DNA from: Chloroflexota bacterium
Lineage (GTDB): Bacteria; Chloroflexota; UBA11872; VXOZ01
Assembly: GCA_963663275.1 (NCBI GenBank)
Contig: OY760183.1
Span: 3,296,001-3,360,000, forward strand
Direction of reading: 5' to 3'
Length of the DNA: 64,000 nucleotides
Shown in pieces: positions 1-64,000 of the stretch. The notes below the pieces were generated by a model. The model made no database searches. It worked only from the letters and a program-made list of their open reading frames with translations, and was not told the origin of the DNA. The translations under genes were made by a program, and so were the position numbers. Positions within the stretch are counted from its first letter, which is position 1, and every line of letters starts with the position of its first letter.

Positions 1-611
1 CCGGTTTCACCCACTTCAACATGGGGCACATCGGCACGATTACGGTGACGCTCGAAACGTACATTGCCGTGCTCTGCGACGTGTGCCGCAGCATCAAGGC
101 CAACGGCTTCGAGCGCATGATCATGCTCAACGGCCACGGCGGCAACGTGGCGCCGACGCAAACCACCTCCGTCAAGCTGGCGCAGGAAGACATCTGGGCG
201 CTGCACGTCACCTACTTCCACATGGTGGAGGACGAACTTAAAGAGTGGGGCGACAGCGACGACACCATCGGCCACGGCGGCGAGTGGGAAACGTCCCTGC
301 AACTCTACCTGCGCGGTCACATGGTGGACCTGGATAAACGCACGCCCAACGGCCTGGCGCCCTGGTTCAGCGATCCGGTGGTGGGCAAGTTCGCCAAGTG
401 GCCGGAACGCCGCCGGGAGGCCGACGAGGGCGTGATGGGCGATCCGTTCGTGGCCAGCGCCGAGAAAGGCGAGCGCATCTTCAATCTGGCCGTGGAACGC
501 CTCATCCTGGCCTGCAACGAACTGCACAACTACCCCGTGCGCGGCTACTTCGACCGCGGCAGCGACGCCACCCTGGGGCCGCTCTCGCCGGACGCCACGC
601 CGCCGCGCTAG
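1..611 (+). CDS. Creatininase / creatinine amidohydrolase family protein, probably 5'-truncated by the window edge
   Basis: Motifs LNGHGGN and GHGGEWETS, C-terminal GVMGDP..ASAEKG; the family's N-terminal motifs are absent, so the gene likely starts before base 1. Confidence 0.85.
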   Translation, partial: GFTHFNMGHIGTITVTLETYIAVLCDVCRSIKANGFERMIMLNGHGGNVAPTQTTSVKLAQEDIWALHVTYFHMVEDELKEWGDSDDTIGHGGEWETSLQLYLRGHMVDLDKRTPNGLAPWFSDPVVGKFAKWPERRREADEGVMGDPFVASAEKGERIFNLAVERLILACNELHNYPVRGYFDRGSDATLGPLSPDATPPR

Positions 612-655
612 CACGCATTCACGGACAACAGGGAGAGGAGAAAGAGGACATCGCC

Positions 656-2035
656 ATGAGGACGTATTCAACGCAGGAAGCGGCCAGTTTGCTGGGCATC
701 ACCAACGTGCGCGTCAACGAAATCTCGAAAGAGCGAGGGATCGGGCGCCAAGACTCCAAGAGCCGCCGCTGGAGCTATACGAGCGACGAGATCAAGCGCA
801 TTGCCGAGATTTCGCGCAAAGCGCGCCTGCCGGAAGACTTTGGCGACTTCTATCAAGAACTCGGCGTGAAGCGCGTGATCAACGCCGCCGGCACGCTCAC
901 CCGGCTCGGCGGCACGCCGATGGACGACGACGTGTTGGAAGCCATGCGCCAGGCGGCGCAGTGGAGCGTCCGCATCGAGGAACTGCAACAAGCGGCGGGG
1001 GACTACCTGGCCTCCGTCACCGGGGCCGAAGCCGGGTACGTTACGGCCGGCGCGGCGGCGGGACTGCTGGTCGGCACGGCCGCCTGCATCACCGGCCTGG
1101 ACATCCACAAGATGAACCTGCTGCCGGATACCGGCCAGATTCCCAACGAGGTCGTCGTCCAGCGCATCCACCGCAACGCCTACGACCACGCCCTGCGCAC
1201 AGCCGGGGCCAAGCTGATCGAGGTCGGCCACATCGGCCACCCCACCGGCGGCTACACGGAACCCTGGCACATCGAAACCGCCATCAACGAGCGCACGGTG
1301 GCCGTCCACTGGGTGGCAATGCCGGTGGAAGGCGCGGTGAGCCTGGAAGAAACCGTGGCCGTGGCGCACAAGCACAACGTGCCCGTGATCGTGGACGCGG
1401 CCGGCGGCCTGCCCCCCGCCGAAAACCTGCAAGGGCTTATCGCCACGGGCGCTGATCTCGTCTCCTTCTCCGGCGGCAAGGCGATCCAAGGCCCCCAGGC
1501 CTCCGGCATCCTGGTGGGACGCCGCGACCTCATCCAGTCGGTGGCCCTGCAGCACCAGGACATGGACGTGATGCCCGAGACTTGGACGCTGCGCGAGCAA
1601 CTGCTGGGCAGCGGCCGCCTGCTCGGCCCGCCGTTGCAGGGCATTGGCCGTCCGATGAAAGTGGGCAAAGAAGAGATTGCCGGCCTGCTGGCGGCGGTGA
1701 AGAAGTACGTCAGCCGGGACCACGCCGCCGCGCGCGTCGAGTGGCTCCGCCGCCTGGACGCCATCGCCGACGCGCTCAGCGACACCGAGGGCGTTTCCAC
1801 TGAGGTGGTGGGGCGCGACGGCGCTTCCTATCCCACCCTGCGCGTCTCGCTGGACGAGTCCGCGCTCGGCGTCTCGGCCATCGACCTGGTAAACCGCTTG
1901 TTCGACGGCGACCCGGCCATCGCGGTCAGCCAGTACGGCTCCCAGGAAGGCAGCGTCTCGATAAATCCGCTCAACCTGGACGGCGACAAGCCGCAACTGG
2001 TGGCGGATCGCATCAGCGCGATCGTCGCGACGTAG
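656..2035 (+). CDS. SelA/DgaE-like PLP-dependent enzyme with an N-terminal MerR/excisionase-like HTH
   Basis: LGVKRVINAAGTLTRLGG, IVDAA and SFSGGK (PLP lysine); the first ~55 aa (YSTQEAASLLGIT...RRWSYTSDEI) look like an HTH; ATG at 656 follows an AGAGGA RBS. Confidence 0.8.
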   Translation: MRTYSTQEAASLLGITNVRVNEISKERGIGRQDSKSRRWSYTSDEIKRIAEISRKARLPEDFGDFYQELGVKRVINAAGTLTRLGGTPMDDDVLEAMRQAAQWSVRIEELQQAAGDYLASVTGAEAGYVTAGAAAGLLVGTAACITGLDIHKMNLLPDTGQIPNEVVVQRIHRNAYDHALRTAGAKLIEVGHIGHPTGGYTEPWHIETAINERTVAVHWVAMPVEGAVSLEETVAVAHKHNVPVIVDAAGGLPPAENLQGLIATGADLVSFSGGKAIQGPQASGILVGRRDLIQSVALQHQDMDVMPETWTLREQLLGSGRLLGPPLQGIGRPMKVGKEEIAGLLAAVKKYVSRDHAAARVEWLRRLDAIADALSDTEGVSTEVVGRDGASYPTLRVSLDESALGVSAIDLVNRLFDGDPAIAVSQYGSQEGSVSINPLNLDGDKPQLVADRISAIVAT

Positions 2036-2211
2036 GGTTGGAGAGAGCGGTCTCTCTTGGAAATACCTATGGTAAGTGGAACTTTCAATGGCAACTCCAC
2101 TTATGACAATTCACCAAGTCCGTTCGTGGTGAGCGTGTCGAACCAAGAACGGACGCACCCGTGACCCTCGTCGTGCTCCATCCAGGCAATCACTGCTGAG
2201 ATCGATCAGCC

Positions 2212-2871
2212 ATGCGACTCCGTGACTTCGGCGCGGTAGACCAACGCTTCGCCGGCATCATCGGCCTGCGCCAAAACAAGCTGCTCTTTTCTTTGCCGGA
2301 GCCGCGCTACGCGCAAGAGGTGGAGGACGGCGGGCGGACGCTGCCGCTGTGGGGCGTTGGCGGCATGTGCGCAGCGGGCGAATCGTGGCAGGAGGCGGCG
2401 CAGCGCCACGGTGAAGCCGACACCGGCTGTGAGGTGCGGCTCTTCTCCAGCCGCGAGACCTATTATCTCAACGTCAAGAGCGACATCTTCGCGGTAGAGA
2501 TCGACGACGTGCCCGCGCCGGCCCTGCTCTACGCCGCCGCCTACCGGCCGCCGGACAACCCGTACGGCGACCTGGAAACCGTCTATGGTGTGGAGTACTT
2601 TGCCCACGTGCGCGGCGCGCCCCGGCCCGGCGCGGACACCGCCGCGCTCATCGCACTGGGACAACCCTTGCTCGTGGCGGCGGCACAGCAGGCCCTGACC
2701 CTGGACAATCTGCTGCAAGCCGGCGCGGAACTCTTCGCCAACCCGGCCCATCCACCGCTCGACCCCACGCACATCATCTCGCCGCTCGGCACGCCGCACT
2801 TCATGCTCCAGGTGCTGGACGCCGGCCACTGGTGGCAGGTTCTTTCCCTGGCCGATCTGCCGTTGCTCTGA
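2212..2871 (+). CDS. Hypothetical protein with a degenerate NUDIX-like box
   Basis: GVGGMCAAGESWQEAAQRHGEADTG resembles GX5EX7REUXEEXG but with the catalytic residues altered. Confidence 0.5.
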   Translation: MRLRDFGAVDQRFAGIIGLRQNKLLFSLPEPRYAQEVEDGGRTLPLWGVGGMCAAGESWQEAAQRHGEADTGCEVRLFSSRETYYLNVKSDIFAVEIDDVPAPALLYAAAYRPPDNPYGDLETVYGVEYFAHVRGAPRPGADTAALIALGQPLLVAAAQQALTLDNLLQAGAELFANPAHPPLDPTHIISPLGTPHFMLQVLDAGHWWQVLSLADLPLL

Positions 2872-3032
2872 GCAGCGCCCTTGTCGTTTCAAGGCTCCGC
2901 GTACCGTGCCATCCGGCAGAGATCAGGGCTGATATACTGGGGTTGGAAAGACTGACCGAATACCTCCGGCACAGAATTGCTGGATGGAGCCGGAGCGGTA
3001 AGCGTTTACGCACACCGGAGAAGAAGATCGTC

Positions 3033-3257
3033 ATGACCGCCAGCATCTCCGAAATCATCTTTGAAGTCAGCGAGGACGAAGTCGACGGTGGGTACGCGGC
3101 GAGCGCGTTGGGATACGGCATCCACACCGCCGGCGAAACGCTCGAGGAACTTCGCCGCAATGTCAGAGAAGCCGTAGACTGCTACTTCGACGCAACCATG
3201 CAGCGACCGCGTTTGATCCGTCTTCACTTCGTCCGCGACGAAGTCCTTGCCCTATGA
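3033..3257 (+). CDS. Short HicB-like antitoxin
   Basis: EIIFEV...GGYAASALGYGIHTAGETLEELRRNVREAVDCYF fold signature; 4-nt ATGA overlap with the downstream toxin. Confidence 0.75.
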   Translation: MTASISEIIFEVSEDEVDGGYAASALGYGIHTAGETLEELRRNVREAVDCYFDATMQRPRLIRLHFVRDEVLAL

Positions 3258-3496
3258 AACTGCCCCGCAATCTAAACGGGTCGGATTTAGTGAAAGCGCT
3301 GCGGCGTCTGGGGTATACGGCTACCCGGCAACGCGGTTCTCACGTGCGGGTGACAACGCAGACTAATGGCGAACATCACGAGGTTATTCCCCAACACACG
3401 CCCATCAAGACCAAGACACTATCGAACATCCTAAAAAGCATTGCGGCCCATCACGGCCTGAGTGTCGCAGAGTTGATCAAGCAGCTTGATTTGTGA
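3254..3496 (+). CDS. hicA: HicA-family mRNA interferase toxin
   Basis: DLVKALRRLGY...RQRGSH...IPQH..IKTKTLSNIL, the HicA signature with GSH. Confidence 0.85.
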   Translation: MKLPRNLNGSDLVKALRRLGYTATRQRGSHVRVTTQTNGEHHEVIPQHTPIKTKTLSNILKSIAAHHGLSVAELIKQLDL

Positions 3497-3620
3497 CCAT
3501 CCTTCCAAACTTGGCGCTTGCAGCGCCCCTGGATTGGCATTTGCTTTGGAGCAGCGTGACCACGCGAGCAGGGGCAAGATGCCACATTGTGGGGGCTTGT
3601 CTTTGCACATTGACTTTCCT

Positions 3621-4577
3621 CTATTGATGTCCCTCGACAAGACGCACCTGGCCTGTGTGCAACACCCGATTCACTTCCTCGCGGCTCGGCAAGCTGGCGA
3701 TCGCGCCTCTACCGCGCACCTTCAGACCCGCCATGACCACGCCCAGCCTTGCCGCCTCTAACGCCGTCACGCCCCGCACCAGCCCGTGCAGGAACGCGCC
3801 GTCGAAGGCGTCGCCGGCGCCGGTCGTATCGACCACGCGCGGCACAGTGAACGCGGGTACCGTCCACTTTCCGTCTTCCGTGCTCACGTACACGCCGGCC
3901 TCGCCCTGCTTGACCGCTACCGCGTACGCGCCAAAGCCATGCAGGTAGTCCGCCGTTTCTTCCGCGCTCGTCAGGCCGAACAACTGCCCTGACTCTTCAG
4001 GCCCGCTGGGCAGGGCGATGTCCACGTGGGGCAGAAGTTCCTCCGCCGCGGCCCGCGCCTCCGCCACCGACCACAGCGCCGGCCGCAGATTGGGGTCGAA
4101 CGAAACGCACACGCGCGCCTCGTTCGCAATACGCGCCGCCGCCAGCGCCGTCGCCCGCGCCGACTCCGAGATTGCCTGGGCGATGCCGCTGATGTGCAGC
4201 ACCCGCGCCTGCGCGATGTAGCCGGGATCCAGGTCCTCAGGGGTCATCGTGCTCGGCGCGCTGCCGGCCCGGTAGTAGGTGAATTCGCGTTCGCCCTGGC
4301 CGAAAGTGGAAATGAAGTAGATGCCGTTGCGTCCCTCCACCCGCTTGACGCGCGACGTATCGATGCCCAACGATTCCCAACCGTTCAGCAAGAAGGGTTG
4401 AAAAGGATCGTTGCCGACGCGGGAGAGAAAGCCGCAGGAACTCCCCAGCCGGGACGCCGCCGCCAGCAGGTTGAGCGCGTCACCGGCGAACGCCTTCTCC
4501 ACCGTGTCCGCCTCCGCCAGCGGCTGTTCGGCAAAGAACTCGACCATGCACTCACCCAAGGAGAGAATGTCAGGCAT
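3621..4577 (-). CDS. PfkB-family sugar kinase (2-keto-3-deoxygluconate kinase-like)
   Basis: GECMVE, VSFDPNLRPALW and VDTTGAGDAF; lies downstream of an eda-like gene on the same strand. Confidence 0.85.
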   Translation of the reverse strand: MPDILSLGECMVEFFAEQPLAEADTVEKAFAGDALNLLAAASRLGSSCGFLSRVGNDPFQPFLLNGWESLGIDTSRVKRVEGRNGIYFISTFGQGEREFTYYRAGSAPSTMTPEDLDPGYIAQARVLHISGIAQAISESARATALAAARIANEARVCVSFDPNLRPALWSVAEARAAAEELLPHVDIALPSGPEESGQLFGLTSAEETADYLHGFGAYAVAVKQGEAGVYVSTEDGKWTVPAFTVPRVVDTTGAGDAFDGAFLHGLVRGVTALEAARLGVVMAGLKVRGRGAIASLPSREEVNRVLHTGQVRLVEGHQ

Positions 4578-4792
4578 GTCCGGACCTTTCCATCGAGAAG
4601 TCTCCCTCTCCCCGGGGAGAGGGCCGGGGTGAGGGGAAGAATGCAGTCACCTCGACCGCCAAAGCGAACTGCACTGGGCTGTGGTAAATTTCCAATTTGG
4701 TGAACCCGCCCAAGAAAGTAGCCAGTTCCTCAATCCAGATTCCTCGCTCCGCTCGGAATGACATGCAGCGAATCCACCCGCCGGCCGGGGAG

Positions 4793-5437
4793 TCACTGCG
4801 GAGTATCCAATTCCTCCACGAACCGCCGCGCGAAGGCCGTGAGGCCGGCGTAGTCACCGGCGGCGATGAGCGACGGCGGCATCAGGCCGGAACCGAGCGC
4901 CACGCCGGCCGCGCCCGCCTCCAGGTACGCCCGGTAGTTGTCGAAGCCAATGCCGCCTGACGCAACGATGGGAACGTCCGGCAGCGGCCCCAGCACGCTC
5001 TTGACGTAGCCCGGCCCGCCGACGCTATCGATGGGAAAGACCTTCACCATGTCCGCGCCGGACTCGTAGACGTCCAGAATCTCGGTCGGCGTCAGACCGG
5101 CCATAATGCAAGGCACGTCCGCCGCGTGCGCCACCTCCACCAACGCCGGACGGTGCACGGGCCCGACGATGAACTGTGCCCCGGCCAGCAGCGCCGCTAA
5201 CGCCTGCCCGGCGGTCGTCACCGTGCCCGCTCCCACCAGGCAATCGGCGGGCTTATCCGCCTCCACCCGGGCAATGACGGCCGCGGCGTCCGGCACCGTA
5301 AACGTAATCTCCACCAAGCGGATGCCGGCGGCGTAGAGCGCCCACGCCGTCTCTACCGCCTGCGCCGCGGTCGCGGTGCGCACCACAGCCGTCAACTTCT
5401 CCTCGAGCAAATCGTCCAGCAATTCCACGCGGCTCAC
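4793..5437 (-). CDS. eda: KDPG/KHG aldolase
   Basis: AVVR, VEITF, VGAGTV, TPTEI, VKVFP and ASGG; GTG start at 5437 after AAGGAG. Confidence 0.85.
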   Translation of the reverse strand: MSRVELLDDLLEEKLTAVVRTATAAQAVETAWALYAAGIRLVEITFTVPDAAAVIARVEADKPADCLVGAGTVTTAGQALAALLAGAQFIVGPVHRPALVEVAHAADVPCIMAGLTPTEILDVYESGADMVKVFPIDSVGGPGYVKSVLGPLPDVPIVASGGIGFDNYRAYLEAGAAGVALGSGLMPPSLIAAGDYAGLTAFARRFVEELDTPQ

Positions 5438-5684
5438 AGCCTTCTCCTTTGCACCGTCTCTCGCCTCCCGCATTCCGCGCGCACACGATCGCATTCCCTG
5501 AACGCATCGACCCGCTCGGCGCGCGCAGACGCCAACTCCCCCTTGAGCCTAGCAAGAAGCCGCGCATTAAGCTAGAATACAAGCGTAGTGCGCTCTCGTC
5601 CTTCCCCATACCGCTCGCCCGCACTGCAATCTCCTCCGGCACACCGTTCCGCCGTTTCGCCGTATTGCCGTCTTCTGGGATAGA

Positions 5685-6686
5685 ATGTTGCCAAGCAAGC
5701 GCCCGCTTCGCCGCGTTATCGCTTTGCGCCCGCCGTGCGCGCTTGTGCGCGCGCGGCGTCTCTTGCCGCCCGGCTTGTGGTGGACGTTGCTCGCCGCGCT
5801 CCTCATTGCCGCGTGCAGCGCGGCCGCTGCGCCGGGCGCGCCGCTTCAGCCGGACGAGCCGTCCGGCAAGGCCGCGCCCACGCCGATTGTCGTATCGCCG
5901 GGCGCTTTTGCGCGGCGAAACCCCATGCCGGCCCCAACCGTCTCGCCGACGCCGCCGCCGACGCCGGTTCCTTCTCCCACGCCCGACTTCTCGAAACTGC
6001 CCTACGAGACCCGCATCTGGGAGGTGCGCCGGGGCGATCCTCACGCCCGCGCCGTAGCCCTTACTTTCGACGCCGGTTCCATTGCCACCTTCACGCCGTC
6101 GATGCTGGACACGCTGCGCCAGCACGACGTGCGCGTCACCATCTTCATGACCGGCGAGTTCGCCGACCGCTACCCCGACCTGCTCAAGCGGATGATCGCC
6201 GACGGGCACGAAATCGGCAACCACAGCTACTGGCACCCCGACTTCACCGAACTCGACGACGAGGAAATCCGCCGCGAACTCGCGCGCACGGAAAGAGCCG
6301 TCAAGCGGATAACGGGCGTGAGCACCAAGCCCTGGTTCCGCGCCCCGTACGGCGCGCGCAATTACCACGTTACCGACCTCGTCGTCCGCGAAGGCTACTG
6401 GAGCATCTACTGGACGATCGACACGGACGACTGGCGGGAAGAGGCCAATCCCGACTTCATCTTGCAGCGCATCCGCGACAGGCTGCAAAACGGCGCGATC
6501 ATCCTGGCCCACCTCTCCAGCCACCACACCATGGCCGCCCTGCCGGACATCTTGACCGAACTGAAGCAACAGGGCTACCGCATTGTGAAGGTCTCCGAGA
6601 TTCTGCAAGCGCCCGCGGTCACGCCCACTCCGCCGCCGCCCATCATCCTCGAACCGACGCCCACCGTGGTGCTGGCGCGCCCTTGA
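5685..6686 (+). CDS. Polysaccharide deacetylase (CE4/NodB), probable lipoprotein with a Pro/Thr linker
   Basis: ALTFDAG, HEIGNHSYWH, FRAPYG, DTDDW and GAIILAH; lipobox-like IAAC; start uncertain. Confidence 0.85.
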   Translation: MLPSKRPLRRVIALRPPCALVRARRLLPPGLWWTLLAALLIAACSAAAAPGAPLQPDEPSGKAAPTPIVVSPGAFARRNPMPAPTVSPTPPPTPVPSPTPDFSKLPYETRIWEVRRGDPHARAVALTFDAGSIATFTPSMLDTLRQHDVRVTIFMTGEFADRYPDLLKRMIADGHEIGNHSYWHPDFTELDDEEIRRELARTERAVKRITGVSTKPWFRAPYGARNYHVTDLVVREGYWSIYWTIDTDDWREEANPDFILQRIRDRLQNGAIILAHLSSHHTMAALPDILTELKQQGYRIVKVSEILQAPAVTPTPPPPIILEPTPTVVLARP

Positions 6687-6711
6687 CAGTTTCCGGCGGC
6701 TTGCGTAGAAT
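6683..6711 (+). promoter_or_regulatory. Sigma70-type promoter of the trp leader
   Basis: TTGACA-17 bp-TAGAAT, overlapping the stop codon of the deacetylase gene. Confidence 0.85.
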
Positions 6712-6734
6712 GTGAACCACAACTGAAGATACCA

Positions 6735-7057
6735 AAGGCGATGATCAGGAAGAGTACGCTGACAAGGCGGCCTCGAGAGAGCCGGGGAACGGTGGGATCC
6801 CGGTGGCGCGCGGACAGCGGAATGGGCCTGGGAGCTGTGGCCTGAACGATGGTCGCAAGAGCGGATTGAGTTAGGACGTTCGCTTACGCGGTCGCCAAGT
6901 AGGCGCCAACGGAACCCCTACCGTAGACATTGGGGCAGGCATGAAACCGCCGACGGCGGGGAGCGCCTGAGCAAACGAAGCGGGCCGCGCTATGCGGCCA
7001 AGAAGGGTGGCACCGCGAGATTCTTTCTCGTCCCTTTGGGGACGAGATTTTTTCTTT
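6735..7057 (+). promoter_or_regulatory. T-box riboswitch with a Trp specifier
   Basis: Stem I with AGTA, AGAGA and GGTGGGA motifs and GAA-TGG (UGG at 6823-6825); T-box AAGGGTGGCACCGCG at ~7003-7017; terminator TCTCGTCCC-TTTG-GGGACGAGA plus a T-run; directly upstream of trpE. Confidence 0.93.
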
Positions 7058-7084
7058 AATGCAGGAGCCTCAACGAGGAACGTC

Positions 7085-8605
7085 ATGGCAGTTACGCAAG
7101 CCGCGCCGGGCACGGTATTTGCCGGTATTCAGCCGGATCCAGACGCGGTGCGCGCGCTCGCCGCGGAGGGGCTGACCGTACCCATTTCGCGCACTATTCC
7201 CGCGGACCTGGAAACGCCGGTCTCCGCCTACCTCAAGATCGCCCAGGGCGACTATTCGTTCCTGCTGGAAAGCGTGCAAGGAGGCGAGAGCCTGGGCCGC
7301 TACTCGTTCATCGGCACGAATCCTTCCACCGTGATACGCATGGACAACGGCACGGCCACCCGCACGCGGCACGGCGCCAGCGCGTCGCGCGCCTACACAG
7401 ACCCGCTCAAGGTGCTGGAAGAGGAAATCGCCCGTACCGACCTCGCCGTCATGCCCGGCCTGCCGCGTTTTCAGGGCGGCGCGGTCGGCTACCTCGGTTA
7501 TGAGACCGTGCGCTACTTCGAGCCCCGGGTGCCCCTGCCGGCCGAGGACGCCCTGCCCGTGCCCGAGGCGATCTTCATGTTTACCGACAGCCTGGTCATG
7601 TTCGACCACGTGAAGCACAGCCTCACCATCATTGCCTACGTCTCGCCTCACGGCGACGTTGACGAAAACTACGAAACGGCGGTCGCCGCGATCGAGGACA
7701 TCAACGCCCGCCTCCACACCGCCGTGCCCACCGTGCGCGGCACGGGAAGACCGGGCGAGGCACAGCCAAGCATGACCGAGGCGCAGCACCACGCGATGGT
7801 GCGCGCCGCCAAGGAATACATCGCCGCCGGCGACATCATCCAGTCGGTGCTGGGCCTGCGCTGGTCGCGGCCTTTGGGCGTGCATCCGTATTCGGTCTAC
7901 CGGGCGCTGCGCATGATCAACCCTTCGCCGTACATGTTCTACCTGAATCTTGACGACGTGCAGATCGTCGGCGCGTCACCGGAGATGCTGGTGCGCGTGG
8001 AAGGCGCGCACGCCACCACCCGCCCCATCGCCGGCACCCGCCGCCGGGGCGGCACGCCGGAAGAAGACGCGGCTTTGGCCGAGGAACTGCTCGCCGACGA
8101 GAAAGAACGCGCCGAACACATCATGCTGGTTGACCTGGGACGCAACGACCTGGGGCGCGTCTGCCGCGCCGGTTCGGTGCACGTGCCGACGCTCATGGTG
8201 GTGGAAGAGTTTTCCCACGTCATGCACATCGTTTCGCAAGTGGAAGGCGAACTGGCGCCGGGCAAGACGGCCTTCGACGCGCTGCGCTCGTGCTTTCCGG
8301 CCGGCACGCTCTCCGGCGCGCCCAAAGTGCGCGCCATGGAGATCATCTCCGAACTGGAAGGCACCACGCGCGGGCCTTACGGCGGCGCGGTCGGCTACTT
8401 CGACTACTCCGGCAACATGGACATGGCAATCACGATTCGCACCATGACCGTGCAGGACAACACGGCCTACATCCAGGCCGGAGGCGGCATCGTGGCGGAT
8501 TCCGATCCCGAAGAGGAGTACCAGGAGGTGTGCAACAAGGCCGCCTCGACCATGCGCGCAATCGACGTTGCGGAGGAGATGGAACGTGATCTTCATGCTG
8601 GATAA
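7085..8605 (+). CDS. trpE: Anthranilate synthase component I
   Basis: ADLETPVSAY, NPSPYMF, PIAGTR, KERAEHIMLVDLGRND and PAGTLSGAPKVRAM. Confidence 0.95.
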   Translation: MAVTQAAPGTVFAGIQPDPDAVRALAAEGLTVPISRTIPADLETPVSAYLKIAQGDYSFLLESVQGGESLGRYSFIGTNPSTVIRMDNGTATRTRHGASASRAYTDPLKVLEEEIARTDLAVMPGLPRFQGGAVGYLGYETVRYFEPRVPLPAEDALPVPEAIFMFTDSLVMFDHVKHSLTIIAYVSPHGDVDENYETAVAAIEDINARLHTAVPTVRGTGRPGEAQPSMTEAQHHAMVRAAKEYIAAGDIIQSVLGLRWSRPLGVHPYSVYRALRMINPSPYMFYLNLDDVQIVGASPEMLVRVEGAHATTRPIAGTRRRGGTPEEDAALAEELLADEKERAEHIMLVDLGRNDLGRVCRAGSVHVPTLMVVEEFSHVMHIVSQVEGELAPGKTAFDALRSCFPAGTLSGAPKVRAMEIISELEGTTRGPYGGAVGYFDYSGNMDMAITIRTMTVQDNTAYIQAGGGIVADSDPEEEYQEVCNKAASTMRAIDVAEEMERDLHAG

Positions 8606-9209
8606 CTACGACTCGTTTACGTACAACCTGGTGCAGTACATGGGGGAACTGGGCGCGGAGATGGAAGTGGCGCGCAACGACAAGACCACCACCGAGTCCG
8701 TGCTGGCGCTGGAGCCGGACGGCATCGTCATCTCGCCGGGCCCGTGCACGCCCAACGAGGCCGGCATCTCCAACGACCTCATCGCGCGGGCCGCGGGCAG
8801 GATACCCTTGCTCGGCGTCTGCCTCGGCCACCAGTGCATCGGCCAGGTGTTCGGCGGCAGCGTGATACGCGCCGCTACCCTGATGCACGGCAAGACCTCG
8901 CTGATCCACCACTACGGCGGCGAACTCTTCGCGGGCCTGGAGAATCCCTTTGTGGCGACGCGCTACCATTCGCTGCTCTTGGATCCGGCGCGCGTGCCGC
9001 CGGCGCTGGACGTGACGGCAAAGGCCGACGACGGCACGATCATGAGCCTGCGCCACCGGCAGTATCCGGTCTACGGCGTGCAGTTTCACCCCGAATCCAT
9101 CCTGACCACGGAAGGCAAGAAACTCCTGCGGAACTTTCTCAATATCGTCGAGCAGCAGCGGGCGCGGGAAGGGCAAGCGACTGCCGCGCGCCAGGGAGCA
9201 GGGCAATGA
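8586..9209 (+). CDS. trpG: Anthranilate synthase component II (glutamine amidotransferase)
   Basis: DNYDSFTYNL, SPGPC, GVCLGHQ and QFHPES; GTG start overlaps the end of trpE. Confidence 0.93.
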   Translation: MIFMLDNYDSFTYNLVQYMGELGAEMEVARNDKTTTESVLALEPDGIVISPGPCTPNEAGISNDLIARAAGRIPLLGVCLGHQCIGQVFGGSVIRAATLMHGKTSLIHHYGGELFAGLENPFVATRYHSLLLDPARVPPALDVTAKADDGTIMSLRHRQYPVYGVQFHPESILTTEGKKLLRNFLNIVEQQRAREGQATAARQGAGQ

Positions 9210-10222
9210 TCCGCGAAGCCACGACGAAAGTAATCGAAGGCGCGTCCCTCACCCGCGACGAGGCGGCGGCGGCAATGACCGAAATCATGGACGCGGCGTG
9301 CACCCCGGCGCAATTCGGCGCGTTTGTCACGGCGCTCCGCGCGAAAGGCGAGACCGCCGACGAGATTGCCGGGTGCCTTGCCGTCATGCGCGACAAAGCG
9401 CTGCCCGTGTCGGTCAGCCAGCCGGTTGCTGACACCTGCGGTACGGGAGGCGACGGCGTGGGTACCTTCAATGTCTCCACTGCCACCGCTCTCGTCCTGG
9501 CGGCGGCCGGCCAACCCGTGGCTAAGCACGGCAACCGCGCCATGAGCAGCGCCTGCGGCAGCGCCGACGTGCTGGAGGCCCTCGGCGTACAGATTGAGCT
9601 TGGCCCCGAGGCGGTGGCGCAGTGCATCGAGCAGGTTGGCATCGGATTTATGTTCGCCCAAGCCTATCATCCCGCTATGAAATTCGCCGCGCCGCTGCGC
9701 CGCGAAATCGGCATTCGCACCATCTTCAACATTCTCGGCCCGCTGACCAATCCCGCCGGGGCAAGCTACCGCGTGTTCGGCGTCGCCGACCCGGGTCTCG
9801 CGGATGACATTGCCCATGCGCTGAGCGCGCTCGGTGTCAGCCGCGCGCTGGTCGTGCACGGTGAAGCCGACGGTGTTGATGAAATCTCCATCAGCGGACC
9901 CACGCTGGTGACAGAATGGAATGGCAATGACGTGCAAAACTATCGCTTGGCGCCGGCCGACTTCGGCCTCGCCACAGCGCCGGTGAGTGAAATCAGGGGC
10001 GGTTCGGTAGATGAAAACGCCCAATACGTGCGCGACGTGGTGGCCGGCGCGCCCGGCCCGCGCCGCGACGTGGTAGTGATGAACGCCGCCGCCGGCCTCG
10101 TCGTCAGCGGCAGAGCGGGCGATTGGAAAGAAGGCGCGCAACAGGCCACAGCCGCCATCGAGAGCGGCCAAGCCGCCGCCAAGCTGGATGCGCTCGCAAG
10201 CCTTAGTCAGCGCCTCGCCTAG
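9206..10222 (+). CDS. trpD: Anthranilate phosphoribosyltransferase
   Basis: DTCGTGGDG, FNVST, KHGNRAMSSACGSADVLEALG and RTIFNILGPLTNP; ATGA overlap with trpG. Confidence 0.95.
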   Translation: MIREATTKVIEGASLTRDEAAAAMTEIMDAACTPAQFGAFVTALRAKGETADEIAGCLAVMRDKALPVSVSQPVADTCGTGGDGVGTFNVSTATALVLAAAGQPVAKHGNRAMSSACGSADVLEALGVQIELGPEAVAQCIEQVGIGFMFAQAYHPAMKFAAPLRREIGIRTIFNILGPLTNPAGASYRVFGVADPGLADDIAHALSALGVSRALVVHGEADGVDEISISGPTLVTEWNGNDVQNYRLAPADFGLATAPVSEIRGGSVDENAQYVRDVVAGAPGPRRDVVVMNAAAGLVVSGRAGDWKEGAQQATAAIESGQAAAKLDALASLSQRLA

Positions 10223-10370
10223 CGCCGCGCCAAGCCGGGTTTGGCAGGTCAAGCTAGGTTTGACAGATAATGAAACTCCGCATCTGTCCCCTCTCCCTGA
10301 GGGAGAGGGTTAGGGTGAGGGTGAAACATCAGAGCAAGACAAGGTTGAAGAGGCACCAGGGACAACGCAG

Positions 10371-11252
10371 ATGATTCTCGACATAATCCTGCAACATAAA
10401 GAACACGAGTTGGCAGAGCGGCAATCTGCCGTGCCCTTGCCCGCATTGGTAAAGAAGGCGGAAGCGGCGGACCCGCCCCGCGACTTCGCGGCCGCCCTGC
10501 GGCAGGACGGCATCCGGCTCATCGCCGAGATCAAGCGCGCCTCGCCTTCCAAAGGCGTGTTCGCCCCCGGCCTCGACCCGGCGGCGCTGGCGCAAACCTA
10601 CGAGGCCGGCGGCGCCAGCGCCCTCTCCGTGCTCACGGACGCACGGTTCTTCCAGGGATCGCTGGACGATCTGGCAGCCGCGCGAGCAGCCGTGCGCATA
10701 CCCGCCTTGCGCAAGGATTTTACGACGGACGAATACCACATTGTCGAGGCTCGCGCCTCCAGAGCCGACGCGGTGCTCCTCATCGTGGCCGCGCTCCCGC
10801 AGCCGCGCTTGGCCGCGCTGCTCCGCTGCGCCGCGGATTGGGGCATGGCCGCCATCGTGGAAGTGCACACGGCGGAGGAAACCGCGCAAGCCCTGGCCGT
10901 AGACGCGGCCATCATCGGCATCAACAACCGCAACCTGTACACCTTCGAGACCACGCTTGAGACTACGGCGGAACTCCGCCAACTCATCCCAAGCGACCGC
11001 TTGGTCATTAGCGAAAGCGGCATCCACACGCCCGCCGACGTAGCGCGGCTGCACGATTGGAACGTAGACGCCATGCTCGTCGGCGAATCGCTGGTTACCG
11101 CTTCCGACACAGCCGCCAAAGTTGCAGAGTTGGTCGCCGCGGCGCAGGAATCAGCGGAAGTCCCGCCTGTCGCGAAAGCCTCGCCATCCGCGCATGCCCC
11201 GCCATCCGTCATTCCGGCGAAAGCCGGAATCCAGAGGGAGCGCGCCCCGTGA
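10371..11252 (+). CDS. trpC: Indole-3-glycerol-phosphate synthase with a repeat-derived C-terminal tail
   Basis: IAEIKRASPSKG, SVLTD, LRKDF, GINNRNL, SESGI and LVGESL. Confidence 0.95.
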   Translation: MILDIILQHKEHELAERQSAVPLPALVKKAEAADPPRDFAAALRQDGIRLIAEIKRASPSKGVFAPGLDPAALAQTYEAGGASALSVLTDARFFQGSLDDLAAARAAVRIPALRKDFTTDEYHIVEARASRADAVLLIVAALPQPRLAALLRCAADWGMAAIVEVHTAEETAQALAVDAAIIGINNRNLYTFETTLETTAELRQLIPSDRLVISESGIHTPADVARLHDWNVDAMLVGESLVTASDTAAKVAELVAAAQESAEVPPVAKASPSAHAPPSVIPAKAGIQRERAP

Positions 11253-11941
11253 CAAGGGTCATTGAATCTATGAAATCCAACCAAAACACGGCGCAGTCTT
11301 CCATCACGCCCAAAGTGAAGATCTGCGGCATCATGGCGCTTGCCGACGCGGAAGCAGCCGTGGCGCACGGCGCGGACTTCCTCGGCTTCGTCTTCGTCAA
11401 GGGCAGACGGCGGTGCATGGCGGTGGCAGACACCCGCGCAATTGTCCGGTCGCTTGGCTCAGCGTGTCCGCCGGCTGTGGGGCTTTTTCTCGATGAGGAC
11501 CCGGCGACCGTCCGGCAGGTGGTGGCGGCGTGCGGGCTGGAGTACGCGCAGTTGTGCGGCCAGGAAACGCCCGCTTACTGCGCCGGCTTGGGCATCCCGC
11601 ACTGGAAAGTCGTAAACCTGCATTCAATGGCGGATTACGCGCGCATGACGCCGTACGACGCGGCCGCCGCCTTTGTGCTGGAGGGCGCCGACAATGGGCC
11701 CGGCGGCACCGGCCAGTCTTGGGACTATGGGCTCGCGGCCAATGCGCCCCGCGACCGCCCCACGCTCATGGCCGGCGGGCTTTCACCGGACAACGTCAGC
11801 GCCGCCATCGCCCAAGCGCGGCCCTGGGGCGTGGACGTAAGCAGCGGCGTGGAAACCAACGGCAAGAAAGACCCCGACAAGATTGCCGCATTTATCCGTC
11901 TCGCCAAACAGAATCCGGCGTCACGAAAGGCAGCCCCATGA
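11249..11941 (+). CDS. trpF: Phosphoribosylanthranilate isomerase
   Basis: VKICGI, GGTGQSWDY, AGGLSPDNV and VDVSSGVE; start either GTG 11249 (overlapping the trpC stop) or ATG 11270. Confidence 0.93.
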   Translation: MTRVIESMKSNQNTAQSSITPKVKICGIMALADAEAAVAHGADFLGFVFVKGRRRCMAVADTRAIVRSLGSACPPAVGLFLDEDPATVRQVVAACGLEYAQLCGQETPAYCAGLGIPHWKVVNLHSMADYARMTPYDAAAAFVLEGADNGPGGTGQSWDYGLAANAPRDRPTLMAGGLSPDNVSAAIAQARPWGVDVSSGVETNGKKDPDKIAAFIRLAKQNPASRKAAP

Positions 11942-12147
11942 AACGCTTGCAGGAAATAGTCGATGAACTGCCGCCGGAGTTGCAACAGGAAGTCTACGAC
12001 TTCGCGCAATTCCTGCACGAGAAGAGGGCACGGCCAAAACGCAAGGGAAAGCTGCGCCTCACCTGGGCGGGCGGTCTCGCTGAGTATCGCGACCGCTATA
12101 CTTCACTTGATCTCCAACGCAAAGCACTCGAGTGGTGGGGAGACTAA
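11938..12147 (+). CDS. DUF2281-like antitoxin
   Basis: 69 aa: ELPPELQQEVYDFAQFL...LTWAGGL...TSLDLQRKALEWW; ATGA overlap with trpF and TAATG overlap with the PIN gene. Confidence 0.8.
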   Translation: MKRLQEIVDELPPELQQEVYDFAQFLHEKRARPKRKGKLRLTWAGGLAEYRDRYTSLDLQRKALEWWGD

Positions 12148-12551
12148 TGTTCCTCGTTGATACGAATGTATGGCTGGAAGTCTTACTTAACCAGGAAAAG
12201 GCAGCAGAGGCACAGGAGTTTCTCAGTTCAATCGAGCCAAGCCACCTGGTTCTGACAGATTTCACTCTTTATTCAATTGGGATCATACTTACCCGACTTG
12301 GAAAAGATCAGCTATTCTCCGATTTCACCTCAGACACGCTTGAAAGTGGTGACGTTAGCACTGTTCGACTAACGACTGCGGACCTACAAGACCTGCTTAT
12401 AGTGAGGCAGCGGTTTCGACTTGATTTCGACGATGCCTATCAATATGCTGCCGCTGAAAAGTACGGCTTCATGCTCGTAAGCTTTGACACTGACTTTGAT
12501 AACACAGACCTTGGAAGAAGAACCCCCAACCAAGCTATCGCAAAATCCTAA
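12147..12551 (+). CDS. vapC: PIN-domain (VapC-like) toxin
   Basis: MFLVDTNVWLE...LDFDDAYQY...LVSFDTDFD with the conserved acidic residues; visibly lower GC than the trp genes. Confidence 0.88.
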   Translation: MFLVDTNVWLEVLLNQEKAAEAQEFLSSIEPSHLVLTDFTLYSIGIILTRLGKDQLFSDFTSDTLESGDVSTVRLTTADLQDLLIVRQRFRLDFDDAYQYAAAEKYGFMLVSFDTDFDNTDLGRRTPNQAIAKS

Positions 12552-12570
12552 GCGAGGAGGACCAATCACT

Positions 12571-13698
12571 GTGCCACGACCACCTCAGAAACGCATTCTC
12601 ACCGGCATGCGCACCACCGGCGCGGCGCATCTCGGCCATTACGCCGGGGCTCTGCGCAACTGGGTCGAAATGCAAGGCGAATACGAGTGTTACTTCCTGC
12701 TCGCCGACGTGCAGGCCTTTAGCACGCACTTCGACGATCCGCAACGGATCGTCGAATCCCTGCACGAAATGGTGCTCGACTGGCTCGCCGTCGGCCTCGA
12801 CCCCACCAAGCAGGGCAACATCTTCTTCGTCTTGCAGAGCCAGATTCAGGATCTCACCGAACTCACCACCTACTTCTCCATGCTCACGCCGATGGCCTAC
12901 GTCGAGCGCAACCCCACCATCAAGAGCGAGCGCGCCCAGTACGGCGAGCGCGCCGGCAATTTGGGGTTCTACAACTATCCGGTCTCCCAGGCCGCCGACG
13001 TGCTGCTCTTCACGCCGCCGCCGCCCCACGTAGACGGCGACGAACTCTGCGTGCCGGTGGGCGAAGACCAACTGCCGCTGCTGGAACTCACCAACGACAT
13101 CGCCGGCTGGTTCAACCGTACCTACGACCGGGTCTTCCTGCAATGCACGCACCGCCTCAGCGAGGTGCCGCGCCTCATGGGCACCGACGGCCAGGCGAAG
13201 ATGAGCAAGAGCCTGGGCAACGTCATTCTGCTCAGCGACGACGCGGACACCGTGCAGAAGAAAGTCATGAGCATGTACACCGATCCCACGCGGCTGCGCG
13301 CTACCGATCCCGGCCACGTGGAAGGCAACCCGGTGTTCATGTACCACGACGCCTTCAATCCGGACGTGGCCGAGGTGGACGAACTGAAAGACCGCTACCG
13401 CAAGGGCCGGGTCGGCGACGTGGAGGTGAAGCGCAAACTGGTTGCCGCCCTCAACGGGATGCTCGATCCCATCCGGGAGCGGCGCGCCGCCTTCGGGCAA
13501 GACCCGGACATCGTGCGGGAGGTCCTGCGCGGCGGCATCGAGCAGACCCGCGCGGTGGGCGGCGAGACCATGGCCCACGCCCGCGCCGCCATGTACATCG
13601 ACTATCCGAAACTGCTCGCGCAGCCCCCATCCGTCACTCCCGCGAAAGCGGGAGTCCAGGGGCGGGGAGCGGATGGATTCCCGCCTGCGCGGGAATGA
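12571..13698 (+). CDS. trpS: Tryptophanyl-tRNA synthetase
   Basis: HLGH (HIGH motif), YPVSQAAD, VPVGEDQ, KMSKS and YTDP..R.TDPG.VEGNPVF; GTG start after GAGGAGG. Confidence 0.95.
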   Translation: MPRPPQKRILTGMRTTGAAHLGHYAGALRNWVEMQGEYECYFLLADVQAFSTHFDDPQRIVESLHEMVLDWLAVGLDPTKQGNIFFVLQSQIQDLTELTTYFSMLTPMAYVERNPTIKSERAQYGERAGNLGFYNYPVSQAADVLLFTPPPPHVDGDELCVPVGEDQLPLLELTNDIAGWFNRTYDRVFLQCTHRLSEVPRLMGTDGQAKMSKSLGNVILLSDDADTVQKKVMSMYTDPTRLRATDPGHVEGNPVFMYHDAFNPDVAEVDELKDRYRKGRVGDVEVKRKLVAALNGMLDPIRERRAAFGQDPDIVREVLRGGIEQTRAVGGETMAHARAAMYIDYPKLLAQPPSVTPAKAGVQGRGADGFPPARE

Positions 13699-13852
13699 CG
13701 GGCTGCGAATTGTCTCTCTGCACACGTAGTGAAGTGAGGCGTCAGCACACCCTAAGCCACACCGCGAGGTGCGCAACGCTACAGAGACGAAGACTGCCCC
13801 GTAGATCACGCGCCTCGCATCCGAGACAGAGCATTGAAATAGGAGCCCTCTT

Positions 13853-15048
<1,196 letters not shown>

Positions 15049-15052
<4 letters not shown>

Positions 15053-15864
15053 GCCGCCTCACCGCGACCTTTGACCAAACCCGGGCGGAAAACCGGGCCG
15101 CGCTGATTACGTTTGCCACCGTCGGCTACCCCTCGCCGGCCGACACGAAACGCGTCGTGCGCGCGCTCCTGGACGGGGGTTCCGACGTGGTGGAACTTGG
15201 CATCCCGTTTTCCGATCCGCTGGCCGACGGCGCCACCATCCAGCACGCCTCGCAGACCGCGCTCGACCAAGGCACGACCCTGGGCATGGCGTTCAACCTG
15301 GTACGCGAGTTGCGGGATGAGGGCGTGACCACACCCCTCGTCTTCATGGGCTACTACAATCCCTTCCTGCGTTACGGCCTCCAGCGCGTCGTCGCGGAAG
15401 CGGCGGAGATCGGCCTGGACGGCTTCATCGTGCCGGACCTGCCGCCGGAGGAAGGGCAGGAGTTTGGCCGCCTGGCCCGTGCCCGCAACCTCGATCTCAT
15501 TCCGCTCCTGGCCCCAACCAGCACCGAATCGCGCATCCGGGCCAACGTCCAGGTCGGCAGCGGTTTCGTCTACTGCGTCTCGCTCACCGGCGTCACCGGC
15601 GCGCGCGAGCAACTCTCCGCCGCGCTGCCGGACTTTCTGGACCGCGTGCGCGCCCACACCGGCCTGCCGCTGGCGGTGGGCTTTGGCGTCTCGCGGCCCG
15701 AGCACGTTGCCACCATCGCGCAACTGGCCGAGGGCGTGGTCAGCGCCAGCGTCTTGATCAACATCCTGGACGAGACCCCGGCCGCGCGGCGCTACCAGGC
15801 GCTGGCCGACCTGGTGCGCGCCATGCGCGAGAAGACTCTGCGCCAGGCCATCGCCAACGACTGA
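15049..15864 (+). CDS. trpA: Tryptophan synthase alpha chain
   Basis: [30 protein letters not shown] and GVTGAR. Confidence 0.97.
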
Positions 15865-15967
15865 GCCGGCGGCGCTTCCCTAACGAGGGCTTGGCGCCGG
15901 AGACGTGAAACCGAGATTGGGAGAGAAAGCGCGCCGCTGCTCCGGCGCGTGTGGAAGGAGACCGGCA

Positions 15968-16267
15968 GTGAAAGCGCCAGGTGAATGCCGCGACATGCAA
16001 GACATCCGCGCGGCAATCGACAGCATCGACCAGGAAGTCATCCGCTTGCTCGGCCGGCGGTTCGAGTACGTGCAAGCGGCGGCGCAATTCAAGACGAGCG
16101 CAACCGCGGTGCGCGCGCCGGAGCGGTTCAAGGCGATGCTGGAACAACGGCGCGCCTGGGCGCAAGCGGCCGGCCTGGACCCGGACGTGGTTGCGGGCGT
16201 CTATCGCGACCTGGTGGAGTACTTCATAGCGGAAGAAATGAAGCGCTGGCAGGCGGAATCAGGGTAG
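15968..16267 (+). CDS. Isochorismate-pyruvate lyase / AroQ chorismate mutase (PchB-like)
   Basis: KAPGECRDMQDIRAAIDSID...LGRRFEYVQAAAQFK...RAPERFKAML..RRAWA follows the PchB pattern; GTG start after GGAAGGAG. Confidence 0.8.
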   Translation: MKAPGECRDMQDIRAAIDSIDQEVIRLLGRRFEYVQAAAQFKTSATAVRAPERFKAMLEQRRAWAQAAGLDPDVVAGVYRDLVEYFIAEEMKRWQAESG

Positions 16268-16384
16268 CGCGAACAGGGTTCGACGTTCCGCCGCGCTCAG
16301 TTCGGCATGACACGGGAAACCGATGAAAGCGTACGAACCCCAGCCGGCCCTTCGGAACTGGAGAGCCAGTCTGGCAATTTCACC

Positions 16385-17167
16385 ATGATGCCCATCGCCT
16401 GTTCCACGCTCTGCTTCACGCAGCGCCCGCTTGACGAGGCCCTCCAGGGCATTGCGCGACTGGGGTTTCGTTATGTCGATTTGGGCGTGCAACGTTGGGC
16501 GCACGTCAGCGCCCCTGAAATAGCGCAGGCCGGGGCCGATTTCGCCGTCACCCTGCGGCGCGGCCTGGAACACGCCAACCTTGAACTTAGCGCCATGAAC
16601 GTGGGGCTCGAGCGCGATGCCGCCGTCTCCCTGGAAGAACAGGTCGCGGCAGTCTGCGCGCTGGCCGCGGACCATGCCCTGCCCGCGATCTGCATAAACC
16701 CGCCCGCGAACGGCACGCCCGTGGAGGCGGCGCTCGTCGAGTTGCGCACACTCGCCGCCGTCGCCGCCCGCTACGACGTCGCGCTCTGTCTTGAAACCCA
16801 CGTCAACTGTCTCACCGAGATACCGGCAGTGGCCGCGCGGCTGGCCGCGTCCGTGCCGAACCTCGGCATTGCCCTGGACTCCTCCCACTTCTACGCGGGC
16901 CCCTGGCAGGGCCGCGACTATGCCGCCGTGTTTCCCCATACGCGGATCGTCCACTTGCGCGATGCCGGCAATTCTCCCGATCAGATCCTCGTGCCGCCGG
17001 GTGAGGGAAACGTAGACTTTGCCGCGCTTCTCAACGGACTGGCGCAATGCGGCTACCAGGGCCCGCTGGCGGTGGAGTACATCGATACGCGCGTTGCGCC
17101 GGACGCCTACCACGAGCACCTCGCCCAGGTGAAAGCAATGGCGGAACTGGCACAATCTCTTCTCTAG
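16385..17167 (+). CDS. Sugar phosphate isomerase/epimerase (xylose isomerase-like TIM barrel)
   Basis: CLETH, ALDSSHF, VHLRDA, GEGNVDF and YQGPLAVEY; start uncertain. Confidence 0.75.
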   Translation: MMPIACSTLCFTQRPLDEALQGIARLGFRYVDLGVQRWAHVSAPEIAQAGADFAVTLRRGLEHANLELSAMNVGLERDAAVSLEEQVAAVCALAADHALPAICINPPANGTPVEAALVELRTLAAVAARYDVALCLETHVNCLTEIPAVAARLAASVPNLGIALDSSHFYAGPWQGRDYAAVFPHTRIVHLRDAGNSPDQILVPPGEGNVDFAALLNGLAQCGYQGPLAVEYIDTRVAPDAYHEHLAQVKAMAELAQSLL

Positions 17168-17273
17168 TAGTCCTCAACATACCTCCGTCATTCCGGTGAA
17201 AGCCCGCCCCCGTGTGGGGCCGAATCCAATGTGTTATCACTACTCTCCCCCTTCCCAGCCTTCCCCTCTAATG

Positions 17274-17434
17274 GGCTCTAAGGGACATGCAAATGTCATT
17301 CCGAGCGGAGCGAGGAATCTAGAGTGGCGAGCCCACCTAACTCCGCACAGCATGGACTCCAGATTCCTCTCTCCGCTGCGCTCCGCTCGGAATGACACGT
17401 TAAGGCGGATGTAGCGTGCTTACCCCTGTCAGCC
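17274..17434. mobile_element. Diverged copy of the GGCTGACAGGGG-ended MITE, carrying a GTCATTCCGAGC palindrome pair
   Basis: End GCGGATGTAGCGTGCTTACCCCTGTCAGCC matches the reverse complement of the 50461 element; the other end is degenerate. Confidence 0.6.
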
Positions 17435-17657
17435 TTCAACTGGGAAGGAGTTATACATAGGTCTCCCAGGCGTGAGAAGCGCTGCCCCGCAAGACATTGC
17501 CGGACCTTCGCCGCTCTGCACGTTCGCCGCCATGACTCCGGCGCGCGCACCTGCTACACTTCCAGTAGCCTTGCGTGCAACCGTTTCGCGCAAGGTCTGG
17601 CATCCCGATGCGCTGAGCCGTAGCGCCGACTGAGAATTGGAGTCTCACCGGAAAACC

Positions 17658-18980
17658 ATGCAAGCCACCGCCGCCGCAGCCACACCGGAACGCCCGAAAC
17701 TGCTCGCCATCAGCAGTTGGGTGCTCTACGACCTGGCGAACACGATATTCTCCATGAATATCGTCACGCTCTACTTCTCGTTGTGGGTCATCAACGACAT
17801 GGGCGGGAAGGACAGCGACTACGCGCTGGCCAACAGTGTTTCCATGTTCATCGTCTTCCTGGCCGCGCCGTTCCTGGGGGCGCTCTCGGACCAGACACCC
17901 CGGCGGATGCCCTTTCTCATAGCCACCACGGTTTTGTGCTGCGCGGCGACCTTTCTGCTCGGCATGACCGGCGTCTTTCTCGCGCTCGTCATCTTCGTCG
18001 TTGCCAACACCTTCTACCAGTCGGGCTTGATCTTCTACGACGCGCTGTTGCCGGTTGTCAGCACGCCGGAAAACCGGGGGCGCGTGGGCGGCTTTGGCAT
18101 CGGCATCGGCTACATGGGCTCGTTCATCGGCGTCCTTACGGGGTTCATCGTTTTGGACAACCTGCTCGGGCTCTCGCTCCTGGAGGAAAATCCCGCCGAA
18201 AAGCCCTTGGTCTTCAAGCTCACCGCCGTGCTCTTCCTCCTCTTTGCCGTGCCGTGCTTCCTCTGGGTGCGGGAAAAGCCACGCGCCGGCAGCGTCATGC
18301 TGGGACGCCAAGCCGCGAAACGCGCGCTGCGCGACTTGCGCACTACCTTCGTCCGCCTCGGCAGGCTGCCCAATCTGCGGCGTTTTCTCATCGGCCGCGT
18401 CTTCTACACCGACGCCGCCAACACCTTCATCATCTTCATGGCGGTCTACCTCACGAATGAGGTGGACTTCACCGAGACGGAGGTGCAACTCGCCCTGATG
18501 CTGGGCATTGCCGCGGCCATGGTGGGCGGGTTGTTGTGGGGCTTTGTGGTGGACCTGATTGGGCCCAGGCCGTCTCTGCTGATCGTCATCGGCCTGTGGA
18601 CGATCGCCATCAGCCTCACGGTGGCGGTGCCGCTCTTCTCGTTGACGAATGCCATCATCTGGGGGGTCGCCGCGCTCGGCGGGTTCTCGCTGGGCAGCAC
18701 CTGGGCCGCCGACCGCCCCTTGATGCTGCGCCTGGCGCCGCCGCAAAACATCGGCCAGTTCTACGGCCTCTATGCCATGGTGGGACGCTTTGCCGCCATC
18801 ATCGGCCCGCTCATCTGGGCGCTTATCGTCGACGGCCTGGACTGGGGCCGCCCGGCCGCCGTGGCCGCCTTCCTGCCCATGATGGTCATTGCCGCCTGGT
18901 TCATCTTCCGCGTGGACGACACGGCGGACTTGGGTGAAAATCTCGATGAGGCGTTCCAACCCTCACAAAGCGCCTCGTAG
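17658..18980 (+). CDS. MFS transporter (UMF1/Atg22-like)
   Basis: SWVLYDLANT, LAAPFLGALSD, FYDALLP and GQFYGLYAMVGRFAAIIGPL; ~12 TM segments. Confidence 0.85.
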   Translation: MQATAAAATPERPKLLAISSWVLYDLANTIFSMNIVTLYFSLWVINDMGGKDSDYALANSVSMFIVFLAAPFLGALSDQTPRRMPFLIATTVLCCAATFLLGMTGVFLALVIFVVANTFYQSGLIFYDALLPVVSTPENRGRVGGFGIGIGYMGSFIGVLTGFIVLDNLLGLSLLEENPAEKPLVFKLTAVLFLLFAVPCFLWVREKPRAGSVMLGRQAAKRALRDLRTTFVRLGRLPNLRRFLIGRVFYTDAANTFIIFMAVYLTNEVDFTETEVQLALMLGIAAAMVGGLLWGFVVDLIGPRPSLLIVIGLWTIAISLTVAVPLFSLTNAIIWGVAALGGFSLGSTWAADRPLMLRLAPPQNIGQFYGLYAMVGRFAAIIGPLIWALIVDGLDWGRPAAVAAFLPMMVIAAWFIFRVDDTADLGENLDEAFQPSQSAS

Positions 18981-19015
18981 CCATCCCGGCACACCTACAC
19001 GACGCTCCGTCCTCC

Positions 19016-19450
19016 GGGTAGCGCAGGTTTGCAACCTGCGTCCACCCTCCGTCCTCCGGTAGCGCAGGTTTGCAAACTGCGTCCGCCTCTCTTCCTCCGG
19101 AGAACTTTGCGTCACCGGAGAGGGAACAGACAAAGTTCAGCGCACGCCTCTTATCCCCTCTCCTGGGGGAGAGGGTTAGGGTGAGGGGAGATTGTGCGGC
19201 GACTCACACCCAAGTCTTGCGAGATGGGGCGGAACCGACGAGGATTCCCCCTCACCCCGGCCCTCTCCCCAGGGAGAGGGAGTCTGATCGCGCTTACCTA
19301 CGTTACGCAAAAGTCTCCTCCGGTAGCGCAGGTTACAAACCTGCGTCCGCTGCTGTCTCGCTGGCACGTGATTGCCCAGAGGCGGGGGACAAGCCCCCGC
19401 GCTACGACGGTGTGTCCGTTTCTCCGGTAGCGCAGGTTTGCAACCTGCGC
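19016..19450. repeat. Cluster of GTAG-type REP palindromes (GGTAGCGCAGGTTTGCAACCTGCG) around a MITE
   Basis: Copies at ~19017, 19058, 19322 and 19426, plus GGGGGACAAGCCCCCGCGCTAC at ~19385. Confidence 0.85.
19100..19317. mobile_element. MITE with GAGACCTTTGC-like ends and a 5-bp duplication CTCCG
   Basis: Left GAGAACTTTGCGTCAC, right GTTACGCAAAAGTCTC, CTCCG on both flanks; interior homologous to 50395-50764. Confidence 0.75.
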
Positions 19451-19553
19451 ATAATCTCGCGGCAACCTTCCTCTCACACTGCTCTCACATTCCGGGCGCA
19501 CACTGTTAAGTAGGGAATAGAGAGCAATCAGCACGAAGGAGGAAAGGACAACG

Positions 19554-19826
19554 ATGTCGCTCCGCCGCTATGAGCGAGAATTGGAAGACACGCCCGACAC
19601 GCAGTTTCAGGACCTGCGCGGGCTGCGGGTGTACGACCACGACAACCGCCTGCTGGGCACGATCAGCGCGGTCATGGTAGACACGACCAGCCAGGAAACG
19701 GTCTACGCCGAGGTCGCGTCCACCGGCCTGCTGGGGCTGGGGAGCCGCCGCCAGGTGGTGCGCCGCAGCCGGCTGCATCACAACGCCCGCGGCCTGCGGC
19801 TGGCGGGGTCGCAGTCCTACAGGTAG
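19554..19826 (+). CDS. PRC-barrel domain protein
   Basis: DLRGLRVYDHDNRLLGTISAVMVD...YAEVASTGLLGLGSRR; strong RBS. Confidence 0.75.
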   Translation: MSLRRYERELEDTPDTQFQDLRGLRVYDHDNRLLGTISAVMVDTTSQETVYAEVASTGLLGLGSRRQVVRRSRLHHNARGLRLAGSQSYR

Positions 19827-19831
19827 GCGTC

Positions 19832-20863
19832 CTACAGGTAGGTTTTGAAGAAGTCGAAGGCTTTGGCGCCGCTGAACTCGTGCCCGCCGTCGAATTCGTC
19901 CAGCCAGAGGCTTTCCGATACCTGCGCCGCCGCGTAGATGCTTTCCAAGTGGGCATACGCCTCGCGCGCGGCCGCAATCGGGAAGCCTCCGTCCTGGATG
20001 CCGGACTCGATGAGGAGCGGCCGCGGCGCAACCAGGCCGCAGATGTCCGACACTTCCCCGTACTTGAGCACACCGGGTACGAATTGCGACCCGCAGAAAT
20101 TGCCCTGGGTGAGCGCGTATTGCTTGAACGTGGTCAGATAGCAGACCACGTCTGCCGCCTTCACGCGGTCGTCCACCGCCGCCAGGTACATCGCGCGCGT
20201 GCCGCCCAGCGAGAGGCCGATGCAGCCGAGCCGGTCCGCGTCCACTTCCGGACGGCTCGCCAGGTAATCGAGGCCGCGCATGTCGTCCCAGGTATTGAGC
20301 GCCATCAGGTTCATGCCGAAGAGGAAGGTCTTGATGCCGTTCACGTTGCAGCCGTCGCGGTTGGGATAGCGCCGGAAGTCTTCGCCGCGCTCGCCAAAGC
20401 CCCGCGCGTCGGGGCACAGGGTCACGAAACCGCGCTTGGCAAGTTGCAGGCCGTAGTCGTAGTTGTAACGCTTGATCAACGTCGCGCGTTCCTCCTCGCC
20501 ATAGTCCACGTGCGCCACGGCGTCTTTGCCATAAGGCCCGCCGTGACCGTGCAGACAAATAATGCCCGGCGCCGGCGTAGGCGCGTTCTCCGGGATGAGC
20601 AGCCACGCCGGGACCTGCACGTCCTCGGCGGTGGTGTACACCACCTTTTCGTAATGCACGCCGAACTGCTCCCGCTCCTCGACGACCCGCGCATCCAGCG
20701 GAGTCTGCTCGGGAAACGGCTCCATCAGGTCGAGCAGCCGGGCGCGCAACCGCTGCTGCCAGGCGAACCACTCCGCATGAGTCTCACCCGCAAAATGCAG
20801 CAGCGGCGGATGCTTCTCGTAATGCGCCATGATATACGTATCGAAATCGAATACATCGCCCAT
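19832..20863 (-). CDS. Alpha/beta hydrolase (dienelactone hydrolase / acetyl xylan esterase-like)
   Basis: CLHGHG, DARGFGER, nucleophile elbow GLSLGG, C-terminal GGHEF. Confidence 0.8.
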   Translation of the reverse strand: MGDVFDFDTYIMAHYEKHPPLLHFAGETHAEWFAWQQRLRARLLDLMEPFPEQTPLDARVVEEREQFGVHYEKVVYTTAEDVQVPAWLLIPENAPTPAPGIICLHGHGGPYGKDAVAHVDYGEEERATLIKRYNYDYGLQLAKRGFVTLCPDARGFGERGEDFRRYPNRDGCNVNGIKTFLFGMNLMALNTWDDMRGLDYLASRPEVDADRLGCIGLSLGGTRAMYLAAVDDRVKAADVVCYLTTFKQYALTQGNFCGSQFVPGVLKYGEVSDICGLVAPRPLLIESGIQDGGFPIAAAREAYAHLESIYAAAQVSESLWLDEFDGGHEFSGAKAFDFFKTYL

Positions 20864-20885
20864 GTTGGCTCTCCCTCTCTATACG

Positions 20886-21122
20886 CTATGACGACAGGAC
20901 CGCTTCCTGGATGATGAACGGCACCTCCCGCGGGTTCTCCGGTCCCACGTAGATGGCGTCCGTCGGGCAGTAGATCTCGCACAGCAGGCACGACTGGCAA
21001 TCGGCCTCGTAGCGTACGTAGGCTTTCTTGTGCTGGTCCATGCGCAGCACGTCCAGCGGGCACACCTTCACACAGAGCGTGCAGCCGATGCACAGGTCTT
21101 CATAGACTTTCTCGATTGCCAC
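20886..21122 (-). CDS. 2[4Fe-4S] ferredoxin (AprB/AsfB-like)
   Basis: CIGCTLCVKVCP and CQSCLLCEIYCP. Confidence 0.9.
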   Translation of the reverse strand: MAIEKVYEDLCIGCTLCVKVCPLDVLRMDQHKKAYVRYEADCQSCLLCEIYCPTDAIYVGPENPREVPFIIQEAVLSS

Positions 21123-21148
21123 CGTTCACCCTCTCCCTACGCGCGCCG

Positions 21149-22876
21149 CTACCGGGACTGCGCCGCGGCCGCCGGCAGCAGACCCAGCGCTTCCAGCCGC
21201 TCGCGGGGCGCGTCCGCGTAGCGGAACTCCGGCTCGCCGTCAGCATCCGGCGCCGCGATGATCCAGCGCAGCCAGTTCTCATCGTCGCGTTGCGGGTAAT
21301 CCTCCCGGTAGTGCCAGCCGCGGCTCTCCGTGCGCAGCAGCGCCGCCTCGTACATCAGCGCCGTCGTGAGCGCGGTGGCCTCCACCTCGTAGCACTTCAC
21401 CAGTTCGTGGAAGTCCGGCGCAAAGAGGCGCGGCACGGCGTCCTGCCGCAGCGCCCGCACGTGCGCCAGGGCTTGCTCCATGCGCGCGCCGTGGCGGAAG
21501 ATGTTGAGTTGCGGCGGCATGGCCTGGGACTGCAACTCGCCGTACACCGCGTCCGGCGGCAGGCCGTCCGCGCGCTCCAGGGGACGCAGCGCCTCCGCGA
21601 ACGCATCCTCCCGCTCGGCGGCGCCGCTCTCTACCCAATCCGCGTCCTGCGCAAAACCGCCGGCGCTGGCGCCCGCCGCGTAACCGCTGCCGTTCGCCCA
21701 GGCGAGATTGAGAAACGTGATGCCGCTGGAGGCCCCCACCACGTAGCCGCGCATCGCCGCGTCGCCGGCCGCGTAGAGGCCCGGCACGCTGGACGCCATC
21801 GTGGTGTCCTGAACGTACACGCCAGCCGAACCCGATACCGAACCATTGAAACCCGGATGCCATTGGGTGCGCTGGGTAAAGAGGTCCTGGCCGCTGCGTC
21901 GAGCCAGTTCGGCGATGTGCTTGAAGGCGTGCAGCCACATCGCGCGGTCCGTCTCCGGCACGGCGGTGAGGTCGAGTTGAATCGGCCCCCGCCCGGCCTG
22001 GATCTCCGACGCCATGCCGCGCGCGATCACGTGTATCGCCGGCGGCACTTTATCCGAATACTTGCCCAGGAACGGCTCGCCCGCGCCGTTCAGGTAGGTG
22101 CCGCCAATCGCGGCCAGGATGCACTGCCCGTGGCTGTCGAAGCGCGTATTGGTGGCGATGTAGCCGTTGGCGTACTCCAGGTTCATCAGGGCCGCGCCGG
22201 CGTCCCACGCCAGTTTGTACGCCTCGCCGCAGAGCATGTCGTGGCCGAAGTGGGTGCCTTTCCAGGCGCAGCCGCCGGCCGCCAGCACCACGGACTTGGC
22301 GTGAATCAGGCAGAGCCGGTCGTCCTGCCGCCGGATGCCCACCGCGCCGATGACGCGGCCCTCCCGCACGAGCAGCTTGACGATCGCGGCGTGATCGAGA
22401 ATCTTCGCTTGCTTGGTGCGCAAGACCCGCTTGCGCATCAGCTTCATCAACTCGACGCTGTCCAGACCGAGCCGCCAGACCGTCTCGCGGGAGCCGACGT
22501 AGATGAGGCGGCGGTGGAGCGTGCCGACTTCGCCGGATGCCGCGTCGTCATGCCGGTCGAAGGGCGCGTCCCAGCTATCCAGTTCGGCGATGCGCTCGTA
22601 ATTGGCCTGAACGAGCCACTCGACCCACGCCGGATCCAGCAGCAGTTCGCTCTCGCGGCAGTGCTCGCGCACGAAGTCGGCCGGGTCGTCGTCCGGCGTG
22701 AGGTGGAGCACCACGCCGCCGGCGAAGACGCTGCAACCGGAGCCGCCGACGAACCCTTTGTCCACCACCAACGCGCGGCTGCCCTGGCGCGTGGCCGCGA
22801 TCGCCGCCCAGCAGCCGGCCAGGCCGCCGCCGATTACGAGCACGTCGGTGGTATAGACGTCATGCGGTACTTCCAT
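21149..22876 (-). CDS. FAD-dependent oxidoreductase of the SdhA/FrdA/AprA/AsfA family
   Basis: DVLVIGGGLAG, VVLAAGG, PGLYAAGD and RTESRGWHYREDYP; lacks the covalent-FAD RSHT motif of SdhA. Confidence 0.85.
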   Translation of the reverse strand: MEVPHDVYTTDVLVIGGGLAGCWAAIAATRQGSRALVVDKGFVGGSGCSVFAGGVVLHLTPDDDPADFVREHCRESELLLDPAWVEWLVQANYERIAELDSWDAPFDRHDDAASGEVGTLHRRLIYVGSRETVWRLGLDSVELMKLMRKRVLRTKQAKILDHAAIVKLLVREGRVIGAVGIRRQDDRLCLIHAKSVVLAAGGCAWKGTHFGHDMLCGEAYKLAWDAGAALMNLEYANGYIATNTRFDSHGQCILAAIGGTYLNGAGEPFLGKYSDKVPPAIHVIARGMASEIQAGRGPIQLDLTAVPETDRAMWLHAFKHIAELARRSGQDLFTQRTQWHPGFNGSVSGSAGVYVQDTTMASSVPGLYAAGDAAMRGYVVGASSGITFLNLAWANGSGYAAGASAGGFAQDADWVESGAAEREDAFAEALRPLERADGLPPDAVYGELQSQAMPPQLNIFRHGARMEQALAHVRALRQDAVPRLFAPDFHELVKCYEVEATALTTALMYEAALLRTESRGWHYREDYPQRDDENWLRWIIAAPDADGEPEFRYADAPRERLEALGLLPAAAAQSR

Positions 22877-22980
22877 TCAGACCCTCACCCTGGCCCTCTC
22901 CCAGAGGGAGAGGGGATAAAGAAAGGCAGAGCTTGCGCTTCAGCCACGTTCACTCTGCCTTGAACATCCGGCAAGGGCGC

Positions 22981-23847
22981 TCAGCGCTCCTCCCGGTCCC
23001 ACGATAGTTGCGCCCGCAGCAGGCGGATGAGCTTATCCAAAGCGTAGCCAATCGCGCCGATAATGAGAATGACCGCCATCAGTTCGCCGTAGTCGAAGCG
23101 GTCGCGGGTATCCAGAATGTAGTAGCCCAGCCCGTCGGAGACGCCCAACATTTCCGCCGGCACCAGCACGACCCAGGCCAGGCCCACCGCCAGGCGGAGG
23201 CCGGTGAGCATATCCGGCACAATGGCCGGCATGATGACCATGCGCACCAGTTTCCACTCGTTGGCGCCCAAGGTCCGCGCCGCCGAAATCCAGCGTTGGT
23301 CCAGGCTGCTCACGCCGTGGGCCGTATTGATGATCATGGGCCACACCGCGGCAATGGCGATCAGGAAGATCACCGGATTGCTGCCCACGCCAAAGGCGAT
23401 GATCGCGATCGGCATCCACGAGAGCGGCGATATCATGCGCAGGAACTGGAACGCCAGCGACGACGCCCGTTCGGCAAGGTAGTACCGCCCGATGACTACG
23501 CCAATCGGCACGCCAATCCCCACCGCCAACGCCAGCCCCAACCCGATCCGCTCGAGGCTGGCGAAGATGTGGGCAAAGATGACGCCGCTGGCGAATAAGC
23601 CGACCAAATCGCGGAAGGCGTGGCGCGGCTGGAAGGCGGCGACGATACCGGAGTCTGTCAGCAGACCGCCGGTGAGCCCTTGCCACACCAGCAGAATGAC
23701 GAGAAAACCCAGAATTGGCAAGAAGACGCCGCGAAAGCGCGCCCACACCCGGCTTGGCGCCGCCGCGGCAATCCTCTTCGCTGCCTGCGCGCTCGATGGC
23801 CGCGCCTCGTCTCGCAGACGGTCGGCCAGCCTTTCGCCGGTTTGCAT
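22981..23847 (-). CDS. Nitrate/sulfonate/bicarbonate-type ABC permease
   Basis: LRMISPLSWMP, AARTLGAN and WVVLVPAEMLG. Confidence 0.88.
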   Translation of the reverse strand: MQTGERLADRLRDEARPSSAQAAKRIAAAAPSRVWARFRGVFLPILGFLVILLVWQGLTGGLLTDSGIVAAFQPRHAFRDLVGLFASGVIFAHIFASLERIGLGLALAVGIGVPIGVVIGRYYLAERASSLAFQFLRMISPLSWMPIAIIAFGVGSNPVIFLIAIAAVWPMIINTAHGVSSLDQRWISAARTLGANEWKLVRMVIMPAIVPDMLTGLRLAVGLAWVVLVPAEMLGVSDGLGYYILDTRDRFDYGELMAVILIIGAIGYALDKLIRLLRAQLSWDREER

Positions 23848-23851
23848 GGCC

Positions 23852-25090
23852 TCACTCAATGCCGATGACCTCCTTGCGCTCGAACGCTTCATCCTCCGCC
23901 ACGTTGAACGCGCTCGGACCGCCCGCGGCGTTGTACGCCTCCTTGACCAGCGTATAGTCTACCAAATCCTCCGCCGCGTGATCGGCGGAAAGATCGCCCA
24001 GGAAACTCGTATCGCCTTCCACTTTGGTCTGCTTGATCTGCTTCACCAGTTCGATCGTGTACGTCGGATACGGCCAGGGCTGGAAGCCGATGCGCGAGGA
24101 GCCCCATTCCGGATGATGAATCGCGTTGGTGCCCTGGGGGCCGTAGGTCTCCAGGTCGTACTTGCTCATGGCGCGCTCGATCACGGCGGCGTCCTGCGGC
24201 AGGAGGCCGCTGCCGTCCTTGGAAAGCAGTTTGGCCGTGCCGGGGATGTCCCGCAGCGCCCCAATTTGCGAGTTGGCAATGCTGTTGAGCACGCGCTGCG
24301 CCCACTCCGGATTCTCATTGATGTACTTTTCGCTCAGCACCGCCACGCAGCAGGCGTGGTCCTTCCAGATGTCGCCGGTGAAGCGGATGATCTTGCCGTT
24401 CGCCAGCAACTCGCCGGCGGCGTTGAACGGCTCGGCCACAATGTAGCCGTCGATGGAGCGGTTGCCCAGCGCCGTGGGCATGTCCGGCGGCGCCATCACG
24501 AAGAGGTTTACCTGGTGGCTTGCCAGTTCGCGGTTGCGGTCCTGGATGACGGCCTCCAGGTTGTGGTGGCGCAGCGCCATCTGCAACACCACGTTATGGA
24601 TCGAGTACCAGAACGGCACCGCGATCTGCTTGCCGCCCAGATCCTTGATGCTGTCGATGCCGCTCTCCTGATGCACGGTGAGCGCCGAGCCGTTGATGTG
24701 ATCCCAGGCCACCACCTTCACCGGAAACTGCAAGCTGTAGCGCATCCACACCGTCATCGGCATGAGGAAGTGCGCCACGTTCACCTGGTCCGCCATGAAG
24801 GCTTCCGCCAGTTGCGACCACCCCCGGAAGAGCGTGGGCCGCTCGGCGTTCAGTCCTTCGTCGGCGAAGTAGCCGCCGGCAAACCCCAGCGTCAGCGGCG
24901 TGGAATCCGTAATCGGCAGGTAGCCGACCTTGACGGGAATGTCGGACGCCTTGGCGGGCGAGACCGGGCCGCCGTTGGCCGCCTCGTCATCGTCGCCGCC
25001 GCACGCGGCGAGCAACGGACTGGCGACCGCGCCCAGCGCCGTTGCGCCCAGCGCGCTGAGAAAGCGCCCTCGCGTAATCTTCTGCGGCAT
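23852..25090 (-). CDS. NrtA/CmpA/SsuA-like ABC substrate-binding lipoprotein
   Basis: Tat-like TRGRFL plus lipobox LAAC; GYLPITDSTPL, IAVPFWYSIHN and HACC. Confidence 0.85.
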   Translation of the reverse strand: MPQKITRGRFLSALGATALGAVASPLLAACGGDDDEAANGGPVSPAKASDIPVKVGYLPITDSTPLTLGFAGGYFADEGLNAERPTLFRGWSQLAEAFMADQVNVAHFLMPMTVWMRYSLQFPVKVVAWDHINGSALTVHQESGIDSIKDLGGKQIAVPFWYSIHNVVLQMALRHHNLEAVIQDRNRELASHQVNLFVMAPPDMPTALGNRSIDGYIVAEPFNAAGELLANGKIIRFTGDIWKDHACCVAVLSEKYINENPEWAQRVLNSIANSQIGALRDIPGTAKLLSKDGSGLLPQDAAVIERAMSKYDLETYGPQGTNAIHHPEWGSSRIGFQPWPYPTYTIELVKQIKQTKVEGDTSFLGDLSADHAAEDLVDYTLVKEAYNAAGGPSAFNVAEDEAFERKEVIGIE

Positions 25091-25155
25091 TCTGCTACTC
25101 CTCAGATACGTTTTCATGCAACTCAGGAAACGAAGCGCCGCTGCGCGCGGCGCTT

Positions 25156-25968
25156 CTAGATGTGGTAATACTGCCCGCGCGTGTGCGCGAGATTGAACTC
25201 GGCAAAGACTTCTTTGCGCAGGCGCACCAGTTCGGGGTCAATCCGGTCACGCGGATGGGCGAGCGGCACCGGAATAACGCGCCGCAGTTCACCGGGATGC
25301 GCGCACATGATCGCCACCCGGTCGCCGACGTAGAGCGCCTCGTCGATGTCGTGGGTCACGAAGAGCGTCGTCACTTGCTGCGCCTTGACGATGCGCACGA
25401 TTTCCTCTTGCATCTCCATGCGGGTGAAGGCGTCCAGCGCGCCGAAAGGCTCATCCATCAGCAGGATTTCAACCTGATTGGCCAGCGCCCGCGCCAAGGC
25501 GACCCGCTGCGCCATGCCGCCGGATAGCTGCGCCGGCCAGGCGCGCTCGAATCCCCCCAAGCGGGTGAGCGCCACCAAATCCGCGACGATCGTCTCTTTG
25601 TCGCCTTTGAAGCCCCGGGCGTCCAGGCCGAAGCGGATGTTCTCCTCCACCGTCAGCCACGGAAAGAGCGCGTAATCCTGGAAGACCATGCCCCGCGTGT
25701 AGTGCGGGCCTTCCACCGGCGTGCCTCCCACGGTCACGCTGCCCTCCGAGAGCCGGTCCAGGCCGGCAATGACGTTCAGGAGGCTGGACTTGCCGCAGCC
25801 GCTGGGCCCCAACACGCAGAGCAACTCGCCCTCCCGCACGGCAAGATCCACGCCCTGGAACGCCACCGTGGGGCCGTTCCGCGAGCCAAATACCCGGCCG
25901 GCGCCTTCCAGCACTATCTTTGCTGCCGGAGACGCTTCTCGTACCGTTTGTGCCACTGCGCTGCTCAT
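25156..25968 (-). CDS. Nitrate/sulfonate-type ABC ATPase
   Basis: GPSGCGKS, LFPWLTV, LSGGMAQR, LMDEPFGALD and VTHDIDEA. Confidence 0.9.
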   Translation of the reverse strand: MSSAVAQTVREASPAAKIVLEGAGRVFGSRNGPTVAFQGVDLAVREGELLCVLGPSGCGKSSLLNVIAGLDRLSEGSVTVGGTPVEGPHYTRGMVFQDYALFPWLTVEENIRFGLDARGFKGDKETIVADLVALTRLGGFERAWPAQLSGGMAQRVALARALANQVEILLMDEPFGALDAFTRMEMQEEIVRIVKAQQVTTLFVTHDIDEALYVGDRVAIMCAHPGELRRVIPVPLAHPRDRIDPELVRLRKEVFAEFNLAHTRGQYYHI

Positions 25969-26115
25969 TGCTAATGCATGAACCTCTCTGCCCGGGCCTA
26001 ACCCCGCGTACGGCGAGACGAAGCCGCCATCCCCGCACAAACCGCGCTACCGTCCGCCATCCCCGCAGAGGCGGCGCGGCCGGGTGTCAAACCCGCCGCA
26101 GGCGGCTAAACTTAA

Positions 26116-26176
26116 CTAAGTAACTTTACTTAGACAACTAAAGCGTTAAGCTAACATAGCGCGGAAGCGGTGTCAA
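26116..26176 (-). promoter_or_regulatory. Promoter and palindromic operator of the ABC/oxidoreductase operon
   Basis: Minus-strand TTGACA-17-TAGCTT; perfect inverted repeat CTAAGTAA-CT-TTACTTAG at 26116-26133 just downstream. Confidence 0.6.
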
Positions 26177-26252
26177 ATCCCGCCGCTTCGTATAGAATGG
26201 ATACGGCGGAAAGAGTAGCACGAGACTGGATAGCGTTGCACGGCTGGTTTTT

Positions 26253-26328
26253 GTCATTCCGAGCGCAGCGAGGAATCTAGAACCCGTACACGCGATACCC
26301 GTAGATTTCTCGCTGCGCTCGGAATGAC
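26253..26328. repeat. GTCATTCCGAGC-type REP dyad
   Basis: GTCATTCCGAGCGCAGCGAG...CTCGCTGCGCTCGGAATGAC; related copies at ~4735, 17294, 36888 and 50499. Confidence 0.85.
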
Positions 26329-26410
26329 ATGAAGCCTGGCCCATCGAAGAGGGCAAGCTGGATCTACTTATTTCCGGATACGGTAACGTTGCACTTTGCG
26401 GAGGCGCTCT

Positions 26411-26767
26411 ATGACCCAACAACTCGATTCCGATATTCCTTTTGGCACGGTGGACAGCACGGAAGCGAAGCAGATGATCGACAGCGGCGAGTACCAGGTA
26501 ATCGACGTGCGCACACCCATCCAGTTCGCCCAGGCGCGCATTCCCAACTCCACCCTGGCGCCCTTGCCCGAACTCCTGCAGAAACCGTGGGAGTTCCTGG
26601 CCGACGACAAGATCATCTTCGTCTGCGACGTCGGCCAGAGCAGCCAGGTGGCCTGCGAAATCGCCGCCGCCATGGGCCTGGAAGACCTCTACAACCTGGG
26701 CCCCGGCATCGTCGGCTGGCAGCAAGACGGCTATCCGCTGGAACAAGGCCCGCCGCAAGAAGGCTAG
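26411..26767 (+). CDS. Rhodanese-like domain protein
   Basis: VIDVRTPIQF..ARIPNS, active-site loop FVCDVGQSS, YNLGPGIVGW. Confidence 0.85.
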   Translation: MTQQLDSDIPFGTVDSTEAKQMIDSGEYQVIDVRTPIQFAQARIPNSTLAPLPELLQKPWEFLADDKIIFVCDVGQSSQVACEIAAAMGLEDLYNLGPGIVGWQQDGYPLEQGPPQEG

Positions 26768-27035
26768 CTCCGGACCGTTTGCGCGGGAGCGGCGTGTGGG
26801 CGGCCGCCGCCGCGAAGCAGCGGCAAACGGCGCCAAGCAGCCTTCCTCGCTCCGCGCGGCATGAATTGGAATACTTGCGTTTAACGTGATCGAGCGCACG
26901 TACAACCCGGTGGAGACAAAAGCAGGTCGCACGGCGCACGCGCATTCGCAAGCCAAACGCAGGAAGCGCCTTGTAGGGCGACCACCAAGGGCGTTCAGTT
27001 TCGATTGCGCCTGATGCAGGCGCGGGAGAGCGGCC

Positions 27036-27602
27036 ATGGCCAGCACGCAGCCGAGAACTATGCTCACCTATGCCGATTACATGCAGACGTCGGACGACCG
27101 GCGCTATGAGCTTCTCGAGGGAGTATTGGTCGAAATGCCGGCGCCGAACACGGCGCACCAGCGGGTCTCTCGCGAAGTAGGACGGTCGCTCGATACCTTT
27201 GTCAGAGATAGAGGTCTGGGCGAGGTGTTCTTTGCCCCTTACGACGTCGTGCTCTCCGACACGGTCGTGGTGCAGCCCGATCTGCTGTTCGTCTCTAACG
27301 AGCGGGCGCACGTCATCACCGCCGCCAACATCCAGGGGACGCCGGACCTGGTCGTTGAAGTCCTCTCCGATTCCACTGCCAGAAACGACTGGACGCTCAA
27401 ACGAGACCTGTACGCGCGGCACGGCGTCAGCGAGTATTGGCTGGTGGACCCGGTGGCGTGGACGGTAACCGTCCTGCTCTTGCGGGACGAGCGCTTCAGG
27501 GTGGTAGAGGTCTATAGCGAAGGGCAGACGCTGGCGTCGCCAACGCTGGCGGGCCTCAGCCTCAACCTGGCTGAGATTTTCCAAAGCGTCAGCCCCATTT
27601 GA
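27036..27602 (+). CDS. Uma2-family (DUF820) endonuclease-like protein
   Basis: RYELLEG, PAPNTAHQ, VVQPDLLF, PDLVVEVLS, KRDLYA and EYWLVDP. Confidence 0.9.
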   Translation: MASTQPRTMLTYADYMQTSDDRRYELLEGVLVEMPAPNTAHQRVSREVGRSLDTFVRDRGLGEVFFAPYDVVLSDTVVVQPDLLFVSNERAHVITAANIQGTPDLVVEVLSDSTARNDWTLKRDLYARHGVSEYWLVDPVAWTVTVLLLRDERFRVVEVYSEGQTLASPTLAGLSLNLAEIFQSVSPI

Positions 27603-27793
27603 GTGCCTGGTGGCCTCTAGCCGTCCTCCCGCAAAGTGCGCTCGGAGTTGCAGCGCGCTGGCGTAGCATTTCTCCCTATCGCGCGATAGTAGCCCTGCCC
27701 AGTACATGATTGAACAGGTTCCACCTTTCATCTTCCCAAGCGTTGGGGCAACGTTCGAGATTATGTATTATACCTATGAAGGGAGGCGTGCTC

Positions 27794-28033
27794 ATGGGCG
27801 CAAATTCGCGTATTGCCAAATGGGGAACCGGCTACGCCATTCGCATTCCTGAGGCCATTGCGCGGCAGTGGGGGGTTCAGGAAGGCTCCGCAATTGAGAT
27901 CATCCCGCGCGGCGATCACGTCATCCTGCGCAAGGAGTCCTATGACCTTGCCGAAACGCTGGCCGAGGTGACCGCCGACAATCTACACTCCGAACAGGAT
28001 ACCGGCCCGTCCCAAGGCAACGAAGCATGGTAG
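27794..28033 (+). CDS. mazE: AbrB/MazE-family antitoxin
   Basis: IAKWGTGYAIRIP...YDLAETLAEVTADNLHSEQDTGPSQGNEAW, typical of MazE including the C-terminal Trp. Confidence 0.85.
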   Translation: MGANSRIAKWGTGYAIRIPEAIARQWGVQEGSAIEIIPRGDHVILRKESYDLAETLAEVTADNLHSEQDTGPSQGNEAW

Positions 28034-28098
28034 GGAGCGATTGTGTTCCTGCCAAAGGTCAACGCTCTCTTGCAGTGACGCACCCGGCCGGTTCATGA
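28027..28098 (+). pseudogene. Possible 5' remnant of a mazF toxin gene
   Basis: ATG overlaps the mazE stop (ATGGTAG) and encodes MVGSDCVPAKG..., similar to MazF N-termini, then stops after 23 codons. Confidence 0.45.
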
Positions 28099-29660
28099 TC
28101 CAGCAGATTTCCCCCGTAGTCTTCCTCGGCGGCGGCGCATTGCTGACGGCGCTGGCGCTCCTTGCGTTCTGGCGGCTGGCCGGGCGCACCGTCGTTGCCG
28201 AGACCGCCATCCACGCCGGGCCGGCGTTTCTGCGGCGCATTGCCCGCAACGCGCTCGTGCCGCTGCTGGCCGTGGTTGTGGCGCGCATCCTCTCGTGGGC
28301 GTTTGCCGCCTACTACCTGCGCGTGATCGGGCCGCAGGACTACGGCCTCTACGCCGTGGCCGTCAACGTGATCGGCTACTTCGGCCCGCTTACCGACTTC
28401 GGTCTGGGCGTGCTGCTCACGCGGGAGGTCAGCCGCCGCCCGGACGCCGCCGCGGCGTATCTGGCAATCGTGCAGCGCATCCGGCTGCTGCTTTCGCTGG
28501 CCGCCGTGCCGGTCGTGCTGCTGATCATGCTGGGCTACTGGTACGCCGGCCGCGTGCCGGTTGACGCCATCGTCACGGCGGGATTGCTGGCGCTGGCGCT
28601 CATCCCGGCCAACGCCGCCGGCACGGCCAGTTCCCTCTTTGCCGCCCGCGAGCGCATGGACTACACCGCGCTGGTGCAGATTGCCACGGCGCTCCTCACG
28701 GTCGGCCTGGGCATGGCGGCCATCGCGCTTGGCTGGGGCTACGTGGGCCTTGCCGCCACGGCGCTCATTGCCAATATCGTCACCGCTTTCGTGCTGCTGC
28801 GCGCACTGCCCGGCGAGACCGCAACCGGCGCGGCCTGGGACGCGCCCAAGGCGCGCGCGCTGATGCTGGCGTCGCTGCCGCTCATGCTCAACGCGCTGCT
28901 CAACGTGCTCTTCTTCCGCATCGACCTCCAGGTTCTCGCCGCGCTGCGCGACATCACCGAAGTCGGCGCTTACGGCGCGGCTTACAAGTACGTCGAAGCC
29001 TTTGCCTTGCTGCCGTCTACGCTGGTGCTGGCGCTCTTCCCGGCGCTTTCCCGCGTCGCCGAGACCGACCGCGCCGCGTTGCAAGGCATCCTGAACAAGG
29101 CCCTGCAATTCATGCTCGTGCTGGCCGTGGGCAGCGCCGTCTGCTTCAGCGTCTACGCAGCGCCCTTCATCTGGCTGCTGGGCGGCGATGCGTTCCTGCC
29201 CCACGCGGCCGCGGCGCTGGCGATTCTCATCTGGTTTCTGCCCTTCAGCTACGTCAACGCCGTCACCCAGTACGTCCTCATCGCCCTGGACCAACAGAAG
29301 TGGATTTTCATCGCCTTTGCGCTGGCTACGGCCTTCAATCTGACCACCAACCTCATCTTCATCCCGCGCTACGGCTACGCGGCGGCCGCGGCGACCACGG
29401 TGCTCTCCGAAATCGTGCTGCTCGCGCCGTTCGTGGTGGTGGCGCGCCGCCAGCGAATTACGCTGCCCATCTTTGGCGCGGCGTGGCGGCCGCTGCTGGC
29501 GGGGATGGGCATGTTCGGCGTTGCGTGGTTGGCGCGGGGCCTGCCCGCCTTGCCGAGCATGGCGCTGGCGGGTACCGTGTATCTCGCCTTGGTCGTCATC
29601 CTGGGCGCACTGCCCCGCGAAGACCTGGCCCGATTCTGGGCCGCCCTGCGCGGGGCATAG
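28095..29660 (+). CDS. Wzx-like oligosaccharide flippase (MOP superfamily)
   Basis: IGPQDYGLY, DFGLGVLLTREVS, VGAYGAAYK and NLIFIPRYGYAAAA; many TM segments. Confidence 0.85.
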   Translation: MIQQISPVVFLGGGALLTALALLAFWRLAGRTVVAETAIHAGPAFLRRIARNALVPLLAVVVARILSWAFAAYYLRVIGPQDYGLYAVAVNVIGYFGPLTDFGLGVLLTREVSRRPDAAAAYLAIVQRIRLLLSLAAVPVVLLIMLGYWYAGRVPVDAIVTAGLLALALIPANAAGTASSLFAARERMDYTALVQIATALLTVGLGMAAIALGWGYVGLAATALIANIVTAFVLLRALPGETATGAAWDAPKARALMLASLPLMLNALLNVLFFRIDLQVLAALRDITEVGAYGAAYKYVEAFALLPSTLVLALFPALSRVAETDRAALQGILNKALQFMLVLAVGSAVCFSVYAAPFIWLLGGDAFLPHAAAALAILIWFLPFSYVNAVTQYVLIALDQQKWIFIAFALATAFNLTTNLIFIPRYGYAAAAATTVLSEIVLLAPFVVVARRQRITLPIFGAAWRPLLAGMGMFGVAWLARGLPALPSMALAGTVYLALVVILGALPREDLARFWAALRGA

Positions 29661-29738
29661 CCGTAAGCTATGCGCTAGCATCGTATCCAGATTAGTGCGT
29701 CGATTACCCAGACTCCCATCTTGTCCCCTCTCCCCGAG

Positions 29739-29878
29739 GAGACCTTTGCATAACTCTGTCATTCCGGCGAAAGCCGGAATCCAGACCGCATTTACAACTA
29801 AAAATAGCTTGTTTTCAATCCTTTGCACCCCCATCCCAACCTTCCCCCTCAATGGGGAAGGGGTTATGCAAAGGTCTC
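29739..29878. mobile_element. MITE with perfect 16-bp TIRs GAGACCTTTGCATAAC inserted into a REP hairpin
   Basis: TIRs at 29739 and 29863-29878; CCGAG duplicated on both flanks; splits CCCTCTCCCCGAG|GGAGAGGG; carries GTCATTCCGGCGAAAGCCGGAATC. Confidence 0.85.
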
Positions 29879-29990
29879 CCGAGGGAGAGGGCTAGGGTGA
29901 GGGTTAAACTTCAGAGCAGCATCAAACTGGGAAAGCACGAGCAGGCCAACTTTGCGAGCGGGGCCAAAGAAGTGTGCCCAAGGAGCACTC

Positions 29991-30806
29991 ATGGAGCAGG
30001 ATGAACAGAGAGTCCTCGACCACCGCGCGGTCGGCGCGCTCTGGGACGCAAACGCCGAGGCCTGGACCACCCTCGCCCGCCTGGGCTACGACAAGTACCG
30101 CGACCACATCAACACGCCCGCTTTCATGGCGATGCTCCCCGACGTGACCGGACTGCGCGGCCTGGACATCGGCTGCGGCGAGGGCCACAATACGCGCCTG
30201 GTGGCGCAACGCGGCGCGGCGCTGACGGCGCTCGACATCGCCCGGCGCTTCGTGACCTACGCCCAGGAGATGGAAGCCCAGGAGCCGCGCGGCATCACCT
30301 ACCTGCACGCCAGCGCGGTTGATTTGCCTTTTGCCGACGCTCATTTCGACTTCGCCATGGCGACCATGAGCCTGATGGACGTGCCGGACCAAGACAGAGC
30401 AATCCATGAAGTAGCGCGGGTCTTGAAGCCGGGCGGATTCTTTCAATTCTCCATACTGCACCCCTGCTTCCTGACGCCGCGCTTCAAGTGGGTGCTGGAC
30501 GACTGCGGCCGGCGCGTGGCCATGGAGTGCGGCGATTACTTCGCGTCGGAGCAAGGCGCGATCGAGGAGTGGATCTTCGGCTCCGCGCCCGACGACCTGA
30601 AAGCGCGCTTTGCCAAGTTCCGCATACCCCGCTTCTTCCACACCCTCAGCGCGTGGCTCAACATGCTCACCGCCGCCGGCCTCACCCTCGAGGAGTCCGC
30701 CGAGCCCTACGCCAGCGACGAGTCCATCGCCATCTATCCGAGCCTCGCCGCCACGCGCGTTGTTCCCTGCTCCCTCCATCTCCGCTGCCGCAAGCCGTCC
30801 CCATAG
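29991..30806 (+). CDS. Class I SAM-dependent methyltransferase
   Basis: LDIGCGEG, LPFADAHFD and RVLKPGG. Confidence 0.88.
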   Translation: MEQDEQRVLDHRAVGALWDANAEAWTTLARLGYDKYRDHINTPAFMAMLPDVTGLRGLDIGCGEGHNTRLVAQRGAALTALDIARRFVTYAQEMEAQEPRGITYLHASAVDLPFADAHFDFAMATMSLMDVPDQDRAIHEVARVLKPGGFFQFSILHPCFLTPRFKWVLDDCGRRVAMECGDYFASEQGAIEEWIFGSAPDDLKARFAKFRIPRFFHTLSAWLNMLTAAGLTLEESAEPYASDESIAIYPSLAATRVVPCSLHLRCRKPSP

Positions 30807-30976
30807 CGGATTTTCCGTACTTGCTTGCCGCGGCCGCCAATCGTTCAATCCGCGGTGTGCCTCTTGTCAAGGAAAAGCGCGTACCGCTGCTTGGCGCAAG
30901 CCAAGCAGCGGTACGCGCTCAGACCTTATGCCACTCTCCCCCGTCGCAGTCCCGTTGAACTAGCCGCCTTCTGCGT

Positions 30977-31990
30977 CTACTCGGGATAGAAACCGTTCGC
31001 CAGCGTTTCAATGGCGTCAACGGTGCGAATGCCCGCCTGCGTGGCCGTGAAGAGCACCTCCACGTAGTGCTTGTTCTGCACTGCCTTGATGGAGGAGAGC
31101 GCCTCAGTCTTTTCCAAGTACTCTCTCTTCTCCGCGGCCGTAGACCACCCTGGGGCGTCGAGCAACACGATGACGTCGGGGTCTCGCTCGACCACGGTCT
31201 CCCAGTTCACCGTCCCGAAGAGGCCTTCCACGTCAGCGAATATGTTGACGCCACCCGCCTCTTCGACCAACGCGTTCACAATGCCCGAACCAACCGCGGC
31301 GTACGGCGTATCCTCACCACTGTCATAGATGAAGACCGAAACTTTCGGATCGGCAGGCGCCGTCTTGGCGCGGATGTCCGTCAAGCGGGCCTGCAGCCCC
31401 TCGACGTACGCTTCGGCGCGCTCCGAAATTCCAAAGATCTGCCCAATCTTCAGGAAGTCCTCGAATACGTCCTCGATGACCACCTTGCCGTCTTTGCAGT
31501 TGGAGGCCGTCTGGTACGACGCTATGCCAAGCTCCATGAGCGCATCGCGCGGCCCGGCCACGTCTTCACGAGTCCAGGCGCTGACGAAGGCAGCGTAGAT
31601 GAAGTCGGGCTCGGCGCCCAGAATGACCTCATGCGAAGGATACTTCTCGGCAAGTACCGGAATCTGCTCGTATGCCGCCTGCTGCTCAGGGGGGACCGAG
31701 TCCCTGAGGAACGACGTGCCAACCATGCTGTCTTCCAGACCCAACGCCAGCATCAGTTCCGTCGATTGCTGAGACAGGCTAATGGCGCGCTGCGGCGGCT
31801 TGTCGTACGTAATGGTAAAGCCGCAGTTTTCGATGGTTACGGGCGTGTAGGCCGGCGCGGCTTCTGGCGCCGGCTCCGCCTCCGGTTGCGTTACGGCTAC
31901 CGTGCCGCAACCGGCCAGCAAAAGGCTCCCCGCGCCGGCCACACCGATGGCGAGAAGGCCGCGACGGGTTATACGCTGCGAATTGATCAA
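30977..31990 (-). CDS. Iron-siderophore/metal-chelate ABC substrate-binding lipoprotein (paralog of 35477-36484)
   Basis: TRRGLL Tat motif, LAGC lipobox, PVTIENCG, PQRAISL and VNWETVVERDPDVI; TTG start inferred. Confidence 0.85.
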   Translation of the reverse strand: MINSQRITRRGLLAIGVAGAGSLLLAGCGTVAVTQPEAEPAPEAAPAYTPVTIENCGFTITYDKPPQRAISLSQQSTELMLALGLEDSMVGTSFLRDSVPPEQQAAYEQIPVLAEKYPSHEVILGAEPDFIYAAFVSAWTREDVAGPRDALMELGIASYQTASNCKDGKVVIEDVFEDFLKIGQIFGISERAEAYVEGLQARLTDIRAKTAPADPKVSVFIYDSGEDTPYAAVGSGIVNALVEEAGGVNIFADVEGLFGTVNWETVVERDPDVIVLLDAPGWSTAAEKREYLEKTEALSSIKAVQNKHYVEVLFTATQAGIRTVDAIETLANGFYPE

Positions 31991-32047
31991 CTCCAAATCC
32001 CCTTTCCGTTTCTCCACGAGAATTTCTCCTACGCACTCCCATTCTAC

Positions 32048-32097
32048 TTGGGAATGCGTTTCATTAAAAGTAAAGCAGGCTGTGGACGCCTTGTCAA
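32048..32097 (-). promoter_or_regulatory. Fur-box-like site and TTGACA upstream of the binding-protein gene
   Basis: TTGGGAATGCGTTTCATTA resembles 36539-36559; both are followed by GCC(T)TTGTCAAGGG. Confidence 0.45.
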
Positions 32098-32398
32098 GGG
32101 ACGCGCCATGCTGATTGGGGTAGTCCGATTCTTGCCGTACGCGCCGGCGGCTAAGCACCCAGGCGGCGGATGAGCAAGCCGCCGGCGCTCTTGGCAGCGC
32201 GCGTCTGCGGGCCGCAACCTTCGGCGTCCCCGCGATGCATCCCCAGCGCAAGGCCCTCCGTCAACACATAGGCGGCAATCCGTCTCAACGACGATGAAGA
32301 CGCCCTGCTCCCTGGAGAACAAGGCGTCGCTTGGATGGTAAAGTCGAGGCGTTAACCGGCGGTTTGCCTCAGAGGCCGCAAGGTGAACATATCTCTAG

Positions 32399-32571
32399 GA
32401 ACCTGTTTACGATCGTCTTGTCTGCACGAGGAACGTTCGCCCTGAGCCGCGTCGAAGGGTGAACGGAACCACTGCAAGGTGGCAAATAGCCGTTCATGCT
32501 TCGACAGGCTCAGCACGAACGGTCTCTATCGGCCTTGCAAATTCCCCCCTAAGCAGATTGAAAACAGGCTC
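32399..32571. mobile_element. Probable IS5-family-like MITE carrying a CCGTTC...TCGA-type REP pair
   Basis: GAACCTGTTTACGATC versus the reverse complement GAGCCTGTTTTCAATC (13/16); flanked by TAG and TAA. Confidence 0.6.
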
Positions 32572-32613
32572 TAAATGCGCGGCACGCGGCCCGAACCCGG
32601 AACCGGTGAGAAA

Positions 32614-33474
32614 CTAACCGTCTTCAGAACCCGGCTTGCTCCGCGCCGGCGCGCCGGGAACGCACACATATTCCGGCACTGCCTCTCCATCCACGAGGTG
32701 CTCGGCCACGATGCGGTCCACGGCGGCTGCGTCCACGCCGCCGTACCACGTGCCGTCCGGATGCACCACCATGATTGGCCCCAGATCGCACGGATACAGA
32801 CAGCCGGTGCGCACGGTCATCACGCCCCGCCGGCCACGCAGTTTATTCTCTCTGAGCTTCTCCTCGAAGTAAGCCCACGTCTTCGGGGCGTTCGCCAGCG
32901 TGCAGCGGGGCCCGTGGCAGAGAAACACCTGATGGCGATGGGCGGGAATGAGGTTCCAGGAACGTTCTCGGTCCGTTATGTTCGGATCGCCGCGGACTTC
33001 CACGCAGCCGTGCGCATCCGCCACCGCGGCGCTCACGGCGTCAGCCAGGTGTTCGCTATCGCCGAGCGGCGGCGCCAGCACAACGTCCATCGCGTCATCC
33101 GGGACGTTCTCCCGCACCCAATCACGGATTGCGAGTGGCAGCCACCAGCGCACCGTGCCATCCATCGGTACGAGCGCGGGCACTATCAGCAGGTGGCGCG
33201 CGCCTGCGGCCATGCACTCTTCCAGCACCGCGGGCAAGGCCGGCTTGCCCTGCTCCATGAAGGCGTAGCGCACTTCCCGATAGCGCCCGGAACCCGCAAC
33301 AGACGAAACAACCCGCTCCAGTTCTTCACGCGGCGCGCCGCCATACCCGCCGCGGCCCACGATCACAACCGTATCAAACGGCGCGCCGTTAGGTTCCAAC
33401 GTCATGCTGTCGGTTTCTACCGCGGCCCTTGGGGACGAAACGCTCGTCCCTTGCTCACTCCGGGCGTCTGGCAT
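32614..33474 (-). CDS. CbiX/SirB-like domain fused to a thioredoxin-like [2Fe-2S] ferredoxin
   Basis: N-terminal VRYAFMEQGKPAL...LAPPLGD chelatase fold; C-terminal FLCHGPRC...TGCLYPCDLGPIMVVHPDGTWY. Confidence 0.75.
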   Translation of the reverse strand: MPDARSEQGTSVSSPRAAVETDSMTLEPNGAPFDTVVIVGRGGYGGAPREELERVVSSVAGSGRYREVRYAFMEQGKPALPAVLEECMAAGARHLLIVPALVPMDGTVRWWLPLAIRDWVRENVPDDAMDVVLAPPLGDSEHLADAVSAAVADAHGCVEVRGDPNITDRERSWNLIPAHRHQVFLCHGPRCTLANAPKTWAYFEEKLRENKLRGRRGVMTVRTGCLYPCDLGPIMVVHPDGTWYGGVDAAAVDRIVAEHLVDGEAVPEYVCVPGAPARSKPGSEDG

Positions 33475-33506
33475 GGCGAAATTCTTTCACTGCGCGCGAC
33501 TGGGTT

Positions 33507-34340
33507 CTAGCGTTCACCAACCAGCACCGCTGCGGCCGGCGCTTCGGCGGGCGCCGTCGCCGGCGGCGCGGCGGCGTGTGCGGGCAGAAATACAATGTGG
33601 AGTTTGCCGGTGCGGGGATGGACTTGCACCTCGGCCTCTACGCCGAAGACCTTGCGCAACAGCGCCGGCTGAAATACGTCCTCCGGCGTTCCCGCCGCCA
33701 CAATCTCTCCTTCCGCCATGATGTAGAGGCGGTCGCAGTACGTCGCGGCCAGGTTGAGATCGTGAAGCGCGGTAAAGGTAGTTACCCGCAATCCGCGCAC
33801 GAGATCGAGGATTTCGAGTTGGTAGCGCACGTCCAGGTGATTGGTCGGTTCATCCAGGATGAGAAAGCGCGCTTGTTGCGCCAAAGCGCGGGCAATCAGG
33901 ACGCGCTGCTTCTCGCCGCCGGATAGCGTCGCGAACGAGCGGTCCGCGAATGAGAGCATACCGACTTGCGACAGCGCGTTCTCCACCAGGTCGTGGTCCT
34001 CTGCGTTTTCGCGCGCGAACATGCCCTTGTGGGGTGTGCGGCCCATCAGCACCATTTCCCACACCACGAACTCAAACTCGCCGGGCGTTTCCTGCAAGAC
34101 TGTTGCCGTCCGCCGCGCGGCTTCTTTGGCATCGAGGTCCCACACGCTGTCGCCTTCGAGGGCAATGTAACCCGCATCGGGCTTGAGCGCGCGGTAAATG
34201 CAGCGCAGCAGACTCGACTTGCCGCTGCCGTTGGGTCCGAGCACCCCCACAAGCTCGCCTGCCGCCACGTCCACGGCAACATCACGCAGAATCGTCTGTT
34301 CTTCCACACTCCAGGTTACTTTTTCAACGTGCAGCGTCAT
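33507..34340 (-). CDS. Iron-chelate ABC ATPase (FepC/FecE-like)
   Basis: GPNGSGKS, LSGGEKQR, LDEPTNHLD and HDLNLA. Confidence 0.9.
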   Translation of the reverse strand: MTLHVEKVTWSVEEQTILRDVAVDVAAGELVGVLGPNGSGKSSLLRCIYRALKPDAGYIALEGDSVWDLDAKEAARRTATVLQETPGEFEFVVWEMVLMGRTPHKGMFARENAEDHDLVENALSQVGMLSFADRSFATLSGGEKQRVLIARALAQQARFLILDEPTNHLDVRYQLEILDLVRGLRVTTFTALHDLNLAATYCDRLYIMAEGEIVAAGTPEDVFQPALLRKVFGVEAEVQVHPRTGKLHIVFLPAHAAAPPATAPAEAPAAAVLVGER

Positions 34341-35452
34341 GAGCGACCCCCTCCCAGCGCATCTCGATTCCGGCGCATCAACCAGATGAAGAACGGACCG
34401 CCGATAAAGCCCGTAATCACACCCAGGGGCATCTCCTCAGGCTGCACGATTGTGCGCGCGAGCACGTCCACCCAGACCAAGAAGATAGCCCCCGCCAAGA
34501 GGCTGACCGGCAGCACCCGGCGGTGGTCGGAACCGACGAACAGGCGGACGGTGTGCGGCATCATGAGGCCCACAAAGCCGACGGCGCCGGCGAGCGCAAC
34601 CATCACGCCGGTGATCATGGCCGCTACCACCATCAGCACACGGCGAAAGCGGGTGGTATCCACGCCGAGACTGATGGCCGTTTCCTCTCCGGCAACCAGC
34701 GCGTTGAGCGGCCGCGCCTGTAAAATCAAGTACGCAGTTCCGATCACCAGCGCAATCAGCGGCAAGGTGAGGTAGCTCCACTTGGCGCCTGCCACACTCC
34801 CCTGGAGCCAGAAGAGCACCGACCTGATGCCCTCCGCGTCGTCGGCCCGGAAAATGACGAAGCTCGTCCCGGCCGACAACACATAGGAGAGCGCTACGCC
34901 GACCAGGATCAGCCGCACCGGCGAGAGCGTGCCGCGGTTTTGCGCCAGCGTGATCACGATTACAAATGCCATCACCGAGCCCAAGAATGCCGCCACCGAG
35001 AGCGAGTAGATTCCAAAGAACTTGAAGACGCCCATCAGGATGACAAGCACCGCGGCCAGCGACGCCCCTGATGAAATCCCCAGGATATAGGGGTCTGCCA
35101 GGGGATTGCGCACGGCTGCCTGCATGGCGACGCCAACCACCGCCAGCCCCGCGCCGATGATGGCCGCCAGGAAGACCCGGGGCAAGCGGATCAGCCACAC
35201 GATGTTCTCATGGGCGGCGGACCACTCGCCCGAAGCAAGACCGGTCAGGCGCGCCAAGGCAATCTGCCACACCGTAAAGGGTGAAATCGCCACCGGCCCA
35301 ATGGTCACGGCCAGTGTCAGCGTCACCAACAATGCCGCCGTTAGGGCGAGCAAAGCCAAAGGAAAGCGCGCGTCCCGGCGCTTGGATCGAGGAGCCGGCG
35401 CCGGGGGCGTTTCGCTTGGGTCCTGGCTCGCTTGTTCTACTGCTGGCCCCAT
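34337..35452 (-). CDS. FecCD-family ABC permease
   Basis: IRLPRV, RNPLADPYILGISSGA, GFVGLMMPH and EMPLGVIT. Confidence 0.9.
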   Translation of the reverse strand: MGPAVEQASQDPSETPPAPAPRSKRRDARFPLALLALTAALLVTLTLAVTIGPVAISPFTVWQIALARLTGLASGEWSAAHENIVWLIRLPRVFLAAIIGAGLAVVGVAMQAAVRNPLADPYILGISSGASLAAVLVILMGVFKFFGIYSLSVAAFLGSVMAFVIVITLAQNRGTLSPVRLILVGVALSYVLSAGTSFVIFRADDAEGIRSVLFWLQGSVAGAKWSYLTLPLIALVIGTAYLILQARPLNALVAGEETAISLGVDTTRFRRVLMVVAAMITGVMVALAGAVGFVGLMMPHTVRLFVGSDHRRVLPVSLLAGAIFLVWVDVLARTIVQPEEMPLGVITGFIGGPFFIWLMRRNRDALGGGRS

Positions 35453-35476
35453 GTAAATCGCTTCTCAGCTTCTCGG

Positions 35477-36484
35477 TTACTCAGGATAGAAGCCCTGGAA
35501 CAGGGTCTCGATCACGTCGACGCTGCGGGGACCGGGCTGCGTGGCCGTGAACTCCACGATGACAAAGCGCTCTTCTTGGACGGCCCGAAGCGCCGCGAGC
35601 GCCTCGGTGTCTTTCAAGTACTCGATCTTCTCCTCCGCTGTGGACCAGGTTGCGTGGTGCAGCACGATGACGTCCGGGTCGCGCTCGATGACGGATTCCC
35701 AGTTCACCGTGGCAAAGCCGCCTTCCACATCCGCGAAGATATTGATTCCGCCGGCCTCTTCCAGCAGCGCGTTCACGATGCCGGTGCCGGCGGCCGTGTA
35801 CGGCGCTTCATCGCCGCTGTCGTAGACGAACACCTTGACCTCTGCGTCCGCGGCCTGCGTCTTGGAGTGGATTTCCGCCAACCGCTCCCGCTTTTCGGCC
35901 ACGTATGCTTCCGCGCGCTCCGATACGCCGAAGATCTTCCCGATATTCAGGAAGTCGGTGAACACGTCCTCGATGGTCGCCTTGCTCTCCAGGCAATTCG
36001 CATGAGCGAGGTAAGAATTGATGTTCAATTCCAGCAAGGCTTCGCGCGGTCCGGCCACCTCATCGCGGAAGGCGCTCACCCAACCGGCGTAGATGAAGTC
36101 GGGCTCCGCAGCCAGGAACACCTCCCGGGACGGATAGGTGTCCGAGAGCACGGGGACCTGTGCGTACGCGTCGGCGAGATTGGGCAAGATCGGGTCTTCC
36201 AAGTACGCCGTGCCCACCATTTGGTCCTGCAGCCCCAGGGTCAACATCACCTCGGTGGCGTGCTGGGCCATCGCTACGGCGCGCTGCGGCGGTTCCGTGT
36301 ACGTGATGGTCACGCCGCAGTTCTCGATGGTCACCGGCTCGTAAGCTGCCTCGCTCACCTGCTCCGGCTCGGTCTCCGCTTCCTGCACTGTGACGGTACC
36401 GCAAGCGGCAACGAGAACGCTGGCAGCGCCCATAGCGCCCAACGCCAAAATGCTGCGGCGGGTTGTCCGTCGATGCTCTTTCAT
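35477..36484 (-). CDS. Iron-siderophore/metal-chelate ABC substrate-binding lipoprotein
   Basis: TRRSIL Tat motif, VAAC lipobox, PVTIENCG and VNWESVIERDPDVI. Confidence 0.87.
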   Translation of the reverse strand: MKEHRRTTRRSILALGAMGAASVLVAACGTVTVQEAETEPEQVSEAAYEPVTIENCGVTITYTEPPQRAVAMAQHATEVMLTLGLQDQMVGTAYLEDPILPNLADAYAQVPVLSDTYPSREVFLAAEPDFIYAGWVSAFRDEVAGPREALLELNINSYLAHANCLESKATIEDVFTDFLNIGKIFGVSERAEAYVAEKRERLAEIHSKTQAADAEVKVFVYDSGDEAPYTAAGTGIVNALLEEAGGINIFADVEGGFATVNWESVIERDPDVIVLHHATWSTAEEKIEYLKDTEALAALRAVQEERFVIVEFTATQPGPRSVDVIETLFQGFYPE

Positions 36485-36507
36485 CCTGGGGGCCTCCCGA
36501 TAGTACT

Positions 36508-36584
36508 GATAACTATAACCAAAGTCGTTAGCATTAGCTAATGACAACGCTTTTCATTAAAGATAAGTCGGTCGCCTTTGTCAA
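36508..36584 (-). promoter_or_regulatory. Promoter with a Fur-like inverted repeat
   Basis: Minus-strand TTGACA-17-TTTAAT; TAATGA-N9-TCATTA at 36539-36559 overlaps the -10; TGATAACT half-site at 36508. Confidence 0.55.
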
Positions 36585-37187
36585 GGGATTCCGGGGGAAA
36601 AGTGGGCGACTTTTCTCTAAGAACAACCGCCTCCGGCGCACCGCGCCTGTCGAGAGGCAGACAAGCGCCGCGACCCTACCGTAGCAAACGCATCACACCG
36701 CGCGGTCTGCCCACCGCACGGCAGCCGGAGTGAGGGCGAACCGCAAGCCGGCGGGGTAAGGGCAAGCCGGAAGCCGTGCCCAGGGGCCAAACCTGCGCCG
36801 GATGTCATTCCTGTACGTGTCAGAAGTGGTACACAGAGTTGGCAGGCTCATCAAGATAATTCAGTGCCACTCACCGCACGTACACATGTCATTCCGAACG
36901 TAGCGCAGCGGAGTGAGGAATCTCAAGCGTTTGCCTGCTGACAAAGCTCCTGGCAAGGATCCTAGATTCCTCTCTTCGCTGCGCTCCATTCGGAATGACA
37001 GAAAACCCGGTACTGCCCTCCGCTTCGATCATTACGATAGGATAGTCGGCCCCGCCCCCTCCTGGCACGAAGACATCGAAACCGGCAAGAAACTATCGGC
37101 CAGCTTCGTTAATTTATCTCTTGACTGTAGCAGTAAAAGGTGGTAGCTTACCGGTGAACGCCTGACACCGAATTCGAGGCTGGGAGA

Positions 37188-37580
37188 GTGCTGGCAATGC
37201 GGAAGCAATTCTCCGGCAGCGTGCCCGCTATGTTGCTGCTAATGGGCATTCCCGCCGTAATTCTGCTTGTTGCGCTGGCGGCAGAGGCCGGCTGGATTGC
37301 CACACTCCTGGGAAGTGAACGCGCGCCGCTCGGGACATTCGTCAACGCCTGGGCCGTTGGCGCCGCCACCGCGTTCCTCATCGGCTTCGGCGCCACACTT
37401 CTCATAGCGCGCATTGCGTTAGCCGCCAATTGGGGCTCGTTTTCCATTAGAGTCGGGCCCATCAGGCTCTTTGACTTCACCGGCAGGACCGGCGCCACCG
37501 CTTTCGCCTTTACGTTTCGGGGCGAACTCCTTCTGCTTGCGCTGCTCGCCGGACTGCTCTACGCCCTTGGCGCTTCCTAA
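37188..37580 (+). CDS. Hypothetical membrane protein (~3 TM)
   Basis: Hydrophobic 130-aa ORF with no recognised motif. Confidence 0.5.
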   Translation: MLAMRKQFSGSVPAMLLLMGIPAVILLVALAAEAGWIATLLGSERAPLGTFVNAWAVGAATAFLIGFGATLLIARIALAANWGSFSIRVGPIRLFDFTGRTGATAFAFTFRGELLLLALLAGLLYALGAS

Positions 37581-37671
37581 CGCGCGGAGCGGGGCGGCAC
37601 GTCTTAAGGCGCTTGAGCGGGCGTACCGCGCGGCTACCGGATGCGCACATTAACCCTATGCGCCTTGCGCA

Positions 37672-38202
37672 TTAGCTCGGCTTGCCTGCGGGGAAGAGGA
37701 ACGGCACCCAGGTTTTGTGGGGGGTGGCGGGCACGTGGCGGAGGTGGGCCAGGTAGCCGTTCAGGCGCGGTTTGCCGGGATCGGCCAGCAGCCTCATGCG
37801 CGCCTCCTCGGCGGTGCGGCCGCCTTTGCGGTGGTTGCAGTCCTTACAGGCCGAGACCAGGTTTTCCCAGGTGTGGCCGCCGCCCCGGTGGCGGGGCAGG
37901 ACGTGGTCGATCGTCAGTTCCCGCGTCCGCGTGCCGCAGTACTGGCACGTGTGGCCGTCGCGGCGGAAGACCTCCTGGCGCACCAGGCGCGGGCCGCTGG
38001 GCGGCGGCTTCACCAGGTAGTGCAGCTTGATCACCGACGGGCGCGTGTAGCGGGCCTCGGCGGACATCAGGTCGTCCGCGTACCGCTCGACCACTTCCGC
38101 CTTGCCGTTCAGCAAGAGCACGAACGCGCGGCGCACGTTGCAGATGTTCAGCGGCCGGTAGTCCAGGTTGAGCACCAGCACGCGCTTGTTGATGCCGTTC
38201 AT
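37672..38202 (-). CDS. HNH endonuclease (McrA-like, VLVLN-type)
   Basis: VLVLNLDYRPL, RDGHTCQYCG, TIDHVLPRHRGG and WENLVSACKDCNHRKG. Confidence 0.9.
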   Translation of the reverse strand: MNGINKRVLVLNLDYRPLNICNVRRAFVLLLNGKAEVVERYADDLMSAEARYTRPSVIKLHYLVKPPPSGPRLVRQEVFRRDGHTCQYCGTRTRELTIDHVLPRHRGGGHTWENLVSACKDCNHRKGGRTAEEARMRLLADPGKPRLNGYLAHLRHVPATPHKTWVPFLFPAGKPS

Positions 38203-38345
38203 GAGCCGATCACTCGTATCCTGAGCACTTGACAAGGCGCTCATCTTCCATTGCGCTGCGGCAGACGCGCTCGCCGCCGCGCCGGTCAAAGCCCGCGCTT
38301 CCCTTTGGTATATCTTAACCCGCTGGCGGGCTCTCCACAATATCG

Positions 38346-38374
38346 TTGACCCACAGCGCGCTTCTGAGTATACT
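38346..38374 (+). promoter_or_regulatory. Sigma70-type promoter upstream of the SWIM gene leader
   Basis: TTGACC-17 bp-TATACT. Confidence 0.65.
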
Positions 38375-38559
38375 TAACAGCAGGGGCATTGTTCTGTGCG
38401 ATCTGCCGCGCGTCTTCTCTCTACCTCGCCGCCATCGTCGGCGGCGCATCTCACGAACAGCACGTATGCCGCCGTCCGGCGGCTGTGATTACGTCAATCG
38501 CGCTTGCTCGGCAGATCCACGCTGCCGCTCGTCCAGGCTTTGTAACAAGGGGGGCTTGC

Positions 38560-38841
38560 ATGTACTCCAGTCTGATTGGAAAAGTGGAGAAAGCGAACCG
38601 CTACACGGAAGAGCGGGACCGGTTCCGCTTCACGGCGTTCACGGTACAGGTGCGCGGCGACAACAACGAGCACGAGGTTACGTTCGAGAACGGTGAATGG
38701 CGTTGCGACTGCGATTTCTTCACAATCTACGGACTGTGCAGCCACGGCATGGCGCTGGAGCGCATTCTCGGCGAAATGGTAGCGTCCAAGATGACGTTCG
38801 CGGACATGATCAAGGCCAAGACGGGTTCCGCTCTGCCGTAA
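38560..38841 (+). CDS. Small SWIM zinc-finger protein
   Basis: CDCDFF...CSH (CxC-xn-CxH) in a 93-aa ORF beginning MYSSLIGKVEKANRY. Confidence 0.75.
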   Translation: MYSSLIGKVEKANRYTEERDRFRFTAFTVQVRGDNNEHEVTFENGEWRCDCDFFTIYGLCSHGMALERILGEMVASKMTFADMIKAKTGSALP

Positions 38842-38948
38842 GGGTCGATTGCCGCGCCCGTCCGCGCTGAAGCGCCCACGCGCGGTAGCGCCGGAACACG
38901 GGGCGCTCTGCGCGCCGCCGCCCGGCGCCGCCCCTTCCCAACCTCCGC

Positions 38949-39467
38949 ATGTACACCATCGACCCAGAAGACATCGAAATCGTCCGCAGCGCCCAGCGCA
39001 CCAAGACGGCTTCCGGCCAGTTCAAGGACGGCAAACTGCGCGTGCTCCTGCCGGCGCGTCTCGACCGGGCCGAAGAAGCGCGCCTCGTCGCCGCAATCCG
39101 CGAGCGGATCGAACGGCAAGAGACGAAGCGCCGCCTCAATGCCGGCAATCCCCTCCTCAAGCGCGCTCACGCGCTCAATGCGCAGTACTTCGACGGCAAG
39201 CTGGAGATCGCCTCGGTCACGTACGTGACGAACCAGAACTCCCGCTACGGCAGTTGCAGCGTGCACCGCAAGACCATCCGCCTGGCGCATCACCTCGCCG
39301 AGATGCCGGAGTACGTTCGCGACTACGTGCTGATGCACGAGATGGCGCACCTGGTGGAGCCGGGGCACGACCGGCGCTTCTGGGAGATCGTGAACCGCTA
39401 CCCGCGCGCGCGGGAGGCGCAACAGTACCTGAAGGCGTTGGCCAGGGAGAGTCACGCCGCGCCGTAG
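38949..39467 (+). CDS. YgjP/DUF45-like (M48/SprT-like) zinc metallohydrolase
   Basis: RYGSCS, DYVLMHEMAHL (HExxH) and H.RRFW. Confidence 0.85.
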   Translation: MYTIDPEDIEIVRSAQRTKTASGQFKDGKLRVLLPARLDRAEEARLVAAIRERIERQETKRRLNAGNPLLKRAHALNAQYFDGKLEIASVTYVTNQNSRYGSCSVHRKTIRLAHHLAEMPEYVRDYVLMHEMAHLVEPGHDRRFWEIVNRYPRAREAQQYLKALARESHAAP

Positions 39468-39558
39468 CAAGAATGCCGCCGTCCCGCGTTCTTCACTCGC
39501 CCGGCCGTTCCCCCAGCCAGCTATTCCCCGTTCGCCGCTCCTGTGGCATGATTTAATC

Positions 39559-40074
39559 ATGGCAACCGCAAAGACCAAGAAAGCCCGGCGCGCCGCCAAG
39601 GTCCGCGACCCCAACAACATGGTGGTGGTCACGAACCGCCGCGCCTTCCACGATTACCACGTCGATGCCGCGTACGAGGCCGGTCTGGCGCTGGTGGGCA
39701 CGGAGGTGAAGTCCGTCCGCGCCGGCCGGGTCAACCTGACCGAAGGGTTCGTGCGCGTCATCGACGGCGAGGCGTGGCTCTGGAACGCCCATATTTCGCC
39801 CTACCAACGCGGCGGCTACGTCAATCACGAAGCCACCCGCCCGCGCAAACTGCTGCTCCACCGGGACCAGATCGCCGCGCTGCGCCAGCACGCCCAGGTG
39901 AAGGGCCAAACCGTCATCCCGCTGCGCGTCTACCTGCGCAACGGCCGGATCAAGGTCGAGATCGGCGCGGCGCGGGGTAAGAAACTCTACGACAAGCGGC
40001 AAACCCTGGCCGCCAAAGACGCCCAACGCGAGGTAGACCGGGTGGCGAAAGAATATAGCCGGGGCCGCTGGTAG
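39559..40074 (+). CDS. smpB: SsrA-binding protein
   Basis: NRRAFHDY, EAGLALVGTEVKSVR, RKLLLHR and GKKLYDKR. Confidence 0.96.
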   Translation: MATAKTKKARRAAKVRDPNNMVVVTNRRAFHDYHVDAAYEAGLALVGTEVKSVRAGRVNLTEGFVRVIDGEAWLWNAHISPYQRGGYVNHEATRPRKLLLHRDQIAALRQHAQVKGQTVIPLRVYLRNGRIKVEIGAARGKKLYDKRQTLAAKDAQREVDRVAKEYSRGRW

Positions 40075-40227
40075 CCGCGCTGACCGGCGCAATGCCCGCT
40101 CCGGCGAATGCTCCGGTATTCGGCTCATAAGCGCTGCGCGACGGTGGTTTCTGTGAGAGGCTGCTATACTCTCGGTGTGGGGTTGACGTGGTATACTTGC
40201 CTTGTAGCTAAAAGGAGAGACGGGATA

Positions 40228-40461
40228 ATGGAGAATATAACCGATTGGGCGCCTACAGTCGTCGCAATTGCCGCGACCATAGGCGTGGTGTGGCGCTTTG
40301 AAACCCGTATGTCCAGTCTATCGGACCGTATTGCGGGCGTGGAGACGCGACTTAGCGGGCGCATATCCGACTTGTCAGACCGCGTTTCGCGTATTGAAGG
40401 ATTGCTCGAAGGATACTTCATGCACGGGGGCAAATCAGACCCGCCGCCGCCCCCTGAATGA
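40228..40461 (+). CDS. Small membrane-anchored coiled-coil hypothetical protein
   Basis: One hydrophobic segment followed by heptad-like LSDRI/LSGRI/LSDRV repeats and RVSRIEG; AAGGAG RBS. Confidence 0.65.
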   Translation: MENITDWAPTVVAIAATIGVVWRFETRMSSLSDRIAGVETRLSGRISDLSDRVSRIEGLLEGYFMHGGKSDPPPPPE

Positions 40462-40580
40462 AGGACCTAGACCTTCGTTTCCAACGTGCGATCAACCTAC
40501 GCGTACGCCGCCATGTCGCTCGGCAGATTCATCGCCAGCGCCTTCAACGCTCAAGCAAACTACGCGAAGCCGCACGTCCT

Positions 40581-40723
40581 CGGTTGCGCAAGTTTGTAGC
40601 CTCCATCCCCGGTAGCGTAGGTTTGTAACCTGCGTCCTCGGTAGTGCAGGTTTGTAACCTGCGTCCCCGGTAGCGTAGGTTTGTATCCTACGTCCTTGGT
40701 AGCGTAGGTTTGAAACCTGCGTC
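40581..40723. repeat. Tandem array of ~5 GTAG-type REP units with a 29-bp period
   Basis: GGTAGCGYAGGTTTGTAACCTGCGTC units with no unique spacers. Confidence 0.85.
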
Positions 40724-40902
40724 ACGTGCGGTTCAATCTGTGGCCGCCCTCTTCTCACGCTCAATCCCCGCAAGCCACGCTCCAGGCCGCTTGCTCCGGC
40801 GGGGGACAAGCCCCCGCGCTACGGTAATGCCGCCTCGTGCCCCGGGCAGCGGGATATAGCCCTTATGGTCAACGGGTCCATGTAGCGCGGGGGCTTGTCC
40901 CC

Positions 40903-41064
40903 CAATGCTGTCGCATTAAACACAATGAGAGTGAAAACAACGCTCGTTTCTCCGGTAGCGCAGGTTTGTAACCTGCGTCTTCCGTAGGGTCAATCCATTT
41001 CGTTAGCATTTCTCTTATTCCGGCGGGGGACAAGCCCCCGCGCTACGTTAATGCGACAGTATTG
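40903..41064. mobile_element. 162-bp MITE with IS4-like TIRs and a 12-bp target duplication
   Basis: CAATGCTGTCGCATTAA...TTAATGCGACAGTATTG; GGGCTTGTCCCC duplicated (40891-40902 and 41065-41076); near-identical copy at 55914-56075. Confidence 0.88.
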
Positions 41065-41254
41065 GGGCTTGTCCCCCGCCTCTTCTCGTCTCCCGCTTCT
41101 TGGTGAAAATGGCAAACACCATCCCAGGCGGAACGCTCAACGCCATCTTTCCCGCTCGCCCATACGCAAGAATCCAGCTTATGCGCCCGCGCTGGTATAC
41201 TGTATGCGCGCTAATCGACGCATACACTCACGCACCTGGGATTGGAGAACGACC

Positions 41255-42421
41255 GTGGACGAGATTCGTATCGGCCTTACCGGACTGGGCGCGCGCGGCC
41301 GCCACTGGTTGAAGATGTTGGACAACTTCAACGGCTATCGCGTCACCGCCATTTGCGACCCCATAACCGAACTTCATGAAATGTCCCTCGAGCCGCTGAA
41401 GGAACCGGAATCCATAGCCGCATACGACCGCTACGAGGACTTTCTCGCCGATTCCAACGTGGACGCCGTGGCCCTGACGGTGCGTTGCAAGGAGCAGGGC
41501 GCGCTGGCGGCGCAGGCGCTGGAGGCCGGCAAGCACGTCAACTCCGAGGTGCCCGCCGCGCACACTATGGAAGACTGCTGGCGCATCGTGCTGGCGGCGG
41601 AACGCAGCGGCAAGATCTACCAGCTTGGCGAGCAGCGCCGCCACGCCGGCGAATTTGCCGCCTGGCGGGAACTGGTGCGGGAAGGGAAGCTGGGCAAGAT
41701 CACTTTCTGCGAGGGACAGTACATCGGCTACAAGGAGCCCGCGCGCTACCACCGCCTGCGCGGCACCGCGCAGACGGTACCGATTGCCGACCTGCCGAAC
41801 CATCCGGACGCCGAACCGTCGTGGATCAACCTCATGCCGCCCATTCACTACCTGCCCCACGAACTCAGCCCGATTCTCATGGTGCTCGACGACCGCGTCA
41901 CGGAAGTCACCGCCATGAGCACGCGCTCACCCAGCTACATCCACGAGGAAATCCAGCAGCCGGACATCCAACTGGCCATCATGAAAACCGCCAAAGACAC
42001 GCTCATGCGCCTGGCCGTGGCCTACACCCAGCCCACGCCGCCGCGCGACAACCACTGGTGCCACATCATGGGTACCAAAGGCTCGGTGGAACTGGCGCGC
42101 TCGCTGCGCGACATGCCCAAGCTCTGGCTGGCCGACGCGCAAATGCACGACCACGCCGAGGTCGATTGGCGTCCGCAACGCACCGACGCGCCGGCCGAGG
42201 CCCGCGGCAGCGGCCACAGCGATACCGACTACTACATCCACGCCACCTTCCGCGACGCGGTGCTCCACGGCAAGCCGCTGGACTTCGACCTCTACAAAGC
42301 CATGGACACCGCCGCGCCGGCCGTGCTGGCTTCCGAATCCATCGCGCAAGGCAGCAAGCTGATGCACGTGCCCGACTTCCGTCCGGGGCCAAACCGGCGC
42401 AAAGGCGAAATGCCCGGGTAG
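41255..42421 (+). CDS. Gfo/Idh/MocA-family NAD(P)-dependent oxidoreductase
   Basis: IRIGLTGLGARG, ALEAGKHVNSEVP and C-terminal GSGHSDTDY. Confidence 0.85.
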   Translation: MDEIRIGLTGLGARGRHWLKMLDNFNGYRVTAICDPITELHEMSLEPLKEPESIAAYDRYEDFLADSNVDAVALTVRCKEQGALAAQALEAGKHVNSEVPAAHTMEDCWRIVLAAERSGKIYQLGEQRRHAGEFAAWRELVREGKLGKITFCEGQYIGYKEPARYHRLRGTAQTVPIADLPNHPDAEPSWINLMPPIHYLPHELSPILMVLDDRVTEVTAMSTRSPSYIHEEIQQPDIQLAIMKTAKDTLMRLAVAYTQPTPPRDNHWCHIMGTKGSVELARSLRDMPKLWLADAQMHDHAEVDWRPQRTDAPAEARGSGHSDTDYYIHATFRDAVLHGKPLDFDLYKAMDTAAPAVLASESIAQGSKLMHVPDFRPGPNRRKGEMPG

Positions 42422-42439
42422 AACGGAGAACTGCCGCCT

Positions 42440-43531
42440 ATGAACCGCGCACTGCCGTCATGGGTCACGTATCCTGCGGAAGACTGGATCACGATTTCGC
42501 CGGCTGAGGCGGGCCTGGATCCCCGCCGGTTCGAGGCGTGGCTGCGTACGCTGGGCTTTCACGGCGCTGATTTCGGCGGCGAGGACCACACCCGCAACCG
42601 CTGGGGCACGATGCTCACCCGCGGCGGCTACTGCGTGCATACCTGGGGCGACCCGCACTACCGCTTCCAGACCGCCTCCATGGGCAAGGCGTTCATGTGG
42701 GTGTTGCTTGGCTTTGCAGTGCAGGACGGCCTGCTGGACGTGGATGCGCCCATTCATGAAACCTGGACGGGTGAAGGCGAACTCTCCCATCCCCACAAAT
42801 ACCTCAACCGGGGCCATCACCAGAACCTCACCTGGCGGCACATCATCGGCACGCAGCACGGCCGCACCCACCAGGGCGGCTTTCCCATGGAAATCGGCAG
42901 TCACTATGCCGCGGGACGCGCCGGAAAGACCCAAGCGGAAGCCGACAAGGTGTGTCCGGCCTGGGCAAACTGGACCGGCGACCCGTTCTACGACCTCTAT
43001 TCACACGTTCCGCCCGGCACACAGGAACACTACAGCAGCGCCGGCTTCTGGCGCATGGGACAGGCGCTGACGCACGTCTGGCAACGCGACCTGAAAGAGG
43101 TGCTGGACGAGCGGCTCTTTGGCGCAATCGGCATCGCGCCGGACAACTGGGACTGGTACACCGGCGAGACCGTGCAGTCTCAGCAGTACTTCTACCCCAC
43201 AATCCCCGACTCCTACACCTATCTCGACCCGCCGTACCGCATCGCTGGGAACGTGGTGCGCAGCGGCCCGGGTTGGGCGGTGATGTGCGCCGCCGACATC
43301 GCCCGCTTCGGCCACCTGCTCGCCACCCAGGGCCTCTGGCAAGGCGCGCAACTCATCGCTCCCCAATGGCTGCGCGGCCACGGCGGCGGCAACCGCAGCG
43401 GCGTCAGCGGCGAAAGCGCCCACTTCACCGCCCTCGCCCAAGTCACCACCGAGGGCGTCGACCACGTCCACTCGAGCGCCACCACCAGCTTCATCCCCGC
43501 AGACGTTATCACAGGCCCCGTTCAGGTGTAA
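42440..43531 (+). CDS. Serine hydrolase of the beta-lactamase/AmpC-like family
   Basis: SxxK (ASMGK), PGTQEHYSS, LDERLFGAIGI and DIARFGHL. Confidence 0.75.
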   Translation: MNRALPSWVTYPAEDWITISPAEAGLDPRRFEAWLRTLGFHGADFGGEDHTRNRWGTMLTRGGYCVHTWGDPHYRFQTASMGKAFMWVLLGFAVQDGLLDVDAPIHETWTGEGELSHPHKYLNRGHHQNLTWRHIIGTQHGRTHQGGFPMEIGSHYAAGRAGKTQAEADKVCPAWANWTGDPFYDLYSHVPPGTQEHYSSAGFWRMGQALTHVWQRDLKEVLDERLFGAIGIAPDNWDWYTGETVQSQQYFYPTIPDSYTYLDPPYRIAGNVVRSGPGWAVMCAADIARFGHLLATQGLWQGAQLIAPQWLRGHGGGNRSGVSGESAHFTALAQVTTEGVDHVHSSATTSFIPADVITGPVQV

Positions 43532-43755
43532 TTTTTCGCCTTGGTGCGGTAATTCACCTTCCGGTAGCGCAGGTTTGTAACCTGCGTCCGCCTCCGGACA
43601 CAATAGGCTAGCAGTGTTGACTTTAACCATGCAGCACAAACGGCAACAGCGGTAGCGCGCCGGGCTGCTGCAGTGTGCAAATCGACGGCGTCGGCTTCAG
43701 CACGACGCTTGTATTCGCGGTTTATGGGTCTTAGCCCCTAAGAAGAGGGTAGAAC

Positions 43756-44565
43756 TTAGACCAGTTCATTTTGCGCAGACAAAACGAACGCGTCCTGATC
43801 CGCGCGCATGCGCAGGTGCGATACGGGAGATTCCTCGGTCAGAAACCCTGCCGTGCCGCCGTGCTTTGCCAGTTCTGATGAGAATTGCCCGGCCAATCCC
43901 GGACCCATCTGTGTACCCACGCTATGGCCAAAGTCGACCGTGACACATTGATCAATGCCAAAGTGACTTATCCCACTGAGTTTGGGAAACCAGTGACCCA
44001 TAGGAGCAAACCATCCGTGGCACTCCTTGTCATGGTGGCTGTTGCCGCACCAGACGAGGAGTTTCGTATCCGGCGGCAATGCGTCTAGAGCGTTGCATAG
44101 GTTGCGCGCCTGCTGCTCTTCGCGCCAGTTAACACTCTCCATCGCAGCGTCGCTAAGGGTAGGCGTTTCCTGCTCTCTTTCCGATTCGATGCTCTTCGCT
44201 CTTCGGAGTTTAGCGGGTTGGGCATCAAAGTCAGCTTCGTACGGCACTAGAGTCCAACCGAGGTCGAGCGCCGCTTGGATGAACAACCGCATCTCCGGTT
44301 GGGCCAGATACCCTTCTTCAGGCATGGCCGGCACCTGTCGCGTACGATTCGCCTCAGCGGCAAACGAGTAGGGCCACAACGCCTCCTTGGCCAAGTGGCG
44401 CACACCGGCCTCATGGGCAGCGGGCAGGATGCGCCGACCGATCTCCCGCGTGCGGATGCACCGCTTCAAGTCGTTGTGGGCCTCATTCATCATCACGACG
44501 GTAGAGCGCTGAAAGCCGATTGCGACAAGTTCCTCCGGCGTGCGCCAGACCGATGTAGCTTCCAT
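43756..44565 (-). CDS. Hypothetical protein, possibly EreA/ChaN-like fold
   Basis: VVMMNEAH...GVRHLAKEAL...NWREEQQARNL...KLLVWCGNSH; start uncertain (44565 or 44610). Confidence 0.55.
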   Translation of the reverse strand: MEATSVWRTPEELVAIGFQRSTVVMMNEAHNDLKRCIRTREIGRRILPAAHEAGVRHLAKEALWPYSFAAEANRTRQVPAMPEEGYLAQPEMRLFIQAALDLGWTLVPYEADFDAQPAKLRRAKSIESEREQETPTLSDAAMESVNWREEQQARNLCNALDALPPDTKLLVWCGNSHHDKECHGWFAPMGHWFPKLSGISHFGIDQCVTVDFGHSVGTQMGPGLAGQFSSELAKHGGTAGFLTEESPVSHLRMRADQDAFVLSAQNELV

Positions 44566-44722
44566 ACTTTGCTTCAGACCCCCGAATTCATTGGCGTACA
44601 GGTATTTCAAGTCAATTGAGACACGGATAGAGACTCGCCGACCCTGGCGCGGGATGACTATTCAACGATGCTCTTCACGCCGGTTGCAAGCCGGCGTATT
44701 GCACGAAAACTATTGGCTCCAC

Positions 44723-46279
44723 TCAGAACTCCAGGAGGCGGTCGCACACGGGGAATACTACCTCAACGTCATCGCGCGCAAGCTCTTCTGCGAAGAACTT
44801 GGGACTTTCGGTGTGGATGGGCACGAGCCGCCGGGGGCGGATTTGGCGGATTATGTCGAGTAATTCGGCGCGGCTGGCGTGGCCGGAGGCGTGTAGGGGG
44901 CCGTCGAGCGTTTCGCCGAGGCCGTGGATTTCTACGTCGAAGTGTTCCAGCCAGTTGCGCAGCCGGTTTTGATCGATTTGCATCTCCTCGTCGAACGCCT
45001 CGCTGCTGGAGTAGACGTAGACCGCCGGCAGCGGCGCGAGGCTGGCCAACTCGTTGATGTCCCAGAACGAAAAGCAGAGGATGAAGTCGCCGGGATTGCG
45101 CCGCACGTCGTCGGCATGAACGAGCAAGGCGGGGTGGCGCTCCACCAGCTTCTTTTCCCAGCCGTAGAGCCGCGCGCGGCCTTTCTGGTAGAGCGCGAAA
45201 CCGGGCGCCGCGCCGAAGTCGGGCACTTCGTCCGGCGCGGCGTAGCGCATCGCCTCCAGCAAGTAGGCGTCTTTGTTCAGCACGGCCAGGCGGCGGCCGG
45301 TCTCTCGCGCGATTTGGTGGAAGATGAGCAGCCGCTCCACGTTGCGCGGGCCGAAGTCGGCAAAGACCAGCTTGCCAGAGGCCCGCCGGACAATGTCCGC
45401 CGCCGTCGCGTGCACGTCGTGTTCCGTCCGGGGTGAACTGTCCCTGCCCGCGCTGGTGCCTTCACAGAGCAAGACCGTGGGCTTCAGCGCGGCAATCTGC
45501 GCCACAGCCTGCCGCGTTCGGTCCCCATGCGTGCCGTGCAGGCGAAAATCGCCGGTATACGCCACCCAACCGGCGGTGGTTTCCACGGCAAACGCCGCCG
45601 CGCCGTAGATGGAGTGATCGACCGGGTACCAGCGGAGCTTGCTACCCGCGCCAATCGTCCCGCCGGCCGCCTCTATAGGAGAAACTTCCATACTGCGCGT
45701 CGATTGCGGCGATTCGTGCCAGAACCGCTCCGCCTCCAGCGAGAGAGGCCCGTTCAGCACGCGCAAAGGCCGCTGCTGCAACGGCGCGCCGCGCACGGTC
45801 TGCAACACACCGTCTTTGCTTTCGCGCGGCACGGCGTACACGAGCTCGCGCTCCACGTCGCTCGGGGCGCTATCCTGGATCGCTTTGGAAATCAGGGCGG
45901 TCAGCGCCGTGGTGTAGAGCGGTATGTCCGGGCGCAGGAACGAGACCGAACCGGTGTGGTCTACGTGGGCGTGGCTTAGCAGCACGCCGTCAACATGGTC
46001 AAGTGTGCGATACAGGTCTTTGGACTTCCAGCGATCCCAAAAATCCGCCTCCGGCTCCAGGTCGGGCCGGTAGAGGCCGTGCAGCGGCGGCAACATGCCG
46101 GTCTGGAAGAAGTCGTTCAGGCCGTAGCCGGCCCGCGGATTGAGAAACTCCGCGAAATAGCGGCTCCGCACCTTGAAGGAGATGCCGAAATCGAAGAAGA
46201 GGCGGGTCGCGCCGTCCACGAGCAGGATCTTGTTGCCGCCAATCTCGTTGTTGCCGCCGTAGAAGCGCAGTTCAGGCAT
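44723..46279 (-). CDS. MBL-fold beta-CASP nuclease (RNase J-like)
   Basis: YGGNNEIGGNKIL, SHAHVDH, VDHS, YTGDFRLHG, HASGHA and PIHTE. Confidence 0.85.
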   Translation of the reverse strand: MPELRFYGGNNEIGGNKILLVDGATRLFFDFGISFKVRSRYFAEFLNPRAGYGLNDFFQTGMLPPLHGLYRPDLEPEADFWDRWKSKDLYRTLDHVDGVLLSHAHVDHTGSVSFLRPDIPLYTTALTALISKAIQDSAPSDVERELVYAVPRESKDGVLQTVRGAPLQQRPLRVLNGPLSLEAERFWHESPQSTRSMEVSPIEAAGGTIGAGSKLRWYPVDHSIYGAAAFAVETTAGWVAYTGDFRLHGTHGDRTRQAVAQIAALKPTVLLCEGTSAGRDSSPRTEHDVHATAADIVRRASGKLVFADFGPRNVERLLIFHQIARETGRRLAVLNKDAYLLEAMRYAAPDEVPDFGAAPGFALYQKGRARLYGWEKKLVERHPALLVHADDVRRNPGDFILCFSFWDINELASLAPLPAVYVYSSSEAFDEEMQIDQNRLRNWLEHFDVEIHGLGETLDGPLHASGHASRAELLDIIRQIRPRRLVPIHTESPKFFAEELARDDVEVVFPVCDRLLEF

Positions 46280-46482
46280 GGAAGCATCCTATCCGCGGTA
46301 CCGTTTCATGCAACTGTCGCAAATAGACGTAGGGGCGGTTCGCGAACCGCCCTAAGTGATGGCTGTCCGCCTTACAACTCTTAGCCCTGCACTCACCAAG
46401 GAGATCTCTGCGAAGCACGGCAAAAACAGTTGGAGCCGGGATTGACCGGCGCCGGTTTCCCCCTCACCCCGGCCCTCTCCCC

Positions 46483-46770
46483 TGTACAGCCCGGGGACAT
46501 GGGTAACACATTTTCGGACACACAAGTCACGCCATCGACCTAGAGAGTTATCGTGGTATGCATTTCCCATGCCTTGACAGGTATGTCTACTCAATATCTT
46601 GTGTAGACATATTCTGCCCCTGGCACCAGCTAACAAGCTGGACATGACCGCGTTGTGTTGCCTGGAACGGTCAGCATCCCGGCCCAAGCCGGAGCACCAG
46701 TAGGTGTCAATACGCTAAATGTGTAACCCATCTTCCCAGAAAACTGTTACCCATGTCCCCGGACTCTACA
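46483..46770. mobile_element. 288-bp MITE with IS481-like TGT...ACA ends inserted into a REP hairpin
   Basis: TGTACAGCCCGGGGACATGGGTAACA versus the reverse complement TGTAGAGTCCGGGGACATGGGTAACA (24/26); subterminal ATGGGTWACAC repeat; CTCCC(C) duplicated; no transposase. Confidence 0.85.
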
Positions 46771-46834
46771 CTCCCAGGGAGAGGGGGTCTTCTCGCCTGC
46801 CGGTCCGGGGTATGGAGCGGTCTTCTAACGAAAC

Positions 46835-46912
46835 GTAGGGGCGGTTCGCGAACCGCCCCTACCGTGTTGCAGAGCTATTGTCGGCGATACCACACGCGAA
46901 CCGCCCCTACCG
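46835..46912. repeat. GTAGGGGCGGTTCGCGAACCGCCCCTAC palindromic REP with a partial tandem duplication
   Basis: Perfect palindrome; related copies at ~46329 and 53212 (GTAGGGGCACGACATGTCGTGCCCCTAC). Confidence 0.8.
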
Positions 46913-46937
46913 TGTTGCAGATCTATTGCCGGCGTTA

Positions 46938-49049
46938 CTAGATGAACAACGGCGCCAGCACCAGCGTAATCGTGGAGAAGAGCTTGATGAGCACGTGCAG
47001 CGACGGCCCGGCGGTATCCTTCAGCGGGTCGCCCACCGTATCGCCCACCACCGCCGCGTGGTGCGCCACCGTATTCTTGCCGATCGCGTTGCCGTCGGCG
47101 TCCTTCAGATGGCCCGCCTCGATGAACTTCTTGGCGTTATCCCACGCGCCGCCGCCGTTGTTGAGGATGGTTGCCAGGATGATGCCGGACATGGTGCCCA
47201 CCATCAGGAAGGCCGCTTCCGCCTCCCAGCGTAGCGCCACGCCCACGACGATCGGCGCGGCAACCGCCAGCACACCGGGCAGGATCATCTCGCGCAGCGC
47301 CGACTGCGTCGTAATGTCCACGCAGCGGGCATAATCGGGCCGCACCGTGCCCTCCATAATGCCGGGATTCTCGTCGAACTGGCGGCGCACCTCCTCGATG
47401 ATGTCGCTGGCCGCGCGCCCCACGGCGCGGATCGCCAGCGCGCTGAAGAGGAAGACCACCATCGCCCCGATGAACCCGCCGATGAAGACCTCCACCTTCA
47501 CCAGGTCCACCTGGATCGCCTCATGGGGCAGGTCCAACTTGTGGCGCACCTCATCCAGAAAAGCCTGGAAGAGCAGGAAGGCCGCCAGACCGGCCGAGCC
47601 GATGGCGTAGCCCTTGGTGAGCGCCTTGGTGGTGTTGCCGACCGAGTCCAGTTGGTCCGTAATCACGCGCGCCTCTTCCGGCGCGTCCGACATCTCGGTG
47701 ATGCCGCCGGCGTTGTCGGTAATGGGCCCGAAGGTATCCATCGAGAGCACGTAGGCCGCGCTCATGAGCATACCCATAGTCGCCACCGCGGTCGCGTAGA
47801 TGCCTTTCACCGCCGCGCTCACGCCTTCTACTTCCGCCAGCGTGCCCAGCCAGAAGGAGAGTCCCAGCGCCGCGGCAATCGCCAGCACCGACGTGGCGGT
47901 GGTTTCGAGACCGATCGCAAAGCCGCTGATGATGTTCGTGGCCGGGCCCGTGCGGGAAGCCTCCGCGATTTCCTTCACCGGACGCCAACTGCCGGAGGTG
48001 TAGTATTGCGTTATGTACACGAACGCCAGGCTGGTCAGAATGCCGACGGTGCCCGCCCAGAAGAACATCAGGTCTTCCAGCAGGTAGTAGACCGAGACGA
48101 ACATGAAAATAATCGAGAGCACGGTAATGACGTAGTAGCCCTTATTAAGGGCGTTCATGGGATTGTCCGGATTCGCGCCGCGCGCCAGCATGACGCCGAC
48201 GACCGAGGCCACCAGCCCAAAGGCGCGCACGATGAGCGGAAAGAGCACCCACGCCAGGTTGTTCGTCGCCACCGCCAGGCTCGCGCCCAGAATCATCGCG
48301 CCAATGTTCTCGGCGGCCGTAGATTCGAAGAGGTCGGCGCCGCGGCCGGCGCAATCGCCTACGTTGTCGCCCACCAGGTCGGCCACCACCGCCGCGTTGC
48401 GCGGGTCGTCTTCCGGTATGCCCTGCTCCACCTTGCCGACCAGGTCCGCGCCCACGTCGGCGGCTTTGGTGTAGATGCCGCCGCCAAGCTGGGCAAAGAG
48501 CGCCACGAAACTGGCGCCAAAGCCGAAGCCCACGATGCTGCTTACAACCGAAAGGGAGTTCTCCGGCGTGAGGTTGTTGCCGCCGTAGATCAGCAGCATC
48601 GCGCCGACGCCGATCAGGCTCAGCGCCACCACCAGGAAGCCGGACACCGCGCCGCCGCGCAGCGAGACTTTCAACGCCTCTTCCAGGCTGGAGCGCGCGG
48701 CGCTGGCCGCGCGGCCGTTCGACTGCACCGCGATGTGCATGCCGACGAAGCCGGAGATGCCGGAACACACCGCGCCCACCAGGAAAGCGATCGCGGTCTT
48801 GATGCCGAGTTCGGTATCGGACGCGAAGTAGCCGATGATCGCGCCAATCACGATTGCCGCCACGATCGCCAGCACGGCGATGGTGCGGTACTGCCGGTTG
48901 AGAAAGGCGGTTGCGCCCTCGAAAATCGTGCCCGCGATCTCCTGCATCTGCTGCGTGCCGCGGTCGCGGCGCAACACGTCGTACGCGAGCCAGATCGCGA
49001 ATATCACAGAAATGAGGCAGGCTATCGGCACTGCCCAGACAAGTTCCAC
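46938..49049 (-). CDS. hppA: Membrane-bound H+-translocating pyrophosphatase, K+-independent type
   Basis: GGGIYTKAADVGADLVGKVE, EDDPRN, DNVGDCAG and GDTVGDPLKD; GNTTKA lysine signature. Confidence 0.93.
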   Translation of the reverse strand: MELVWAVPIACLISVIFAIWLAYDVLRRDRGTQQMQEIAGTIFEGATAFLNRQYRTIAVLAIVAAIVIGAIIGYFASDTELGIKTAIAFLVGAVCSGISGFVGMHIAVQSNGRAASAARSSLEEALKVSLRGGAVSGFLVVALSLIGVGAMLLIYGGNNLTPENSLSVVSSIVGFGFGASFVALFAQLGGGIYTKAADVGADLVGKVEQGIPEDDPRNAAVVADLVGDNVGDCAGRGADLFESTAAENIGAMILGASLAVATNNLAWVLFPLIVRAFGLVASVVGVMLARGANPDNPMNALNKGYYVITVLSIIFMFVSVYYLLEDLMFFWAGTVGILTSLAFVYITQYYTSGSWRPVKEIAEASRTGPATNIISGFAIGLETTATSVLAIAAALGLSFWLGTLAEVEGVSAAVKGIYATAVATMGMLMSAAYVLSMDTFGPITDNAGGITEMSDAPEEARVITDQLDSVGNTTKALTKGYAIGSAGLAAFLLFQAFLDEVRHKLDLPHEAIQVDLVKVEVFIGGFIGAMVVFLFSALAIRAVGRAASDIIEEVRRQFDENPGIMEGTVRPDYARCVDITTQSALREMILPGVLAVAAPIVVGVALRWEAEAAFLMVGTMSGIILATILNNGGGAWDNAKKFIEAGHLKDADGNAIGKNTVAHHAAVVGDTVGDPLKDTAGPSLHVLIKLFSTITLVLAPLFI

Positions 49050-49050
49050 G

Positions 49051-50133
49051 TTACTGTGTACCTCCTGTCGTTGGCACGACACTGTGCTCCAACACCGCTC
49101 TCAGGGCGCTGAAGAATACTTCCATCTCTTCTTCGGTTCCAATCGTAATGCGCAGGTACCGCTCCAAACCGTGCTGCCGGAAGTAGCGCACCAGCACCTT
49201 TTGGGCTTTCAATGCCTCGAACACGTCCGCCGCCGCGTGCCGCGTCGGCTCCACAAAGAGGAAATTCGCATCGGAAGGGTAGACTTTGCAGGGGAAATCC
49301 CGCGCCAGCCGGGCGGCAACGCGCTTGCGGCGCGCGCCGATCTCCTGGCAGACCGTCCGCATCCATTCATAGTCGTCCAGCGTCGCCAGGGCTATCGCTT
49401 GGCTGGGACGGCTGACGCTGTACGAATCGCGCAACTTCCACATGGGTTCCAGGAGTTCGGGCCTTCCGAATGCATACCCGACGCGGACGCCGGCCAGTCC
49501 AAACGACTTGGACATGCTGCGCGAGACGATGATGTTGTCATACTGCCGCACCAGGGGCAAGGCGGAGGCCGAGGCAAAGTCCACGTAGGCTTCGTCCACA
49601 ACCACCAAGCCCGCGCACTGCTGCGCCAGACGCTCGATCTCCTCAGGCGGGGTGAACGTGCCGGTTGGCGAATTCGGATTCGAGATTGCCGTCAGCGTGG
49701 CCCCCACCGCCGCCAGTTCGTCGATGGGCACGGCAAAGTCGGGGCCCGGCTCCACCGTGACAATCTCGGCGTCCTGCATGTGCGCCCACACTTCGTAATA
49801 CGGATAGGTGGGGAAGGTGTAGGCTACGGTCTGTCCCCGGTCTACGTAGCCGCGAAAGACGAGGTTCAGAATCTGGTCGGAGCCGTTATCCAAGTAAATC
49901 CAATCGACGTCGATTTCGTAGATTTCGGATAGCTTTTGGCGCAAGTCCCGCGCCAGGGGATCGGGATACCGCGAAAGCGACTGGCTCGCCTGCCCTTCCA
50001 GCGCCGCCAGCGCCTTGGGCGAGGTGTAGGGATTCTCGTTCGTGTTGAGCTTGGTCCAGCCCGTACCCTGCGGCTGCTCGCCGGGCACGTACGGCGACAT
50101 ATCCTGGACGGCTTTGCGTGGAGTGGGAATCAC
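49051..50133 (-). CDS. hisC: Histidinol-phosphate aminotransferase
   Basis: YVPGEQP, KLNTNENPY, NPNSPTG, VDEAY and RSMSKSFGLAGVRVGY. Confidence 0.9.
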   Translation of the reverse strand: MIPTPRKAVQDMSPYVPGEQPQGTGWTKLNTNENPYTSPKALAALEGQASQSLSRYPDPLARDLRQKLSEIYEIDVDWIYLDNGSDQILNLVFRGYVDRGQTVAYTFPTYPYYEVWAHMQDAEIVTVEPGPDFAVPIDELAAVGATLTAISNPNSPTGTFTPPEEIERLAQQCAGLVVVDEAYVDFASASALPLVRQYDNIIVSRSMSKSFGLAGVRVGYAFGRPELLEPMWKLRDSYSVSRPSQAIALATLDDYEWMRTVCQEIGARRKRVAARLARDFPCKVYPSDANFLFVEPTRHAAADVFEALKAQKVLVRYFRQHGLERYLRITIGTEEEMEVFFSALRAVLEHSVVPTTGGTQ

Positions 50134-50267
50134 GTGACGTATCGCCTCTCGAAGAACCTATGGCGCCGGCCTTGTGGGCAATTCCGGCCCTGCCGCCGCT
50201 TGACGCGCAACCGGCAGGCTTGACACATAGACAAAGTGAACCAAGACCGCGCACTGGCAACTGAGGC

Positions 50268-50296
50268 ATTATAGCGAACATTGTGAATAATGTCAC
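50268..50296 (-). promoter_or_regulatory. Promoter of hisC-hppA with an overlapping inverted repeat
   Basis: Minus-strand GTGACA-17-TATAAT; ACATT-GTGAAT-AATGT lies in the spacer. Confidence 0.55.
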
Positions 50297-50394
50297 GTGG
50301 GGTAGCCGTAGGCCGCGGGCGCGCTCGCGGCGTGATGCTCAGGGGAGACCTGTGCGAAACCTCGCTGAGTGGCGAAGTGTCTCCTCTCCCTGGG

Positions 50395-50764
50395 GAGACC
50401 TTTGCGTAACCGGGGAGGGAACAGACGAAGCTCAGCACGCGCCTCTTATCCCCTCTCCTGGGCTGACAGGGGTAGGCATTCTACATCCGACTTCACGTGT
50501 CATTCCGAGCGGAGCGCAGCGGAGAGTCGCTAAGAGCGCGGAATCTAAGGCTTTCGCTGCAAAAACGTCGGTTCTAGATTCCTCGCTCCGCTCGGAATGA
50601 CACTTGCCTACCCCTGTCAGCCTCTCCTGGGGGAGAGGGTTAGGGTGAGGGGGACTGTGCGGCGAATCGTGCCCAAGGCTTGCCCAATTGGCCGGATCCA
50701 ACGAGGATTCCCCCTCACCCCGGCCCTCTCCCCAGGGAGAGGGTGTCTATTTGCACGTCTTCTC
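50395..50764. mobile_element. Copy of the 19100 MITE, interrupted by a nested element
   Basis: GAGACCTTTGCGTAAC left end; interior collinear with 19100-19317; right end degenerate. Confidence 0.7.
50461..50622. mobile_element. Nested 162-bp MITE with perfect 18-bp TIRs GGCTGACAGGGGTAGGCA
   Basis: TIRs at 50461-50478 and 50605-50622; TCTCCTG duplicated; carries a GTCATTCCGAGC dyad. Confidence 0.88.
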
Positions 50765-50862
50765 CACAGGGAGCGGGAGTCTTCTCGCCTACCGGCCGGG
50801 GTTGTGCCTACGTCCCCTGTGTGCGTAAGTTCCCTCGTGTGCACACATTTTCCTTAACTAAG

Positions 50863-50900
50863 AGAAGCGGAGCGCCCCGTGAAGGGAACTCCGCTTCTTA
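50863..50900 (-). terminator. Probable intrinsic terminator after the binding-protein gene
   Basis: AGAAGCGGAG...CTCCGCTTCT stem immediately after the stop codon. Confidence 0.55.
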
Positions 50901-50921
50901 TGTCCGTTGAGGACAAGCGGA

Positions 50922-52277
50922 CTACATTATGCAGCCGCCCTCGGCCAGCCAGTTCTCCAACTGCCCTTGGGTGCGCTCCAGGCCCTCGGGCACCGTCAGC
51001 GTACCCGCCACCATCTCGTCCCAGGTCTCACGCCAACCGGCGTTGAACTCGGACTGCTTGAGGATCGTCGGCGTGATGCGGCTGTTGGCAGCCTGCATCA
51101 GGTAGACGTCGATGTTCTCATAGTCGGTGGTCGTGGCCGGCGTCACGTTCTTGTTGGCCACGTAGCGGCCGCCGCCCATCGCGGCTACCGCGTCCACCAC
51201 GTCGGCGCTGAACGTATGCTTCAGGAACTCCCAACCGCCGTCGGGGTTCACACCGGAGCCGCCCAGGTACATGGCGTTATTCGCCAGCGCGATAACGCGC
51301 CCGGCGGGGCCGTTCGGCATCGGCGCCATGCCAATCTCGAAGAGATTGTTCGGCGTGATGTTGGCCTCGAACGTGCGCACGTTGAACGAGCCGGTGTTGA
51401 ACATGGCCTGCGTGCCCTCGATGTACGAGCCGCCCATCACCTTGTGCTTCAGCGCCACGTCCACGTGGAACTGCACCGCTTCGCGGAAGGCGTCGGTCGT
51501 AAAGGTGGGCATCGTGCAGCCCTCATCCCAGAAGTCCGCGCCGTACGCCCAGGCGTACATGCAGAGGTAGGACGTGTAACCGGCGTAGAGCCGCGCGCCG
51601 CCCTGCACGATTTCGTCGCCGTCCATCTTGGTCAGCAACTTGGCGTCTTCCAGCAAGGCGTCCCAGGTCCACTCGCCGTCGGCTTCCTTCTCGTCCGGGG
51701 CCTTCAGGCCGGCTTCGGTAAAGAGATTCCTGTTGAACCAGATCTCTTTGCCGTTGCTGAACCAGGCCATGCCGTAGATCTTGCCCTGGTACTTCTCCGT
51801 GGTGGCTTCATAGAAGTCATCGGGCGCAACGTCCGGGTCCGCGGCCAGGTAGGGATCAAGGTTCGTGATGATTTCGGACTCGATGAACGGGCCCAACCAG
51901 GCAAAGTAGCCGTACACCGCGTCGAAGGCGATGCCGCCGGCCTGGGCCGCGCCGGCCTTGGCCGGCAGTTCGCCAAAGCTCGTGCCCGTCACGGTGAGTT
52001 CCAGATCGGGATGCTTGGCCGCGAACGTCTCGAAGATGTTGCCCCACGAGTTCTGCCAGATCTCATTCTGGGCCAGGTCCACGTGCAGGTAGTTGACCAC
52101 GGCGGCCTCAGGGGCCTTGACCTCTTCCGCCGCGGGCTTCGGCTCTTCCTTCGCCTCTTCCTCAACCGCCGCCTCTTCCATCGCGACCGGCTGCGCTCCA
52201 CAAGCCGCCAGCAGCAGTCCCGCGCCGGTCAGGGCGCTACCGCCGAGAAACGCTCGGCGTGACAGTCTTCTTCGCAT
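50922..52277 (-). CDS. Orphan family 1 (sugar-type) ABC substrate-binding Tat lipoprotein
   Basis: SRRAFL Tat motif, LAAC lipobox, WFNRNLFTEAGL and WTWDALLE; no permease or ATPase adjacent. Confidence 0.85.
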   Translation of the reverse strand: MRRRLSRRAFLGGSALTGAGLLLAACGAQPVAMEEAAVEEEAKEEPKPAAEEVKAPEAAVVNYLHVDLAQNEIWQNSWGNIFETFAAKHPDLELTVTGTSFGELPAKAGAAQAGGIAFDAVYGYFAWLGPFIESEIITNLDPYLAADPDVAPDDFYEATTEKYQGKIYGMAWFSNGKEIWFNRNLFTEAGLKAPDEKEADGEWTWDALLEDAKLLTKMDGDEIVQGGARLYAGYTSYLCMYAWAYGADFWDEGCTMPTFTTDAFREAVQFHVDVALKHKVMGGSYIEGTQAMFNTGSFNVRTFEANITPNNLFEIGMAPMPNGPAGRVIALANNAMYLGGSGVNPDGGWEFLKHTFSADVVDAVAAMGGGRYVANKNVTPATTTDYENIDVYLMQAANSRITPTILKQSEFNAGWRETWDEMVAGTLTVPEGLERTQGQLENWLAEGGCIM

Positions 52278-52425
52278 GCTCAACCTCCTAGTGCGGCATA
52301 CGCTTCCTCTGTTATTGCGCCCGCATGTGATTGCGCACGCGCCTGAAAACAGAGGAACTACCCCTATCGCATAGGGTTTCTACACAAACGACCACAGACG
52401 GGTTTCACCCCGTTCTTGCGCTGCT

Positions 52426-52454
52426 AGCATAGTCCATAAGGGCGCCATAGTCAA
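52426..52454 (-). promoter_or_regulatory. Sigma70-type promoter of the binding-protein gene
   Basis: Minus-strand TTGACT-17-TATGCT. Confidence 0.65.
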
Positions 52455-52514
52455 GTACCGCGCCGGCGCCGGCTTTCGCTCCGGCGTTTGCTGACGCGGG
52501 CGCAGGTCCGGCCT

Positions 52515-52868
52515 TCACCGCTTGCGCGGCTTCTCCAGCTTCCACTCCGCGCGCTGCAATTCGGCGCGGCGCAAGCGCGCCCGCCAGAGCCGCCCCCAGA
52601 ACACCGCCAACGGCATGAGCAACACTACAATCGCCGCCGGCGCCATCCAGTGGGTGCCGATGACGAAGATGAGCGACTCTTCCGTGCCAAAGATAATGAG
52701 AATCGCCCCGCCAATGAAGAGCTTGATGAGGATCAAAGACCAGATCAGCACCCAGCCGGGCACGGGACTCTCGTCGATCGACGGCTCGATAAGTTCCCGC
52801 GGACGCTCCGTGAGGAGCCGCAAGAGGGATTTGCCCAGGTCACGCTGTCCCGCCAATAACCGTTTCAT
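52515..52868 (-). CDS. Small hypothetical membrane protein
   Basis: Two hydrophobic segments followed by a basic tail (RARLRRAELQRAEW). Confidence 0.6.
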   Translation of the reverse strand: MKRLLAGQRDLGKSLLRLLTERPRELIEPSIDESPVPGWVLIWSLILIKLFIGGAILIIFGTEESLIFVIGTHWMAPAAIVVLLMPLAVFWGRLWRARLRRAELQRAEWKLEKPRKR

Positions 52869-53037
52869 GGTTTCCGATTATAGCGTATCGAGCCGCCGCC
52901 GCAAGCCCTTCCGCCGGGCCTGTGGCGACTAGCGCGCTTTTCCGCCTCGAGTCACCCGCCGGACACGCGCGCGGCGCGCCGGTTCACACGTCACCGCGGC
53001 CGCTACTGGGCTATACTGGAAAGGAGCGGAGCACGCT

Positions 53038-53110
53038 GCGGGAGTAGCTCAGTTGGCAGAGCGCTAGCCTTCCAAGCTGGATGTCGCGGGTTCGAGTCCC
53101 GTCTCCCGCT
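53038..53110 (+). tRNA. tRNA-Gly (anticodon TCC)
   Basis: Acceptor stem GCGGGAG/CTCCCGC, D-arm AGCTCAGTTGGCAGAGC, anticodon loop CTTCCAA, T-loop GGTTCGAGTCC; followed by CCCA rather than an exact CCA. Confidence 0.95.
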
Positions 53111-53285
53111 CCCATTTGTTTGACGATGCAGGCGCGCGCTACGATGGCGTGAGGGCGCGGCGCACAGGCATTGGGGCACGAAACGATGGCGCATGGCCGC
53201 GGCGCACAGGCGTAGGGGCACGACATGTCGTGCCCCTACGCCTTTTGTCGTGATACAACGCCGTCAACCCGTGCCAATACGCCTC

Positions 53286-53478
53286 CTTGCCTGTCTCTAC
53301 GTAGCGCGGGGGCTTGTCCCCCGCCGGAGGGTGAAGCGCGAAAAGCGATCACCGGCGGTTTCGCATGGGGAAACCCGTTTCCGCATAGCAATCCCAATTG
53401 TGCGCAGGTTGCAGACCTACGCCACCGGGGATGCGTGGCGCGATGTTTTCGCCATGAAACGCATTGCGGCGGCATTGG
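53286..53478 (-). mobile_element. Diverged ~190-bp composite repeat with IS4-like ends, inverted copy of 55747-56113
   Basis: Collinear with the reverse complement of 55747-55913, e.g. the shared GCGATCACCGGCGGTTTCGCATGGG. Confidence 0.7.
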
Positions 53479-53542
53479 TGCGCGGACTGCCCCAACTATG
53501 TCGTCTCGCGGGGCCATTCCTCGCGCGCAGCCGGCGGCGCAT

Positions 53543-54625
53543 TTACTCCCAGCGGAAGAAGCGCCAGGAAAGCAGCGCGGACGCAATCATGAAGAGCAGC
53601 AGGATACCGGCGCCTTGCAGCAGGGAAGCATATGGCGTCGCGTCCACCATGACCTGGCGCAGGATGTCGGCCAGGTAGGTCAGCGGGAGCGCCACGGCCA
53701 CCGGCCGCAGAAACTCGGGCATGAAGTCCAGGGGAAAGAGCGCGCCCGAGAGGAACATCATCGGGAAATTTATCATCTGCACGATGGCGATCAGCGCCTC
53801 CGCGCTGGGAGCGAGCGCGCCGAGCAAGAAGCCGAGCGCGAGGAACGACAGCGTGCCAAAGACGACGATCCCAATGATTGCCGGCCAGGATCCCACTACC
53901 TGTATGCGGAAGAACACCAGTGCAACACCCAGCAGAATGCCGGTTTGCAGGAAGGCGGTCGCCAACCGCACGATGATCATGCTGAGCAGCACCATCCAGC
54001 GCGCAACCGGAGTCGCCTGCAGACGCCGCAACAGCCGCTGCTGGCGTTGCTCCACAAGCGTGATCGCGCCAAAGAGGCCGAGTTGCGCCACCGAAAGCGC
54101 CAGTATGCCCGGCGCGATGTAGTCGATGGGACGGAAGCGTTCCGCCTGCACCGCGCGCGTTTCGATTGCCACCAAACTCGGCTGCTGGGTAAACTCGCGC
54201 TGCACGCCCTCCACCACCTGCTGCGCGACGCTCAACGCCGTGTCCGCCGCTTGCTGCTGGCTTACGTCCAGATGAACGTGGACCGTGGCCGGTTCGCGCC
54301 GCTGCCACGCCGCGGAGAGACCCTCGGGAATGATGACGACCGCCCGCCGGTTGCCCTCATGCAGCGCCGCCAGTTCAGCCTCCTCCGCGCCGGTTGATAG
54401 CTCGATGAGGGGAATGCCTTCCAGCGCCTGCGCTACCGCCTGGCCGGCCGGCCCTTCGTCCAACACCACTAAACCCATCGGCAGCGACGCGCTGTCGGAT
54501 TCGCCAAAGACGGAGCCGATGATGACCATCAGCATCACCGGAAAGGCCAGCGTCCAGAAGAGCGCCACCTTGTCGCGCGCGGCCTGCACGCCGGTGTAGT
54601 AGGTGAGCGTCCAGAGCGCCTTCAC
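53543..54625 (-). CDS. ABC-2 type exporter permease
   Basis: LFWTLAFP, DYIAPGILAL, LRRLQATP and FLSGALFP. Confidence 0.88.
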   Translation of the reverse strand: MKALWTLTYYTGVQAARDKVALFWTLAFPVMLMVIIGSVFGESDSASLPMGLVVLDEGPAGQAVAQALEGIPLIELSTGAEEAELAALHEGNRRAVVIIPEGLSAAWQRREPATVHVHLDVSQQQAADTALSVAQQVVEGVQREFTQQPSLVAIETRAVQAERFRPIDYIAPGILALSVAQLGLFGAITLVEQRQQRLLRRLQATPVARWMVLLSMIIVRLATAFLQTGILLGVALVFFRIQVVGSWPAIIGIVVFGTLSFLALGFLLGALAPSAEALIAIVQMINFPMMFLSGALFPLDFMPEFLRPVAVALPLTYLADILRQVMVDATPYASLLQGAGILLLFMIASALLSWRFFRWE

Positions 54626-55536
54626 TCGCGGATCGTCCTTCCCGTGAGGTGGAGAAACACGTCCTCCAGCGTGCCCCGCTGTATCCGCAGGTCATCCAGA
54701 CTCATGGCGGCATCGCCGGACTCTTGCAGCATGGCCGTCATGGTTTCGCGTATGTTCGTCGTGTGTATCGCGGCCGACCCATTCTCCACGTCAACGCGCG
54801 AGACCGCCGGCAACGACTCCAGCCGGCCTTGCGCCCCGCTGTCGGCAAGCGGAATCTCGATGGCGCGTTCCGGCACGTATTCGTCCACCAGGTCGCGGGG
54901 TGTGCCGAGCGCCAGAATCCTGCCGTGGTCGATGATGGCAACGCGCTGGCACAAGACCTCGGCTTCTTCCATGTAGTGCGTCGTTAGCAACACCGTCTTG
55001 CCCTGATCCCGCATCCGCTCCACGATGTCCCAGAGCGCCCGGCGCGCCTGGGGGTCCAGGCCGGTCGTGGGCTCGTCCAGGAAGACAAGATCCGGATCGT
55101 TGATGAGCGTCAGCGCCAGAGAGAGCCGTTGCTTCTGGCCGCCGGAGAGGTGCTGGTACTTGGCCTTGCGGCGCTCCCGCAAGCCTACCAATGCCAGCAG
55201 GTCGTCGGTGGGCGCGCTATTGCGGTAGAAGCTGGCGAAGAGCCGCAGGATTTCCTCCACGTTGAGCAGCGGGTAGAGTTGCGTCTGCTGCAACTGCACG
55301 CCGATCCGCGCCTTGACCGCCTCGCTCTCCCGCGCCGGATCAAGTCCCATCACGCGCGCGTTGCCGCCGTCCCGCTGGCGCAAGCCAATGAGAATCTCTA
55401 CCGTGGTTGTCTTGCCGGCGCCGTTCGGCCCCAGCAAGCCGAAGACCTCGCCTTCCTCTACGCTGAAACTCAAGCCGTCCACCGCCCGCAGATCGCCATA
55501 GGATTTTTGCAGGTCTTCAACGACAACTGCCGCCAC
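54622..55536 (-). CDS. ABC-2 type exporter ATPase (DrrA-like)
   Basis: GPNGAGKTT, LSGGQKQR, LDEPTTGLDPQAR and TTHYMEEAE. Confidence 0.9.
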   Translation of the reverse strand: MAAVVVEDLQKSYGDLRAVDGLSFSVEEGEVFGLLGPNGAGKTTTVEILIGLRQRDGGNARVMGLDPARESEAVKARIGVQLQQTQLYPLLNVEEILRLFASFYRNSAPTDDLLALVGLRERRKAKYQHLSGGQKQRLSLALTLINDPDLVFLDEPTTGLDPQARRALWDIVERMRDQGKTVLLTTHYMEEAEVLCQRVAIIDHGRILALGTPRDLVDEYVPERAIEIPLADSGAQGRLESLPAVSRVDVENGSAAIHTTNIRETMTAMLQESGDAAMSLDDLRIQRGTLEDVFLHLTGRTIRE

Positions 55537-55626
55537 AAGCAGGCCCTCTCTTCTCCGCCGCCCGTATCAAACACATCAAGCTGTTGCAGATTCCTCTTTA
55601 TACACTCCCATATTTGGGGGGAAATT

Positions 55627-55641
55627 GTTGCAATTGGCAAC
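55627..55641. promoter_or_regulatory. Palindromic operator candidate upstream of the exporter
   Basis: GTTGC-AATTG-GCAAC in an AT-rich promoter region; MarR-like by resemblance only. Confidence 0.4.
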
Positions 55642-55746
55642 TTCAAAGATAGTAGCATGAAAGGTTGACATTTGCAATTCGCCGCGGCGCCGGCGCAAAC
55701 GGGTGTGACCTCTCGACTGCCCATGCGTACCCCGGAGGGTTGTCCC

Positions 55747-56113
55747 CAATGCTGTCGCATTGAGCTCCATGGCGAACATTCCGCGTCACACACCCCCGGT
55801 AGCGCAGGTTGGCAACCTGCGCAAGCGTAAGATCACTCTGTGGGCGCCGTTTTCCCATGCGAAACCGCCGGTGATCGCTCTCTGTGCTTCACGCTCCGGC
55901 GGGGGACAAGCCCCAATGCTGTCGCATTAAACGCAATGAGAATGAAAACTGCGCTCGTTTCTCCGGTAGCGCAGGTTTGTAACCTGCGTCTTCCGTAGGG
56001 TCAATCCATTTCGTTTTCACTTTTCTTGTTCCGGCGGGGGACAAGCCCCCGCGCTACGTTAACGCGACAGCATTAGGGACAAGCCCCCGCGCTACGTTCG
56101 TGCGACAGGCAAT
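55747..56113 (+). mobile_element. Outer composite MITE with the 162-bp IS4-like MITE nested at 55914-56075
   Basis: Outer left end CAATGCTGTCGCATTGA; inner element bounded by CAATGCTGTCGCATTAA and TTAACGCGACAGCATTA with an 11-bp duplication GGGACAAGCCC. Confidence 0.8.
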
Positions 56114-56156
56114 CCCCAGGCGGCCTCCCGTCAGGACAACGACGGCCAAGCGCGCC

Positions 56157-57338
56157 TCATTCGGCGGCCGCGGGCTCGTCTTCGTCAACCGCGCCGCCGA
56201 ACAATTCTCCAACCAGCGGCCGCACCCGCGACCAATCCGCCAGCAGCACGTGCGCGCCGCCCGCGGTCACGTAGTTGTACACCAGCGGCGGCTCGATCAC
56301 CAGCGCGTTCACCGGCGCGTCGCGCAGCCAATAGAGGTCGCGCAGCAAGTAGAGTTGCTCGCCCAGCGTGAGATCGGTCTCGATGACCTGGTTGAATTGC
56401 TCGTAGAGGAACGGCAGCCGCAAGAGCGTCTCGTCCGCAAAGAGCTTTGTCCGCGCCGAGAGCAGCAGGTTTTGCTGGCGTCCCATGCGCTTGAAGTCGT
56501 TGTCCGGGTGCCGCGTGCGCGCGTAGACCAGCGCCGTGCCGCCGTCCATGTGCTGCAACCCTTCGGGAATAACGATGCTGGTGTAGCCGTAATCCAACGT
56601 CGGATACTGATTGTCGACAAGGGTCTTGGCGACCGTGACGTCAACGCCGCCAAAGGCATCGACGAGCGCGGTGAAACCGGCAAAGTCAACCGCCGCCACG
56701 GCGTGAATGGGCACGTCGAAGACCGCTTCCACTGTCCGGCGCGCCAGTTCAGGCCCGTCGCCCTGGTAGACCTCGCCAAAGAAGTACGCCGCGTTGATGC
56801 GGTACCAGCCGTAGCCCGGAATGGTCACCCAGAGGTCGCGCGGAATGGAGAGGAGGGAGAGCGAGCGGCTCTTGCGCTCGATGCTGAGCAGCATGATTAC
56901 GTCGCTGCGCGACTGCTCCGTGGCCTGCCGCCGGTCGAGGCCGACCAGCAGGAGGGTAAACCGCTCGCCGGCGCGCAGGTCGGGGCCCGCTGCTTGCGCT
57001 TCCCCCTCACCCCGGCCCTCTCCCCAGGGAGAGGGAGTGGTTGCGGAGGCGGTTGCCGATGCGGCGCCACCGCGGCTCTCTCCCCAGGGAGAGGGAGTGA
57101 TTGCGGCTACGGTTGTGGGCGCGGTGTCGGCCCTGACGATGGCGCTGCTTTCCGCCCAGGCGATGGCGACGTTGAACGGCGTGAACGCGCCGCAAAGCGC
57201 CAGCAGGACGCAGAGCGCGCCCATCCGGAGCGCCGGAAGGGCGCAGAACGCACTCGGTCGGAGCGCTGGGAGGACGCAAAGCGCGCCCAAGCGGAGGGCC
57301 GGCGCACGGCGATACGGAGAGCGGGCCCGGACGTTCAC
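56157..57338 (-). CDS. LytR-CpsA-Psr (LCP) family glycopolymer transferase
   Basis: LLVGLD, RSDVIML, LSIPRDLWV, RINAAY, VYARTR and DFKRMGRQQ; GTG start overlaps the dnaE stop. Confidence 0.9.
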   Translation of the reverse strand: MNVRARSPYRRAPALRLGALCVLPALRPSAFCALPALRMGALCVLLALCGAFTPFNVAIAWAESSAIVRADTAPTTVAAITPSPWGESRGGAASATASATTPSPWGEGRGEGEAQAAGPDLRAGERFTLLLVGLDRRQATEQSRSDVIMLLSIERKSRSLSLLSIPRDLWVTIPGYGWYRINAAYFFGEVYQGDGPELARRTVEAVFDVPIHAVAAVDFAGFTALVDAFGGVDVTVAKTLVDNQYPTLDYGYTSIVIPEGLQHMDGGTALVYARTRHPDNDFKRMGRQQNLLLSARTKLFADETLLRLPFLYEQFNQVIETDLTLGEQLYLLRDLYWLRDAPVNALVIEPPLVYNYVTAGGAHVLLADWSRVRPLVGELFGGAVDEDEPAAAE

Positions 57339-60300
57339 GTGCCCGGCTTCCGCATGGGGGCCGTGCCCAGCAGACCCTCGATCTCGTCCTCCACTTCCGG
57401 CGTCAGCGCGATGCGATCGTGGGTGTCGATGCGCACCTGCGTGCCGTTGAGCACGATCCGCAATGCCACCCGCATCTCGCCGGGATTCCGGCTCATGACC
57501 GCGGCCAGTTGCTGCAGCCGCCGCAAGTCGCGCGCGTCGTCCTCCGTGCGTTGGAGCACCAGTTCCACCGCCGGGCCTGCCGGTTCCGCCGCCTCCGCGG
57601 CCGGCCGGTCTTCCCGTTCGCCGGCGCGCTCGCTTGCTCCGGACGGCGCCTGCGCGCGGGGAGCCGCCGTTTCAGCGGGCGCGGGCGCGGCGCCTGCGGT
57701 TTCCGGTTCAGCGCCTTCCGCCAAGCCAGCGTCATTGGCGGAGCCGGCAACCTTGACAGAGTCAGCGTCTTTGACACGGTCACCGTCTTCCACAGATTCA
57801 CCCGCCGCGGCGGGCGCTTCCGTAGAGGCGTCATTGCCGTCCAGCACCCAGTCGGGCAGGCCGTCTTCCCGCGCGGGCGGTGTGCCCGCCGCGCTGGCGG
57901 ACGTCGGCTCGGCGTTGTCCCACGCCGGTGGCGCCGCGCCAGTCTCTTCCTTGACCGGCGCCGCGGCGGCCGCATCATCCAAAGGCCGCACGTTTTCCGC
58001 CAGCACGCGCACCGCGTCGTCGCGGCTATCCGTTTCCACCCGCCCCCGCACCACGATGAACGTCCCGCCGGTCAGCAGCGCGGCGTACTCCGCGTACTGC
58101 TTGGGGAAGACCGTCACCCCAATCTGGCCGTGCTCGTCCTCCAGCGCCAGGACCGCCATGTACTCCTGCTTGCGCGTGAAGATCTTGCGCACGGACTCGA
58201 TCCGTCCCGCAACCGTGACCCGCCGTCCCTCTTTCTCCCGCGAAACCTCCGCCGTAGTGGTATTTGCCGCCGCCCGCAATTGCGCGCTATGCGCCTTGAA
58301 CGGGCTTTCCGAGAGGTAGTCGCCCAGCAGTTCCTTCTCCCAGAGACCCTTCTCTTCCGGTGTGGCCGGGGCCGTATCCGGCAGGGTGAAACTGGTCAGT
58401 TCAGCCGCCTGCTCCTCGCCCAGGAAGGTCTCGAAGAGTGTCGGGCCCTGGTTCTTGGCGCTCTGCGCCCGCTGTGTCGCCGCCAGCACGTCGTCCAAAC
58501 TCGCCAACAGCGCCGCCCGCTCGCCCATCGAGTCCAACGCGCCCACCTTGATCAAGCTTTCCAACGCGCGGCGGTTCACCACGCGCTGGTCGATGCGCAG
58601 GCAGAAGTCGTAGAAATCCTGATACGGCCCGTCCGCCCGCTGCGCGGCGATTGCCTCAGCCGCGGCCGCGCCCACATTTTTGACCGCGGCCAGGCCGAAG
58701 TAGACCGTGCCCTCTTTGATCGCGAAATTTGATTCGCTCTCGTTCACGTTCGGCGGCGCCACCCTCACTTCCAGACGGCCGCACTCGCGCACCGCCTCGA
58801 TGATCTTCTCCGCATTGCCAAGTTCGGTGCTCAGCACCGCCGTCATGTACTCGGTGGGGTAGTTTGCCTTCAGATAGGCGGTCTGGTAGGCGATGGTGCC
58901 GTAGCACGTGGCGTGCGCCTGATTGAAACCGTAGCGCGCAAACGGCTCGAAGTCGTCGAAGATCGCCTCCGCGAGATTCTTCTTCACGCCTTTTTCCACC
59001 GCGCCTTGCACGAAGCGCTCCCGGTGCTCCTGCAACTCGTGGGCGATCTTCTTGCGCACGGCGTAGCAGAGCTTGTCGGCCTCGGCCAGGGTGTAGCCGG
59101 CCACCGCCTGGGCCACGGCCATCACGTCCTCCTGGTAGACCATGATGCCGTAGGTGCGTTCCAGCACCGCCGTCATCAGCGGATGCCGCGCCGCCGCTTC
59201 CTCGCGCCCGTGCCGCCGCGCCACGTACTGCGGGATGTACGCCATCGGCCCCGGCCGGTAGAGCGCCACCAGCGCCATCACGTCCTCGATGCGGTCCGGC
59301 TGCAACTCCTTCACGTAGCGCCGCATCCCATCCGATTCCAACTGGAAGACGCCGGTGGTCTCGCCCGAGGAGAGCAGGGCAAAGGTCTTGCCGTCGTCCA
59401 CGGGAATCGTCTTCAGGTCGATGGTTTCGCCGCGCGTAGCCGCGATGAAGCGCACGGCCCGGTCCAGCACAGTGAGATTGCGCAGGCCGAGGAAGTCCAT
59501 CTTGAGCAAGCCGATCTTCTCGATGGCGTTCATCTCGAACTGGGTCATCACGCCGTCGTCGCCGACGTTGCGCTGCAAGGGCACGTACTCGGTGAGCGGC
59601 TCCCGCGAAATCACCACCCCGGCCGCGTGGGTCGAGGCGTGGCGCGCCACGCCTTCCAGTCCTTCGGCCAGACCCAGCAGGCGCTTCACCTGGGGGTCGT
59701 CCTCCATCAGATTCTTCAAGTCCGGCGCGGCCTCCAGCGCGTCCTTCACCGACGACATCAGGGGAATCAACTTAGCCACCCGATCCACCTCGCCGTAGGT
59801 CATGCCCAGCGCCCGGCCCACGTCGCGCACCGCCGCCCGCGCCTTCATAGTGCCAAAGGTGATGATCTGCGCCACGTGATCGGCGCCGTACTTCTCCGTC
59901 ACGTACTCGATGACCTCGTCCCGGCGCACGTCCATCAGGTCTACGTCGATGTCCGGCATGGTGTAGCGCGAGGGATTGAGAAAACGCTCGAAGATGAGGC
60001 CGTAGTGCAGGGGATCGATGTCGGTGATGCCGGCGGTGTAGCACACCAAACTGCCGGCCGCCGAACCCCGCACGGTGGTGGGTATGCCCTGCTCTTTGGC
60101 CCAGTTCACGAAGTCCGCCGCAATCAGCAGGTACGATGAAAAGCCCATCTCGCCGATTACGCCCAGTTCGTACTCCAGCCGCTCCCGCGCCGCGGCGTCC
60201 GGCTCTGCATAGAGCGTTTCCAAGCCCGCGGTGCAGAGTTCGTGCAGATAGGTGCTCTCGGTGTGCCCTGCCGGCACCTCGAAGTGGGGCAGGATGCGCT

Positions 60301-61138
60301 GGTCCAGCGCCAACTCCACGTTGCACGCATCCGCGATCTTCATGGTGTTCTCAAGGGCCTCGGGCAGGTCGGCGAACCGCCCCCACATCTCGTCGGCGCT
60401 GCGCAGGAAGAACTCCTCGGTCTCCATGCGCATGCGGTTCTCGTCTTCCACCTTGCTGTTGGTCTGGATGCACATCAGCACGTCGTGGGCCTCGGCGTCC
60501 TCCCGGCGGGTGTAGTGCCCGTCGTTGGTGGCGACCAAGGGCAGGTCGAGTTCCCGCGCCAGCGCGACGAGTTTTCTGGCGACCTCCTGCTCCCACTCCA
60601 TGCCGTGGTCTTGGATTTCGATGTAGAAGTTCTCCGCGCCGAACAGTTCCTTGTAGAATTGCGCCGTTTCCCGCGCCTTCTCCTCGTTGCCGTCTTGCAG
60701 CGCGCGCGGGATTTCGCCCGAGGGACAGCCGGAGAGGCAGATGAGGCCCTCGTGGTACTGCTCCAGCAGTTCCCGGTCCACCCGCGGCTTGTAGTAGAAG
60801 CCCTCCAACTGCGCCTGCGTGGCCAGCTTGACCAGGTTGCTATAGCCCCGGTTGTCCTTGGCCAGGAGCGTCAGGTGGTACTGCCGGTCGTCCAGCTTCG
60901 GCTCCTTGTCGAAGCGCGTGCGGGTCGCCACGTACACCTCGCAGCCCAGAATCGGCTTGATGCCCCGGCTGCGGGCTTCTTCATAGAATTCGATCGCGCC
61001 GTAGAGCACGCCGTGGTCGGTGAGGCCGATCGCCTCGAAACCGAGTTCTTGGGCACGCTCCATCAGTTCCGGCATACGGCTCATGCCGTCCAGCAGGCTG
61101 TAGTGCGAGTGCAGATGCAGGTGGGTAAATTGCTTCAT
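57335..61138 (-). CDS. dnaE: DNA polymerase III alpha subunit
   Basis: HLHLHSHYSLLDG (PHP domain), RGSAAGS, PDIDVD, LLKMDFLGL, YGFNQAH and an OB fold. Confidence 0.97.
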   Translation of the reverse strand: MKQFTHLHLHSHYSLLDGMSRMPELMERAQELGFEAIGLTDHGVLYGAIEFYEEARSRGIKPILGCEVYVATRTRFDKEPKLDDRQYHLTLLAKDNRGYSNLVKLATQAQLEGFYYKPRVDRELLEQYHEGLICLSGCPSGEIPRALQDGNEEKARETAQFYKELFGAENFYIEIQDHGMEWEQEVARKLVALARELDLPLVATNDGHYTRREDAEAHDVLMCIQTNSKVEDENRMRMETEEFFLRSADEMWGRFADLPEALENTMKIADACNVELALDQRILPHFEVPAGHTESTYLHELCTAGLETLYAEPDAAARERLEYELGVIGEMGFSSYLLIAADFVNWAKEQGIPTTVRGSAAGSLVCYTAGITDIDPLHYGLIFERFLNPSRYTMPDIDVDLMDVRRDEVIEYVTEKYGADHVAQIITFGTMKARAAVRDVGRALGMTYGEVDRVAKLIPLMSSVKDALEAAPDLKNLMEDDPQVKRLLGLAEGLEGVARHASTHAAGVVISREPLTEYVPLQRNVGDDGVMTQFEMNAIEKIGLLKMDFLGLRNLTVLDRAVRFIAATRGETIDLKTIPVDDGKTFALLSSGETTGVFQLESDGMRRYVKELQPDRIEDVMALVALYRPGPMAYIPQYVARRHGREEAAARHPLMTAVLERTYGIMVYQEDVMAVAQAVAGYTLAEADKLCYAVRKKIAHELQEHRERFVQGAVEKGVKKNLAEAIFDDFEPFARYGFNQAHATCYGTIAYQTAYLKANYPTEYMTAVLSTELGNAEKIIEAVRECGRLEVRVAPPNVNESESNFAIKEGTVYFGLAAVKNVGAAAAEAIAAQRADGPYQDFYDFCLRIDQRVVNRRALESLIKVGALDSMGERAALLASLDDVLAATQRAQSAKNQGPTLFETFLGEEQAAELTSFTLPDTAPATPEEKGLWEKELLGDYLSESPFKAHSAQLRAAANTTTAEVSREKEGRRVTVAGRIESVRKIFTRKQEYMAVLALEDEHGQIGVTVFPKQYAEYAALLTGGTFIVVRGRVETDSRDDAVRVLAENVRPLDDAAAAAPVKEETGAAPPAWDNAEPTSASAAGTPPAREDGLPDWVLDGNDASTEAPAAAGESVEDGDRVKDADSVKVAGSANDAGLAEGAEPETAGAAPAPAETAAPRAQAPSGASERAGEREDRPAAEAAEPAGPAVELVLQRTEDDARDLRRLQQLAAVMSRNPGEMRVALRIVLNGTQVRIDTHDRIALTPEVEDEIEGLLGTAPMRKPGT

Positions 61139-61337
61139 TGAAAGACGGCACTCCTAGAGAATTGCGCAGCGCAATGCGGGGGACTTAACACGATTAAGGA
61201 TACCTGGAACACGGCGAGAATGAAAGCGAAAACATGCCTTGAAGGGTGACTCATTTGAGACCCTCAGACCGCTGATTCCGCTTGCCGTCACGGTCTCACA
61301 CGGGTTGAGAAAAAACCAAGAATCAGGGCGCGGCGTT

Positions 61338-61503
61338 CCCTCTCCATCGAGGGAGAGGGCTAGGGTGAGGGTGATCCATTCCCTCTCCATTGAGGGAGAG
61401 GGCTAGGGTGAGGGTGATCCGTCCCCTCTCCATCGAGGGAGAGGGTTAGGGTGAGGGTGATCCATCCCCTCTCCATCGAGGGAGAGGGTTAGGGTGAGGG
61501 TGA
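61338..61503. repeat. Four tandem 43-bp units of the CCCTCTCC...GGGAGAGGGYTAGGGTGAGGG palindromic repeat
   Basis: Units start at 61338, 61381, 61424 and 61467; same family at ~4603, 10288, 19154, 19247, 22882, 29725, 46459, 50620, 50710 and 57001. Confidence 0.9.
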
Positions 61504-61649
61504 AAACGCAGCGTTCGGTCATTGCCATGACGCCAGCCGGCCCAGGCCGCCCCACTCCGGTAGCGCAGGTTTGCAACCTGCGCCCGCCGCCCGTCATTAA
61601 TGCACCGGCGGGAATCCATCATCGCTCCCACCCGGCGCACTCACCAAAC

Positions 61650-61682
61650 CAAAAAGCCCCGCTCCACCAGGAGCGGGACTTC
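61650..61682 (-). terminator. Intrinsic terminator after erpA
   Basis: CCCGCTCC-ACCA-GGAGCGGG stem followed by a T-run on the minus strand. Confidence 0.7.
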
Positions 61683-61708
61683 CCATTCCAATCCAATTCA
61701 AGATCACG

Positions 61709-62068
61709 TCACGTGCTGCACGGCCGCGCCTCGCCGGCGCTCTCCGCCGTATCGAACGACTGGCCGCAGGAGCACGACTCCGCCGCGTTGGGATTGAGGA
61801 TCGTAAACCCGCCGCCAATCAAGGCGTCGCTGAAGTCGATCTCCGAGCCGCTGAGGTACATCAGGCTGAACGGGTCCACGAACACCCGCACTCCCTCCTC
61901 CTCGATCACCTCGTCGCCGTCGTCCGCCCGCTCCTCCATCGACATCCCGTACTGAAACCCCGAACACCCCCCAGGCGACACAAACACCCGCAACCCCGCC
62001 TCAGGATTCCCCTGCTGCGTCAGCAAGTCCTTCAACTGCTCCACCGCCGTCGGCGTCACCGATAACAT
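61709..62068 (-). CDS. erpA: A-type Fe-S cluster carrier (ErpA/IscA/HesB)
   Basis: GGCSGFQY, YLSGSEIDF and NPNAAESCSCGQSF. Confidence 0.88.
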   Translation of the reverse strand: MLSVTPTAVEQLKDLLTQQGNPEAGLRVFVSPGGCSGFQYGMSMEERADDGDEVIEEEGVRVFVDPFSLMYLSGSEIDFSDALIGGGFTILNPNAAESCSCGQSFDTAESAGEARPCST

Positions 62069-62126
62069 AAATGAAAGTCCTACTAACTCAACACTACGGC
62101 CACCGCTCGCGCGTGCCACTACAGTA

Positions 62127-62155
62127 ATCGTACTAGCTCGAAGCCCAATAGTCAA
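62127..62155 (-). promoter_or_regulatory. Sigma70-type promoter of erpA
   Basis: Minus-strand TTGACT-17-TACGAT. Confidence 0.65.
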
Positions 62156-62318
62156 GCGGAGCAATGCTGTGAGTTCTACGTCATCAGACACTACACTTGT
62201 ATCGCCTCATCTCATACTAATCTCGGGCCCATTTAATGGGATTTGGACTGATATACTGAATCCTGGTGCATAAACAGCAAAGCAGTTGGCGGAGAGATAC
62301 CTGTAAAGGAGCACGGTC

Positions 62319-63779
62319 ATCGAAGAGACTAAGGCACTGCCTAATCCGAGAGAAGAATTACCTCTGAAGCTGCCTGAATCAGGCGTTTCGCCGACAGACC
62401 CTTGGAATGACGATGTGCTTGGGCGGCGGGATCTTGCGACAAGGCTGACAAAGCTGATCCAAAGTCAGACGGCTCCCTTTGTCATCAGCATTGATGGAAA
62501 CTGGGGCACAGGCAAGACCTTTCTCTTGCAGCGCTGGCAGTCAGAGTTGGAGAAAGAGGGCTTCAAGGCCATTTACTTTAACGCCTGGGAAGACGACTTT
62601 TGCGACGACCCCCTTCTCGCCATTCTTGGCCAACTGTCTGAATACTTCGAGGAAGGCGAACTCAAGAGGTTTGCCGGTCAAGTCGCTAATGTCGCAGGCC
62701 CTTTACTCAAACAGAATCTCCTGAGCGTCTTGCACAAGCACACTGGATTAGTGCTAGAAATCGAGAGCAAAGAGCAGCCTCAGAGAAATCTGCTACAAGA
62801 GTATCTTGACCAGAGAGCGACGAAGGACGAACTAAAGAATCACTTGCAGAAGCTGTCTAACGCAGTGGTGAATGAGACAGGCCACCCTCTGGTTTTCATC
62901 ATCGACGAACTCGATAGATGCCGTCCCACATTCGCCATCGAGCTTCTGGAAAGAGTAAAGCACATCTTTGATGTTCCCAATTTGGTGTTCGTATTTGGGG
63001 TCAACCGTGATGAGCTTTGTTCGGCACTACAGTCGATTTACGGTGACATTGACGCGGAAGTATATCTCCGAAGGTTTTTCGATTTGGAGTTCATGCTCCC
63101 GGAGACAAATCCGGCGGACTTCTGCAGAAATCTGCTCGATCGCTTTCAATTTGCTGAGTTCTTCTCTGAGTTAGGCAAGAATGCCGGTACCAATCTGCAC
63201 GACAACGAATTCAGAAACCTTTCTGAATGGATTCCGATCTTTTGGAGCGGATTCGGCATGTCTCTGCGCGACATGGACTATTGCGTGCGGACAATCGCTT
63301 TGGTTTGCCGGAGCCTCGAGCCAAGGCATTACATGTATTCTTACCTGCTAAGCGTCCTTATTCCTCTAAGGCTCACAAACCAGAGTCTGTATCGGCAATT
63401 CATCCAAGGCGATTGCCACGCCAGCGCAGTGATGGATTATTTGGACCGTACTGTCCAAATCACGAACTCTTCTGTTGGCTACGCTATGGACGTGGAACTC
63501 ATCATGGAAATCATAGAGGTTGAGTTGTATCGCGCTGAAAGCCAAAGAGACGAAGATCCCCAACACCGGGATGCCTTATTACAAATCAGGTTACTGTCTA
63601 GAGGCGAGGACATGACTCAGCCTAGTCTCGTTTCTGAAAAGACCCGAAGATCAGACAAGAATCGGATTGACAGTCTCCTTAGGCTGTATAGTCCTCAAGG
63701 AATGCAAGGCTATAGTGGGGACGCGGTTGACCACGTTGCAAGGATGATTGACCTCCATCAAACCGTGCTAAGAAAGTAG
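62319..63779 (+). CDS. KAP-family P-loop NTPase
   Basis: GNWGTGKT (Walker A), YFNAWE, FIIDELDRCRP, LERVKHIF and YLRRFFD; lower GC; first canonical start is GTG 62415 but the frame is open from 62307. Confidence 0.88.
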   Translation: MEETKALPNPREELPLKLPESGVSPTDPWNDDVLGRRDLATRLTKLIQSQTAPFVISIDGNWGTGKTFLLQRWQSELEKEGFKAIYFNAWEDDFCDDPLLAILGQLSEYFEEGELKRFAGQVANVAGPLLKQNLLSVLHKHTGLVLEIESKEQPQRNLLQEYLDQRATKDELKNHLQKLSNAVVNETGHPLVFIIDELDRCRPTFAIELLERVKHIFDVPNLVFVFGVNRDELCSALQSIYGDIDAEVYLRRFFDLEFMLPETNPADFCRNLLDRFQFAEFFSELGKNAGTNLHDNEFRNLSEWIPIFWSGFGMSLRDMDYCVRTIALVCRSLEPRHYMYSYLLSVLIPLRLTNQSLYRQFIQGDCHASAVMDYLDRTVQITNSSVGYAMDVELIMEIIEVELYRAESQRDEDPQHRDALLQIRLLSRGEDMTQPSLVSEKTRRSDKNRIDSLLRLYSPQGMQGYSGDAVDHVARMIDLHQTVLRK

Positions 63780-63836
63780 GCAGTTGAACCGAAGCGCTGA
63801 TTCGCTCTTGATCACCTACGCATAGGGCAAGACTCC

Positions 63837-63866
63837 TTGACGTTTGGACGCTGCATTGCGTAGCAT
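63837..63866 (+). promoter_or_regulatory. Promoter of the SRP RNA gene
   Basis: TTGACG-18-TAGCAT about 10 nt before the RNA 5' end. Confidence 0.6.
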
Positions 63867-63876
63867 TAACCCTGAG

Positions 63877-64000
63877 GCCGTGCTAGATGGGGAGTTAGCG
63901 GTGCCCTGTACCCGCAATCCGCTATAGCGGGGTTGACAGCTTTCCGTGAGGTTCGGGTTCTTTGGAGGCTGCCGCGTGGTTGCGGCGTTGATGGCTGGGT
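63877..64000 (+). ncRNA. ffs: Large bacterial SRP RNA (Alu-domain type), truncated by the window end
   Basis: GCCGTGCTAGATGGGGAGTTAGCGGTGCCCTGTACCCGCAATCCGCTATAGCGGGG closely resembles the 5' Alu domain of Bacillus-type scRNA. Confidence 0.9.

Follow-up and report, generated by a model that had tools for sequence, protein, structure and literature searches.

Ordinary type II toxin-antitoxin (TA) pairs are autoregulated, and some TA cassettes are lodged in host operons, E. coli mazEF downstream of relA being one example. The pair described here resembles such cassettes in its tight co-directional placement and its apparently borrowed transcription; its host, however, is an amino-acid operon of the housekeeping kind that a riboswitch-like tRNA sensor controls, and an essential gene follows directly. 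With the VapBC systems of Shigella and M. tuberculosis, and with the solved VapC30 (4xgq), VapC20 (5wz4) and K. pneumoniae VapC (7by2), it shares a small PIN toxin with conserved acidic residues, a small antitoxin gene that comes first and whose stop overlaps the toxin start, and the toxin fold (TM 0.73-0.82). In contrast to these systems, its antitoxin is of the DUF2281/COG5559 type rather than an AbrB-, RHH-, Phd- or MerR-type VapB, its toxin is only 14-22% identical in sequence to the nearest solved structures, and sigma-70 and palindrome scans revealed neither a promoter nor an operator belonging to the pair. The same pairing, likened by domains alone, appears in the available parts of two reports, one on a marine bacterial VapC/DUF2281 pair that proved toxic in E. 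coli, the antitoxin neutralising the effect (PMC12654330), and one listing the Synechocystis PIN/COG5559-DUF2281 pairs sll0205/ssl0385, sll1092/ssl2138 and slr8014/ssr8013 (PMC4963859). The marine candidates are described by their authors as having an inverted gene order, whereas the antitoxin gene precedes the toxin gene here; among 80 homologous loci, drawn from many bacterial phyla and archaea, 79 have a DUF2281-like gene immediately 5' of the PIN gene. No T-box or amino-acid operon setting is described in the examined parts of either report.

Gram-positive trp T-boxes, such as that of B. subtilis rtpA/anti-TRAP (PMC10327191, in the part available), are alike in their UGG specifier, their terminator and their control of genes for Trp supply or charging. 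Here, by contrast, one leader, the sole T-box of the genome, governs seven biosynthesis genes and the only trpS, with the TA pair included. A link between TA systems and the tryptophanyl-tRNA step is also described for HipT and HipA2 (PMC6581861, PMC8545095, both in part); both of these act as kinases on the TrpRS protein and are encoded outside the trp operon, whereas here the toxin is a predicted RNase and the link is genomic and transcriptional only. A full-text literature search, judged by titles and the starts of abstracts, found no published description of a TA pair that lies within a trp operon or one controlled by a T-box.

The window, which is the whole stretch of 64,000 nucleotides analysed, contains an operon of ten genes, preceded by a strong promoter and a T-box, with the antitoxin and toxin genes placed between trpF and trpS. 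We consider this pair to be probably a working but selfish, promoter-less type II TA passenger, and not a built-in part of tryptophan control. The features of the locus are as follows.

6683..6711, + strand: operon promoter TTGACA-17-TAGAAT, 11/12 matches in a sigma-70 consensus scan
6732..7038, + strand: T-box leader for tRNA-Trp, specifier UGG, bulge UGGC (Rfam RF00230, 97.6 bits, gathering score 93)
7085..8605, + strand: trpE, anthranilate synthase I (Pfam Chorismate_bind, E 9.7e-95, and Anth_synt_I_N); start chosen among candidates
8586..9209, + strand: trpG, glutamine amidotransferase, overlapping the trpE end (Pfam GATase, E 1.8e-60); start from candidates
9206..10222, + strand: trpD, its ATG overlapping the trpG stop (Pfam Glycos_transf_3, E 2e-92)
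10371..11252, + strand: trpC, its 3' end running through a palindromic repeat at 11208-11232 (Pfam IGPS, E 2.1e-83)
11270..11941, + strand: trpF, start uncertain between GTG 11249, ATG 11270 and GTG 11315 (Pfam PRAI, E 2.3e-36)
11938..12147, + strand: antitoxin, 69 aa, DUF2281/COG5559 type (PF10047, E 6.4e-18)
12147..12551, + strand: toxin, 134 aa, VapC-like PIN domain, GC 0.46 (PF01850, E 1.9e-16)
12555..12561, + strand: trpS ribosome-binding site (RBS) GAGGAGG, 4 nt past the toxin stop
12571..13698, + strand: trpS, sole tryptophanyl-tRNA synthetase gene of the genome (TIGR00233, 245.2 bits, cut-off 176.75; PF00579, E 3e-51)
13853..15052, + strand: trpB (Pfam PALP, E 1.2e-44)
15049..15864, + strand: trpA, its start overlapping the trpB stop (Pfam Trp_syntA, E 4.6e-84)

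The control region of the operon is well conserved in the genus. The -35 core TGACA and the -10 sequence TAGAA are unchanged in 16 aligned leaders, three of which start inside the -35 hexamer. The T-box matches the RF00230 model over its full length (1-219), and its relatives score 99.5-119.4 bits. Its specifier loop reads GAA-UGG-G, and the bulge UGGC is complementary to the GCCA of tRNA-Trp(CCA), with discriminator G; the UGG specifier is kept in 16/16 genus genomes, and 15 of them share the UGGC bulge, the remaining one having UGGU. The genus leaders likewise conserve a terminator hairpin (7026-7047 here) with a T run behind it. The Trp T-box is also the sole T-box in 16/17 genus genomes, and a profile search of the window's own genome returned a single TrpRS match. 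The gene order T-box-trpEGDCF-antitoxin-(toxin)-trpS-trpBA is kept in 16/16 genus genomes, with trpB at the same position and 89-93% identical in relatives. Other spacers of the trp operon have received insertions as well, of IS elements and of repeat elements; two relatives carry IS elements in the trpD-trpC spacer, which shows that genes further down may at times have another source of transcription. Contig depth is very high at 11189-11315, spanning the palindromic repeat at the trpC 3' end, and the last codons and stop of trpS fall in another palindromic repeat (13675-13699).

The initial annotation had described the junctions of the pair as overlapping, and the coordinates bear this out. 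The antitoxin ATG (11938-11940) overlaps the trpF TGA (11939-11941) as ATGA, and the toxin ATG (12147-12149) overlaps the antitoxin TAA (12145-12147) as TAATG, a type of 1-nt overlap that a hand count also found in 39/79 homologous loci. The toxin stop TAA lies at 12549-12551, the trpS RBS follows well within the 20 nt that had been claimed, and the trpS GTG start comes 19 nt after the stop. A purine-rich, GGAGG-like RBS and the GTG start align in 16/16 genus genomes, with a variant RBS in two.

The proposal of a VapBC-type module holds for the PIN toxin and its partnership with an antitoxin; a classical VapB is not present, and the antitoxin is instead a DUF2281/COG5559 protein. For the latter only DUF2281 scored above cut-off, and NCBIfam TA_VapB reached 28.7 bits against a cut-off of 60, over residues 5-36. 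The PIN match of the toxin stands at 61.2 bits (cut-off 23.6). Its AlphaFold2 model has a pLDDT of 96.6, and the best Foldseek matches of the model are VapC toxins; 34 PDB matches were obtained at E<=0.001, and nearly every listed one is a VapC/FitB or another PIN-domain protein. Across 38 homologs of the toxin, D5, D95, D96 and D114 are invariant and D116 nearly so, while at position 38, where helix 38-50 begins, 30 homologs have D, 7 have E and one has A. We take these acidic residues to correspond to the classical four of VapC, an assignment that also uses a weak VapC30 alignment. Complex prediction gave the toxin-antitoxin pair a score of 0.59, with 0.01 for the best of three controls; the mark applied was reached by 116/157 solved complexes and 2/215 mismatched pairs, and the range up to 0.60 held only 18/157 solved complexes along with both passing mismatches. 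The runs agreed in at least 87% of contacts, with partner pLDDT of at least 76, and the predicted complex thus lends weak support to the pairing.

The absence of a separate promoter or terminator for the pair, as claimed initially, was upheld by the scans. No sigma-70-like site was detected between 10388 and 16400 with the consensus scan, and no terminator-like site on the + strand after 11481. With a laxer scan (>=8/12 matches), sites were found in the 300 nt upstream of the antitoxin in 0/15 genus loci, as against 32/73 free-standing homologous pairs with a site within 150 nt upstream, a comparison that covers sigma-70-type sites only and in which GC-rich coding DNA gives fewer chance matches than AT-rich spacers. 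Because no promoter- or terminator-like site sets the pair apart from the operon, it is very probably co-transcribed under T-box control, and its level would rise when uncharged tRNA-Trp accumulates. A weak 8/12 site, TTCACT-17-CATACT, occurs inside the toxin gene in 4/5 toxin-bearing species. The pair could instead be regulated independently, from a promoter concealed towards the 3' end of trpF or from one of a non-sigma-70 type, with autoregulation, so that its place in the operon would matter little. Such an arrangement would agree with the autoregulation of ordinary type II pairs as treated in the available part of a review (PMC4487406), and consensus scans are blind to other promoter types; in addition, 6/15 genus loci have a spacer of 11-17 nt between the trpF stop and the antitoxin, and the three spacers read carry an AGAGGAA-like RBS. 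We judge it unlikely, given the scan counts above and a search near the antitoxin start (11938) that revealed no operator-like palindromic repeat. Moreover, since the antitoxin gene overlaps trpF by 4 nt, no terminator could fit between them, and operon transcripts must therefore enter the pair, with or without a second promoter.

We assessed the distribution of the pair in 16 species of this Chloroflexota genus. The antitoxin occupies the trpF-trpS site in 15/16, while the toxin is intact in only 5/16; in the other 11 it has been lost by deletion, shortened or supplanted by repeat elements, and these 11 display at least six different architectures. The antitoxin gene persists in ten of the 11 toxin-less genomes, as an intact ORF in 8/10; decay of the antitoxin takes the form of a frameshift (G013), a stop at codon 65 (G001), loss of the invariant W66 (G015) or full deletion (G005). 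No other homologs of the toxin were found with this query in the genomes of the toxin-less species. On a tree of trpS plus trpB the toxin-bearing species are scattered, four of the five grouping with toxin-less species, either as sisters or from within. The presence of other cargo at this site in relatives, which had been named as evidence against the initial proposal, was confirmed in part, as repeat elements replace the toxin in several species; the cassette itself appears ancestral to the genus and not private to one lineage. Its distribution thus has the look of an optional and decaying passenger rather than a conserved starvation switch, and argues against a conserved circuit. Homologous pairs elsewhere are comparable: 8/65 are wedged tightly between same-strand genes, in host operons that include type III R-M mod/res (twice) and herA/mre11. 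By these neighbourhoods, the DUF2281-PIN family evidently settles repeatedly inside unrelated operons.

The sequence composition and substitution patterns of the cassette were examined in the same species. The low GC of the toxin gene, noted initially, was confirmed at 46% versus about 65% around it: 200-nt windows at 12100-12599 have a GC of 0.46-0.485 and both flanks about 0.60-0.70, and GC at third codon positions (GC3) is 0.46 in the toxin, 0.86 in trpS and 0.79 in trpF. Recent arrival was considered as the cause and ruled out, since the low GC is common to all five toxin-bearing species (GC3 0.43-0.50) at a synonymous divergence of ~1.2; the genome's other 10 PIN genes have a GC3 of 0.62-0.76. 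The persistently low GC3 might reflect selection on expression. The dN/dS ratio is 0.12 for the toxin (five species), 0.06 for the antitoxin and 0.14 for trpF, and the purifying selection on the toxin, which persists at this same divergence, fits a benefit as well as selfish persistence. These ratios point to a functional pair where the toxin is present, as does a gap-free contig of another sample over 11280-12811, with 79 differences. In three pairs of toxin-less species with the same replacement sequence, antitoxin pN/pS is 0.08-0.17; the antitoxin thus seems still constrained in some toxin-less species, against the prediction of a simple decay model.

Recombination across the cassette was evident from direct comparisons. 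Two species, G002 and G009, are 0.96-1.00 identical over ~900 nt from the trpF 3' end to the trpS start, including the whole pair, whereas the 5' part of their trpF is only 0.62-0.75 identical; the cassette therefore moves by recombination. For the antitoxin, pS amounts to 0.02-0.04, as against 0.11-0.42 in the flanking sequence of the same comparisons.

In the reading we favour, that of a selfish passenger, a cassette that pairs a DUF2281-type antitoxin with a VapC-like PIN RNase toxin would have been captured without a promoter between trpF and trpS of the T-box(Trp) operon, in the ancestor of the genus. The level of its mRNA would follow uncharged tRNA-Trp by way of the operon transcript. 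Translation of the antitoxin would come first and be coupled to that of trpF; the toxin would follow, in turn coupled to the antitoxin, which would normally bind the RNase toxin and keep it silent. The toxin has been lost repeatedly, with the antitoxin outlasting it, and toxin-bearing and toxin-less versions are exchanged between species by homologous recombination via the flanking trp genes. The comparisons establish what the cassette encodes, how it is arranged and distributed, the selection on it and its recombination; its co-transcription, the harmfulness of the free toxin, its neutralisation by the partner and its action on an RNA target are what we infer.

The initial annotation had proposed that the pair serves a starvation-to-dormancy or tRNA-Trp feedback circuit. 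If such a circuit had been selected, T-box read-through in Trp starvation would raise the level of the pair, and freed toxin would slow translation, perhaps by cutting tRNA-Trp, leading to dormancy or to feedback on the T-box. The location of the pair within the transcript unit of the T-box(Trp), immediately ahead of the sole trpS, and the purifying selection on the toxin in five species are in keeping with this. So is the composition of the two proteins: the antitoxin has three Trp in 69 residues (W43, W66 and W67), as compared with ~1.3% Trp in long ORFs of the genome, its WW pair lies four codons before the toxin start, and the toxin has one Trp in 134, so that Trp shortage could lower the antitoxin:toxin ratio. 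The accompanying claim that some mycobacterial VapCs cleave tRNA-Trp agrees with the literature on M. tuberculosis (PMC5175351, for VapC25, VapC33 and VapC39, and PMC13657306).

The circuit is nevertheless not supported by the comparative evidence, and we regard it as unlikely. The toxin has been lost in 11/16 species that retain the T-box, the operon and trpS, and the same TA family is found in unrelated operons. The Trp richness of the antitoxin is a family trait and not an adaptation to this site, because homologs in unrelated contexts share W43 and W66 without exception and have W or R at position 67. On stalling at the WW pair, a ribosome would cover the toxin start region too, and induction would make both proteins together, whereas release of the toxin in classical TA systems follows shut-off. 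The closest folds (VapC30, VapC20 and K. pneumoniae VapC) say nothing on tRNA-Trp. An elaboration of the same idea, which we hold to be quite improbable, is a two-layer Trp sensor in which the T-box would raise the mRNA on uncharged tRNA-Trp while the Trp-rich antitoxin is under-translated, so that toxin escapes and throttles translation; low GC3, with rare codons, would hold the toxin below the antitoxin when Trp is plentiful, and the toxin-less species would have given up this brake. The suggestion that the pair acts as an addiction module stabilising the operon is not supported either: the operon already holds the only trpS, and therefore needs no stabiliser.

The persistence of the antitoxin without the toxin could reflect a conflict between alleles, in which antitoxin-only alleles are kept as anti-addiction genes that replace a toxin-bearing site by recombination without killing the recombinant, with both forms circulating in the genus. 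This would account for the intact antitoxin ORFs and their constraint in toxin-less species, for the clear recombination tracts across the cassette and for the lack of another toxin homolog in those genomes with our query. We doubt it strongly, since four antitoxin copies have decayed, the counts are small and come from related, non-independent species, and at a recombination-mosaic locus the pairwise pN/pS may largely reflect time spent beside the toxin. Finally, a domesticated PIN protein, a harmless RNase that might process the operon mRNA with the upstream protein as its cofactor, is very unlikely: PIN domains occur in housekeeping RNases too and the NCBIfam and PADLOC libraries give the toxin no name, but the two genes form a conserved module in many unrelated contexts, the marine member pair was reported as toxic and neutralised, and frequent loss of the PIN gene with its partner retained is the pattern expected of a toxin.

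The selfish passenger that we favour bears on how chromosomal TA systems are activated and whether they are useful to the cell, which has been in dispute for a long time. The input to this system is unusually clear, because a pair without a detectable promoter sits behind a sensor of uncharged tRNA-Trp, and sister species provide natural controls, in which the operon is the same but the toxin is deleted, only the antitoxin is left or both are missing. Activation of a TA pair by amino-acid starvation through transcription and codon content, the benefit of the toxin, and the role of antitoxin-only alleles as antidotes that would let a lineage shed the toxin are thus directly testable in this genus. 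The locus also represents a TA cassette that spreads between species by homologous recombination via housekeeping genes, and not on a mobile element.

The toxin–antitoxin (TA) pair between trpF and trpS lies within a tryptophan operon headed by a T-box leader. The elements of the operon that bear on the pair are located as follows.

6683–6711, + strand: near-consensus promoter TTGACA-17-TAGAAT (promoter scan)
6732–7038, + strand: T-box leader (97.6 bits against a gathering score of 93)
7026–7047, + strand: terminator hairpin and T run of the T-box leader (terminator scan)
11208–11232: palindromic repeat, through which trpC reads
11938–12147, + strand: antitoxin gene, 69 aa (Pfam DUF2281, E 6.4e-18)
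12147–12551, + strand: toxin gene, 134 aa (Pfam PIN domain, E 1.9e-16)
13675–13699: palindromic repeat, from which trpS takes its final codons and stop

The leader is followed by trpE, trpG, trpD, trpC, trpF, the pair, trpS, trpB and trpA, and most of the junctions are overlaps of stop and start codons. The T-box has the specifier UGG and the bulge UGGC, and the tRNA-Trp of the genome has the anticodon CCA and the discriminator G, so both contacts fit tRNA-Trp. This T-box is the sole one found in the source genome (GCA_963663275.1), and trpS is its sole TrpRS gene. One leader is thereby predicted to control tryptophan synthesis together with the only trpS. Across the 16 genus genomes compared, the promoter, specifier, bulge and terminator align and the operon gene order is identical; exactly one detectable T-box, specific for Trp and placed before the trp operon, was found in 16 of the 17 genus genomes (G000–G016), the exception being 69% complete. 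Elsewhere in the window, a tRNA (53038–53110, 70.1 bits; Gly-UCC by eye from the anticodon loop) and a large SRP RNA truncated by the window end to its 5′ part (63878–64000) were observed.

The initial annotation had described a VapBC-type module coupled to its neighbors, and the gene pair, its junctions and the flanking trpF and trpS genes all hold. The antitoxin ATG overlaps the TGA of trpF (ATGA), the toxin ATG overlaps the antitoxin TAA (TAATG), and GAGGAGG lies 4 nt past the toxin stop, with trpS starting at a GTG at 12571. The upstream gene matches the Pfam family PRAI (trpF). Pfam places the downstream gene among the class I W/Y tRNA synthetases, and NCBIfam TIGR00233 identifies it as a TrpRS (245 bits, cut-off 176.75). 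The antitoxin belongs to the DUF2281/COG5559 type rather than to the classical VapBs; with the NCBIfam VapB model it scores 28.7 bits, under the cut-off of 60.

The assignment of the two proteins to a TA system was assessed by structure and by family context. The PIN protein has a high-confidence predicted fold (pLDDT 96.6), with the best fold-search matches to K. pneumoniae 7by2, VapC30 4xgq, VapC20 5wz4 and FitB (TM 0.73–0.82, 14–22% identity). A sequence search of solved structures with the toxin returned VapC30 alone, at an E value of 0.96 that is too weak for membership, and found no related DUF2281–PIN complex. Neither protein has a PADLOC model, and the toxin has none in NCBIfam. Four acidic residues (D5, D95, D96 and D114) are shared by all 38 homologs compared, and D116 is almost invariant. 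Position 38, where a helix starts, carries D in 30 homologs, E in seven and A in one. Relatives of the toxin, confirmed by tblastn for 459 of 601 pattern-matched stretches, occur in many bacterial phyla and in archaea. A DUF2281-like gene lies directly upstream of the PIN gene in 79 of the best 80 loci, and about half of these pairs (39/79) have the same 1-nt overlap. Toxicity in E. coli, and neutralization by the partner, have been reported for a VapC/DUF2281 pair from a marine bacterium (PMC12654330), and PIN/COG5559-DUF2281 pairs are listed for Synechocystis (PMC4963859, in part). Complex prediction gave the pair a score of 0.59, compared to 0.01 for the best of three controls; 116 of 157 solved complexes attained this mark, as did 2 of 215 mismatches, and only 18 of the 157 solved complexes, together with both passing mismatches, fall at scores of at most 0.60. 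The prediction runs share at least 87% of contacts, with a partner pLDDT of at least 76. The model thus lends weak support to binding between antitoxin and toxin.

Transcription of the pair was assessed by scans for promoters, terminators and operators. The standard scan of 6400–16400 returned two promoter-like sites alone, the leader promoter and a weak site at 10359–10387, and no terminator-like site on the + strand after 11481. The weak site (GGGACA-17-CATAAT) overlaps the trpC start. The 148-nt trpD–trpC spacer (10223–10370) has a lower GC content of ~0.55 and contains the short palindrome CCCTCTCCCTGAGGGAGAGGG. In a lax scan (at least 8 of 12 matches), no promoter-like site was found within 300 nt upstream of the antitoxin in any of 15 genus loci, compared to 32 of 73 free-standing homologs with a site within 150 nt upstream, a contrast that is partly an effect of base composition. 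An inverted-repeat search revealed no operator-like repeat near the antitoxin start. Because the antitoxin overlaps trpF by 4 nt and there is no room for a terminator, a polymerase transcribing trpF must enter the pair. Given this anatomy and the lack of promoter- or terminator-like sites of its own, the pair is very likely transcribed under T-box control.

We compared the site in the source genome and 15 relatives from this genus of Chloroflexota, which is known from metagenome-assembled genomes. We excluded from this comparison the fragmented genome G014 (69% complete), which carries only a toxin fragment (residues 1–37) at the end of one contig and part of trpS on a different contig. Among the 16 genomes, G005 alone lacks the antitoxin gene. 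In the other 15 it follows trpF, and its ORF is intact in 13, the exceptions being G013 (a frameshift) and G001 (a stop at codon 65). An intact toxin is present in just five genomes (the source genome, G002, G004, G009 and G012), at 69–73% identity. An in-frame internal deletion has shortened the toxin in G013, only a 139–141-nt spacer is left in G003, G005 and G007, and 245–948 nt of repeat-rich non-coding DNA take its place in G001, G006, G008, G010, G011, G015 and G016. A 3′ remnant of the toxin scored better than all 200 shuffles in 6 of the 11 toxin-less genomes, and was indistinguishable from chance in G008, G015, G006, G001 and G010. The ribosome site and GTG start of trpS are retained in all 16. 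Outside the genus, a survey of 24 genomes from the same class did not find the toxin, and their trpS adjoins neither trpF nor trpB in the 13 loci that could be viewed. This survey argues that the cassette is ancestral to the genus and that the toxin has been lost many times. In addition, a contig from a second sample spans 11280–12811 with 79 differences and no gaps, and therefore a close toxin-bearing allele exists elsewhere. In DNA run X1, the uncovered interval 12332–12585 is a hole between contigs and carries no information.

Repeats and inserts lie at several gene junctions of the trp operon. MITE/REP-like palindromic repeats (GTCATTCC...GGAATCC) are abundant in the source genome, one core variant occurring in 281 copies and another in 33. 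These repeats also occupy the place of the former toxin in five loci of relatives (L010, L011, L014, L020 and L023). The trpD–trpC spacer, ~11 to 250 nt in other species, holds inserts of 1.36–1.5 kb in G015 (locus L137) and G006 (L143), with transposase-like ORFs of 322 and 314 aa, respectively, on the operon strand; the T-box trp operon around them is otherwise conserved.

Where the toxin is present, it appears to be under purifying constraint. Pairwise dN/dS has a median of 0.12 for the toxin across 5 genomes and of 0.06 for the antitoxin across 14, compared to 0.14 for trpF and 0.04 for trpS, and the pairwise synonymous divergence of the toxin is ~1.2; the toxin has therefore been kept working where present. 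The antitoxin presents a mixed picture in genomes that lack the toxin. It is damaged or gone in four of them (G013, G001, G005 and G015, where the invariant W66 is changed), and its pN/pS is 0.08–0.17 in three toxin-less pairs with a common replacement sequence. When changes were polarized in sister pairs to address relaxed selection, nine toxin-less copies showed 26 private antitoxin changes, 14 of which fall in just two of these copies, and five toxin-bearing copies showed 6; these counts are small and mixed. W67R was considered as decay of orphan antitoxins and rejected, as W/R at position 67 varies family-wide. One explanation for the persistence of antitoxin-only alleles is that they are able to replace a toxin-bearing allele without harm; we consider this improbable.

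The trpS+trpB tree scatters the five toxin-bearing species, four of which are sister to or nested among toxin-less species. A sliding-window comparison of G002 and G009 revealed 0.96–1.00 identity over ~900 nt, from the trpF 3′ end through both cassette genes to the trpS start, versus 0.62–0.75 in the trpF 5′ part and 0.85–0.96 in the rest of trpS; this recombinant tract partly explains the scatter. In the toxin-less allele of G007 and G003, the antitoxin pS is 0.02, compared to 0.26 for trpF and 0.17 for trpS. Taken together, these patterns indicate that homologous recombination through the trp genes transfers alleles of both kinds, toxin-bearing and toxin-less, from species to species.

The lower GC content of the toxin gene, pointed out in the initial annotation, is confirmed (GC 0.46 and GC3 0.46, with a GC3 of 0.79–0.86 in the neighbors). 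The other 10 PIN genes of the source genome have a GC3 of 0.62–0.76. Recent transfer into this genome was rejected as the cause, because the low value is common to all five toxin-bearing species (GC3 0.43–0.50) despite their synonymous divergence of ~1.2. Across the family, toxin GC is slightly under that of the host (median difference −0.049) and below the flank in 67 of 76 loci. The low GC of the toxin is real and old, and we found no explanation for it.

Homologous pairs also occur inside other operons. Of the 65 loci that could be assessed, 8 have the pair wedged, with gaps of at most 40 nt, between two ORFs on the same strand, each at least 100 codons long. Four of the seven wedged loci scanned against Pfam have functionally linked or paralogous flanks: a type III methylase and restriction subunit twice, herA/mre11, and two paralogous phosphodiesterases. 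The herA/mre11 locus belongs to a Thermococcaceae archaeon. The wedged homologs L041, L058, L095, L088 and L077 comprise these contexts plus a ParA-like ATPase/C39-like peptidase. Weak trpB-like matches were observed 3 kb downstream of two Methanothrix homologs. The wedged loci suggest that the DUF2281–PIN family often lives as a promoter-less cassette within host operons.

The VapC/DUF2281 module type and T-box control of trp genes and trpS are both already known. TA toxins that act on TrpRS have been described, namely HipT and HipA2 (PMC6581861, PMC8545095, in part), which are kinases unrelated to the PIN toxin of the pair, and some M. tuberculosis VapCs cleave tRNA-Trp, according to excerpts of PMC5175351. 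Judged by titles and the beginnings of abstracts, none of the papers returned by our literature searches describes a TA pair within a T-box or trp operon.

With moderate confidence, we favor a reading in which the VapC-like/DUF2281 cassette is functional, lacks a promoter of its own and is carried along on the T-box(Trp) transcript as a selfish passenger. The initial annotation had proposed a selected role, either a circuit responding to tryptophan starvation or tRNA-Trp feedback, or an addiction module stabilizing the operon. Such a role is disfavored by the loss of the toxin in 11 of 16 species, although leader, operon and trpS are the same in all of them, by the settling of the TA family in unrelated operons as well, and by the presence of the essential trpS within the unit already. 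The antitoxin has 3 Trp among its 69 residues, compared to ~1.3% in long ORFs of the genome, and it is conceivable, though we think it unlikely, that a Trp-rich antitoxin and a Trp-poor, rare-codon toxin add a translation-level response to tryptophan shortage. This would be a pre-existing trait rather than an adaptation, because the Trp residues of the antitoxin are family-wide; if true, it would be the exciting case. As a passenger under T-box control, the pair very likely has an mRNA level that tracks tryptophan charging, and TA expression would then be coupled to tryptophan starvation in a real, though accidental, way.
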